A stretch of DNA of 64,000 bases, taken from Octopus vulgaris (taxonomy: Eukaryota). Shown one piece after another: positions 1 through 64,000 of the stretch. The stretch lies in assembly GCA_951406725.2 (NCBI GenBank), contig OX597831.1:16678001-16742000 (forward strand), in the 5' to 3' direction. The notes beneath the pieces were generated by a model. The model did no database searches and was not told the origin of the DNA. It saw nothing but the letters and a program-made list of their open reading frames with translations. Both the position numbers and the translations under genes were made by a program. Every line of letters begins with the position of its first letter. Within the stretch, counting starts at the first letter, position 1.

Positions 1-1010
1 TGGCGTAGTTTGCAGATCTAATGTCGATGTCAGACGTGAGATTTAGTTTGTAGCTCATTAACAAGCAATGAGTCGAACGGTCCGTAGATAGAAATGTTAT
101 ATATAGAATATTTTGAATAAATATTTTGTGACATGTATCATTGAGGACAACAGTGATTTAAAGGTTTGACATCCATCAATTATTTGATGATAAGGAATTT
201 TGGTTATAGTTACTGAAACTATAATTGATGTTATTGCGCTTCACGTAAATTCCATTCGGTGATGAAAGGTGATGTTTCAACAAATCTTTTAGGAAATATA
301 ATCTTCAAAGATGTCAATTTGATGAATTGCAGTGATTTTATTAATTGACAATTACGTAGTGTAAAAATAGTTTGGGTATCTCTTATGAAACTACAGGTAT
401 CTATACGACAAATTCCTGTTTATCACTACACAATCAGTTATATAACTATTAATATCGTGCAGGAACACCGTATTTCGTTATCGAACGATAATATACTAGA
501 AAGTATATTAAATGTTTTATACGATAACACTGTAATTTATCCTGTTATATCTAGAGTTTTCTGAAGAATTTATTGCCAGCACTAATTTTGTTACGATGTT
601 TTATATCTGAGACACCTGATGTATACAACAACGATGTTGGCTTTAACTTCTAATGCAAATCTGTAGAGGTAACCTTAACAAAATAATTATTTAACACTCA
701 ATATTCATTAAGTTTATATTCGTTTGCCATGTGCATTATATAACTGTATTGCATGGTGGTAAATTTAAATAAAGGATTACATCACTGACAAAATTCTGTG
801 GTTTGTCTACCACCTTTGATATTATCTGATGCTTTTCTAATAATCACGTTTCCTATATAGCACATCTATCAACAATGATGTGAGATAATGTTTATGGGTT
901 GTTTTCGAAGTGTTTAATGTTTACTAAATGTTATTTAAAAAACATATTCCTGATTGAAGTAGGAAAAAGCTTCCCAATATTGTTTTCATTTGCATTCTTT
1001 CTGTGTTTTC
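1..1010 (-). pseudogene. Decayed leucine-rich-repeat (Toll-like receptor-like ectodomain) gene fragment, running off the window start
   Basis: Minus-strand translation across frameshifts gives LRRNT-like RCSC..ITDC..NRNLSY-IP, then LSINKITAIHQIDIFEDYIS*K, YVKRNNINY, LSSNN, QTFKSLL, STLDL. A tttcag acceptor near 1010 precedes a signal-peptide-like MQMKTILGSFFLL. Many stops. Confidence 0.55.
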
Positions 1011-1185
1011 TGAAAGGTAAAACGATTTCACACAAAAATGCAGAAAGACATTAGAGAATGTTCATTGCAACAGAATATTTCATTCAGTGTGCTGTTCGTA
1101 AAGGTTTCTCTCAGAGAACTACAAATAAACAATGCCCACCCACACCCACACCCAGAAATATATCACTGACAAAATCCTGTGGTTC

Positions 1186-1275
<90 letters not shown>
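1186..1275. repeat. (TA)n microsatellite, one of many in the window
   Basis: Directly visible. Confidence 0.95.
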
Positions 1276-1278
<3 letters not shown>

Positions 1279-3744
1279 GCACGGACTTTGTCAGTGAACA
1301 GGTCGCGGATTTTAGCGACGAAAATATTTTGACAAATTAAACTTAAATGTTGGAGTGAATCGAACGGCTTTTGTGTGTTTCTTAAATGGCTTATAAACAC
1401 CTTCCACGCTGCAATTGTTTTCGTTTCAGCACACGATCTCAGATCAAATTACTTGCTATGCGAGTACATCTCCGTAATATATATACATATATATATACAT
1501 ATATATATATATTGCATGGAGTATTCAATGCCATATCACGAAATCACAAGTTATAATCATGTTTCAAATGTTTAGGTGACGTGATGTCCGCCGATTGCGT
1601 TTCTTTAGCAGCAGACATGTGCCCTGATGCCACGGTGAATTTTACAATAATAAACCCTGAATTCTGCAGGTATATATGATATTACGGCTACTATTACCAC
1701 ATATATTATTATATAGTAATTTCTTTATATCAAACCTATTACTAACATTCCTTGTAGTCTTACACTACGTGAAATAAATGTACTGGACTTCGTAAGTGCC
1801 ATCCACAGAAGTAATTAAGAGTTATCTAACATATGGATATAATAGTTGTTAAATACGATTGTTATCATCGTTCGAGCTCATTGTTATTCGTGAATTAGTG
1901 TACGGAAACGCATTCTGGTATGGCTTTTGTAAATGTTCTTCCTGTTATATTAAAAGTATAGTGACTTTCTCCATATACATTAAAAGAATGTTGGTACTCC
2001 TGTTTATTTTATCCTGAATATTAAAGAATGTTTATTCCGACAAAATATTTATTATTAACGCTGTATTTTGCATGCTATGCATATCTAATAACTTTTTTTT
2101 TGTTTGTTTTTCAGTTCATACCTGAGACATCATAAATGTCTTCATAAAATACGGAAAACATGTATTGATTTCTATGGCTACGTATATTACAATACGTGTG
2201 TCGCGGTAAGAGCAATATTTCAATGAATCGAATATACATAGGCTATCTGTTAATATTAAACTTATTAAATTAAATACGTTGATTGCATTCGTTTTGTATA
2301 CAAACATATGAGTGTGAGCGTATGCAAGTATATGTATATATAGACATATATATGTTCATATGTGCGTTTTTGTGTGTATGTGTGTACTGAAGGTATAATC
2401 TTTGAAGAAAGTGAAAGGGGGAGCTGGTCAACACCTTTCTACATTAAAAATTCTTCTTGACGTCATGTTTCCTGGCTCTTTACAGTTTGAACACAAATTC
2501 TGTCGAGTTTGATTTAGTCTTCAATCTTTTATAGTTAATAAAATCCATGCAAATAATTTTACAATCCACATGCTCTGTCTTACTCAAAAGTGCCAACATT
2601 TGAAAGGAATATATATTTTTTGAAAGTGAATATTACATTGCAGAAATATAAATAAGCTACTTATTCTTAAAAAAAAACCCACCCGAATGTTTCAATATTC
2701 ACACAACACAACATAATATTTCTCATCCCACTGCGAGAAAAGAATTTATTTCTTTTACTAATTCGTCGTGTATATTTTATAAGTTATTCAAATTTTTAAT
2801 CCATCGCTTAGTTTGAAGAATATTTCAGATTTTTAGATTTTGTGGAATGCTTTTATTTTAACGCAGACAGTCCATTTCAAAAATCTAAATAGACGTAAAC
2901 ACATTTATGATTCTTGAAAGTTTAGGAGAAGATATGCACAAAATACAATAACCAATGATGATTACTTTTACAGCATTTTTAAAAGTTGGTTCGTATAATC
3001 CTTACAACAGCTTGTAGGTATATATAATATTTGCTTTAATTGCTCCTTTGCATTACAAGTACAAAGCCTGAAATGTTTGGGTAGGGGTCTAGCCACCGAA
3101 AGGATGTAATGCAAAGTCAACATCATTTTAAATTTAATAACTGTGTTTGAAGAGTATAAGGAAAACTGATATTGTAACATGCATTTAAATATCCTAGAGT
3201 TTAAACCTACCAGAGTCCTATCATAGTGTTATTTAGTGCTAACAACGAGATTTGTACGATAGTGGAATTTTAAATGGTAAATGTATATTTGATTTTATGA
3301 AGGTAATAAAAATATAATTGATTTAATATATTTTTCGGAACTCGGTTCTCACAAACTTCTGTAATTTTATTTCCAGCAAATAAACTCCAGCAAAGAAAAT
3401 CAGGTATTCATTTAAATTTCATAAGCTCAGTATCAAACTATGTTTCAATTGTGCATTCAACGATAACACATTTAATTTCACTATAGCTTAGATAAATATT
3501 ACGCCATTGCAATATGCGAAGAATCATAACCTAAATGTGATCCAAATTTTCCTGGCAGTGTTTTATTATCATCCATGATTATAAGTGGTTCACATCGTTA
3601 CATACCATCCCTGTCTTCTCTACAATAGTGAGCATTCTTCACGTTTTTGCAACATATAAAAAACAGAAACTCATAAGGTGAGGTTACCCTCATTACCATG
3701 ATCTGGAACCCACACTTGAGATTCCAGCCGCAAGTAATTTGAAA

Positions 3745-4080
3745 ATTTCGTTTTTGGATTTGCTTTGTAAGATTCTTTGCAAGATATGAGTTCGTGTGTT
3801 GAAACATATTCTGTTGTGTCTGGAGAGAGTCATTTTCTTTTTGAGCCTTGCAATTTAACACAATCACCGGTAATATTTCCACTTATTTTTTATTCATATT
3901 TTCGTAAAATTTTCGTTGCATCTTGCAACCGCTTCAATAGTCTTGAGTATTGAAAATTTGCAAGACGCAACGAAAATTTTAGGAAAATAAAAATAAATAT
4001 TAAGTGGAAAGATTACCAGTGATTGTGTTAAATTGCAAGGCACAAAAAGAAAATGACTCTCCCTAGACACAACAGAATAT
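3745..4080. repeat. Dispersed repeat forming a palindrome with about 135-bp arms; probably a Penelope-like terminal repeat
   Basis: 3806-3940 is the reverse complement of about 3947-4080; related copies at 22155-22407 and 51931-52129. Confidence 0.75.
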
Positions 4081-4569
4081 ACTAGATAATATAATATATG
4101 ATGTGTGTGTGTGAATATGTTTTCAGCATGTGACTCTGCCTGTTTACGTGCGTGTTTCTGCATACTCACAATTCCTCCTAGGATTGCATATATGGAATAA
4201 CATCAGAATCGTTGGTTGTGTGTAATGCTTTCTGTTTACGCTGAGCATTCTTGTATAGGAACACGTACGAATTATACATTTACCCTTTTTTTGTATTCTC
4301 TTTTAAGATTCCGTTCATGTTCATTGCTGGAGCAGTGATTGTATTTGCAATGCATAATTACAGACTTTGGACAGAATAAAATTTCCTACAGAATATTCGT
4401 GGTTTTCTTTATTATTATTTGTCATAGTTGCCTCATTGAAAGGTTCAGTTATTTCGTTTTTGTCGTAATCGCCCAGCTTAATTCCGGAAGTAAAAGTTCC
4501 ATCATTCCAATAAATGTCATTTCGAATAAATGCATTAACAATAATCCTTTCTACACAAGGCATGGAAGT

Positions 4570-4752
<183 letters not shown>

Positions 4753-7700
4753 GAGAACACCGGGGGACGTTTACGGAGAACACCGGGGGACGTTTAAGAT
4801 GTAAGAAGGAAAATACAGAGCTCCGAAATCTATCCACAAACATCGAAAACAAGGACATCCTATGGAGCCAAAGTTTTACTAACAAAGAATTGGACTGTAT
4901 CCGAGTAAGTAATACAAATTGAAATTTATTGCTATTTTCGAAACGAAATGATGTATTTTGACTCGATATCATCTCCACCTCTAACGCAACACATGTAAAC
5001 ATGCGTGAAACATCACGATCATCTCCGACCCCAAACACCATGTACAAAGGAACTACGAAGAAATTAAATGCCACCAATATTATTCAACCCAAGAATAACA
5101 AAAGAGCGGTACGTACATTAAACTTACAACACAAAATGTACGAAAACTACACGTGCAAAACAATGTGACAACAGAAATGAACGGACCGGTACCCTACGAA
5201 AATGACGACCGTCAAAATAATGGGCCGGATGTTGTACCTCATGTCCCGCAAATAAAACCCAAAAGACATAAATGTACACGTGAGGAATACATTTCTATCT
5301 TACACGCATACTTCACAGCAGTGCTCTACCCAAAAAATGAAAACACAACAACACATACATATAAAATATGGAAGGAAAACAACATAAATATAGGCTTGGA
5401 TACAGCAATGAACACTAATAAATTAGCTAACGTACGAAGATACATTCTCAAAGCCAAAAAAATATCAGAAATAGAAATAGAACATTTAAAAGAAAAAATA
5501 CGCCAGGAAAATGTAGATAGAAGCCACACAACAATGCCCAATAATATAAACACTGAAACAGTAAAACACGAAGACAAACGAAACATTCCCAACAAACACG
5601 ATGTAAACAACGAAGGGGAGCCTAATGATTATGATAATATAAAAAGTAAAATAATCAAAGAACTGAAAACCACAGAGCTCAAAATGTACCACCGACCATA
5701 CCTCCCAAGAATCAAAATAAACAAAATAACAACACCTATTATAAACAGCATAAACCTAGCCGTCACGGAACTAATAGCCACTGAAAGAAAAAGCGATATC
5801 ACTGAGCTAAATGATTAATATACGCAGCAGCCACTGCAGCCACAAAAGAAGCTGGATACTCACTCAAACCCACCCAAACAGGAGTACCACCACCCAAACA
5901 AAACCAAATCAGCAAACAATCAACGCTACTAAGCAACATGAAGAAAAAAAAATACTCCGCAAATATAACATCACAGAAAAAGATTTACCTGAGATAAAAG
6001 AAAAGCTGAAGCAAGATATCCTTGCCAAAGCACAAAGGATCCGCCGGTACGAGAAACGCCAGCGCTTCTTTGAACAAAACAAAAAGTTCAACTCCAACCC
6101 CAAAAAGTTCTACCAAGAACTTGGCAAAGATAAAATAGAAATCACTGCAGCACGAACGGCAGAGGAAGTGGAAGATTTCTGGAGAGAAATATGGTCGACG
6201 AACGAACAAACAGAAAAAAAGGAGTATCAAAAAAACAAACTCGGCATCTGAACAACTTTAGTTCCCCATAACAACTGAAGAGGTCACCCAGGCACTGCAA
6301 AGACTAAGCAACTGGAAGGCACCTGGGCATGACAAGATCCCCAACTTCTGGTTGAAATATCTAACAGGAATGCACAAAAAGCTGGCTGAAACTTTAACAG
6401 CATACTAGCAGAGTCAGAGACAATGCCTGAATGGCTCACGAAGGGGAAAACCATCTTAATTCCCAAATCAAACGAGACAGCAAAACCAGAAAACTACAGA
6501 CCATTAATCTGTCTCCCTACAATGTTCAAGGCATTTACTGCAGTGATATCGCACATGTTGAACAAGCACCTGGACGAAAACAAACTGTTCCCAGAAGAGC
6601 AGAAAGGATGCCGCAAAGGCTCGTTTGGCTGTAAAGATCAACTATTGATTAATAAAGCCATAACTGAAGACAGCCAAAGAAAGAAGAAAGGCCTCAGTAT
6701 TGCCTGGATTGACTACAAAAAGGCGTTTGATAGCATCCCCTACACATGGATCCTCGAAACACTAGCCATTAACAAAGTAAAACCAACAATCATAAAATTC
6801 ATAGAGCACTCTATGAATAAATGGCAAACAGTGCTACACCTCCAAACAAAAGAGGGACTCATGAAAACCAAAGACATCCCCATTAGAAGAGGAATATTCC
6901 AGGGAGACACGCTCTCTGCACTCCTTTTCTGCTTGGCACTGTCACCTCTATCTGATATGCAAAATAGAACTGGATGCGGATATAAATTTTACGGCAAAAC
7001 GATCAGCCACCTTTTATATATGGATGACCTAAAACTATACGCTGCAAATGACAAACAGCTGACAACAATATTAAAGACAGTTCATGGATTTACCAAAGAA
7101 ATAGATATGAAATTTGGATTAGAAAAATGCGCCAAAGTAACCATGAAAAGAGGAAAACTAGTTAAGAGTAACAACATCACACTAGATAAAACCAATGAAA
7201 TAACAGAATTAGACCAAAGCCAAACTTACAAATACTTAGGAATCCATGAACTAGATAAGACACAACTCACACAAATGAAAGAGAAAATAAAAAAAAGAAT
7301 ATTATAGACGAGTTAGATGAATACTAAAAACAGAGCTCAATGCTAAAAACAAGATAATAGGTATTAACACTTTAGCTGTCCCAGTTATAAGTTACAGCTA
7401 CAATGTCCTTAACTGCACACGAAATGAACTGACCAAAATAGATAGGAAAACAAGAAAAATAATGACAGGATCTAGGATGCATCACCCAAAATCTGACATA
7501 GAAAAACTATATATACAAGGTATATAAGGTGGTAGAGGACTTATACAACTGGAAAACTACTATAAAATAACCACCATAGGACTGCAAAAATATCTACTTC
7601 AGAAGGAAAGATAACTGATACAAATAGCGGCAAAATACGAGCAAAACAAAAAACTGTTCTCAGTATTTAAGGAAGCTGACAAATACAAACAAAAAATCAT

Positions 7701-8740
7701 ACCACCTAATAAATATAAAGAAGAAGAAGAAGAAGAAGAAGAAGAAGAAGAAGAAGAAGAAGAAGAAGAAGAAGAAGAAGAAGAAGAAGAAGAAGAAGAA
7801 GAAACAACAAAAGCTATAAAACAAATGAAATCCAAACTAAAAATAGAACAGCAACGAACCATGATAAAACGATGGCAAGAAAAGCCCCTTCAAGGTAAAT
7901 ACTGGACTAAACTAAACGCAAAAGAAATAAACAAAGAAAAATCCCAGCAATGGTTGAGAAGCTCAGGACTCAAAGCAGAGACAGAGAGATTTTTAATTGC
8001 AGCACAAGACCAAAGCCTCCCCACCAGAAATTACCAAAAACATGTAATGAAAAGAAATATTACAAGTAACTGCAGAATATGTGGAGATGGACAAGAAACA
8101 ATAAATCATATTATCTCTAGCTGCCCAGTCCTGGCTAAGAAGGAATATATTTACAGACATGACAGAGTTAGAACCTACATACATTGGAAGCTATGCCAAC
8201 GTTATGGAATAACAACAGAAAAAAGATGGTATAGGCACACACCAGAAAAGGTCACAGAAAACGAGAAAGCAACCATACTCTGGGATATGCCAATATACAC
8301 AGATAGAGAAATTAAGGCCAACAGGCCAGATATAGTTGTCAGAGATCATGAAGAAAAAAAATGTCTCCTAATTGATGTATCAATACCGGTAGATGACAAA
8401 GTGTCTCTAAAAGAAATGGAGAAACTCTCAAAATACAAAGACCTGGAAATAGAGGTTACCGGAATGTGGAATCTAAAAACATAAACAATATCTATCATAG
8501 TAGGTGCATTAGGCATGATAAAAAATATTCAGACAAATACATAACAAAAACACCAGCACTTACAAACACATATAACATACATAACATTGCACTACTAGGC
8601 ACTGCACACATCCTACGCAGAACACTTTCCATACAATAACCATCAGAGCATCACAACAAATCACAGCAGATACCAAAGGCACACAGAGCTGCGCTCAGTA
8701 GTGAAGTGAAAGCACGCTATAAAAATAAAACTACTGAATG
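4753..8740 (+). mobile_element. Near full-length R4/Dong-clade non-LTR retrotransposon (RT plus restriction-like endonuclease), frameshifted; family A
   Basis: ORFs 5153-5818, 5811-6251, 6423-7307 (WIDYKKAFDS, GIFQGD, YMDD) and 7825-8484 (CRIC..H..C, RHD, RPDIVV..DVS..EKLSKY); flanked by (TAA)n on both sides. Confidence 0.92.
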
Positions 8741-9074
8741 GTAATAATATTAATGATAATAATAATAATAATAATAATGTTGATAATAAAGGAAGAACTA
8801 TAAAGTGCATGGTTGCGCTGTTGGGATAAAAACACATGATAATTTCCTGGTCAAAGACGTGTTTGCACGGGAACTGGGGATGTAACAGCGTACTTGAAAG
8901 TCTCTCGCGCGACGGTGATCCAGTAAAGATGTAGCTTGACCTCTTTTGCAATTCTAAGTAGTAAAAGGAATGTGTTAATCTCGGGAGACTGAGGACCTGC
9001 GGCCGAATAAATCGTGTCAGCTGCTTATGGTGGAGCAGCTTCTGTTAAGGTTGTACAGTCGCACACAGGAGTTG

Positions 9075-10805
9075 CAGTCACGTATAGAACGACTCATTTG
9101 AAGGACGTCTCTGCTGGTGAGACTGATTTTTCCTTCCGTCCAGTGCACTTTTCTTTAGTGTTACTGTTTTACTTCCGTTCGCTTCATTAACTTTCTCGGT
9201 ATTTGTCTCTGGTGTGGATGTTCGGTGGTAAGCTAGTGATAGAGAGTTTAGATGGTTTCTGGCTTCGATGACACTTGAAGAATTAGGTTTGCTCTGGCCC
9301 CATCTCTTCTTTTTTGGGAAGAGTAGCCAGTGCAACTTCGTCTGTTGATTTGATGAGGCTGCTGTAGACTTCTTCAATGTTCTCAGCATCTATTTCAGAA
9401 GTAGACAATGATTGAAATTTGTTATAGACTTCAATAGTAAATTGCTTGGGCATATCAGGGTTAGACGAGACTTCCTCTTAGTCGATCGTTTTCATCGGGT
9501 GAGGCTTAGCTTTTTTGGATGAGCGAAGACTAAGCTTAACGGTAGCTGATACAATTCTGTGGTCAGAGCCAACAGAACTAAAGGAAGAGTAGGATCTCGA
9601 GTCTTTGACACTATTGCGCCATTTCTTTCGAAAAATGAGGTAGTCAATTTGTGCCCTATCACCAAGTGGGGACTCGAAAGCCCAAAGTTGTCCTTTTGGT
9701 TTCATAAAATAATTGTTGGAGGTGTAAAGATTAAATTCCTCTAAAACGTCTTTGAGCATTTCCCCGTTCCGATTAGTTTTAGAGTTGAAAGTAAACTTGG
9801 TTTCATCGGGTCCTAGTTTAGCGTTCAGATCAGCAGCTATAACTAGAAAATTATGGAAAGGTACTTGCTCAATGGTTGAACGAAGGGTTGTATAAAAATT
9901 CTCAATCTCGTCTGCCACAGACGAAATATTAGGGCCATACACACATACCAATGTTGTTTTCGGGTTTCCATCAATCTCAAGCACCATAATTCTGAGCAAG
10001 ATTGACCCTATACTCAAGAGAGAATCACTGGCTTTTGATGAAAGTAGAAAGCCGATACCTCCAACTGTTGAAATAACAGTATTCCTCGATGCTGAGGAGG
10101 TTACAAATGGTATTTGGGGATGTCGTCAGGGTGATAGAATCGGTGTTCTTGGACAGCTATTGCATCAATGCCGTGTGATTCTGCCTTTGCACCAAGTTCT
10201 TCTAAACGGCCGAGCGAACCAAGGGTGCGGGCATTGAAGGTGCTGAGTATCGTATGATTTTTACAGCTGATAAGATGTTTGGTTGGTTTGGAGCTGACTG
10301 TTCTCCATCAGTTGATACCCGTCCGTTAAAATTGAGGGCATCACCGTGATTGGATGCCCTTGGAGGTGCAACGTGATCAGAGGGAGGACGCGGTAAAGCA
10401 GGGGCTGGACCTACATCCACAGGTATACCATTAAGTCTGGTTCCCTGGGGAAGAGGAACCCTGGTGCAGTTAATTGTAAATTCCATAGTCTTTTCAAATG
10501 GCTAATAATGTGTGCGCGCGCCACTACAACACGCACTGGAAAGCATTGTACAACCAAGTACTAAAGATCTTTCCTCCTCCATGAAACAAAACTGTTCCCG
10601 CAGGACGTCAACCCAGTATTTCTAAGCTACGGACCGAGTGATTTGTTGTAAGGTTGTCTCCCTAGACAGATTGCCTTCACTACGGCTAAGGAACCCTTTC
10701 TACCCTATTGCCATAGGTTGTACTGGTTTACAGTTTACCAGTAGTAGGATCCGATGCTGCATACATCGGACCTGACATGACTAGGGCAGCCTAATAGCTT
10801 TTGGC
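9075..10805 (-). mobile_element. RTE-like LINE 5' part (5' UTR plus AP endonuclease), truncated
   Basis: ORF 9478-10017 has VYGP, DLNAKLG, NRNGEML, QIDYLI and SDHRIV APE motifs. Confidence 0.8.
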
Positions 10806-11468
10806 TTCACTTCATTTCATAAGGCCAAGGAAGGGGGATAAAGAGAATGAGGAAATTAGAAAAAGAGAAGGAAAGATATAAGAAAGATAATGGGAGAGAA
10901 TAGAAAGAGAAGAGACGAATATAGGGGGCAGCACCAGTGAAGGAGGAGGAACTGGGAAAAAGAGTTAACTTAAGGGATGGTAACAAATTCCTGGACAGCA
11001 GAGAACATAAGAAAGCCCATGAAGTATGTGTGAGAATAGACAACTGTTATAGCTGCGGGAGGAGGGATATCCAGTAGGAAAACACAGTAGAGATATCCGG
11101 TACTGGTGGTGGGGGTGGGGGCACAGCTAACAAGCAAGTTAACTTAGGGACGATGTGATGACATGTACGGAATTAAACAAGGGGAGGAACGAGTAATTTA
11201 CTTAACGAAATTCTAAGATATGGAATTAAAGTTATCCAGCATATTATTGTAACAGAGCATCAGTATATTTCTGAGTAAGAAGAAGGAAATGAAAAAAAAG
11301 AAGATAAGAAAATACTGATGTAGAGCTATTTCGAAAATGAACTTAAATTAATGAAGCACAGAATACGTATGTTAGCAATTTGGGTATGTTTCAAGTAGCA
11401 GGGCAGGTGATAAAGAGCCAGGTCAAAGCTACAGTTCTATGTTTAACCACTACGCCATATGCCACGGA

Positions 11469-11537
11469 CATATGGCGTAGTGGTTCAGAGCGCGGGCTAC
11501 TAAGCCAGCATACCGAGTTCGATTCCAGGCAGTGACC
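11469..11537 (+). mobile_element. tRNA-derived SINE head fragment
   Basis: Box A TGGCGTAGTGG and box B GAGTTCGATTCC; no complete cloverleaf. Confidence 0.6.
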
Positions 11538-11553
11538 TTACTACTACTACTAC

Positions 11554-11591
<38 letters not shown>

Positions 11592-11659
11592 GTGATAATA
11601 ATAATAATAATAATAATATCAATAATAATAATATTAATAATAATAAATATAATAATAAT

Positions 11660-12600
11660 AAAACCTCTCTATGGCAAATACCCAAAGAGAGCGAATAATG
11701 CAGATATTGACAAAGCCCTGACCCATCAATGGCTAATGGCCTCTGGCTTAAAATCTGAAACAGAAGGGTTTATCATAGCAGCTCAAGATCAATGCCTACC
11801 AATAAGAAACTACCAGGCCAACATATTAAAGAACGGCAGTAGCCCAAATGTCGTGTATGTCGACAACAAAATGAAACCATTGATCATGTTGTCTCCAAGT
11901 GCAGTCTTCTAGCGCCTACAGAGTACCTCAACAGGCATGATAGAGCTGCACAATATATTCACTGGGTAATTTGCAAAAACCTGGATTTGCCACATGAAAA
12001 AATCTGGTGGGAACACAATCCACCTCCAGTGCTTGAAAAGGACCACATCTCACTCCTCTGGAACTTCACCATTCAAACTGACAGGAAGATAGATGCAAAT
12101 AGGTCAGACATCATATTGAAAGACTTCAGACAAAGAACATGCCTCCTCATTGATATGACTGTCCCAATCGATATAAACGTATCTGTCAAGACCTACCAAA
12201 AACTGAGCAAATATAAAGATCTTGAAAGAGAAATGAGCAAAATGTGAGAACCTGAAGACTAAAACAATACCTGTTGTCATAGGTGCCCTGGGAATGATTG
12301 CTACCTAACTCAGACACTAGGAAACCTCAAAATGGCAAAAATTCAAAAGATAGTGCTCATGGGAACTGCTCATATCCTACGCAAAATACTCTCTATGTAA
12401 TCCCAAGGTTTAAAACAAACTTTTTTTTAAAAATTTATTTATTAGACATTCACTAGTACAACACCAAATAAAAACCCCAAATATATGGCACACTAGGCAT
12501 AATAACAACGTGAACTTCCAACCTGTTGTCCCTTGAGGTCTCTGGGTGAGACTTGGAGCCAACTTGTACAAACATAAAGCAAAAGTCAAACATAGAATAA
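11660..12600 (+). mobile_element. 5'-truncated R4/Dong element, family B
   Basis: LKSETEGFIIAAQDQ, RHD and KLSKYKDL motifs; (TAA)n at both ends. Confidence 0.88.
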
Positions 12601-12611
12601 TAATTATAATA

Positions 12612-12740
12612 TTGAAAAATATGTTAGGGATGAGATATTTTCCTTAAGACACCTGATGAAGTCTGGAGGGATTACCTGCCGAAACGGTGTTAACAGTAAA
12701 GGAGACGAGGACAAATATCTGTCAAATGTAAATAACGTAC
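12612..12740 (+). mobile_element. Penelope-like terminal fragment with degenerate hammerhead motif
   Basis: CTGATGA at 12653 followed by a hairpin and GAAAC. Confidence 0.4.
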
Positions 12741-12741
12741 A

Positions 12742-13555
12742 GCTTAATGCTATTAGGAGAAAAAAGTGGATAAGAGAATTGGAGTGGAACAGATCACAAG
12801 AGTATTAAAGAGAGAGAAGGTAACGAAGAGCAGCGAGAGAAGCCAAAGAAGGAACTACAAGTCAAAAGAAACTACAAGTAAAATAATAGCTGAAAGGGAA
12901 ACTGACACCACTGATTTAAGCTATGAAGAGGATTATAGATGAGTTGCATGCAGCAATGTGTAAAGAAGATTTGAAATGGCTACCAGTATTAAATTATGTT
13001 AACAGAAGTTGCTACAAATTATTAGGAAAGTAGATTCTGCTATGTGTATCATATGCACTCATGATATAGGTGGCAGTGAAATACGGATTTACGCAGGAGG
13101 GTTAGTAGTTACTAGAAGATAAGTTATTCTTAAGGAGAAAATAGGAAATAGCGGATTTAGAAAATGAGATTAGAAAATGATGTAAAATCTTTAAAACGAG
13201 ATTTCAGTAGAGTACAAGTCTGGAAACAGAAGTTAGGAAACATAAAATTTAAATCTAATTTTAAATCTCAATTTAAATCGAGAAAAAGACTTAGTTAAAG
13301 AGAAAGGGTGTGGAATAGTTATGGAAGAGCTGAAACGGTATAACATCGCAAGGGGCGGTATGCTTTCCGGATATCAGAAAATAATAGATCAGTATCAGCA
13401 AAATAGATTGTCTGAGACAGACTAAAGCAGATTTGTGTTTGGAAAAATAGTGTAAAAACTACTGAAGCTTAGACGCCTAATACAGACGAAGCTAGCAGAT
13501 TCTGGAGTGATACTTAGGATAAGGCAGTTAATTATAATGGGGATGCAGCATACCT
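12742..13555 (+). mobile_element. Old degraded R4/Dong-like fragment (N-terminal ORF region)
   Basis: LNAIRRKKWIRELE and RYQKIIDQYQQNRL..FW motifs parallel the element at 5153-6251. Confidence 0.5.
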
Positions 13556-14419
13556 AACTATAAAACATAGTTCTTCATGCTGTCAGAATAACTTAAAAAT
13601 AAATATGTTCTACAAGCTAATTAATTGTGCAAGCTATATAAATCATTAAAACGCGTTTAAAAACGTCATCCAAATCATTAAACGTCAGTATATTATACCA
13701 TAAATATTTTATGAGGAATGCGTAATTTATTTTAGTATGACAAACGAATAATGTACAATAGGTGACAAAAATAGTTCATCAAAGAACCAAACCGACATTA
13801 CGTTTACAATATTCAGACTCATATTCAATGTTGCATAGTCACATTTATTATCTTCTCAAACTTTACTATTTATTTGCATAGTTATGTAGTTCATTAATAT
13901 TTCTAGCTTGCACGAAGACCTCCGCATTATGCTTAAAGAGCAATATTGACAGTAACTTCGAAGTCTCGGCTAAATTGTTACGATAGAAATGTGTTGAGTA
14001 ACGTCAGATATCGTCTTGTCATATTGTAATAGTCATAAATCTTATTCAAATAGAACTCTCATGTACATACTCCAAGATATATATCTCTCATAATAAGAAA
14101 TGTATCCCTATGGGAATATTTAAAAGAATTTTCTTCGGAAAGAAATATTATTTTAGCAAATATTAAATATCAAAATTCAACAGAATTCTCATTGCACAAA
14201 TAAAAGAAAGAAAGAAACATAATTATTCTTTACCAAATATTTACTGCTCGTGAAATTATTGGTAGTAAATATTGATATACTAAATATGATATTGTCAAAA
14301 ATACCATTATTATTATTCCTATGATAGGCTATTTGAATAATAGAAGTAGTTTTTAACTTTTGGCTAATACTACATACATAGTTGCGAGAGTGGCTGTGTG
14401 GTAAGTAGCTTGCTTACTA

Positions 14420-15830
14420 CTACCAAGTTGTCGCGCTTTTGTACGCCGAAAAAGTCATATCGTTCGGCGTCGAAAACTGAACAATTGAAGCACGACCACA
14501 GGTAAGACATTTGATTTTTGGGAGATCAGTGGGATCTGTTGTTTGAATTATTTATTATTTTTCGGGCAAGGGGTTTCCACTGGGTTCCAGACATTTTGTC
14601 TGTCAGTCGTCGTGCAAGAAGACTCACTTCATAGCAAGAATTGTGTGTTTTTTCGGGAGGTGTGTCTCTCCGAAAATTTTTGAATTTTATGTGACTGTGC
14701 TTGTGCCTTCCAAGAAGATTTTACCATAAGAGTACAACCGGAGTTGGATGAAATTTTGTGCTGTGCTTCAAAGAATTTCTTATTCCTGCTGCAGAGGATT
14801 ATGGAAGTTGCGGAATTGTGTTGTGTTGCCTTTTTGTCTTGCTTCGCGCTTTCTTCTCTCGTCAGTCTTTCTACTCTGTTTTTTGTTTATATTTTTAACT
14901 TTTGAGTTGAACGTTTTTGAACTTTTTATTTGAGAAATTTTTTTATTATTTGTGTTGTATCAATATGGCAACAAAAATATGTTGGAGTGGCGAATTGTGG
15001 CCCCCAATGACTGGATTAAATAATATACGGAGAGAACGGTGGTATTGAAGACCTACTCTAAGGTCCTTGATACTACCTTTGTTTTCTTGCGTAATGATAT
15101 AGAAAACGAGTTGACAGGATACCTGACAAATTTTAGATTTATGCGCAGGCGTGCGAAGTACGCAATAGTGTGTGTGCTTTTCAACAGCCATGCGGAGGCT
15201 CAAAAATTTGTGAGCCAGTCCATTGAAGGGGTGAAAATTTTGTTTCTCCCCATCTATGGTGTGCAGATATGGTGAAAAGCCTGGGTGTGTTAGCGCCCAC
15301 CCGGAATAGAAACTGAATGGATATGCAGAGATCAGGGACAAGCGTTAAGGACCAATTATATGAAGTGCAGAATTGACAACACTACATTTAGCGACAAATG
15401 AAGAATGTGGAATGTGCAGTGTGAGGGGTAAAACAAGTATGGAACATCGTTAGCGAATTTCATAAATTGGCACAGTGAGAATACAAACGACGCCATGACA
15501 ATGTGTCAAGAATGGTCTATTCGGAACTGTGGGGAAATCACGGCTTACGTAGCTCAAAGAAGTGGTATGAACAAACCCCAAAATGAGTCACCGAAAAGGA
15601 GAACCGCAAAATCCGATGGAATGTAATGATCCAGTGCGATCATCTCACCAGATATACGAAACTTGACATGCATGTTTGTGGGGAATAAATAAGAAAGAAC
15701 ATGCATGATTATCGGCATAGTTTGCCCCACTGACAACAGGATCAACAGAATGAAGAAAAAATACTCAACTACGACGAATTCATTTGGGAAATTCAAAGAT
15801 CGTAGTCAATGAAGAGAGGAGACTTGATAC
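14420..15830 (+). mobile_element. Probable 5' UTR and ORF1 of a Tx1/L1-like LINE, degraded
   Basis: ORF 15039-15275 is RRM-like (ERTVVLKTYSK..VLFNSHAEAQKF..FLPIY); begins right after a truncated SINE head at about 14385-14418. Confidence 0.4.
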
Positions 15831-16329
15831 CAATAGTAATTGATGAACTTGGAAGCATCAGCACTCAACTACCACAGAAGAACATCTACAAAAATCAGCA
15901 TTGATTGGAACTGCAGGAATTCTTGGGAGGGTTCTTGAAGCATGACCAGTAAACTAGTGTCACCTTAGTCTACTGGTTTTGGACAGGTCACACTTTCCAT
16001 CATACCCAGCAAAATAAGCTGAGGTTTCTTATAATATTAACAACAACAGCAATAATGGAGGTGGCATCAACTGTATGGACGGGCTAGTGATACCGTCGAA
16101 GGAGGTTTTGAAGCAGATAGATGAGCCGAGCTATGAGTACATGGAGATATTGGGAATGGACAAATTGATGGGGAAATAAACGAGAGAAAAATTGAAGGTG
16201 GAGAACTTGTGTGGGCTGAGACTGATCCTCAAGTTGAACTCCTCAATAAATAAGGGCTCTTACTTTAGTTCACTGGTTGTGAACAGTGGTACCGTAGTAC
16301 ATTTGTGGCGTTAGAAGCTGTGCAAAGAC

Positions 16330-16873
16330 AATAATAATAATAATAATAATAACAATAACAACAACAACAACAGCAACAGCAACAAGAACAAGAACCACAA
16401 CAACAAGAACAGCAACAACAACAATAACAACAACAACAACCAGAACAAGAAGAAGAAAAAGAACAACAACAAGAACAAGAAGAAGAATAACAAGAACAAA
16501 CAACACAACAACAACAAGAACAAGAACCACAACAACAAGAACAACAACAACAACAAGAACAAGAACAACAACAAGAACAAGAAGAAGAACAAGAACAACA
16601 ACAAGAACAACAACAAGAAAAAGAAGAAGAAGAAGAAGAAGAACAACAACAACAACAACAACAACGACAAGAACAACAGCAACAACAAGAACAACAACAA
16701 CAACAAGAACAACAACAACAAGAACAACAACAACAACAAGAACAATGACAACAGCAACAGCAAGAATAAGAACAACAACAACAAGAGCAACAACAATAAT
16801 AATAATGACAACAACAAGAAGAAGAAGAAGAACAACAACAACAACAGCAACAATAATAATAATAATAATAATA
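16330..16873. repeat. Compound cryptic trinucleotide array (AAT/AAC/AAG)
   Basis: Directly visible; explains the low-complexity ORFs at 16270-16908. Confidence 0.9.
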
Positions 16874-16980
16874 ACATCATGCGATGATATTTCATCATCT
16901 TTCATCATCTCCTCAGTTTGAATTTCTTACATCTTTTTCTCTATATCCCACCAAACAATGTTGGCTTATTTCATTCGTTA

Positions 16981-17170
16981 TCATTTCAATCTCCGTCTCA
17001 GATAGCCATCCGTTTTAGCATCTATCTTATCAGAAATCCTTTGTTCAATGGATTCGAAGAGCCTTATTTTCTTCCATTCTATTAGCATCCTTTGTTTATA
17101 TCCTGCAATTAAAGCACAATTATCCTCGCGAGGCTGGCTGCTAAAATCAAAAATCCATTTCTGCTTTGTA
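16981..17170 (-). mobile_element. R4/Dong-like N-terminal fragment
   Basis: GYKQRMLIEWKKIRLFESIEQRI resembles the N-terminal DNA-binding region of R4-type ORFs. Confidence 0.4.
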
Positions 17171-17439
17171 TATTCCATACCTACACACGTATACTTTGGT
17201 GCGTTTGTGAGCGGATAATGCAGTGCCTCATATTTTTGAGCAGTAAACTGCATGCTGTATTGTTCAGATCACATGTATGTTATATTTCGGTCACGCCACA
17301 AGCTTGCAACATCGTCATATTCTATATTGCCTCTGACAATTGTGTACCATACGCGTAGTCTGTGACAATCCCTGTCCATGGAAACTGCTATAAACAGTAA
17401 TGGCCCTAGAACAGTTCTCTAAAGTAATCCATTCAGAAT

Positions 17440-17620
17440 TAAAGTCTCCCTAGAAAGGTATCATCGCCTACTACGGCTTGACGTGAATATTTGAAGAAGT
17501 CATGTAACCACAGTCCTAGTTTACCAGCTGTGTGAAGATCTTGCAGCTTATGACATATTATTGCATGGTCTACTTTCCCTAAGGCCTTTGGAATGTCATG
17601 AGTTTGAATGGCGGAGCTAC
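17440..17620 (-). mobile_element. CR1-like RT fragment
   Basis: KALGKVDHAIICHKL..GKLGLWLHDF..RQAVV. Confidence 0.6.
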
Positions 17621-18502
17621 AGTTTGAAAACCGTGTCAGATTGCCGTAAGAGATGTGTGAGCTACATAATTCAACAGATATACCCACGTCCATGAGTAAA
17701 ATGTTTCCAGAAACCTCGGGTAATACTATAAGGGTTTCTGACCTAGTGTCTGATTAGGATGTTCTGCAAACTGACCTTCAGTATAATGGTCGGATTTAGA
17801 ATATGAAATACTGAGTTAATCCAGAAATATGATTGTGTGGAAAAGAACTTTCCAGACATCGTAAAAATACATATCACTACATTATACATTATAAAATCAG
17901 AATTTTAGTATATGTATGATAATAGCATAAACTTTACAAACCATATTGAAATATAATCTCCGTTGAAATAGACATAGTTTCGTAACTGATATTAGGGCTA
18001 CAATAATCCATAATAAACGGAATCTAAATACGTTGCATGAAATTGCAATTATATAAAAAAGTATTCAGCAATCAAAAAATATTTATTGAAGACGAAGAGA
18101 TCCGAAGGGAAAATGCCAGATGGTAGAGAAATAGGAAATGATATAAAATTATAATATATATTGTTCCACAGATAATAATATCAAAATACTTTATGCATTG
18201 CAGATACATTTATTATAGACAGAATAGAGAGAAATCAGTGTCTAGAGCATTATCGATGAATATTTGTATAGTTCACATGGAACAAGTATTTCGGATACTC
18301 AGATAAAGTAATCAGAAAATAATCTAGAAATAAGCAATATAAAACGATACATCTATCATTATTTAAAATATTATTTTTTTAAAAAAACTATTTACAAACG
18401 CCACCAGAAAATAAATAATTCTCAGAAATGTTTCTCATGATATATACGATAAGGAATCGTGAATAATCAAGCCATTATTGCTTTTCTTTTCCCATATAGT
18501 AT

Positions 18503-19530
18503 GGGAACTTCATGGCTGGGAAGGGGTGAAAATCAGAGGGTGCAAGGTCAGGAGAGATGGGGGAGGAGTTAATAGCCGCAAGCCTGTGCTTCTGATCTGG
18601 CGACAAGCGAGTTGTGGACCAGAGCGTTGTCCTGCAGGAGGAGGATGCCTTTGCTGATCTTGCCCCACCTCTTGATTTTGATAGCTTCTCTTAATTTCCT
18701 CAAAAGTGAAGCATAATAGGCCCCTGCAATTGTGGTACCCTTTGCCAGGAAATATGTCATCACTCTCCGTTCTGGTCCCAGATGACCTTGCCAGTGGAGG
18801 GCTGCACCCTTGCCTTCTTTGGGAGGAGGTGAGTCAAGGTGCTTCCACTGCATTGACTGGGCTTTGGTCTCTGGATCATAGTGATGGACCCAGGTTTCAT
18901 CCTGTGTAATCAGCCTTTTGAAGACTCGTCTTCTTGGCACATCTCCAAATTCATCCTCGAGCACTCGACGCGTTCTTGCTTCTGGAAAGGTTTGAGCAAC
19001 CTGGGAATCCATCTGGCAGACACCCTTTGCATATGCAAATGGTCATGAATGATAGTTTCCACAGACCCGGTACTAATCTTGACCTCACGGGCTATTTGGC
19101 GAATAGTTATGCGTCGATCTTCCAAAATGGAAGCCTCAACTTAGCGGACAGATGCCTCATCAATGGCAGAAGGGAGCGACCAGATCTGGGAGCTGTTTCC
19201 ACAGAGTTCCGATCATGTTTGAATTCACGATGCCAGCGTTTTACAAGGTCATATGATGGGGCATCATCACCATAAGTTACTTTCATTTCATCAAAAGTCT
19301 CCCGTGGTGTGCGTCCTTTCAAATACAAAAACCGGATCACTGCTCGACACCTAATAGGCTCCATTTCACACTTGACTCAGTTCAAACACCTGTAAATCAG
19401 AAACCACAATTAGTTCAGAGCTGTAATTTGCTACTTAATCTATAGAGATATGAATAATTGGACATGCAAAATTAGATCAAAAGTTAGATCAAACGACTGC
19501 AAGTGGGTCAGGGGCATTACTTATTGAACG
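18503..19530 (-). mobile_element. Mariner transposon, frameshifted and 3'-truncated
   Basis: HTH ORF 19107-19364, WIPRLL, ITQDETWVHHYDPE, LLQDNA and SPDLAPSDFH motifs; one terminal end at about 19530 followed by TA. Confidence 0.9.
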
Positions 19531-19899
19531 TATTTATATATATCTTGAAAGGAGCACGTCGTAGACAAGACTTAACTACAATCCCAGACACTTTTCTCCT
19601 TATGAATATTTCTAAGATCTGCAGCACAGTTTGTATGTCAAGAGCAGGACTTGCTAGTCATAGAAAATCTCATGACAGTATTTTTAAGTAAAGAGATGGC
19701 CTTCTTCTCTAAAGGAGTGGAAAACATCATATATACACACACATACATATATACATTGTGACTCAAGTTCCGATAGTTTCTTGCATTGCAAGTACTTATA
19801 TATACACACACACGTACATATATATACACCTGTATATATATATATACTTGAGTGTATATATATATATATATATTAATATATATATATATACACACAATA

Positions 19900-19951
<52 letters not shown>

Positions 19952-20321
19952 GACATATATGTATATATATATGTGTGTGTAAGTATGTGTATATGTATTT
20001 GTATATATATAGATTTGGATGGATTTTACGTAGATGTGCATGTGTGTTTGTGCGTATACACCTACTTATATTATATAAGTGATATTTTCAACTCATACTT
20101 TGCGATTGTTCCTCATTGCTACAGCGGTTCCATTCTTTGTTTAGAACATATATTTACGAGAGAGCAAACACTTTTTAAAGATAATTTCAATTGCGGTGAT
20201 GAGTTATTTGTTTTATCATGAAATAGGCAGCATATCTGACGACGCAGACTTGCTACTCTAGAAATAAAAATGTCAAATATATTGTCATCTAACATCACCA
20301 TACATGCATGCACACACAAAT

Positions 20322-20357
<36 letters not shown>

Positions 20358-21140
20358 GTATAAAATTTGTATATAAATACATATATATATATATAAATAA
20401 TATTTAATATATATATAAAGGTTTAATGAGACATCCATCTGTCACATGCCTTATGAGGTACAAGACTGCGTGTAGTCTCGTACGAAAATTTGATTCTTTA
20501 TATCAGAAAAATTTCACCGATTAAATATTCGGTATTCTTTTCAATAATCGTTTAACGTTAATATTAATAATAAGGGTAATATTATTCTTGCAGATATCCT
20601 AAATAGCAAGCATTTGTAATATTATTCTTGCATATTTCCTATAAAATCTAGAGATAACGGCAGCCCATCGGTAGAATGAGCTCCGTTCAGGGGATTGGCT
20701 CCAGCAGGAAGTATCGCAGCCCATTCTCCATGGCAAAGTCATTCCAATCATCACTGTGGGGCGCCATATGATCTGGCACATGTGACATATGTGGCCAACC
20801 ATCGCTTTCCAACCATCTTCTGCTGCTTTCCAGCCACGCTTTGGTGCTTTCTTTCTTTTCTTTCTTTATATTTCATCCTTTTATTTCAAACTTCTAGCCA
20901 AATAGCAATATTATTGCGAAGGCGTCCAGATAGCAGAAGCGTTAGCAATATGCTTAGCGGCATTTCGTGCGTGTTTACATTTTGTGCATCGTATTTAATA
21001 ATCTTAAATGACATCTGTGAAGGTAGGAATGTTGCATTTTAAATATAAACACACATAGGTTCGTGTAAATTTACTCACACGCACATACACACACATATAT
21101 ATATATATATATATGTATATCTATCTCTCTGCATACATGC

Positions 21141-21192
<52 letters not shown>

Positions 21193-21569
21193 GCACACAC
21201 ACACACACACAAATATATATATATATATATACATATATATTCACATCTCTGTCTTGATATGTAACCGTCTATAAACGACTGGTTGGTTTTTTTCTTCTCT
21301 ATTCTTATGTCATGTATGGATTTCTGCTTTACCCATCTTTTCCTCTAGTCTTATACTAAAATAGTTTTGATCCTTTGTTTTATGTACTTCATTATATATG
21401 TATTTATGTGCGTTTTACTCCTTGTGTGGGAGGAATATTATGAAGTGCTTCAATGGCATCGCTATAATGCCAAAACTAATATGTGATGCTAGAGGACTAA
21501 GCAAATTTTTCAATAAAAAACAATACAATAATATTATTTCCTACTCTAGTCACAATGCCCGAAATTTTT

Positions 21570-21742
21570 GGGGAGAGAGGGCCCGCCGTTTAGATTGATC
21601 ATAGTACGCAACTGGCAATTTATACATCGACCCCGAAAGGGTGAATGGCAAAATCGACCTGGGCCGAATTTGAACTGAACGTAAGGGGGACGAAATACCT
21701 CTAAGCATTTCGCCCGGCGTGCTATCGTTTCTGCCAACTCGC
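21570..21742 (-). mobile_element. tRNA-derived SINE; related copies at 31930-32070 (+), 41076-41245 (+), 56520-56690 (-)
   Basis: Shared GAGTTGGCAGAA..GTTCAAATTC..GGTCGA..TTTCGGGGTCGAT body across copies. Confidence 0.75.
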
Positions 21743-23157
21743 AACGTTAGCACTATACTTATATTAAAAGTAAACTGATGATGCGCTGTTTGCACGTATT
21801 GAACAAGACAATTGATCCTACTACATAGGTGCATTATAAGCCCCAGCGAGTCCACTGCTTTTATAAAGCATACATTAAATACCATTCACCGTCCCTCATC
21901 TATCTATATAAACCTGTGGTTCTCAACTAGGGCCCATATAAGATTTTTGCGGGTCCACACCTCAAAATATTGAATTGAGGATCCGCAATAATATTTTGAG
22001 TGCCTCTGAAACATTTTGTTTTAGATGTATATTTTGGTATTCCTTGGAAGAAACATCTAGGGTTCTTTCTCTAACATTTTACATAGTTAAAGCTACACCA
22101 GGTAATGTGTGAAAAACGAAAGAAGAAATATAAAAGTTTCCATAAAACTTGTTAAATTTCGTTTTTGGATTTGGTTTGCAAGATTCTTTATATGAGTTCG
22201 TGTATTGAACTATCAACTGTTGTGTCCGGGGAGATTCATTTTCTTTTTATGCCTTATAATATAGAGAGTCAACACTATTGAAAATGTTGCAAGACGCAAC
22301 GAAAATTTTAGGAAAATAAAAATAAGAAAAAATTGGAAACGTTACCGGTGAGTGTGTTACATTATAAGGCACAAAAAGAAAATGACTCTCCCCAGACACA
22401 GCAGAATTGTTTTTAAATATTAAATGGTTATGGGGATCCACAAGAATAAAACGGTAATCAAAGTTCTCCGTAGACAAATACAAAAAAAATGAGATCCTGA
22501 TATATACCGTACCGACACAAGGGAATTACTGAGGTAAATCCATTAGCATTAAAATGGATACTGTTGGTGACCAAAAAAGAAAAAAAGCCAAAATCTGGAG
22601 ACGGGGTTGATACACAATAATACAAGGAGTTTACCGGAAAATATAATCTTAACTATGTATAAACATCGAGTCCCAGGCAAGTTTGCTTGGTACGAAACTT
22701 CATTTCCAACTGCATGGTTCTGGTTTCAGCCCACAGACTGATATTCTGAGCGACTGTTTTCTATCATGGACTCGCACCTCGGAAACCGTTCAATCGTTCG
22801 TGTGCGGCAATGCTGCCGCACCGTCGTGAGAGGTTTTGAGACAAAAACATGACCACAGGAGTTAATGATTTAAAGCCTAGTACTTATGCTATCGGGTCTT
22901 TCGCCGCACCAATGAGTTGAAGGCACGTAAACACAGGCGGAAAGACACACGTACACACACATACACGAACGCACTCGCGCGCACACACACATTTACGACG
23001 CAATTTTGTGTGATAAAATAAACAAAAAAAAGAAAAATTACTCCGTCTGGTGAGAGGTAAAAATTATTTGTTTCAAGGGCAAATTGCATATATATAAGTC
23101 TCTGTTTTTGACTATTTCTCAACAACTGAAACTATTAGTAGCAGTATGCTGCCCTTT

Positions 23158-23218
<61 letters not shown>

Positions 23219-23219
23219 T

Positions 23220-23350
23220 CGACGGGCTTCTTTCAGTTTCCACCAACCAAATCCACTCCCAATGGTTTGGTCCGCCCAAGGTACCGCGCAGTGGGACTGC
23301 ACCCGGAATCATGTGGTTAGTAAGCAACCTACTTACTACACAACCACTCC
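23220..23350 (-). mobile_element. SINE fragment of a second family; head also present at about 14385
   Basis: GAGTGGTTGTGTAGTAAGTAG head on the minus strand matches 14388-14418. Confidence 0.55.
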
Positions 23351-23369
23351 ATACTTACAAAAATGCATG

Positions 23370-23462
<93 letters not shown>

Positions 23463-23938
23463 TATGATAATCTTATGATAAAAGGCAGATTTTCTCTGCC
23501 TCTGACATAGTTTGTTTTTAATACATTTGCACAACATAGAATTTCTTCAATTGGAATTTACCTATGATTTTTCGAAGTAGATTCCATTAGGTCATGGCAT
23601 ATACATTTTTTTCAATTACACCCCGAATTAAGTAAAAATTCCAGAAAACTCAATATTTTACGATTTGCATCTCTCATTTCAAATGCTTTACTCCTGCTAT
23701 TACCACACTTTCTCTTAGTTTCTCTTTGCAAGTGTATACCACTATCATATCCTCTTTGTGCAACTCTTATTCAACATCACACATTCTGTTACTTTCCCTT
23801 ATTAATGCTTAAACCAATCCTCAAAAAAAAGGAACCAGGGATCTGTCGCTAACTTTTGGTAGTATTCATTGGTGAGCGTACTTCATTTGTCAATTGTTGA
23901 AAGAAAGAAATTGTAAGCTAAGAAGGTGTGTGTGTGTA

Positions 23939-23969
<31 letters not shown>

Positions 23970-24109
23970 CTGTGAGTGTGTGTGTGTAGGAAGTGAAGGA
24001 TAAAAATATGGCAAGAAGTGGACAGATATACATATATACATACATACATCCATACATACATACATGTGTGTGCGTGTGTGTATGTATGTGTATTAATGTG
24101 TGTGTCTTA

Positions 24110-24495
24110 TCTCTCTCTATATAAAGCTGAAGTTGTCTGTGTGCGAAAGGTTTGGTAGCCTTCAACTAACACTATCTCCTCCGAGACCCTGCGCTACAAG
24201 TTGACGAAACTTGAAAGTATGATAGAAGAAGGGTTGCTCTTCCTTCCGTAGAAGATAAAATTCAAATCGGACGATGTTAACACCAAAAATTATTTACATC
24301 GAAAAGATGCTTTTTTCTATAAAAATCCCTATCTTTTACGATTTTTTCAATGCTTTGTCGCCACTTTTCCGTGTATTTCAACCAGTAAAATGTTCACCTG
24401 AAGAGAATAACAAGCTACATAATGCAAAAGTTTTACTTTTCAAAAATATCAATTCCAGTGGCTCGAAACAAACCCGAGCAACGGCGATACTGCTA

Positions 24496-24496
<1 letters not shown>
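24110..24496 (+). mobile_element. Non-autonomous Helitron-like element
   Basis: A|TC 5' end; 3' CCCGAGCAACGG hairpin remnant then CTAG|T. Confidence 0.65.
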
Positions 24497-24544
<48 letters not shown>

Positions 24545-24548
<4 letters not shown>

Positions 24549-25411
24549 GCGGAGAACATATTGTTGTCTAAATTACGCAAATATGAAAATAACACTGGCA
24601 TCTCATTTACAAAATTTACAGATATATTTACAAAATTTGCAAAAAATATCTTGAAATACTAAAGAGTAAATTTATTCAATAAAATCGCTATTGTCTTCAA
24701 CCAATACCTCTAGAAGACTTCGGAATCTCCTGCAGCTCTTCTGGATCATTTCTTTATTTAAGTTGGTGAATACTGCCAATATCCTTCGCTTCAGTTCATA
24801 TTTGGTGTTATAAGATTTTTGGGCTCTGGTACAACTGCGCCCCACACATAATACTGAGAGTTGTTGCAGTCTTTGGAGTTAGACGGTCATATGTTAGGGG
24901 TGATATGGACAGCCTTGACTGTGTTCTCTCGCTTGTGTGGCATGGCACTACCTCTTCTAGGCACTTGATCTAGACTTCTGTATTGCGTATGAGGCCGTGT
25001 GGAAAGATCAATGGAGGCAAAACGTTGTTATGGCTAGTGTTCCCTCCAAACACCATGATGTTGACTGGATATTTGATTTTTATCCCAATTGGTACGTGTC
25101 CTCAGATTTACATCTATAACACTCTGAAATATTTGTATTTGAGTTTCCGACGCGAATGCAAAGCAGTGCAACATGTCGTATACAAATTTGTTGCAGAATG
25201 AATTGCGTCATAGTGTTGTGTTTCTCACAGACGGTGCCCAACTAACCCTACTATACTATGCATTCGACAAAATGAAATGCAACAATACGAGGTTTGCACA
25301 CAGTAACAGATATGTGAGATAGTAAGCTTACGTACTGGGCTAGATTTGAATGACCAGTGTCAAATTACTGAAAGAAATATATGTACGTCAATTTCGCTAC
25401 AAGCAATACCC
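24545..25411 (-). mobile_element. Degraded Tc1/mariner-superfamily transposon
   Basis: TATAGGGT...ACCCTATA ends; minus-strand PSNSKDCN..YYVWGAV..ELKRRILAVF..CRRFRSLLEVLVE C-terminal transposase motifs. Confidence 0.65.
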
Positions 25412-26277
25412 TATATACATGTGTGGGTGTGTGTATGTAATTTAAACATTAATTTTCTTTTTATATTTAACATTCACCAAAAACTTATATATTTTCCCAG
25501 TTTATAAAGATTTATTTAATATACATCTAGTCATATACTTCTCATTTATTTAACTTTTCCTTTATTTATCCCTCCTCTTTCTATAGGCTACCTCTCACGT
25601 TATATCATATAACGTTTTTTCTAGCAATATTGATAGCGTTTAATAAATCCCTATACATATCCATCATTTTCTGTTAAAATGCCTTATTGATGAGTTTCGT
25701 TTCGTCACTTCACTGAAGAGACGATTACATTGTTTTACATCATTTTAAAATTATAATATGCAGAGGATACCATCTACGACACAAATAAATATGACATTAA
25801 ATTAACACGATGAAATTTAACAATCGATATATCTAACCATTCGCAACTCCATTGCTACGTTATATAATAATGCAAATAATAAAACGTATTTCAATATCAT
25901 AATCGTATTGTTCTCCATGAATATCCTTAGTAAAATGTGTTCAGTTAAATTTAGAGACAACTTTGAATGCTTTTTATTTTACGCTGTTTTATGTAAATAT
26001 CAGTGCGGTACGATACGTTCACTGAGTAATAATAACGATATCCAGTTATTCATTTCAGGGCTTTCGACGCCACCGGATTGTAATACCTTGGGGAAGAAAC
26101 ACTGTCCCAAAGCAGAGATAAATTTTCTGGCAATTAGAAGAGGAGACGACTTTTGCCCGTATATATGGACTTTTCTTTTTTACTAAGAATGGTGCAATTA
26201 ATTAATATCTTTATATTTACCCACACATTTACACATACATACATGCATACATATCCATTCATACACACATACATGCA

Positions 26278-26351
<74 letters not shown>

Positions 26352-26352
<1 letters not shown>

Positions 26353-28362
26353 GGATTTCCACAATGCAAACTGGGAAGCGATCAATAATGATCTTGCACA
26401 AGTCGATTAGTCCTTCACGGACACATATACACCCACTAACATAGAAAAAAATCAACAACCTGGAATACTGTCAACAGCAACACACCAATCTGACTGCCAT
26501 CTCGTCACTAGAGATTAAAAAACATAAACTCCAAAACAACATGATGTCTATCATCAATAGTCAGAGAAGAGCTGAAGAGGCCTGGGCCATTGAGACGATC
26601 AAACTCAATCCCAAAGTGTTCTTTTCAAATGCAAAAAAATACAGAGTCACTGGTTCTACTGTTGGCCCTCTGATTGATGAAAATGGTACTCTTCAAGACA
26701 TTGCCAAAACCATGGGAGAGATATTGCAGAAAAAATATTGCTCTGTTTCAGCAATCCTGATATGATTGATCTGGGCTGTATCAGTGATGTTACACCCCAA
26801 TACACTTTATCGTACATAACCTTTGACGCTCCTGATGTCTTAGCAGCAATAAAGGAAATGAAGCATAATTCAGCAGTAGGTCCCGATAGGTTCCCTGCTT
26901 GTGTCTTGAAGATGTGTCAAGACCAACTTGCACCCCCTCTAGCCAATCTGTGGCGGAAGTCACTGGATGCTGGATATATACCAGAAGACCTTCTATCCCA
27001 GTCTGTTGTCCCAGTTTTCAAAAAAGGAAACAAATCGCTTGCAGTGAATTACCGTCCAATCTCACTCACCTCTCATATCATTAAGGTATTTGAGAGAGTG
27101 GTGAGATCGCCTTTGACTCACTTCCTCGAGAGTCATAATATGCTGAACTCCAACCAGCATGGATTCCGTAATGGAAGAGATTGCCTGACGAAGCTACTGC
27201 ATCGTTTTGATGACATTTTGAGAGCCTTGGGAGAGGGTTCCAACACTGATGTCATCTACCTTGATTTCAGCAAGGCCTTTGAGAGGGTTGATCATAAGAT
27301 CCTTTTAAGAAAGCTGCCCAATACTGGTGTCACTGGAAAGCTGCTGCAGTGGATCAAGTGCTTCCTGTCTAACAGAACCCAACATGTTGTAGTCGAAGGA
27401 GTCAAATCCAGCACAGCCAAAGTCAGCAGTGGTGTCCCACAAGGCGCTGTGTTGGGCCCACTTCTCTTCATCATCTACATTAATGATATTACTGACACCA
27501 TCAAACACAGTATCTTCAGAACCTTCGCTGATGATTTCAAGCTCCAGAAGGTCATCAATGGCGTGGATGACCGAAAAAGTCAGACTTACTGGCTGTTGTC
27601 CAATGGGCGGAAAAGAACAACATGTTGCTAAACGAAGACAAATTCGAACTGATCCACTTTGGAAGGGAGGACGCTCTGAAACTCCCATACTCCCTTCCTT
27701 CTGGAGAAATTCTCATGGCGTCTAACAGCATCAGAGACTTGGGATGAACAGTGGACAACAACATAACCTAGGCTACACATATAAGCAGCAAAGTTGATAC
27801 GGCCCGCAGAATGTGTTCCTGGATTCTAAGAACCTTGCAGTCGAGAGATTCTCACACCATTATCCTTCTCTTATCCACTTTTGCCCGACCCCACCTTGAA
27901 TAGTGCTGTCCACTGTGGTCTCCCTACACTAAACAAAATATTATGAGAATTTAAGCTCCCCAAAGATCAATCACAAAAAAGATAGATGGCATGTCAGACC
28001 TTGACTACTGGGGTAGACTAGAGAAACTGAAACTGTATTCACTCCAACGACGCAGTGAACGCTACATTATCTGTATGATGTGGAAAATATTCCATCAGCA
28101 CTGTCCGAATGATGTTGGCATCACCTTCAAAATACATCCAAGGCTTAGACCACGTGACATCCGTTCACAACATTACACCAGGATACGTCAAAACAGAAAC
28201 TGAACACACACAATTGAAGAAGTCTCCGCAAACAATAACCCTCTGCTCGAATGGGCGTCGGTGCCCAAATCCTGAATTGAAAGACTTCGTCAGGTGGTGC
28301 TATTAAGTTAGACATGGCCTGTGCCAATACTGGCCAAAACCTTTCTAAGTTATTCTAAGTTA
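26352..28362 (+). mobile_element. CR1/Jockey-group LINE, 5'-truncated ORF2 (RT)
   Basis: ORF 26738-27631 has NYRPISLTS, QHGF, YLDFSKAF, GVPQG and FADD; tandem TCTAAGTTAT tail. Confidence 0.9.
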
Positions 28363-28391
28363 TACATACTTATATATATATATATATATAT

Positions 28392-28770
28392 GCAATAATA
28401 AATCTCTGAACAAGGTATAGACAGTAATGCACGACAATGTGAAGTATATTTGCCATCTAAATATGGGTGGATTTTACTGTAGCTTGTAGTCCCAGGAGAA
28501 CATCTTCTCCAGCCGGCTATTTACACACTTTCTGTGCCCTATCGGTATTTTCAAAGGGAGGTCATCCTTCCCTCGTCGACCTAAATGATACGCACGGACT
28601 GCAGTTTCTGCGTATTGACCCGTCATCAGCGCACGACAATCATCGGTTTTCGATGGAAGGTCCCAATGCAAATAACATATCCTTTTTCCAGTGACATTTC
28701 GTCACTCATCTTGAAAAAGTGTATACACGCAATAATAAATCTCTGAACGAGGTATAGACAGTAACTGCAC

Positions 28771-28773
<3 letters not shown>
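28392..28773 (-). mobile_element. 337-bp retrozyme/pLTR-like unit with about 45-bp terminal direct repeat, inside (TA)n
   Basis: 28392-28435 is nearly identical to 28729-28773; internal hammerhead motif. Confidence 0.6.
28591..28635 (-). ncRNA. Type I hammerhead ribozyme motif
   Basis: Minus strand: cgtgcg CTGATGA cgggt caat acgca GAA ACTGCAGT C cgtgcg; 6-bp stem I, palindromic stem III, imperfect stem II. Confidence 0.65.
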
Positions 28774-28843
<70 letters not shown>

Positions 28844-30046
28844 ATACACTGTACATATGTGCGTTTCTGTATATATCTTTAAATGCGAGCTGGGACAATT
28901 TGGCAAAATGCTTACCGTTGTTTCATCAGGGTCTACGATTTGATTTTTAATTCTGCCTTTAAAATCTCGTAGTTAAACTTTATTATGAGTATGTCGACAG
29001 TATTGCATATTCAGAGCATGTTCACCGTTATCGGCCTCCAGCCGTCATGTGCGGTACTGCACTTTCTTTGCGGGATGTCGTAAAGAATTCCTCGGTGCAC
29101 CATGTTTATATTTTAAATAATTGATAGCGAAACAGAATGTAATATATTTTTTATTTAGCCCGACAATCGTGTATGCGTGCATGTATGTACGAATATATAT
29201 ATATATATATATATATATAACATATATATATGTTATCATAATATCATTTATTAATGATATTATATTATATATTATATTAATATAAATATGTCTAGCATAT
29301 ACCTTGAATTTAACTCATTAATACCAATAAATTACAATTTACTAATTAACTCTATATTTATATTAATTTGATTTATATTTATATACATATGAAATTATTT
29401 CTATATTCTCCATCCTTATATTGTATAAGATACTAAAATTATTAGAATCTTTTGAAGAAAAACTATCTAAGAGATACCTATTTATTTCAAATCAAAAGTA
29501 GGGTTATGGCTGTTAAATAGTTAAATATTAGACGTTTCTATTCTCCCTACCCCATCGGCTTTAGCCTACTAACTTTTGCTGAAATACATTCAAATGTACC
29601 AGAAGAGGTTCTTCAAAGAGAGCTTGATTTATAGCTCTGCCACTTACTTGAACTGCCTCTTCCTCTATCTATAAAAGAATGGATTCTTGATGTTGTTCTC
29701 CACTGGACTTACTAGAATAATATTAACCCCCCCCCCACAATAATAACTCTAAATAATAAATGTAAATTCAGTGATAAGTAGTGTATCCATGAATAAAAAT
29801 CATTTACTACCATGTTTCTGTTGATGAGACTGGTCTCTCTGTCTATCTACTTACCCTATTTGTGAAGTTGATAAATGGAATAAGTATAAAAATGAATCTT
29901 TTCAATTTAAATGAATTCCATATGCAGCTGAAGATTGCTCTACATTTTTAAACTGATGTAATACTTGCATTGTTTAATTAATTTAAATCGCATGAAACGA
30001 TCTTACTTTGGATATCCTTGCTTCTTATTTTGATATATATATATAT

Positions 30047-30580
30047 ATCACCTTGATCACCTTGACCGACCAGTCCATTGGGTGTCCATTCAATACCGCT
30101 GGTCACAGCACGCTGTCCACTCCTCTCTGGATCGCACCTTTCTCATCCACCTGACCCCAATCGTTCTCCTGAAATCGTAACTCCACCGTCGTGGAGGCAT
30201 TCCGGGTGGTCGTTTCCGCTCGCGCGGGTACCACTCGACAACTGCGCGGGTCCACCGATTATCGGTGAGCCGGGCGATGTGTCCAGCCCATCTAAACTTG
30301 CTGCGTGTATACTCTGCGCTGACATCCCTCACGCCGGACTTCTTTCTGATGATTTCGCTACTGATGTGCTCTCTCAACAAGATACCAAGCATTGACCTTT
30401 CAATGGCTCTTTGAGCCGTTACCAGTCTCTGACCTTCTCTCTTTGTGGTAGCCCATGTTTCAATACCATATAACAGTGCAGGTAGAACTGTACTGTTGAT
30501 GAGGTTGGCACGGGTGTTCCTGTCAAACCTTCCATTGAGCACATCCCTTATGCCATTAAGCGACTTGCATCCGGCCATTA
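30047..30580 (-). mobile_element. RTE-clade LINE 3' end
   Basis: LLYGIETW, WAGHIAR..DNRWT..EWYPR..RPPG.P.RW; tandem CAAGGTGAT tail. Confidence 0.85.
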
Positions 30581-31193
30581 CAAGGTGAGATTAAAATGTT
30601 TTCGCTTTAAGTGTATCGCGAAATCCCTAGCTAGAGGTCCAACCTTCCGAATTCTTTTATAAGGCTAATAAAACATGAAAGACTGTTGCAATATAGGGAT
30701 TAAGTTGAATAAAATCTTATCTAATTAATCCTCCTGAACTTTCATTAAACCTAAACTAGGTATTATGAAGCGCCCCGACACGCGCATATTTTTGCTTGTA
30801 TGTGTGTTTGTGTGTGTGTTTCCTTGTGTTTGTATATGTATATGTGTGTTTGTGAGATGTTCGTCTCTATGTCATAAAGTTCAGAAAACTTTCCGTGTTA
30901 AAGCTTTAAACGATTCATTTTACTTTGTGTCTCCTAGTAAATACCGGAAGCATTTTGAGTGTTTCGTTGAAATATCACGTTATTGTACAGGATATTTCGG
31001 ATTCGTGTATGAACGCGCCTGTCCGGTAATGTATTTCCATTCATTGGTCTCATTTGTTAAATTAGCTTTGAATAGTTCACTATATTCTATATACTACTAC
31101 TACTGCTACTATTAATAATAATAGTAATAATAATAATATTAATAATAATAATAATAATAATAAAAATAATAATAAAAATAATAATGATAATAA

Positions 31194-31890
31194 GAGTATC
31201 TCAACAGGCATGATAGAGCTGCACAATAAATTCACTTGGTAATTTGCTGAAGCCTGGACTTGCCCCATGATAAAAACTGGTGGGAACACAAACCACCGCC
31301 AGTGCTTGAAAATGACCACATTTCACTGCTGTGGAACTTCACCATTCAAACTGACAGGAAGTTAGACGCGAATAGGCCAGCCATCATAGTAAAAGACTTC
31401 AGACAAAAAACATGCCTCCTCATTGATATGACTGTCCCAATCGATATAAACGTATCTGTCAAGACCTACCAGAAACTGAGCAAATATAAAGATCTGGAAA
31501 TAGAAATCAGCAAAATGTGGAACCTGAAGACTAAAACAATACCTGTTGTCATAGGTGCCCTTGCAATGATAGCAAAAGGGGCTGATTGCTACCAAACTGA
31601 GATACCAGGAAACCTAAAAATTGCAGAAATGCAAAAGATAGTGCTCATGGGAACTGCTCATATCCTACGCAAAATACTTTCTTTCTAAACTCAAGTTTTA
31701 AAACAAACATAATTTTTGTATGGTTTTTTAGGCATTCACTAGTACAACACTAAGTACAAGACCAAATATATGGCACCCTAGGAATAACACCAACATGTCC
31801 TTCCAGCTTGTTGTCTCTTGAGGTCTCTGAGTGAAACTTGGAGCCAGCTTGTGCAAATTTAAAGCAAAAGTCAAACATAGAATAATAATA
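31194..31890 (+). mobile_element. 5'-truncated R4/Dong element, family B
   Basis: ORF 31260-31688 is the RLE domain; (TAA)n flanks. Confidence 0.88.
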
Positions 31891-32109
31891 ATAATATTTC
31901 CAACAATCATTATTTTCATTGTTGTTAAGGTGGTAGGGCTGCAGAACTGTAAGCATGGCGGTCAGAATACTTAACAGCATTTCGCCCGTTCTTTCCATTT
32001 CTGAGTTCAAATTGCACCAAGGTCGACTTAGCGTCTTATCCTTTTCGATGTCGACAAATTGTGTAGCAGTCATCGTTATTGTTATTATTTTAAGTTTTTT
32101 ATTATTATT

Positions 32110-33286
32110 ATCATATGTTTGACTTTTGCTTTATATTTGTACAAGTTGGCTCCAAGTCACACCCAGAGAACTCAAGAGACAACAGGTTGGAAGTTCACGT
32201 TGTTGTAATGACTAGTGTGCCATATATTTGGTTGTTTTTTGTGTTGAACTGGTGGATGTCTAAAAAAAAAAGTAAAATATGTTTGTTTTAAACCTTGAGA
32301 TTACATATAAAGTATTTTGCGTAGGATATGAGCAGTTCCCATGAGCACTATCTTTTGAATTTCTGCAATTTTGGGGTTTCTTGGTATCTGAGTTAGGTAG
32401 CTATCAGCCCCTTTTGCTATCATTCCCAGGGCACCTATGACAACAGGTATTGTTTTAGTCTTCATGTTCCACATTTTGCTGATTTCTATTTCAAGATATT
32501 TATATTTGCTCAGGTTTTGGTAGGTCTTGACAGATACGTTTATATCGATTGGGACAGTCTTATCAATGAGGAGGCATGTTCTTTGCTTGAAGTCTTTCAA
32601 TATGCTGTCTGGCCGATTTGCATCTTTCTGTCAGTTTTAATGGTGAAGTTCCAGGGGAGTGAGATGTGGCCATTTTCAAGCACTGGAGATGGTTTGTGTT
32701 CCCACCAGTTTTTATCATGGGGTAAATCAAGGTTTTTGCAGATTACCCAGTGTATATATTGTGCAGCTCTATCGTGGTTGTTGAGATACACTGTATGCGC
32801 TAGAAGACTGCACTTGGAGACCACATGATCAATTGTTTCATTTTGTTGCTGGCATATACGACACGTTGGATTGCTGCTGATCTTTAATATGTTGGCCTGG
32901 TAGTTTCTTGTTGTTAGGCATTGATCTTGAGCTGCTATGATAAACCCCTCTGTTTCAGATTTTAAGCCAGAGGCCATTAGCCATTAATGGATCAGGGCTT
33001 TGTCAACATCTGTATTATTCGCTCTCTTTGGGTATTTGCCGTAGAGAGGTTTTCCTTGCCATTTATCATTCAGAATATCTAAGGCCGCAGATTTAGCACG
33101 GGTTTTCATGCGTTTAGCTTTTTCTGTGTCTGTTTCTTGTATGTCTATCTCTAATTCCGAAATTTGTTGTATTCGGAATTCACTTTGATATTCCTTTGCC
33201 TGTTTTGTTACTGAGTATGTTGCTTTCTTATTTTCATGTTTTGAGACAAATTTTAACATCCAGTCCTCAGAGTTTTTCAGGTAGGT
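32110..33286 (-). mobile_element. 5'-truncated R4/Dong element, family B
   Basis: ORFs 32301-32600, 32597-32977 and 32984-33259. Confidence 0.88.
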
Positions 33287-34085
33287 ATTCAGTAGTTTTA
33301 TTTTTATAGCGTGCTTTCACTTCACTACCGAGCGCAGCTCTGTGTGCCTTGGGTATGTGCTGTGATTTGTTGTGATGCTCTGATGGTTATTGTATGGAAA
33401 GTGTTCTGCGTAGGATGTGTGCAGTGCCTAGTAGTGCAATTTTCTGTATGTTATATGTGTTTGTAAGTCCTGGTGTTTTTGTTATGTATTTGTCTGAATA
33501 TTTTTTATCATGCCTAATGCACCTACTATGATAGGAATTGTTTCTGTTTTCAGATTCCACATTCTAGTTACCTCTATTTCCAGGTCTTTGTATTTTGAGA
33601 GTTTCTCCATTTCTTTTAGAGACACGTTGTCATCTGCCGGTATTGATACATCAATTAGAAAGCATTTTTTTTCTTCATGATCTCTGACAACTATATCTTG
33701 TCTGTTGGCCTCATTTTCTCTATCTGTGTGTATCGGCATATCCCAGAGTATGGTTGCTTTCTCGTTTTCTGTGACCTTTTCTGGTATGTTCCTATACCAT
33801 CTTTTTTCTGTTGTTATTCCATAATGTTGACATAGCTTTCAGTGTATGTAGGTTCCAACTCTGTCATGTCTGTGAATATATTCCTTCTTAGCCAGGACTG
33901 GGCAGCTAGAGATAATATGATTTATTGTTTCTTGTCCATCTCCACATATTCTGCAGTTACTTGTAATATTTATTTTCATTACATGTTTTTGGTAATTTCT
34001 GGTGGGGAGGCTTTGGTCTTGTGCTGCAATTAAAATCCCTCTGTTTCTGCTTTGAGTCCTGAGTTTCTCAAGTCCTGAGCTTCTC

Positions 34086-34086
<1 letters not shown>
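33287..34086 (-). mobile_element. 5'-truncated R4/Dong element, family A, abutting the family B copy
   Basis: Near-identical to 7955-8740; (TTA)n array at 34087-34320. Confidence 0.88.
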
Positions 34087-34168
<82 letters not shown>

Positions 34169-34190
34169 TCTTATAATTATTATTATTATA

Positions 34191-34310
<120 letters not shown>

Positions 34311-35879
34311 TATTTATTTATTTATTGTCCTCTTGCTGTATAAAGTTGCATATCCGATTACAATGTACGATGTAAGAATATTTAAAACAATTTGCATATT
34401 TTAAATGTGATTTGGTCTTCTTTCTTCTAAATACATCAACTTCTTTTCAATAGGAAAAAAAAAAAGAGTAATGGCCGTACCAACCAAGCTGAGGTACGTG
34501 ATACTTTTTGGTAACTATTTCGCCATCACTGCATTTTAATGCCAGATCTGCGCAGGATTTCTACGATATTAGCATCATACCATTTTGAAATCAATCAGAT
34601 GGTTTGTAATGCAAACGCCATAACGCTACACTAACACGAAAGTAATTTTTAAAAAACCATCTTGTTAATCATTTACAACAATGGATATATGATATGTATG
34701 TGGCGTTATGTTAATTTAGTGATGCCATGATTAACATATTCTCTATTAAATAACTCCTTTATTACTCTACTCAGAAGTTCTACTAGTGTTATTAGCGTGA
34801 TAATATGATGCAGAGAGAGGCCATGCTCATTAAACTTAATAGAATACATAGGCAACATTTTATACCATTACAAGCTATTGCAATGTGTATACCACTCTTT
34901 TATAACGATATATTTCCATAAACATAGTATGTTTGTGTATTAAACGTCTTTGTAAGCCAATTATACGAATGTAAAAATGTGCAATATTACAATGCTACTC
35001 ACATAAAAACTCATTCACAAACGCTATAAAATGTGATATCACATTGATATTAACCCTGGTAGCATTGTGAAGGGATATAGAAGCAATTTCGTGAAATACT
35101 TGCTAATTTTCCCTGAATTGTGCGAACCAATTTTACTCCTGGTCTTAGAATTTGCATGCCTTGCCACATCTCAATTTCACATTTCACGTTCAAATGTCAG
35201 TAATAGTGCGTATATGAAATGCACTTAAAAGTATAATGGTATTCTGATTACACACATTTGTAAATAGAGTTATTTGTATAATTTTATAAGGGTTTCTACT
35301 CTATAAATGTTTGTAATATATTTAGCTCTAAAATACGTGATAACATACATCATTTAATGCTAAAAGAATGGAAATGTATTAGCCCAACGGCAATGCATTT
35401 ATTAAGTGCCTATTGAGTTATGGACATCTGAACAGCGGCACACTGTAGGACAAAAGTATTTCCCTAATTAGAATGTTAATGTGTTAATTACTAACGAATT
35501 AATGAAGAATAAGGAGGATTGTCGAGCCAGGCGGATTTTTGCTTTTTATTTTCTTTACATGACATCAAAGATGATCCAGCATCCAACTTCACTTATATTA
35601 TTTCCGTCTGCACTTTGCTATGAAGTTTATATCTTTAAGAAAAAGCTCTCCCTGTTTTTCCAAAGAAAACACTATATTTGCAGGAACGTATTGTAAACGT
35701 TTATTTTGAAGAAGAATTTTTTGTTAAAAGAATTCACGTTATCGTAACTTCTGCACGGGAAATCAATTTCTACTTCAGGTATTCATAGTTTTCCGGCTTG
35801 TGGTGTATTGAAATATCTCTAAAGTTTATCTTCGAAATTTCCTCGTTGCGCTTCAAGCAACTCAGGAATGGCTGACTTT

Positions 35880-36330
35880 TACCTAATTTACTCATTTCAA
35901 ATTGCACTCACGTAACATCCTTCGAGTCTTCCTCATTTCGGGCATGATTAATACCTATATATTCCATTAACCACCTCGACTGTATTTAAAGCTGTCGTTG
36001 CAAATGACTTTCCAGAATCTAATTTCATACGGTGTGATGACTGGATATACCTACATTTGTGCTATATGCGATGGATATACCTGTGGCTTATCAATTATTT
36101 TGAACATAACCGCCTAATAAATTCATTCACGTCAATGTGGCAAACGCTTTCACCACATACCAAGCAATGTCTTCACACTCCCGTATTTCATCTTAATTGA
36201 AGTTCCCGAGATATTTCCGTATCGCCTTCAGAATCCCATGTTCCTTTATGTACCGACTGGCATATGAGCACCCAAGTAAGCCCATTTGCTTCGCATCACA
36301 ATTGGACACCACATGATGTATATCTGCTTC
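35880..36330 (-). mobile_element. Highly degraded retroviral-type (rve) integrase relic
   Basis: Across frameshifts: AHMPVG-HKG..RHCLVC (H2C2), VCHIDV, IID-ATGISIAY, MKLDSGKSF, MEYIGINH in canonical order. Confidence 0.5.
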
Positions 36331-37683
36331 TCACCCGTTTTCAGATAGAAACAGTCGGTTGATAATTTGATATTTCTCAGTTTTGAGTAATCGCGTTTAG
36401 AAATTTTCTCCGTGTATTAGAAATCCCTACGTGTATTAAGTTTGAATAAGCAAGATACTTTCTTCTTGGTTTAATATCTTCGACGCTCGTTCTGTTGCTC
36501 TTTCATCATGATATAACTGCTAAGTCGTTGGGGTTTTTATTGTTTGTAAGACTGTCCTCTTAAAAATGTATGCTACTCTGATTCAAAATGATACAAGATT
36601 ATTTCAACCTTCAGTAAAGAAGTATGTAGAATTTTCGTGAAGTGAAGAAATTTGATTAAGTCCGCATATATTGCCTGTGGTATTTGTAGAGTAAACATAA
36701 TGCTAGAACATTTTTTTTATATCTTAAGTAGAATCCGCAGACTCAAGACGTCTCATAGTTCCGACGTCATCTCGTAGAAAAAACAAAAAAAGAACTTACC
36801 CCAATGTAATGGATAATAAGACATATCTTGTAAAATGATAAATGCGCATTTTAATCTAATGGACACAACATCTTTTAAATGATTATATTTTTATTCTCTT
36901 TACAGACCGGATGCCTGTCAATATCAATTACTACATATCTACTTTCATTGGCAAAAGTTATATGAATAAATTTGGAGATGTGATTAATAACAGCATTCGG
37001 TGATGTTTTTATCGTTATTGAACTACGATTTCGATGTTAGCAACCGTTGTTATGTCTTTGCCGAGATATTATTGGTTTGCGGTTTTTATGCAGGGCAAGC
37101 GATTCCATGGCAGTCGGAATATCTATTAGATTGACCCCAGAGTTCAAAGAAGAAACAAGGAAGCAGACAAAGAATGAAAGATTACAAGAGAAAGACTTAA
37201 AGGAAAAGAAAGAACGAATAAAAATAAAGGAAGACAGAAAGAAAGAATGAAAGACGGGAAGAAAGAGAGAAAGAAGGGACGAAATAAATAAAATAAAGAA
37301 AGAAGGATAGAAAAGATGTGTAAGGAACAGGTGAAATATACGAATCAATGACGGAGGAAGGAAGGAAGGAATGCATGAAGGAATAAATGAAGGAAGGAAG
37401 GAAGTGCGGAAGAAAGAACGGATGGATGGATGGTTGCAGTGTAAGAGGAGAGAAAAATGAACGAGGAGCGTAAAAGAGAGTAAAAGACAGACAAAGAGAA
37501 AGTGAGAAGGAGAGATGGGGAGAGAGAAAAGGAGAGATTGTGCGTGAGCATGTGAGAGGGGGAGACGGAGAGAGAGAGAGAGAGAGAGAGAGATACAGAA
37601 AGTGAAGAGAAAAAAGACAGGAAAACAAGGATAAACTGATAAATCCATATACACGGAAATAGGGAGACATACTAGTCAATATT

Positions 37684-37724
37684 GATAGAGATAGATAGAT
37701 AGATAGATAGACAGGCAGATAAAT

Positions 37725-37794
<70 letters not shown>

Positions 37795-37969
37795 GTTTCT
37801 TTATTGGCCACACAGGGCTGCACACAGATGGGACAAGTTACAAGGTAGAGCTTTTCTTTTGGGGGATGAAGAGAACGAAAAACAAAAGAAAAAAAGGGGG
37901 TGGCGTAGATAGATAGATAGATAGATAGATAAGTAGATAGATTGATAGATATATAGATAAATAGATAGG

Positions 37970-38010
<41 letters not shown>

Positions 38011-38093
38011 GGATAGCTAGATAGATAGATAGATATATAGACATATAGATAGATAGATAGATAAGTAGATAGATAGATTGATAGATAAGTAGA
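37684..38093. repeat. (GATA)n array containing an 80-bp extra copy of the Tx1 3' end (37791-37870)
   Basis: Directly visible. Confidence 0.9.
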
Positions 38094-38264
38094 TAAGTTT
38101 CTTTATTGGCCACACAGGGCTGCACACAGATGGGACAAGTTACAAGGTAGAGCTTTTCTTTTGGGGGATGAAAAAAACAAAAAACAAAAGAAACAAAAAA
38201 AGGTGTGGCGTAGGTTTTCGATCAAGAGGGATCGTAAAAGGGAAGAAGAGAACAAAAAATAAAA

Positions 38265-38298
<34 letters not shown>

Positions 38299-40495
38299 GC
38301 AAAAGGAACAAAAGAAAAGAGAAATGAAAAAGAAGAAAAAATGGGAAAAAAGGGGAAGAGAGAAAAAACGATCAATATGGATCGTGTATCACAGTGTTAT
38401 GATATATGGTGTAAAGGGAAAAGCAAGTAAGGTTTATCCGTGGGAAGAAAAGCCTACGAAAAAGACCACGGTAACCTTGGTCAATATTGTTATATGTTAC
38501 CACATTTGTTTGCAAGTGGGTAACCCTCTGTTTTCAATTTCTGGGTTCATAGGATTATGCTCAAGGTGGCTTCGTCATTCATACGTGCCATCCTTGCTAC
38601 ATTCACCCATCTTTTTTTAAAACATTCGCTAGACAAAACTTGCCTCTCTACTCTCACTTTCCTTTTCAAGTGGTACTTGAAGAAGTTGATGAGAGATTGA
38701 CCAGAGAGGAAAGTGTTTGTCTCCAATCCTTTCAGACGCATCCACCAGATACATTCTTTCGCCATAGCCACAAGGATGATGAAAATAGCTCTACCTTCCC
38801 GTTTGAAGGAAGGAGGCGTGACAATATTGACGATAGACTCAGGTGATAAACCGACTCGTCCCACACGTGACAGCAGTTGTTCGACATAAGCCCACAGGTC
38901 GGAAATTGTTGGACACTGCACGAGTGCGTGCAGAACGGTTTCGTCGCTCTGACCGCCTCTCGAGCAGGTCGGCCCCGTGTTTCTCGAGCCGTGTCTGTAG
39001 AGCTTATCCCGAACGGGTAGCGCTTCTCGGTAGCACTGCCAGGCCAGGGATCTCTGGAAGTTGTCCATGGGCCCTGGCTCGAAAGTCGTCCCGAACAGGC
39101 GGGTCAGGTACTCCTCGTCGACGTCCAGGTTCGCCCCGAGCTCGTCGTCGTACCTCCCCTCCACTAATCCCCTTTAGAATGCTTTGGTTGTGATGAAGTC
39201 ACTCAAGGTCGACCCAGGACGGTAGAGTTGCTTGAGAGCATCGCGACACTCGCGGTGCCATTCGCCCTTCCTCGGCCTCTTTTTGATCCACGACTGCAGT
39301 TCGGTCATGGAGACGAGCTGCGGGAAAGCGTGCCTCACAAACGGCGACCACACCTGTTCACCGTCGTCTACGAAGAGCCTGAGATGTCGCAGTCTCAGCG
39401 CGTGTCTGCGCATCATCAACCACGGCATGCCCAGTCCTCCTTTTAACAGGTGTTGACAGCAAATGGATCGCCTGACCATCGGGACGCATCCTTTCCACAA
39501 GAAGCGAAAGAGAATGCGTTCTAGTTTGGTGATGGTAGGGTCGGGACGAGGCACGACGGTCAGGCGGTAGTAGATGACGGACGCGATGTACGTGTTCGCC
39601 ACCTCCGCCCGACCTTTTAGGGACAGTTTCCTCTCGGCCCATTGCCGGGCGAGAGTGACCACCCTACTCGTTACCTCGTTCCAGTTCTTCTCCACTTGGA
39701 GTTCCAGGCCAAACCAGACCCCGAGCAACTCAACCGGGCCGTCGGTCCAGCGTCGCACGACGTAGGCGCTGGTGGACGGCATGGGCTTGCTTCTCCAGGT
39801 GCCTAGTCGCAAGACCAGACTTTTTCCGGTTGATTTTCGCTCCTGTCACCGCTTCGTAGTTTTTCAGTGTCTCACCGACCTGCTCGATGTGCTCGTGGCT
39901 AGACGCTATGACGGTGACGTCATCCGCGTATGCAGACACGCTTGTCCCGCATCCCAGTTCTCGCGGGATTCCCCTCAAAGTTGCCAGCTTCCGCAATAAT
40001 AGCTCGAGAGTCAATACGTATAGAAGCGACGAGAGGGGGCATCCCTGACGGACCGAACATGCGATGTCGAAGGGTCTCGAAAGATGTCCATTTACGCGAA
40101 TTACCGAACGGATGCCTCTGTACAAAGCGGCTATCCAGCCGCGGAAGACGGGACCGAAGCCAGACGCTCTGAGGACTGCCTCCAATTATCGATGGTCCAC
40201 CCAATCGAAAACTTTCGATTGATCTAAATTGATCTGCGCCCCACCCATGCCAGGTTCGTTAATTACCCTGTCTATGATGTAGCGCATCAGGTGGAGGTTG
40301 TCATGGATGGTCCGGCCCGGCACGGCGCATGTTTGCGCCTTGTCGACTAGTTTCTCGATGTCAAGCGCCAACCTCTTGGCTAGCACATTGGCCAAAATTT
40401 TCAAGTCTGCATTAAGCAGTGATGGGCCTAAAGTTATCTATTACATTTCCCTTGTTTAGACCTTTCTTCAGCAGTATTACGGCTCCTCGGCTCAT
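38094..40495 (-). mobile_element. Tx1/L1-clade LINE, 5'-truncated ORF2 plus 3' UTR
   Basis: KILANVLAKRL, LDQSKVFD, SVRQGCPLS, AYADDV and C-terminal C..ETVLHALVQC; AATAAA then (TATC)n. Confidence 0.9.
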
Positions 40496-40499
40496 AGGT

Positions 40500-40538
40500 A
40501 AGTAGATAGAAAGATAAGTAGATAGATAGATAGATAAG

Positions 40539-40625
<87 letters not shown>

Positions 40626-40635
40626 GTAGATAGAT
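40500..40635. repeat. (GATA)n microsatellite
   Basis: Directly visible. Confidence 0.95.
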
Positions 40636-43490
40636 ATGAAATTGCAGACGTTTATATTAATGGAAAGAGTGACAGCTTCGTGTAATTAATTAATCAATTA
40701 CCGGCTCAGTTGATAATCAAGAGAGCTGTATGTTGTTGATTTTGTGTGAAATTTGCAGATAGATACAGACGGAAGCCTTGCTGCCTCCAGTTTCGAATCA
40801 TATATATATCTGTTTGATACTAATTCCCTCTGAAAATGTATAAATACGTGAAGCAAAATGCACTTTGCCTGAAAACCTGCGAAGTAAATACGTCTCATTT
40901 TACTTGAAATGAAAACAAAAGCTATCTGAGACAAAAAAAAATTCTATGCATATATCGGTAAGTGAATCTTCGATAAATGGAAACACGCGTAAACCAGATC
41001 AAAATTTCAGATTTGGGAAACATTTAGTGACCTTGTTTGACAACATGTGATCCAGTATTATTCTTAAGAAAATGGAATGCTTAGCGCTATTTCATTTGTC
41101 ACTACGTTCTGAGTTCAAATTCCACCGAGGTCGCATTGCCTTTCATCCTCTCGGGGTTTAAATAATTAAGTACTAGTTGCGTATTGGGATCTATCTGGCC
41201 CCGCTTCCCTAAAACTCTCGGGCCTTGTGCCTTGAGTAGAAAGGATATATAGTACGTATTCAGACTCAGTTTGGAATTGGTTATTACGAAAATATTATCA
41301 AATTCTTCGAGATTTTCTGGACGAAGAAATGCATGTCAACAGCAGGCCACCCTCATAAACACATAATACATGTATACTTAATACATACGTACATACATAC
41401 ATTCTCTTGTATAGTGAAAATGTACACCTTTCCCGTTAAAAAGTGGTAATAAGCGGCCGTTATAGACAGACCAGCAGCCGGTCGACAGGGTAATGTCAGA
41501 AGATCGAGAGTACGTGTAGACTGTGTTTATAGTCGTATCTGTGCCGATATAGTAATTAAGCTGTGATACTGAGTGGACGTTAGATCGATCCAATCTTTTC
41601 TGGATTATAACAACTGTGGGGTCTACAATGCCACATAAAACATCCTATCGACGACTTCGTAATATAACAATATCTGTCACAGCGAACCGTCGTCAAAAGA
41701 CAAACACAACAGTGGCAAACACATGCATGCGTGTAAATCTGGGAAAAAAACGTCCTATTGTTTATCTAATATCGATAAAGTTTCTGTTCTTTTTTTGAAT
41801 ACTTAAATCCTATCCATTGGATCGATTGTTGATCCCTTGTACTCAAAATTATTAAGTATTCGAAAAAACAAAATAATCAATACCGCATTCGTCCTCATCA
41901 TAATTAACGGTTTTCTTTTTAAATAATGTTCTAATGATCTGAAAAATGAGAATTTGAACAAGAATAGTACGAAGAGTAATTATCGTTTCCTGAGTCACAA
42001 TCTTTGCCAATATACAGTTTTGCAGTCGCGTATAATTGTAAAACTCCTATGCAACTCAAACATGGTGGATATTTTAAACGCAGTGTTTTCGGGTAATGCT
42101 TCCAATTGAAACTATACTTCTCTACTTTAACTATTTCATTCTCCTTTAACATTTTACAATACACAGCACCACTCATATCCCCACAGACATTATTGTCTTC
42201 GAAATGGATTCTTCTGTTTAATTGGATAATAACCGCTGTCATTTTCGTTAGTTAGAATTACAGAGAAGCTACTTTACGTCATTAGAGACGATACTAACCA
42301 CAACAAGTTCGGTAGCAATCCTGATCTTCAATGACGAGCAGAGGACAACCTTTTTCCTTAAACTTTGAAGTATTCTGATGAAGATAAGACTCATGTATAT
42401 GGATGTATTTTATAATCGTATTGTTACATGCATTATGTTGTTTCGCTAATTTTCGTGCAGCTTGATGTGAAATTTTCTGAACTGCGCTTGTTCCAAGTTC
42501 AATATTGACATAATCTTGACTGGAAGCATGAGAATCTGCATGAGAAAACATCTCCGAATATAATCTTGACAAATCATTGTATTTATGTCTGAACACTTAA
42601 TGTTATATTTCCATATAAGGAACGCATGTTTCGTGATGTTTCAGTTGATAATTAGACTTTTCTCAAGTTATACAACATGCAGTTTCTAATATGAGTCAGC
42701 TGAAGTAATTTAAATGGTTAAAATGGATACGGATGTATCCAGAATGGTATGCGTAATACGCAACGCGAAAAATCATTTTAATATCACAGCAAATATTTAA
42801 TTTACTGTAAGTAATGAAAAGGCAATGTCAAAGTGATATCGAAAATGCTATGCGGAAATTTTACAACCTGATGTATATTTACACATACACTTTTATGCTT
42901 ATAAAGTGACATGTATATGTTTCCATGAGTTTGTATGATCCTAGTTGTAAACCTGGATGAAAGCGTGCTCTGAAGTATTTACATATAAACCTGTTTTTAT
43001 ACTGATGTCTTTTCTCTACACGTTTCGTACAAATAACCTATTTCTAAAATCTAGAGATAAATTTAGAAAACAATGAAAATGGAAAATATATTTATTCATG
43101 CTGTCAAAAATCCTTTCAAATAAATACTAATGTTTTGATTGAGTAACTTAAATAAATCTGTAAAATACCTTTCAAAACATCATCCAAAGCATTAAATCGT
43201 CATTATATTATACTATAAATATTTATGAGTGCAGAACAGAATGGCTTAATCAAAAGTTACCAAATTTGTAAATATTGAAAGATCTTTTGTACAGAATATT
43301 AAAATGGAATTACAAGACTGCAGAGAGAAAATCCCAGCTGTTTCAATAAAATACGTTCAGTTATAATGCCTTCTCAACCAATCGTTCCCATCCTTTTCAC
43401 AGTGGTTCCCAACATTGGTACCTTTTATTTATATGAGTTTTCCCACGGAACACTTTTAATATGCTTATCCTTCGGAAGTTGGAAGTCGGA

Positions 43491-43809
43491 AACCCCCTTC
43501 GGTCATGACTGACCATGGGATTGCAACTAGGAATTTACCCTCCCAGGCACAAGTCCGGGCAAGGTTGTTTATGGAAGAACAGCGACAGCCAATGCGTACC
43601 GGCCTCCCATCTACACGCCACCAATGTTATCCAAGGGAAAGGCAAAGGGCCCGATACAGCTTGACATCTGTGACGTCGCACCTCAGTTCTACAGCTGAGT
43701 GAACTGCATCAACATGAAATAAAATGTCTTGCTCAAGAACACAACACGTAGACCGGGCCGAGATTCTAATTCATAACCTCATGATCGTAAGCTCGACGCT
43801 GTAACCACT
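43491..43809 (-). mobile_element. tRNA-derived SINE; partial copy at 53070-53220
   Basis: tRNA-like head at 43760-43809, TGTGTTCTTGAGCAAGACA central motif, 3' tail shared with 53070. Confidence 0.65.
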
Positions 43810-43862
43810 AGGGGCCCGTGAATTAAATTCAAAATTTCATATGTATATATATATATATATAT

Positions 43863-44174
43863 ATTATATAAAAGGGCTTAGTAAAATAAATTACTTTGCC
43901 ACATACTGAACTCATTAGAAATAGCAGCCAAAAAAGTTTTTTTAGCTATTTCTAATACTTAAAGAAAGTTTCTCTCAGATAGTGTTTACTCAGAATAACC
44001 CACGAAGGGGTTATGTTTTTACCCCCATACCTTCGTGGGTTATTCTGAGTAAACACTATCTGAGAGAAACTTTTTTAAGTATTAGAAATAGCTAAAAAAA
44101 CTTTTTTGGCTGCTATTTCTAATGAGTTCAGTATGTGGCAAAGTAATTTATTTTACTAAGCCCTTTTATATAAT
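43863..44174. repeat. Near-perfect palindrome with about 146-bp arms
   Basis: 43863-44008 is the reverse complement of 44030-44174. Confidence 0.95.
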
Positions 44175-44267
44175 GTAATATTTTGAATTCGCCTTAAATG
44201 GTCCCTTTACATACTGAATACTTGGTGAAATTGATTAATAACTAATTAATTTTACCCTCAATTGTTG

Positions 44268-44311
<44 letters not shown>

Positions 44312-44342
44312 AGTAAGTATCTCATTTATTTCTTCTGCCACA

Positions 44343-44399
44343 TGTATCACTGACGAAGAGAGGGTTCTTAGGAACTAACCTTGAAATCGGTCCGATATG
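44343..44399 (+). ncRNA. Type I hammerhead ribozyme-like motif (Penelope type)
   Basis: tgtatca CTGACGA agag AGGGTT cttaggaact AACCTT GAA ATCGGT C cgatatg. Confidence 0.55.
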
Positions 44400-44544
44400 G
44401 TAATAATGGAATTTTTTAGAAGTTTCGGTGGTTTGTTTTTTAGTAGCGTGCGTATTGTGAAAACTTATATGGTAATGGACAATATGTCTAATTTTCGGCA
44501 TATTTGGCATTAGAATTTTTTTCGTTTGCCCTTATTTATAAGTT

Positions 44545-44603
<59 letters not shown>

Positions 44604-44897
44604 TTTGAATTTAATTCACGGACCCCCAGTAATATTTCCGAGGATGGGAAAGACCCTTCTAATCGTTGGAAGACTATAAGGGCACTGCAACATATTATCA
44701 ATTAAGACAATCGACAGAGAAATTTGTGCATTGGTATTGACTGTCAGGAATCTGGTAAGTTAGGAGATTTCCTATTCCGCGGCAGGGGTACAGCAGGTTA
44801 ATCCGTGTAAAGTGTTACTTAACGAGGATAAATACGTCACGGCAACGACATACTTTGTTTCTCTCGTAATAAAACCTCCGTAAGAAAGGATAAATAC

Positions 44898-45148
44898 TGT
44901 TACACATTCATATCTATGTGTATACGTGTGTAGAATACATCCCCACTTTTGGCACTATTTGTTAGTGAACAGTACGAACTGTGTTTTAAAGTAAACAGTA
45001 TTACTACGCTGTGTCTAACGATATACAGGTGTCGCTGCGCTGAAAGTAGCACAGTTCGTGTAACATGGAAAAGTAAATAAACACGTAAAAGAATAACTAT
45101 GCCTCTTATTGAGTTGTCTTTCCCATTAGAACGAAACTACACATAACA
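44898..45148 (+). repeat. 5' LTR (TGTTA...TAACA, 251 bp)
   Basis: Terminal inverted 5-mers, AATAAA, followed directly by the PBS. Confidence 0.9.
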
Positions 45149-45161
45149 TGGTGGCAGCGGT
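45149..45161 (+). promoter_or_regulatory. Primer-binding site, tRNA-Leu-like
   Basis: TGGTGGCAGCGGT is complementary to the ACCGCUGCCACCA 3' end of eukaryotic tRNA-Leu. Confidence 0.75.
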
Positions 45162-48100
45162 AAATAATTAATTGGAAATTGTGACTTTACAACAAAACAG
45201 AAACACAACGAACCAGAAATTAACAAACAAAACATAGCTTCGTCTTCGGACACACATACACGAGAATCCAAAATGGTGAGCCCCGTCGCCGTACAGATGA
45301 ATCTACATCCAACCATGAATTGGGACTCCGGTGTTATCGTAGAAGCGTTTTAGAAATTCAAACAGAAAACTCAACTAGTTTTCAAAAGTTTCCTGAAAGG
45401 CACAACTGAAGAAGAAAAGGTAAGCTATATCCTTTTATGGACGGGAGAGGAGGGCCTAGACCTATTCAATAGCTGGGACATGTCAGAATCGGATTGCAAT
45501 AACCCAGACACACTTCTAGAGAAATTTGAGAGGCACCTAGAGCACAGGTCGAACCATAGAATTCACAGATACGAATTCCAGAGCCTGAAACAAGACCCAC
45601 AAGAAACGATTGACAATTTCCTGTCCAGACTAAAGAATGTTGCCGAAAAGTGCAAATTCAAAGATAAGGACGAAAGAATTGTTGACCAATTAATATGGGG
45701 GTGTATTCATAAAGAAGTTCAGAAATCCCTCATAGGTAAGGACGCTCTCCAGTTGATAGAAGCAGTAGACACTGCAAGAGCATTTCAAGCCACTACCAAA
45801 CAAATGGCCTCACTTACCTTACAAACAAACTCACTAGGCAGCAGTGTAGATATTGTATCTAGGCACAGGACGAAACGCACATGCAAACAAAAAACATGCC
45901 AGTACTGTGGTACAGCGCATGAATTCCATAACCGGAAGAAATGCCCTGCATTCGGTACACACTATAAAGTATGTGGAAAACTTAACCACTGGAAAAAATG
46001 TGTAGGTTGACAACATCCCAGAAATACAAGCTCCAATCTTCAAAGAGGAGCGGAAATAGAAGAAGAAATATATATGCACAACAAAAGGAACAAAACACTT
46101 CAGAGGAGGAATTCTTGGCGGTCGGCAAAATAAATGTACATGAGATGGGAAAGGACGACCAGAAAAAAAATGAGGCATACACAACAATAAGAATTCAAAA
46201 GAAGGCTGGCAAGAAAAGAATAAACATTGACTTAAGGCTGAAGATTGACACTGGAGCCCAGAGTGATATCTTGCCTGTCAACCTTTACAAGAAGATGTTC
46301 CCAGAACACATGCCACAAGAGGATAAAATCAAAGAAGGAATCCTCACTGCGTACGGAGGTACCAGGATTCCACAACTGGGTAAAACAACAATCACAGGGA
46401 CACACAATGGAAAAACAATCAAGTGTTCTTTTAATGTCACAAGAACAGAGGAACCAGCAATTCTTGGACACGATACCTGCAAAAAGCTAAATATTGTGTC
46501 AATCAATGGTGAAGTGAAGGCAGCTCCAAGCAGGATTGACAGAGATATGCCTATCAAAGACCGACCACCAATCACAAACAAAGAGGAATTGATAAGCATG
46601 TACCCTGAATGCTTTCATGATATAGTCGGGTGCTTTGTAAAATGTCGATACCATATAACAGTCAACCCTAATATCAAACCAATTGTTCACCCACCTCGCC
46701 GCGTCCCTCTAGAACTAAAAGAGAAGCTGGAGACAGAGTTGGACAGAATGGAAAAAAAAAGAAATAATCACCAAAGTGACACGACCAACAGACAGGGTAA
46801 ATTCAATTGTGATCAAGGAAAAACCCAATGGTACCCTACGGATATGCCTCGACCCAAGGGACCTGAACAAGGCATTAAAAAGAGAGTACCATCCAATTCC
46901 AACCCTTGAAGAAATCACACCATCATTGGCTGGGTCCAAATTATTCAGCTAACTGGATGCCAGTAATGGGTACTGGAATGTAAAGATAGGCGAAGAGTCA
47001 TCCATGCTCACTACCTTCAACACACCATTTGGCAGATATCGATTCAGCCGTCTCCCATATTTTGGATTGAAGGTGAGCCAAGATGTTTTCCAGCGCCAAA
47101 TAGATGAGACTTACCAAGGCTGCAAGGGAGCAATTGGAATAGCAGAAGACATCCAAGTGCATGGCAAGGATGAGACCACACATGACTTCAATTTACATGA
47201 AGCTATGCAGAAAACCCGACAAGCAGGCATCAAACTCAATGCAGACAAGTGTGTGATAAAAGCAAAGAAGTGCAAATTCTTTGGAATTATATACTCTGCA
47301 GAGGGATTTAAACCAGACCCCGCTAAAGTGGAAGCCATTAGAGACATTAAAGAACCTAAAGACGAGAAGGAACTCAGGAGCTTCCTGGGACTCATCCACT
47401 ACATGGGAGCCTTCATACCCAAGCTGGCTGATCACACTGCAAATCTCCGAGAACTAAACAGAGATGACGTAGAGTTTGATTGGTGTGCTTCACGCACACA
47501 GGATTTCGAAGCGATCAAAAAGCTCATCAGTAAGGAGACAACTCTGCAATAGTATGACAGACGCAAACCAATAATACTCCAAGTCGATGCATCTATGAGA
47601 GGAGTTGGCGCAGCACTGATACAGGAAGGTAAACCCATTGCATATGCCTCGAAAGCTCTCTCACCCACAGAGACAAGGTACGCAAATATTGAAAGGGAAC
47701 TCCTGGCAGTAGTATATGGATGTGAAAAGTTCCATACATACCTGTATGGCAGACATTTCTATATTGAAACAGACCATCGCCCGCTAGAACAAATACATAG
47801 AAAACACCTCACAAAAGCACTAGCCAGACTGCAAAGATTACTGTTAAGGCTTCAAATATGCGACTACGATATCAGGTACAAGCCAGGAAAAGACCTGATA
47901 TTGGCGGATGCTCTTTCCAGACTATCATCACATGATAAACAGGAGATGGAAGGACTAAGCATAAAGGTGCACCACATTGTAAATGTGACAACCACAAAGA
48001 TAGCAGAAATCAAAGAGGCAACCAGCAGAGATGAAGAACTTCAGCTCCTTACTCAGATGGTGATTCAGGGGTGGCCAGAAAAGAGACATCAGGTGCAGTC

Positions 48101-49092
48101 CCTAATTCGTGAATATTGGGCCATCTATGATGATATATCAGTGGAGAATGGAATCCTGATGGCTGGATCCCGAATAATTATACCCAAGTCAATGAGAAAA
48201 GAGATTCTGGACAAGATCCACCCAGGGCATCTAGGAATGGAGAAATGCATGCTTCGAGCCAAGTCAGCAGTATACTGGGTAGGCATGTACAAAGACATAG
48301 AGAAGACAGTTTCTACATGCCACATCTGTAAAAAGTACAGAAACTCACAACAAAAAGAGGAAATGATATCTAGTGACATCCCAAGAAGGCCATGGCAAAC
48401 TATTGGAGCAGATCTGTTCACAGAGGGCTAAGAATGGTATTTTATTATGGTCTGCTACTACTCCAAATTTCCAATTGTGAGAAAAGTGAAGGACCTGAGA
48501 GCCAAAACAATCAATACAGTGGCTCGAGGACTTCTAGCAGAGCAAGGAATACCAGAGCAGATCATCTGTGACAATGGAACTCGCAAGAATTCAAAAAGCT
48601 AGCCGATGAGTATGGGTTCAATATTACAACCTCATCTCCACACTACCCAAAGGTCATGGGTTTATAGAAAGACAGGTGCAGACAGTGAAGAGAACAATAG
48701 TCAAATGCCGAGAGACTAAGGAAGACCCACACCTGGCACTTCTGTCCCTACGAGCGAACACCACTGAGAGCTGATATGAAATCCCCAGCAGAATTGCTGA
48801 ATGGCAGGAAGTACAAAACTACCCTGCAAGTAAGATCCAACCTCCTATTGACCAGGAAGAGACAAGGGCAAAGTCAGCAGCCACTCAAGAACATTCACAG
48901 AAATATTACAACAAACATGCACAATACTTACCTGAGATACTTGGAGGACAACATGTGCATACTCAAGATCCCATAACTAAAACAAGGATTCCAGCACAGG
49001 TTGTCAGTAGAGCTGAAACCCCAAGATCGTATATAATAGAAACGGAATCTGGTAAGCAGCTTAGACGCAACAGGGCCCATATCCGCCCAACA

Positions 49093-49324
49093 CTAATGGG
49101 AAAGACAACTCAATAAGAAGCATAGTTATTCTTTTACGTGTTTATTTACTTTTCCATGTTACACGAACTGTGCTACTTTCAGCGCAGCGACACCTATATA
49201 TCGTTAGACACAGCGTAGTAATACTGTTTACTTTAAAACACAGTTCGTACTGTTCACTAACAAATAGTGCCAAAAGTGGGGATGTACTCTACACACGTAT
49301 ACACATAGATATGAATGTGTAACA
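49093..49324 (-). repeat. Inverted copy of the LTR (first 232 nt)
   Basis: Reverse complement of 44898-45129 with about 3 substitutions seen. Confidence 0.95.
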
Positions 49325-52300
49325 AATACTAACCAGGGTTTTTTCCCCCTTATTTCCAGTAATGAATACCTATTATTCTAGCAACTATGATTATTCTAAT
49401 GGTGGTGAGTAAGAGAGTAAACCAACGATTAATATTAAACAATGTTTATGATCATGAAATCCGAAAATTGTGATGCCAGAGGTCAATGGACTATTTCAGA
49501 GTCTTCTTGAGATTAATCGACGTACTCATAATAAATTGTCCACGTTACGTCCTAAATGGATAAGGATAATAGAAAGCATGTTTGTCAAGGACTTTAGATC
49601 CACATCAAAGCAGCCTTTAGAGCTAAAGGCGGGTGGATAGTCTGAGCTGATGAGAAGGTTTATTGTGATCTAGCCCACAGATATTTATCAAAATATATTT
49701 ATTTGTCTTGTAATATTTTATCAGTCCCAATATGTTTGAGGCGTATTCGAACCGGTGAACAAAGTATTTACTGCATTTTTTCACGGAAGATATATCCCGT
49801 TTGTTGACAAATGGCGTGTATACACCTACATTCGCCGGTTCAAATGTGTCTCAATCATATTCAGACTGACAATGACGTCACAGGTTTACCCATTACTGCT
49901 TAGCGCTCACCGTCAGGAATCTACTTTTCTATGCATTGCACTCGTTTTATTAAATTAACAAGTATGCCCACAGGTATCTCTTGCGTTCCGTAGATATGTA
50001 AATGTTTTGACCTGTTCATAGTTAGCTGAGCAAGAGTGCAGGTTGTGTGTATACTCATATATTTATTTCGATCAGCACAAATATATCAACATGTTTTAAT
50101 TATTCAGTTTTAATGATATGTTCTGTTTTGATACTGGTAATTATGTAAAAAAAAACAAACCCACTCTTAATCATTGGCTGTCTCCTATATTTACTTTTAA
50201 ATCATTCCATCTGATTGAAACCTCAATATGTTAATTACTGTTGGATTTATTACATGAAAATAGGTTCTCGTTTACGAAAAATATGCATTCATAACATATT
50301 CGACTAATTAAGACAAGGGATTCTGTGACACTGATGTTTGGACTTGTGGTCTGTCGGCAGCTTTCCTCTAAGCAATCAGAATACTCATTTAGATAATTAA
50401 ACCAATAGCAAGCACGCATACAGAATGCTTGTATTTTGATAGTTTGAGGGTATGCTGCTCTTATAGGCATAAGAGAGTATATTCTCTTAGTGCGATTGGT
50501 GTTAAAACACCCGTGAGTCATAGACAAGCGAGATAACTCGCGACAGATCCTATTCAAGAGCGATAGACATCGATGTTTCGTAAATTTTGTGACTCGATTT
50601 TCCATCAGGCGCATGAAGAGGACCTAATCTCTTAAGCATATTTGATATAGTTAAAATTTGTCAAATAAAAAAAGATGTAACTTAAACCATAAAATGAAAG
50701 ATGAACACATGTTAGCATATATAATTAAATATAGCAAATATGTATCTTCACTTATTTAAGGCCAGCACCTGTTACACTATATTACTTAAGACGAAGTTAG
50801 TTGACGGTAAATTTATTTTACTACTTGAACGATTTGTTACGGATAACCAAGATGAAATATTCCATATTCATTTCATTTCTCATTTTCGGTAAGTTTCGAT
50901 TACTGCATATAAACGTCTCACCTGTATAGCTAAGTGGAAATCTCTGTTTATTGTTATCTCTTATTCTGATTCTCGTTAGGACGGCATTTATGCATGTAAG
51001 TGTATACATACACATACAAATAAACACACATCTATTGATGTGAATGTTTCTCTGTGTGTCAATGAATACAAAGGTTACAACACTGATGCTTAAAATTTGA
51101 CCTTTAAAAATACATTATTGCATTCAATTTCCATGCGCAGTGCCTGTTTTCTGTTATGACACAACATCCAGTAATATCTTCTTAACGAGTTTGGTGCACA
51201 AAAGCCATATGAAAACCACACACACACACATACATACGCGCGCGCGAACAAACAAATGTATATATGCGTGCGTGTGTATGTGTGAGCGTTTGTGTGCCAA
51301 TGTATATGCGTGTGTTTCTTCCTTTGCATTCTACCTCTTGTCAATCGATATTAGTTTACCTGTACGTAGCTCTCCATTAAAGGATCCAATTGAATAAATA
51401 TTTGCCTTAAAATAACACTTAAGGTGCACTAGTATGTCTGTAGGCCAAAGACTGAAGAAAGTAATAACAAAACGATAGATGGGTCTTCTTTATATCTATG
51501 TATAAGCGTGCATATAAAGGGTTCAAACTCTCTTTGTATACTATCTCTCACAACATGCACAAACGCGCTCAACGCTATAAACTTATGTAAAAACAATGTC
51601 ATACATGCAGACTTTGCAATATGCGTTTAAATTATATAAATCACTGACTCACATTTATATAAATACAAATACTAAATCTATTTCATTATGCAAAAACTAT
51701 CATCGAAAAAGTGAAGTGTACCCAAGCAAAAAATCGGACTATAAAACAGCAATAATGCAAAAAAGCAAAAATGACACCCAAGTACGTAATTACTCTCGGG
51801 AATTGGCATACTTTGACGAGCTGCTCTATTTTGCTACTAAAATATGTATTAATATTAAGCGTTATTGGTTATAAGAATTAAGGTCTCCACGCAACATTAA
51901 TACAATTGAAGATGGGTCATTTAAAATATATCGTTTTTGGATTTGGTTTCGAAGATTCTTTATATAGGTTCGTGTGTTGAAGCATATTCTCTTGTGTCTA
52001 GGGAGAGTCATTTTCTTTTTTTTTTATAATTTGATTTGTATTATAATTTAACACAATCACCGGTAAAATTTCCACTTATTTCTTATTTTTATTTTGCTAA
52101 AATGTTCGTTGTGTCTTGCAACATTTTCACGCGAGAAGTAGTCAAAACTGCCTTTTGAAGACAGTTTTCTCTTTTGTTTAAATATACACTATTTTATATT
52201 TGAGAATATATTGTCTATTGACATTTTATATATGTTGGACCACTGGACATGAATTTTCAAAAAGAAAAAATTCACTACTATATATATATTTTACGTAAAT

Positions 52301-54718
52301 GTTTTTAGCAATATTTAAAAGATTAGTTCGGCAGTCATTCATTTACTCCCGACTGATACTGCCCTTGCGCGGCGAATTTTTAAAATTATAATGTATAACG
52401 AAGAGACACATGTTACTCGACACTTAATTATATGTTAGTTTTATGGCGCGGTCACCGATGAAAAATTTCGCCTAGCAAATTATTTTATTTGCTAAAAAAA
52501 TTTAGACATCTAGGTCTGACCGAAATAAAGTAACAGGATAAAAGTTATTTTTCATTCCTTTTGAAGATTGGTCTTCAATGTGGGTTAGGTCGTTTTGACT
52601 ACTTGTTCTAGTCTGTAAACATTGCTTGCTGAAGGCAGTTTTGTCATATAGTTAAATGTTCACTATAATATATTGAGAATATGTTGTCCACTGCCTTCTT
52701 ATATATGCTAGACCATTATATATATTTAGCTACCTACATATGTCAATGCATATATATATATATATATATATAAATGTTACTGAATACATACATAGATACG
52801 TACATATATTCATATATGTAGATATGTAAATATGTAAATATGTAAATATGTAAATATTCCGTAGACAATAGGTTGTGTTAATATTTCATTGTACGTTTTA
52901 GACATCGGGAGGTCAATAATAGATTAGTACAAGTTTGTACAAGTATAGATATCCGCATTATTGGTTAATATTTTCACTTTGCCATTGACACGCAAGGCTT
53001 ATTTTAACCACGTGACAGAAATGTTTGCCTTAGACTAAAAGTACAAGAGTTCTTCGAAAAGAGATTAGTGACCCTTTTCGGTCATGAATGACTATGGAAT
53101 TGCACCGAGAAAGTCACCCTCCCAGGCACAAGTCCGGGCAAGCTTGTTTGTGGAAGGCCAGGAGTCGTCCATGCATGGCAGCCTCACCTCTCCTCACCAC
53201 TGATGTTATCCATTTAAAGCATAATACAGAAACTTGTTTGAACATGGTTCGGTTAACGTCGCGCATGTGTGGTAACACACACAATATATAACACATTAAA
53301 CGAAGGTATTTTAAAATCCAATAATTTTTACATATACACGAATCAGTTCAGGAATACAGTAAATGTACAGAATTTATTTAGGACAGTATCAACTGCCTCA
53401 ACATATTTATCTGTAATATTTATTTATTTTACTTATATAAAATATCTTTCGTTTTAATTTATAGAATTTGTACTAGCAGCAGACCATTGTACAGAAATAG
53501 CCAAAGAATCTTGCCACGATGCAATGAAAGCATATCCTCATTTATCAAATAATTCTGACTACTGCAGGTACGTTTCATCGATATATATATTACAGTAGCA
53601 AATAATGGTCTTATGGCAGAAAATGTATAACACCATATTATGTAATCTATCTCAGCATATTAGCATTTTAAATTTACATTTTTTATTTCCTAACACATTT
53701 ATAAATTAAAATTGACAAATGCATAACTTGAGCTCCGGTTCTTTTTGTTGATTTCTTTCGCTATATTCAAAGAAAATATTTCTATTTTAGTAAGTTTATA
53801 AAAAATATACTAATAACAAAGAAGCAAATGTTACATTGACAATATTAATAGAAATGAGAAATGAAACGTACCTGCAGTAGTCAGAATTATTTGCTAAATG
53901 AGGATATGCTGTTACGTAACACTGAAATGGTTTAACATTACAATTGAGGCAACGAAAATTTCATGGCCTGCCACAATATACAAATAATCCAAGATAATGA
54001 AACATATAACTACTTCGTTAAAATGACTTTACCCTTTGTATGCTCACTTTCAGACGCCTACGAATGTTTGAAGCATGTTTTCAAGAAACCCACAGCAACT
54101 GCAGCTTTTATTTTGCAATCATCTATCACCATCTGTGCAGTGGTAAGATATAACGATATTGTTCATATTCGTACATGGCTTAAACAGTACGTTTGGCAGG
54201 AAAGAAACGTGCATTTAAGCAGTACAAAAACAGCCAAAAATGGAAAGTGCAGTTATATATAGTTTGACGGAAGAAAAGCAGGACAAAAACGATGGATGAA
54301 AATGGGTTAGCTGGAGGTAAATCTAGATGGAAAAGTATGATGAATTTATGGGAAAGTACCTGGAACAATAATAAGTTTATCCGATGAAACATGTAGGAAA
54401 TCAACTTGGGGTAATTTTTTATGAAAAGCAACCACCTAGGAAACTAAGTAACTAATTTTAAGCCTACTTTACGGGATGTTCAAGGGCATGTAAAAGCTAG
54501 TGGGAACAGCTGATGTACTTGCGCGTACAAATGCACGTTCCCACAACTTTATCGATCGCATTCTCACCTGGAATCGACATTTGTAATTGTTTCAAGACGT
54601 GTGCACGCCTTGATAACGTTGGTATCTACAAATCAAATTTTTTAGCGCAATTGGATGGAGGATGCCCGAGATCCTAGAAGACGCACACGCAGACAAACAG
54701 AACGGATCTCATATAATA

Positions 54719-54816
<98 letters not shown>

Positions 54817-54886
54817 TCCTATGGGATGACCTAGATGAGATATATATGTATATTACACACACACACATATGTGTATATATATATAT

Positions 54887-55470
54887 AGTTCCTGGATCTT
54901 AAGAACCTTCCGGTCCAGAGAACACGGTGCCATCATACCCCTTTTCTCCTCCTTTGTACAGCCACACCTTGAATACTGCTGCCCGCTATGGTCTCCTTAT
55001 ACAAGACAAAACATCTGGATGATTGAATCACCCCAGAGGGCATTCACTAAGTGAATTAAAGGTATGACTGCTCTCGATTAGTGGGACCGACTTAAAGCGT
55101 GGAAACTCTGCTGTCTCCAGCATTGCCGCGAGCGGTACATCATTTGTACGATGTTGGGAATATACCGCCAACTTTGCACAAACGTCCTCAACATTAGTTT
55201 CAAGTTTAATCCAAGGCTTGGACCACGGGCCATACGTCCCCTGCCCAATTTAGGATCAGAGCATATAGGTACATTGCAACCTGTTTAAAATTGTCCCGAA
55301 AGAGATCAAAGAGGAAAAGTAACCAAACTTTAAACAGAGTCTGGATAGATTTCTTCAAGGAACACCGGATAAGACACCCAAAAAAGAAGTCACTAGTTGA
55401 ATGGACCGTAAACAAAACTTGATTTAAGCAAAACTTAGATGGTGCTTTTAATTTAGACATGGCCTGGACC
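54887..55470 (+). mobile_element. CR1-like LINE 3' fragment, related to 27815-28330
   Basis: SWILRTF..PHLEYCCPLWSPY and ERYIIC. Confidence 0.8.
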
Positions 55471-55552
55471 TATATACATATATATATATATATATCAGAA
55501 ATATAAAATTTCTAAATCTCTCATAGAGATATGTACGGTGGTGGGGCGATAG

Positions 55553-55712
55553 AATGGTTGTATACTGTCAATCTAACGTGAACGTGACAGTAGCGGGTTA
55601 CACCACCGCTGTTTAGCCCTAGGAAGCATCGTCGATGCTTCCTAGGGCTAAACAGCTGTAATGTATCCCCCCTACTGTCACGTTCACGTTAGATTGACAG
55701 TATACAACCATT
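55553..55712. repeat. Palindrome with about 79-bp arms and no spacer
   Basis: Centre GCATCG-T-CGATGC at 55632. Confidence 0.9.
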
Positions 55713-56856
55713 ATATATATATATAATCTTTCGAAACTCCGATTACTATAATGACATCCTATTATTATTTTCTCTAAATTAAAACAAATATACATACATA
55801 CGTACATACATACATACATACATAGACGCATACATACACACACACACACATAAACATATATATGTGTGTATGTGTGTTTCGTGATTTATAATGCAAGAGC
55901 AAGAACCTAATTTACATTTATATTTTCCCTTAGATTTATAATCATTCCACACCATTTTAATACTTTCTTTGCAGGATCTCATTGGGATGAAAGCAAAAAT
56001 CTCAAGGAATACGACTGATATATGTCACAGTACCTTCGGTATATGAGTATGGTTTCAATGAATACCATTAGAGTAATACAGCTAAAATATCACATCTCTT
56101 TTCGGCTGATACTGCCTATAATATCACAATAAAGAAGAGATGTATCACTTTAATAATACTTGCACTGGCGATTAGAACTTTGCCTTTGTAAAAGACTGAT
56201 GGTAAATATATTTAAAACGAATCCTAATTAACTGAGCAATATCATAGCAGATCTTAATGCAAATTTGTGAAGACGATCCAGTAGGCAATAAAATACGAAT
56301 TCGTTACTAAAACATTCATATGACTATTATTACATTTTATGTGTTTATACATGACGCAAATCACTGCAAAGCACATACACACACACACACACATTTATAT
56401 TTATATAAGATAAATATAGGCTATCATGCTTTGCATACTGAATATTATCAAAGCAAATTCAACAGTGCCGCCGAATAACAATTAATATACAGAAAAACTA
56501 AATTACAAATACTTATTTCTTTATTGCCCAAAGGAGGTTAATTAAAGGTAGGACAAACAAGAACCCAGAATGGGATTAAATCGACTACATGGACCCCGGT
56601 AATTATCTGGTACTTCCTTAATCGACCCCGAAATGAAGAAGGGCAAAATCGACTTCGGCGGAATTTGAACTCAGAACGTAACAACAGACTAGGCATAACA
56701 AATATTGCGTGAGAGAAAACAGAAGCGAGACAGAAAAATTTAGTAGATATATTGCCATTACCACGAATTTTCTAATTATCTACATTAGAGATACTTCTTA
56801 TACGTTAGTTGATATTCTCACATATATGTATAAACGCACAAACACATATATAACGC

Positions 56857-56901
<45 letters not shown>

Positions 56902-56974
56902 TATATGTGAGATGGTTTTATGTTTATATCTATATATGTATATCTAAGTATATATATATGCGTGTATGTATATG

Positions 56975-57068
<94 letters not shown>

Positions 57069-57569
57069 TTGTTTGTATGTGAAATTTACAGAAAAACAAA
57101 AGATGAATCAAGTGTAGAAGGAGCGGACAGGTGTATTATTTCGGGAAGGTGAGAAAGTCTTTTACGTTTCGAGCCTTCGTACTTCGGCATGAAAGAACAT
57201 GAGAAATAAACATACAGAGAATTTAAAACTAAAAAAAAAAAAAACTTTGGGAGATAGCAGTTAATCAAATACATCCTCATAGACATACGTCTATAACATT
57301 ATCTGCCAAAAATTCATGATGCAATTACAATGATTAGAGAAAGTGCAATCTCATACTAATGAAAAACCTTTCAAAATCTGTGAACCGATTATTAATAACT
57401 CCCTATGGGATACTTCATATATATTTTTTTATATCCAGTGAGTATTTGGGGGTTAAGTGTTTTCATTTGTCGGATTTTTAAAAGCACAGATATATTAGGG
57501 CTAATACATAATATGGAAGTTGTTTTTTGTAATGATATTAACCCTCCCCTGTTTAGCTTGCTATTTAAA

Positions 57570-58210
57570 ATTTTTACTATTTTTTTATAAAGTCTTTCTT
57601 ATATTTTATGAATGCGGAATATTCTAAATTGTGAATTATTTCAAAATTGACTATTTTAAATTGTGGAATTGTACAGTTTAGATTTATATTTAGTTGCCTT
57701 ATGCACTGTTCTTCATTTGTTAATCGCAGACGCCTCTCTCATAAAGTATTAATCGGTTGATTTTCATTTTGTAAATTGCAATATTTAATGTTTTTCAGTT
57801 ATATAAATATCTGCTCGTTTACAATGCATCTCACTTCTCAGATTTGAAACGTAGATTAATTTATATGATTTGTTAGATTAGTCTCCGTTTCAATAATATA
57901 TCCACATTGCATTCTGGGCATGTGATGCAATAGATACGAGTTTTTCTTCAGGCAAATAATAGTTGCATACATTTGCAGCGCCTTTCAATCTCTTAATCGT
58001 TTGTTTGAGCCTTGCTCAATCATTTCATTATTTCAACAACGAATACCTCCCGAGTTCGGTAACTAATATTTCTTTCTCCTCCAGCGATACCACATTTACT
58101 AGAAGTTTCCTGAGGCTTGGTGGTTATATTCATCACGTGATGATATGTGGTTTTGTAATTCTATATCAGAGATTTGATGATTCATGCAGAATTGGATTGC
58201 ATCGTTTGGT
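57570..58210 (-). mobile_element. Penelope-like element 3' part (GIY-YIG endonuclease), degraded
   Basis: PPSLRKLL..IYCITCPEC..YIIETETNL. Confidence 0.65.
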
Positions 58211-58448
58211 GAAATCAAGATGTGATAACTAAGAATAGTGATGACGAGAAAGGGAATATAAATATGTATATATTCATATATATTAAGAGTATTTGATACA
58301 AAGAGATAACGTTTCTAACTTCTTGAACATTCCCATAAGATCTTACGTTTCTTCGACTGAAATGCTCGTGATATCCCCATTTATAATAATTATTATCATT
58401 CTTCTTCTTCTTCTTCTTCTTCTTCTTCTTCTTCTTCTTCTTCTTCTT

Positions 58449-58549
<101 letters not shown>

Positions 58550-58945
58550 TTTTTTTTCCTTCTTTCAAATTTGCTTCCATTTCTTGCCGAGTGTGTTCCC
58601 GACTCCTAGGGCAAATAAACTCATAGTATACATTGGTAGGCCATTAAACCAAACTCAGTAGTTCGTTCGTTTTTTTTTGTTTTTTTTAAAGTTTAATTAA
58701 AATACATGATTAGCAACAGTTCTCACATCGACAATGCTCTTCTCAATACGTGTGATGTACCAGTTAAGACAATCTTTTGCACTTCTTGCAGGGATGGTAA
58801 TCCAGGGATCATTCTCATATAATTTTCGGTTCCCTTCTTGAACATTCCTAGTGCTCCTACGATCACTGGTATTGTAACCGCCTTGAGATGCCACATTTTC
58901 TCAATTTCAATGAGTAGGTCTTTATATATTCTGAGCTTGTCAGAA
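58550..58945 (-). mobile_element. R4/Dong 3' end fragment of a third family, in (TAA)n
   Basis: YKDLLIEIEKMWHLK..PVIVGALG..LTGTSHVLRRAL. Confidence 0.8.
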
Positions 58946-58980
<35 letters not shown>

Positions 58981-59343
58981 CATTATTATTATTACTCTTC
59001 TTCTTCTACTTCTCCTCCTTCTTCTTCTTCTTCTTCTTCCTCTTCCTCATCTTCTTCTTCTTCTTCCTTCTTCTTCTTCTTCTTCTTCTTCTCTTCTTCT
59101 TTGTCTTCTCTTCTTTTTCCTCTTCTTCTTCATCCACTTCTTCTTCTTCTCTTCTTCTTTGTCTTCTCCTTCTTTTTCCTCTTCTTCTTCATCATATTCT
59201 TCTACTTCTTCTTCTTCTTTTTTTATTCTTCTTCTTCTTCTTCTTTTTCTCCTTTTACTCCTTCTTCCTTCTTCTTTTTCTCCTTTTTCTCCTTCTTCTT
59301 CTCCTTCTTCTTATTCCTCTTCTTCTTCTTGTTTTTTTTCTTC

Positions 59344-59375
<32 letters not shown>

Positions 59376-59405
59376 CGTCTTCATCTTCTTCTTCTTCTTC
59401 TTCTT

Positions 59406-59460
<55 letters not shown>

Positions 59461-59530
59461 ATTGTCATCATCATCTTCTTCTGCTTCTCCTTCTTTCTTC
59501 TTCATCATCTTCTTATCATCATCATCGTCG
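58946..59530. repeat. Compound (TTA)/(TTC)/(CTA)/(TCA) low-complexity array
   Basis: Directly visible. Confidence 0.9.
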
Positions 59531-60333
59531 TCAGTGTTATTGAGTGAGAGAGCAGCGCATACCAACAAAGTGAAACTGGGGTCCAAATATACGTAGCCCA
59601 ATACATACACCATTGCCACTCGCCTGATAAGGGTACAACAGGCACACGCATTACTTCCAAATGAACGCGATATGGTGGTCTTATATCAAGACTATCTACC
59701 CGTGATATTGTAGGTGGTGCGCCATTAGAATAATCTACAGCTCGAGAAAGCACATCCTACCTTAAATGTCCCTGTATAAGATATGTTTAAGGATAATAAA
59801 ACATACACCTATGGTCCCAGTGAGGAATTATTCAAATCCCCAAAAAACTCCCAATAGCACTTGGCTAATATGCTACACCACTCCCTCTGCTCCTCATCAG
59901 AGTTGCATCGATCGTCAACCACTAGGGGATATGCTCAACTGACAAACAGATCTGTGGTATTAAGTAGAACTTTTGCTGTAGACCATCATTTATACCAAGA
60001 AGAAATATCTACATAATAACACTTCCAATCAATTAGGATTAAAGGTCATGATGTGTACGTAGCAGGGAATCTATAAAAAATATCTAAGACCAATCATATG
60101 AATATACTCTAAATCAAATCCTATTCAAAAGATATATTATTTTGAGACATGAACTCTCTCTAAAAATAGGCCACGCTTCTAACACTAGTTAAAAAAGCCG
60201 CGACATATGCCACGTCGATCCATTTAAAATTTTCAAAATCAGTGTAGACTTTGAAACCGGTTAAAGGTTTTAATATATTGATAAATAATATTTTCACTAT
60301 TCTCGGTGGATTTAAAACTTCTATTTTTCATAT

Positions 60334-60408
<75 letters not shown>

Positions 60409-60669
60409 TATATACATAGAGAGAGAGAGGGCGGGGGAGAGAGCGTTTGAGGTGGTGTAAAAATATTGTACATTTCGAATGATTAGCTTCTCAGAATGCT
60501 AGATGAATATATATATGTTTTTATTTACGTTTTATTTGTATTTTTAACGCTTACTTCCTTTATTGGATTTATCAAAAAGTGATTTAAATTTAGATTTGTT
60601 AATCTTTCTTTTATATAAATAATTTTATATAAGCCAAATAGTAAACGAAATATTCAACGCTAGGAAAAT

Positions 60670-61130
60670 ACCTTAAAAAAGAACAGCTTTAAAGAACAAA
60701 ATTTCCATCAGAGAATAAAACAAAATTCCTTATAAAAGAATGTGGATACAGCAGATGTGGAATATGCAACATCAAATATAAAGGACAAATAAAGAGGGAC
60801 ATATAAAATTTAAGACTGGATACATATTCAAAGTAATTGAAACCAAGAAATGCAAGACACAAAACCTCATATGCTGCATTACTTGCCCCAAACGCAACGG
60901 TAATTATATTGAGGAAACGAGTAATTCCCTTTGCCAAAGCGCAAGAAGCCACAAGCATCACATCCGACAAGAAAAATCCCATTGAGTAGATATTCCACTG
61001 AGCAAATATTTGGAGAAGGAAAATTCAAAATACTCTCCCAGAAATGCTAAAGGAACAACCGAAACTTCCGAAAAACAATGAGGCTAAACTTCATAAAGGA
61101 GTTCGCACCAAAATTAAACACTTCAAAAAA
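60670..61130 (+). mobile_element. Penelope-like element 3' part (GIY-YIG), degraded
   Basis: KECGYSRCGIC..CKTQNLICCITCP..YIEETSNSL..HKHHIR..FIKEFAPKLN. Confidence 0.7.
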
Positions 61131-62000
61131 AGTAAACATTTGGTACTATACTTCACAAAATGTCTCCTCAGCAAAAATAAACTTTTTTTTTTGAAATTGC
61201 ACCATGTGAATTATACATTAATTTCATTGTGCATATGTTAAAGATGACCTCAAACCATTGCTAAAACTGCTTTCCCACATTCTTGTTGGACCTTACAAAA
61301 CACTACAGGTTTATATAAGTACAGCTGCTTTCCCTCTTCTGTACTAGGCTCTCTTTCTTCATTAGAAACTTCTAGTTTGGAGCTTTAAAATATATTCAGA
61401 ACAAAAACGCCGACCAAATATACATGAAGTTTGAAATATAATTGTAACCGCGGTGTGCATTGCTTTTTATAAAACTCCGTTTTGCTGATTAACAAATACC
61501 CGGACAAAAATCAAGAGTAATGACTAGAATGAGATGAATATTTAATTGTATGAATTATTATTAAAATCCACGCCTCTTCACACAGATTCTTCTAAAAAAA
61601 TCATTTTCTTCTTTCTTCTCCCTTGCATTTCAAATCTCACAAAATTATTTATATATAAAATATACCAAGTAATCTAACTTTAAACCGCTTTATGATAAAT
61701 ACGACAATAGAAGAAAGCGCTGATAAACATGTAAATAAACATTTATATAAAACCATTCAACACATTGGCTACCTTATTATTTTAAATATGGGATTAAAAT
61801 TAATCAAAGGACATACTAGGTATGTCAACCTGCTGGAAATAACAGTCAAAACTCTTATTAAATCGCCAAAAATACACCGATGAAAACTACAGAAATCAAA
61901 CGAAGGTAAAATCAGGTTAAGGCAATCTACTAACATACATTTAAGTATTTGGACTCGCGTGGATCGATTTCTGCATTGGTAAAATAAAACCTTAGCTTCT

Positions 62001-62168
62001 TCAGCGACTGATACCATGATTAGAGACTCCCAACCTATCGCTTCAAAGTCTCTGCTGCAACTGATTCGTTTCCCGCCGGTGTTATGATTTCGGCGTGAAA
62101 CGAATCAGTTGCAGCAGAGACTTCGAAGCGATGGGTTGGGAGTCTCTAATCATGGTATCAGTCGCTGA
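62001..62168. repeat. Palindrome with about 78-bp arms
   Basis: 62001-62078 is the reverse complement of 62091-62168. Confidence 0.92.
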
Positions 62169-62669
62169 CAGCTTTCCATATATAAATCATTATTGCTATG
62201 TGACGACATGTCATTCCAGTGGACTTATTTGTGCTACTATTCATTCTCGTTTTCTAACTACCATGAATATCATGATGCTTACCTGGATGCTCTTATTGTT
62301 ATTGTCATTGTTACTATTATATTATATTATTACTTTTATCCCAGAATCTGATAATTTGATTGATGGAAAGTAATGTATATACCTAGAGAACACCAGAATG
62401 ACCAATGGCGCTTAATCATATTCCACTCCACGAAGCGCGCACTACCAGATGTTTCTGAAAAAAATATTCAACGTCATACAATTTATAAATCATAATCACA
62501 CATAATTGTATATGTATAACAAAGTCACAATCTCCTCAAAGTGGCTTGCGATGCACAAAGAAGTATCATCTGCCATTGTCTTGTCATATTAATCCTGTAC
62601 ACGCACATACCCACACACCTACACACACACACACACGCACGCACACATATGGATATATAAAAGCAAGTT

Positions 62670-63990
62670 ATTTTATTCCACACGGATAGAAGTATATTGT
62701 TGTTTATACTATTGTTTATGCTGTTGATTAGGTATTTGAAATGTGTGCGTCCATAGGATAAAAGAGCGATCTAGGCAACCGTCATCACCTGAAATGCTCC
62801 GGCTTACAGACGAATGTTCAGATAAAGCCCATTCACACGAAACATTTTTGCAACATTCGCACACCTTCAAAACTTTTCTTGGGGGGGGGGGGAGTACTTC
62901 GCTCTCCTTTTTAAGCTTTACTTGAAAGAAATTCATGGAAGCCCAGCCGAAGAGGTAAGTGCCAGCCTTTAATCCTTTTAAGCATCGTCCACCACACAGA
63001 TTCAGGCAGAGGAAAACTGCATTTCCCTCCCGGCCAAAACTGGACATCGAGAGGATCCTCTCAATGTACCCGTCAGATAACCGGTTCCATCGTACGTGTG
63101 TCAACTGCTCTTCGACAAAGCTCCACAAACAGTAATACACGGACACTGGACGAGTACATACAGGGCGGCTTCATCACCCTGTGCACACTTCCAACAGACC
63201 TGTCTGACAGGGCTTCGGTGTCTGTAGATCTTGACTCAAACCAGCCGAGTTCTCCGTTAGGAAAATCAGGCCAGGGAATTCTGGAAGTTATCCGTTGTCC
63301 CTTGCCAGGAAGTCCTCCTCAAAGGGACTGCTTTTGGTTCCTCCTGACACCCAGATTTCCCTTAGTACGTTATCGCTCTTTCTCTCCACTAATCCCTTAT
63401 AGTAGAACCTAAACACGCCCCGTTGCCACACTGGCAGAAATCTGTGAGTAATGGCGGCATTCCTGGTGCCAAGTACCATTTCTTGGTATACAACCCATGC
63501 CTGTAGTTCTATCAAAGAGACCAGCTGCGGAAAGTCCCGTTTGAATAACGGCGACCAAAACTGCTGACGGTTACGGAGACGATAAAGATTCCTGCAGCCT
63601 CAGCGCGTACCTGCACATCATTAGACTTTGGCTATTATATCACACAGATCTTGTCTACCTGGCAGTTTAGACAAAGCTAGATCCCCATTAATTTAATGGT
63701 TCCTTCAATCAAGCGCCCTACAACGCTGGTGTTTGGCATAAACCTACCTCTCTAGGTGCCGAGATGTAGGCCCATCAAATTCTCCTGGTGTATGAGCTGT
63801 CTGCGAATCTTTAGCCATAGGTCATCCTGCTTCTTATCATTTCACCCAATTCTTGTCTACCTGGTGGTTTCGACCAAACCAGATAACCCGCCCTTCAGTG
63901 CAGCGCCCGACAACTCTGATATTTGGCATAAACCTGCTTCTCTATGTGCCGAGATATCAGGCCCATCGAATTCTCCTGGTTGATCTTTGC
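62670..63990 (-). mobile_element. Older degraded Tx1-like LINE
   Basis: WSFVEEQL..RLS..SFGREGNAVFLCL is homologous to ORF 38547-39164. Confidence 0.7.
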
Positions 63991-64000
63991 TCCTGTCACC

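Follow-up and report, generated by a model that had tools for sequence, protein, structure and literature searches.

The replication of LTR retrotransposons depends on a polypurine tract and on terminal repeats in direct orientation, and elements of the DIRS type are not known to make a target-site duplication. In DIRS-1, an element encoding reverse transcriptase (RT) is enclosed by inverse long terminal repeats (PMC3950715, accessible text). Ginger1 elements, as described in the accessible portion of the original report (Bao et al., 2010, PMC2836005), carry a gypsy-like integrase between terminal inverted repeats (TIRs) of 40-270 bp that start with TGTNR, are flanked by 4-bp CCGG/CCGT duplications, possess GPY/F and extra domains, and form multi-copy families. 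The step from LTR to TIR is called unclear in that text, which suggests two incidental insertions as its route. Abnormal products of reverse transcription can also become integrated. In cereals, template-switch products were inserted in one step with a 5-bp duplication and similar outer LTRs, as tandem arrangements with three direct LTRs (Sabot and Schulman, 2007, PMC1950507). HIV-1 proviruses likewise include integrated products of failed strand transfer: two carry inversions, and the LTRs are asymmetric in 26 of 88 (PMC9278108). Strong-stop DNA has been invoked to explain an intact 5′ LTR paired with a damaged 3′ LTR (PMC9278108, PMC8264403).

Here we describe a locus of Octopus vulgaris in which two LTRs of a Ty3/gypsy element face each other. 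It lies within a 64,000-nucleotide stretch of contig OX597831.1 (hereafter the window), and comprises the following features.

44,893-44,897, plus strand: left target-site duplication AATAC (read from the sequence; chance of the match 0.002)
44,898-45,148, plus strand: complete 5′ LTR of 251 nt, TGTTA...TAACA, with AATAAA at LTR nucleotide 179 (read from the sequence; left flank and 25 LTR letters present in a contig of run X1)
45,149-45,161, plus strand: primer-binding site TGGTGGCAGCGGT, directly 3′ of the LTR (identical over all 13 letters to the site after the LTR of a relative, L033)
45,273-46,000, plus strand: gag, broken by a stop at 45,351 and a frameshift near 45,990 (tblastn to proteins P0002 and P0003, 62-66% identity; three-frame translation)
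46,000-46,760, plus strand: protease region with a DTG motif at 46,247 and a frameshift near 46,760 (translation, tblastn)
46,760-47,860, plus strand: RT and RNase H, with stops at 46,950 and 47,550 (Pfam RVT_1, E=9.8e-12; RT_RNaseH, E=9.7e-30)
48,180-49,092, plus strand: integrase, comprising the H2C2 domain, core and C-terminal motif up to RRNRAHIRPT (Pfam Integrase_H2C2, E=5e-16; rve, E=0.0029, below cut-off)
49,092/49,093, no strand: junction between the internal region and the inverted LTR, with at most 1 nt of perfect microhomology (read from the sequence)
49,093-49,324, minus strand: inverted copy of LTR nucleotides 1-232, without the last 19 nt (229 of 232 positions identical; outer junction in contigs of 4 of 4 runs)
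49,325-49,329, plus strand: right target-site duplication AATAC (sequence and contigs)

Most of these features are those of a Ty3/gypsy retrotransposon. The order protease, RT, RNase H and integrase follows gag, the 5′ LTR has TG...CA ends and is followed by a primer-binding site, which we take to be of tRNA-Leu type, and the 5-nt AATAC repeat falls within the 4-6 nt expected of the target-site duplication. Its relatives include octopus proteins named K02A2.6-like, and the nearest are copies from Octopus sinensis (92% identity over 292 residues), O. vulgaris and O. bimaculoides, up to 92-93% identical. However, the second LTR is inverted and 19 nt short, the polypurine tract and direct 3′ LTR are missing, and the integrase tail is lost. 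The element is thus of gypsy origin, yet no canonical member of the family, and we presume that it belongs to the Mag lineage. This lineage accounts for more than one third of mollusc gypsy elements (PMC6238403, accessible text).

The inverted repeats also invite comparison with Ginger1 and DIRS. The 232-nt arms begin with TGTTA and thereby fall within the size range and the TGTNR consensus of Ginger TIRs. In contrast to Ginger transposases, which occur without RT or RNase H and with a 4-bp duplication (5 bp in TDD), this copy still contains gag, protease, RT and RNase H sequences, and its duplication measures 5 nt; it is dead, with no further copy observed. The element is not a Ginger, given its RT and RNase H. 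Neither is it a DIRS element, despite the inverse repeats around an RT gene; DIRS elements have a tyrosine recombinase in place of a DDE integrase, whereas this locus has an H2C2/rve integrase, and the seven pieces scanned with Pfam contain no tyrosine recombinase family. The first-pass annotation, made from the sequence alone, had described DNA-transposon-like 232-bp TIRs, and this likeness holds for shape and goes no further, as gag-pol is dead and a second copy was not seen.

The integration of abnormal RT products in one step with a 5-bp duplication links the locus to the cereal insertions, but there the LTRs are direct, whereas here the polarity reverses and both ends are U3 (PMC1950507, accessible text). 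The damaged HIV-1 3′ LTRs are partly deleted but remain direct, and no U3/U3 provirus is described in the accessible text of these reports (PMC9278108, PMC8264403). More broadly, the accessible parts of PMC9278108 and PMC1950507 report inversions, asymmetric LTRs and complex insertions but no U3/U3 insertion. A search directed mostly at open literature and at main texts found no account of such a face-to-face LTR architecture; one report (PMC13370168), in its accessible part, deals with engineered vectors and is off this architecture.

Comparison of the window with itself by BLAST aligned positions 44,898-45,129 with 49,093-49,324 in inverted orientation (232 nt, 229 identical, E=2.9e-114), and the three mismatches are all transitions. 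The left LTR extends 19 nt beyond this arm, ending with CATAACA at 45,148, and is followed immediately by the primer-binding site, so that the left end is normal, as the first-pass annotation had claimed. That annotation was also correct that an inverted LTR lacking its last 19 nt follows the RRNRAHIRP motif, that AATAC stands on both flanks, and that there is neither a polypurine tract nor a direct 3′ LTR. Specifically, no plus-strand purine run of nine or more letters occurs between 48,900 and 49,324, and self-BLAST yields no direct second LTR in the window. From the composition of the flanks, the probability that AATAC matches by chance is 0.002. A candidate polypurine tract for a second element on the minus strand (49,339-49,351) was discarded, since it stands 14 nt away from the LTR in a flank of low depth, and the minus strand of the window has no gypsy coding match.

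The assertion that both outer ends are the same U3 terminus requires one qualification. The inverted arm does start at LTR nucleotide 1, but the LTR termini, TGTTA and TAACA, form a 5-nt inverted repeat. The outermost TAACA at the right is equally the normal end of a U5 region, and the right end can therefore be recognised as U3 only from nucleotide 6 onward. The flanks provide no further homology.

In total, gag-pol has four in-frame stops and about six frameshifts. The integrase alone carries a stop at 48,429 and frameshifts near 48,580, 48,645, 48,757 and 48,826. The segment from 45,354 to 46,007, in the gag region, gives no Pfam match. As far as seen, the element is a single dead Ty3/gypsy copy.

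To examine the ends in independent sequence, we used contigs from 4 of 24 listed public runs, none of them listed as an RNA run (X1, X2, X5 and X7), representing three organisms designated A, B and C, with a bridging rule of 31 letters; X1 may be the source sample itself. The right junction, consisting of the inverted U3 end, AATAC and flank, is present in contigs of all four runs. On the LTR side it is covered by 43 letters in X7, which satisfies the bridging rule, and by 25 letters in X1, X2 and X5, which is under it. The right flank differs from the window at 0 of 728 positions in X1, 1 of 701 in X2, 11 of 731 in X5 (organism B) and 22 of 734 in X7 (organism C). Since the same junction is shared by organisms A, B and C with diverged flanks, the inverted end must be older than the split between A and C. 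Gross misassembly of the right end, which would have undone the first-pass reading, is excluded by its presence in contigs of 4 of 4 runs. The left junction is found only in X1 (25 letters), and X2, X5 and X7 have no cover of the left flank, which contig filtering can cause. The first-pass annotation had also pointed to an empty site with a single AATAC as a check; no joint for such a site is among the 15 of 20 listed from contigs of the four runs.

At the inner junction, translation shows RRNRAHIRPT ending at 49,092. The residue that follows this motif is proline in 15 of 16 proteins that contain it, so that perfect microhomology of 1 nt is permitted. In a set of 20 family hits, the integrase tail continues in frame beyond the motif in 11 (60 residues in P0121), and the end of the tail is present in four more. 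Because family copies keep this tail, the loss here comprises no less than 183 nt, counting the integrase tail with its stop codon, together with the polypurine tract. The junction lies 60 codons before the end of the family reading frame; the frame now closes 7 codons past the junction, and the lost tail is of low complexity. The letters AACA just upstream of the junction resemble a U5 end and occur with a frequency of 0.011 in the internal region. An integrase-made inner junction built from this AACA was considered and rejected, as a frequency of 0.011 is too weak after several looks.

The peptide created by the junction is found in 0 of 139 proteins, its exact nucleotide pattern has 0 matches in metagenome contigs, and none of the pieces listed from the four runs crosses 49,092/49,093, although contigs drop rare variants. 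Within these proteins, metagenome contigs and listed pieces, we saw no sign of a propagating family with the same ends.

Related copies show what is normal for this clade. Among 79 related metagenome loci, of which 40 had more than 150 nt on both sides, direct flanking repeats occur in 29, some of them being overlaps of contig ends, and inverted repeats occur in none. This distribution indicates that inverted LTRs are not the normal form of the clade. In several of these loci a purine tract immediately precedes the 3′ LTR. Viral contigs contain no relatives. Family copies are numerous, with a depth about two orders above that of the flank, and their LTRs vary by indels and substitutions in the run contigs. 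A form that skips 1,357 nt of the internal region has depths of 827, 478, 883 and 180 in the four runs, compared with flank depths of about 60, 16.5, 17-24 and 3.5; contig depth does not equal copy number, but these values in 4 of 4 runs indicate that the family amplifies defective forms. In X1, a joint links 48,355 to 44,898; it is given without strand, might come from a copy with a direct LTR, and carries no weight here.

The two arms are considerably more alike than the state of the coding region would predict. Measured against two octopus copies, 37 changes in 663 residues are private to this coding region, which corresponds to 2.6% per site (CI 1.8-3.5). Conserved columns differ at 23 of 297 positions (3.6%, CI 2.3-5.5), and the four stops correspond to a decay of 2.9% (CI 0.8-7.5). 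From the coding decay, 12-17 differences between the arms are predicted versus the 3 seen (P=0.006 and 0.0008), and the divergence is 0.65% per arm (CI 0.13-1.89) versus 2.6-3.6% for the coding region. A simple history of insertion followed by neutral decay is therefore rejected. When the divergence of the organism C flank is used as the standard, about 7 arm differences are expected and 3 seen, which is not significant (P=0.12). One of three things must be added to it: homogenisation of the arms, an already defective parent, or a right arm that was copied from the left one once the element was in place. A-to-I editing in the parental transcript was dismissed as the cause of the mismatch: A-to-G changes (49-53) and T-to-C changes (25-41) follow the A:T composition of 0.373:0.201. 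Editing is also ruled out as the source of the frameshifts, since it makes none.

Plus-strand strong-stop DNA starts at LTR nucleotide 1 and runs to the end of the LTR. We favor, with a probability of roughly 60%, a model in which a single integrase step inserted a U3/U3 cDNA that had been made by a switch of polarity during reverse transcription. According to this model, a plus-strand strong-stop strand would have halted 19 nt before the LTR end and either served as primer on a plus-sense template at 49,092 or been jumped to at that point by the growing plus strand. Completion of this intermediate would yield a molecule with two TG-started U3 ends, and integrase would then have joined both ends to target positions 5 nt apart, creating the AATAC duplication in a single insertion. 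The young appearance of the arms might reflect either later gene conversion between them, which is common between LTRs, or the mobilization in trans of a parent that had already decayed.

Several observations are consistent with this model, among them the age of the right junction, the amplification of defective copies by the family and the integration of reverse-transcription errors in other systems. In addition, the perfect 5-nt duplication encloses the entire unit. Moreover, the inverted arm begins exactly at LTR nucleotide 1 and spans 232 of 251 nt, which is nearly the complete extent of a strong-stop strand, and the junction 60 codons before the end of the reading frame would place it close upstream of the strong-stop priming site. 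Three points argue against the model. An extra process is needed to explain the difference in age between arms and coding region, post-insertion repair on the 5-nt terminal inverted repeat could produce the same structure, and the switch of polarity is backed by at most 1 nt of perfect microhomology. Moreover, the route through a decayed parent finds no sign of a sister copy: 441 places differ, and in the 40 with the best support, which form a biased sample, the letter of the window is nearly absent from the family contigs. The original proposal that integrase joined a cDNA with two left ends therefore draws support from the perfect duplication, the start of the arm at LTR nucleotide 1 and the old junction, and is weakened by possible repair on TGTTA/TAACA and by the ages.

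The most serious alternative, although we consider it unlikely, is that an ordinary direct-LTR insertion was followed later by a break or fork collapse at its 3′ end, whereupon a template switch on TGTTA/TAACA copied LTR nucleotides 1-232 backwards. The source would most simply be the 5′ LTR, rejoined at 49,092, with deletion of the integrase tail, the polypurine tract and the old 3′ LTR and retention of the duplication. The repeat shared by the LTR termini makes such a switch feasible, and the scenario gives the best account of the ages, explaining arms younger than the coding region without extra steps and agreeing with the age limit that organism C provides. However, the breakpoint must fall exactly on the 5-nt repeat, to which the flanks add no homology, and the event must predate the split between A and C. 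Furthermore, breaks between direct LTRs more usually lead to a solo LTR. Simple inversion of the old 3′ LTR fails the test of arm age, as it would retain the full divergence. We rank a pre-integration origin higher than later repair by judging how often each is likely to occur: RT errors are common in integrated copies, and repair needs a breakpoint on the 5-nt repeat.

It is improbable that two cDNA molecules contributed one U3 end each to one integration complex, after which host end-joining trimmed and joined their inner ends. Such an event would yield both the duplication and U3 at both ends, and the near-blunt junction fits end-joining, but the loss from the two molecules would be very uneven (about 0.45 kb versus about 4.4 kb) and would have to stop 19 nt inside an LTR, and the age mismatch would persist. 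Of the two origins first offered for the cDNA, aberrant strand transfer is thus preferred to the end-joining of two molecules.

We judge it very improbable that the outer U3 junctions are real and the link at 49,092/49,093 is a misjoin in the assembly. Consistent with a misjoin are the missing cover of this link among the listed contig pieces, the metagenome search and the protein search, but the piece tables list only part of the pieces, with a further 4,795 pieces and 466 loose ends beyond them, and rare variants drop out of contigs. In addition, two unrelated loci would have U3 ends with the same AATAC at both flanks with a probability of about 0.002, and arms that differ at three sites are not one collapsed copy. 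Finally, two independent opposite insertions joined by a deletion can be set aside as scarcely credible: the family has many copies and incidental opposite LTRs have been proposed as a route to TIRs (Bao et al., PMC2836005, accessible text), but the AATAC match would be a chance event of 0.002, the arms are 98.7% identical even though family LTRs vary, and the window has no minus-strand gypsy coding sequence.

The locus thus holds a genuine and old insertion that is dead and of which no further copy was seen. Without a polypurine tract and with no direct terminal repeat, the unit would not go through another round of retrotransposition; its integrase is broken as well. U3 and the AATAAA at LTR nucleotide 179 are retained in both arms, and judging from the sequence, convergent transcription or fold-back RNA from both arms is possible in principle. 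The LTR folded as RNA gives a z-score of -0.88. Nothing shows a working new element; the locus is best regarded as a rare scar of a known process, probably an integrated error of reverse transcription.

The locus nevertheless carries a caution for LTR dating, as its arms give about one quarter of the age of the coding region. We also considered whether U3/U3 integration might be a recurrent by-product of gypsy replication that converts LTRs in one step into a TIR-bounded integrase unit and so provides a link to Ginger-like transposons, with this copy as a fossil; we regard this as doubtful. Programs that search for direct LTRs would miss such copies, whose frequency can nevertheless be counted. 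The locus gains interest only if genome-wide counts show that U3/U3 insertions recur. If our preferred reading, a cDNA with two U3 ends, is true, then integrase can use a pair of U3 ends in the germ line and one event suffices to turn LTRs into TIRs, a route that would be simpler than the two insertions suggested in the accessible text on Ginger1 (PMC2836005).

Contigs of the gypsy element's relatives from all four public sequencing runs (X1, X2, X5 and X7) carry a 1357-nt internal skip, with its joint at 46579-47937, and in each run the depth of this joint, which is not a copy number, far exceeds that of the flanks. The family contigs contain additional internal skips at 46701-47446 and 47994-48283, and together these skips likely represent amplified non-autonomous deletion forms of the gypsy family.

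Beyond the right AATAC duplication, run contigs reveal a short repeat of high depth at 49660-49839, accompanied near 49828 by loose ends and an opposite-strand joint. A pyrimidine run at 49339-49351, located 14 nt beyond the inverted LTR and equivalent to a minus-strand purine tract, was judged to be a chance occurrence.

The window also holds pieces of other mobile elements:

3806-4080, short MITE-like element with long inverted arms (window self-comparison)
6390-8739, 11660-12613 and 31193-34071, non-LTR retrotransposon pieces (RVT_1 and zf-RVT matches)
18569-19042, minus strand, Transposase_1 (mariner-type) fragment (E=8.5e-08)
43855-44181, short MITE-like element with long inverted arms (43860-44177; 107 nt, 98% identity)
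55549-55716, short MITE-like element with long inverted arms (window self-comparison)
62001-62168, short MITE-like element with long inverted arms (window self-comparison)

Among the non-LTR pieces, which are putatively R4/Dong-like, self-comparison identifies a pair of 3' ends in tail-to-tail orientation (31193-31894, plus strand; 32099-32792, minus strand), adjoined by (AAT)n tracts and with relatives at 7954-8739 and 11660-12613. With 87% identity between them, the two ends look like separate insertions.

Half of the gypsy family's integrase end has an 88% match in P0139, which is annotated in Octopus vulgaris as BRCA1-associated protein-like; the match may reflect fused gene models or exonisation of an element fragment. 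Across 292 residues, 47553-48428 of the gypsy element is 85% identical to the protein P0002, while its identity to elements from a sea urchin and an amphioxus is 78% and 73%, respectively. The gypsy element may possibly have undergone horizontal transfer among marine animals.
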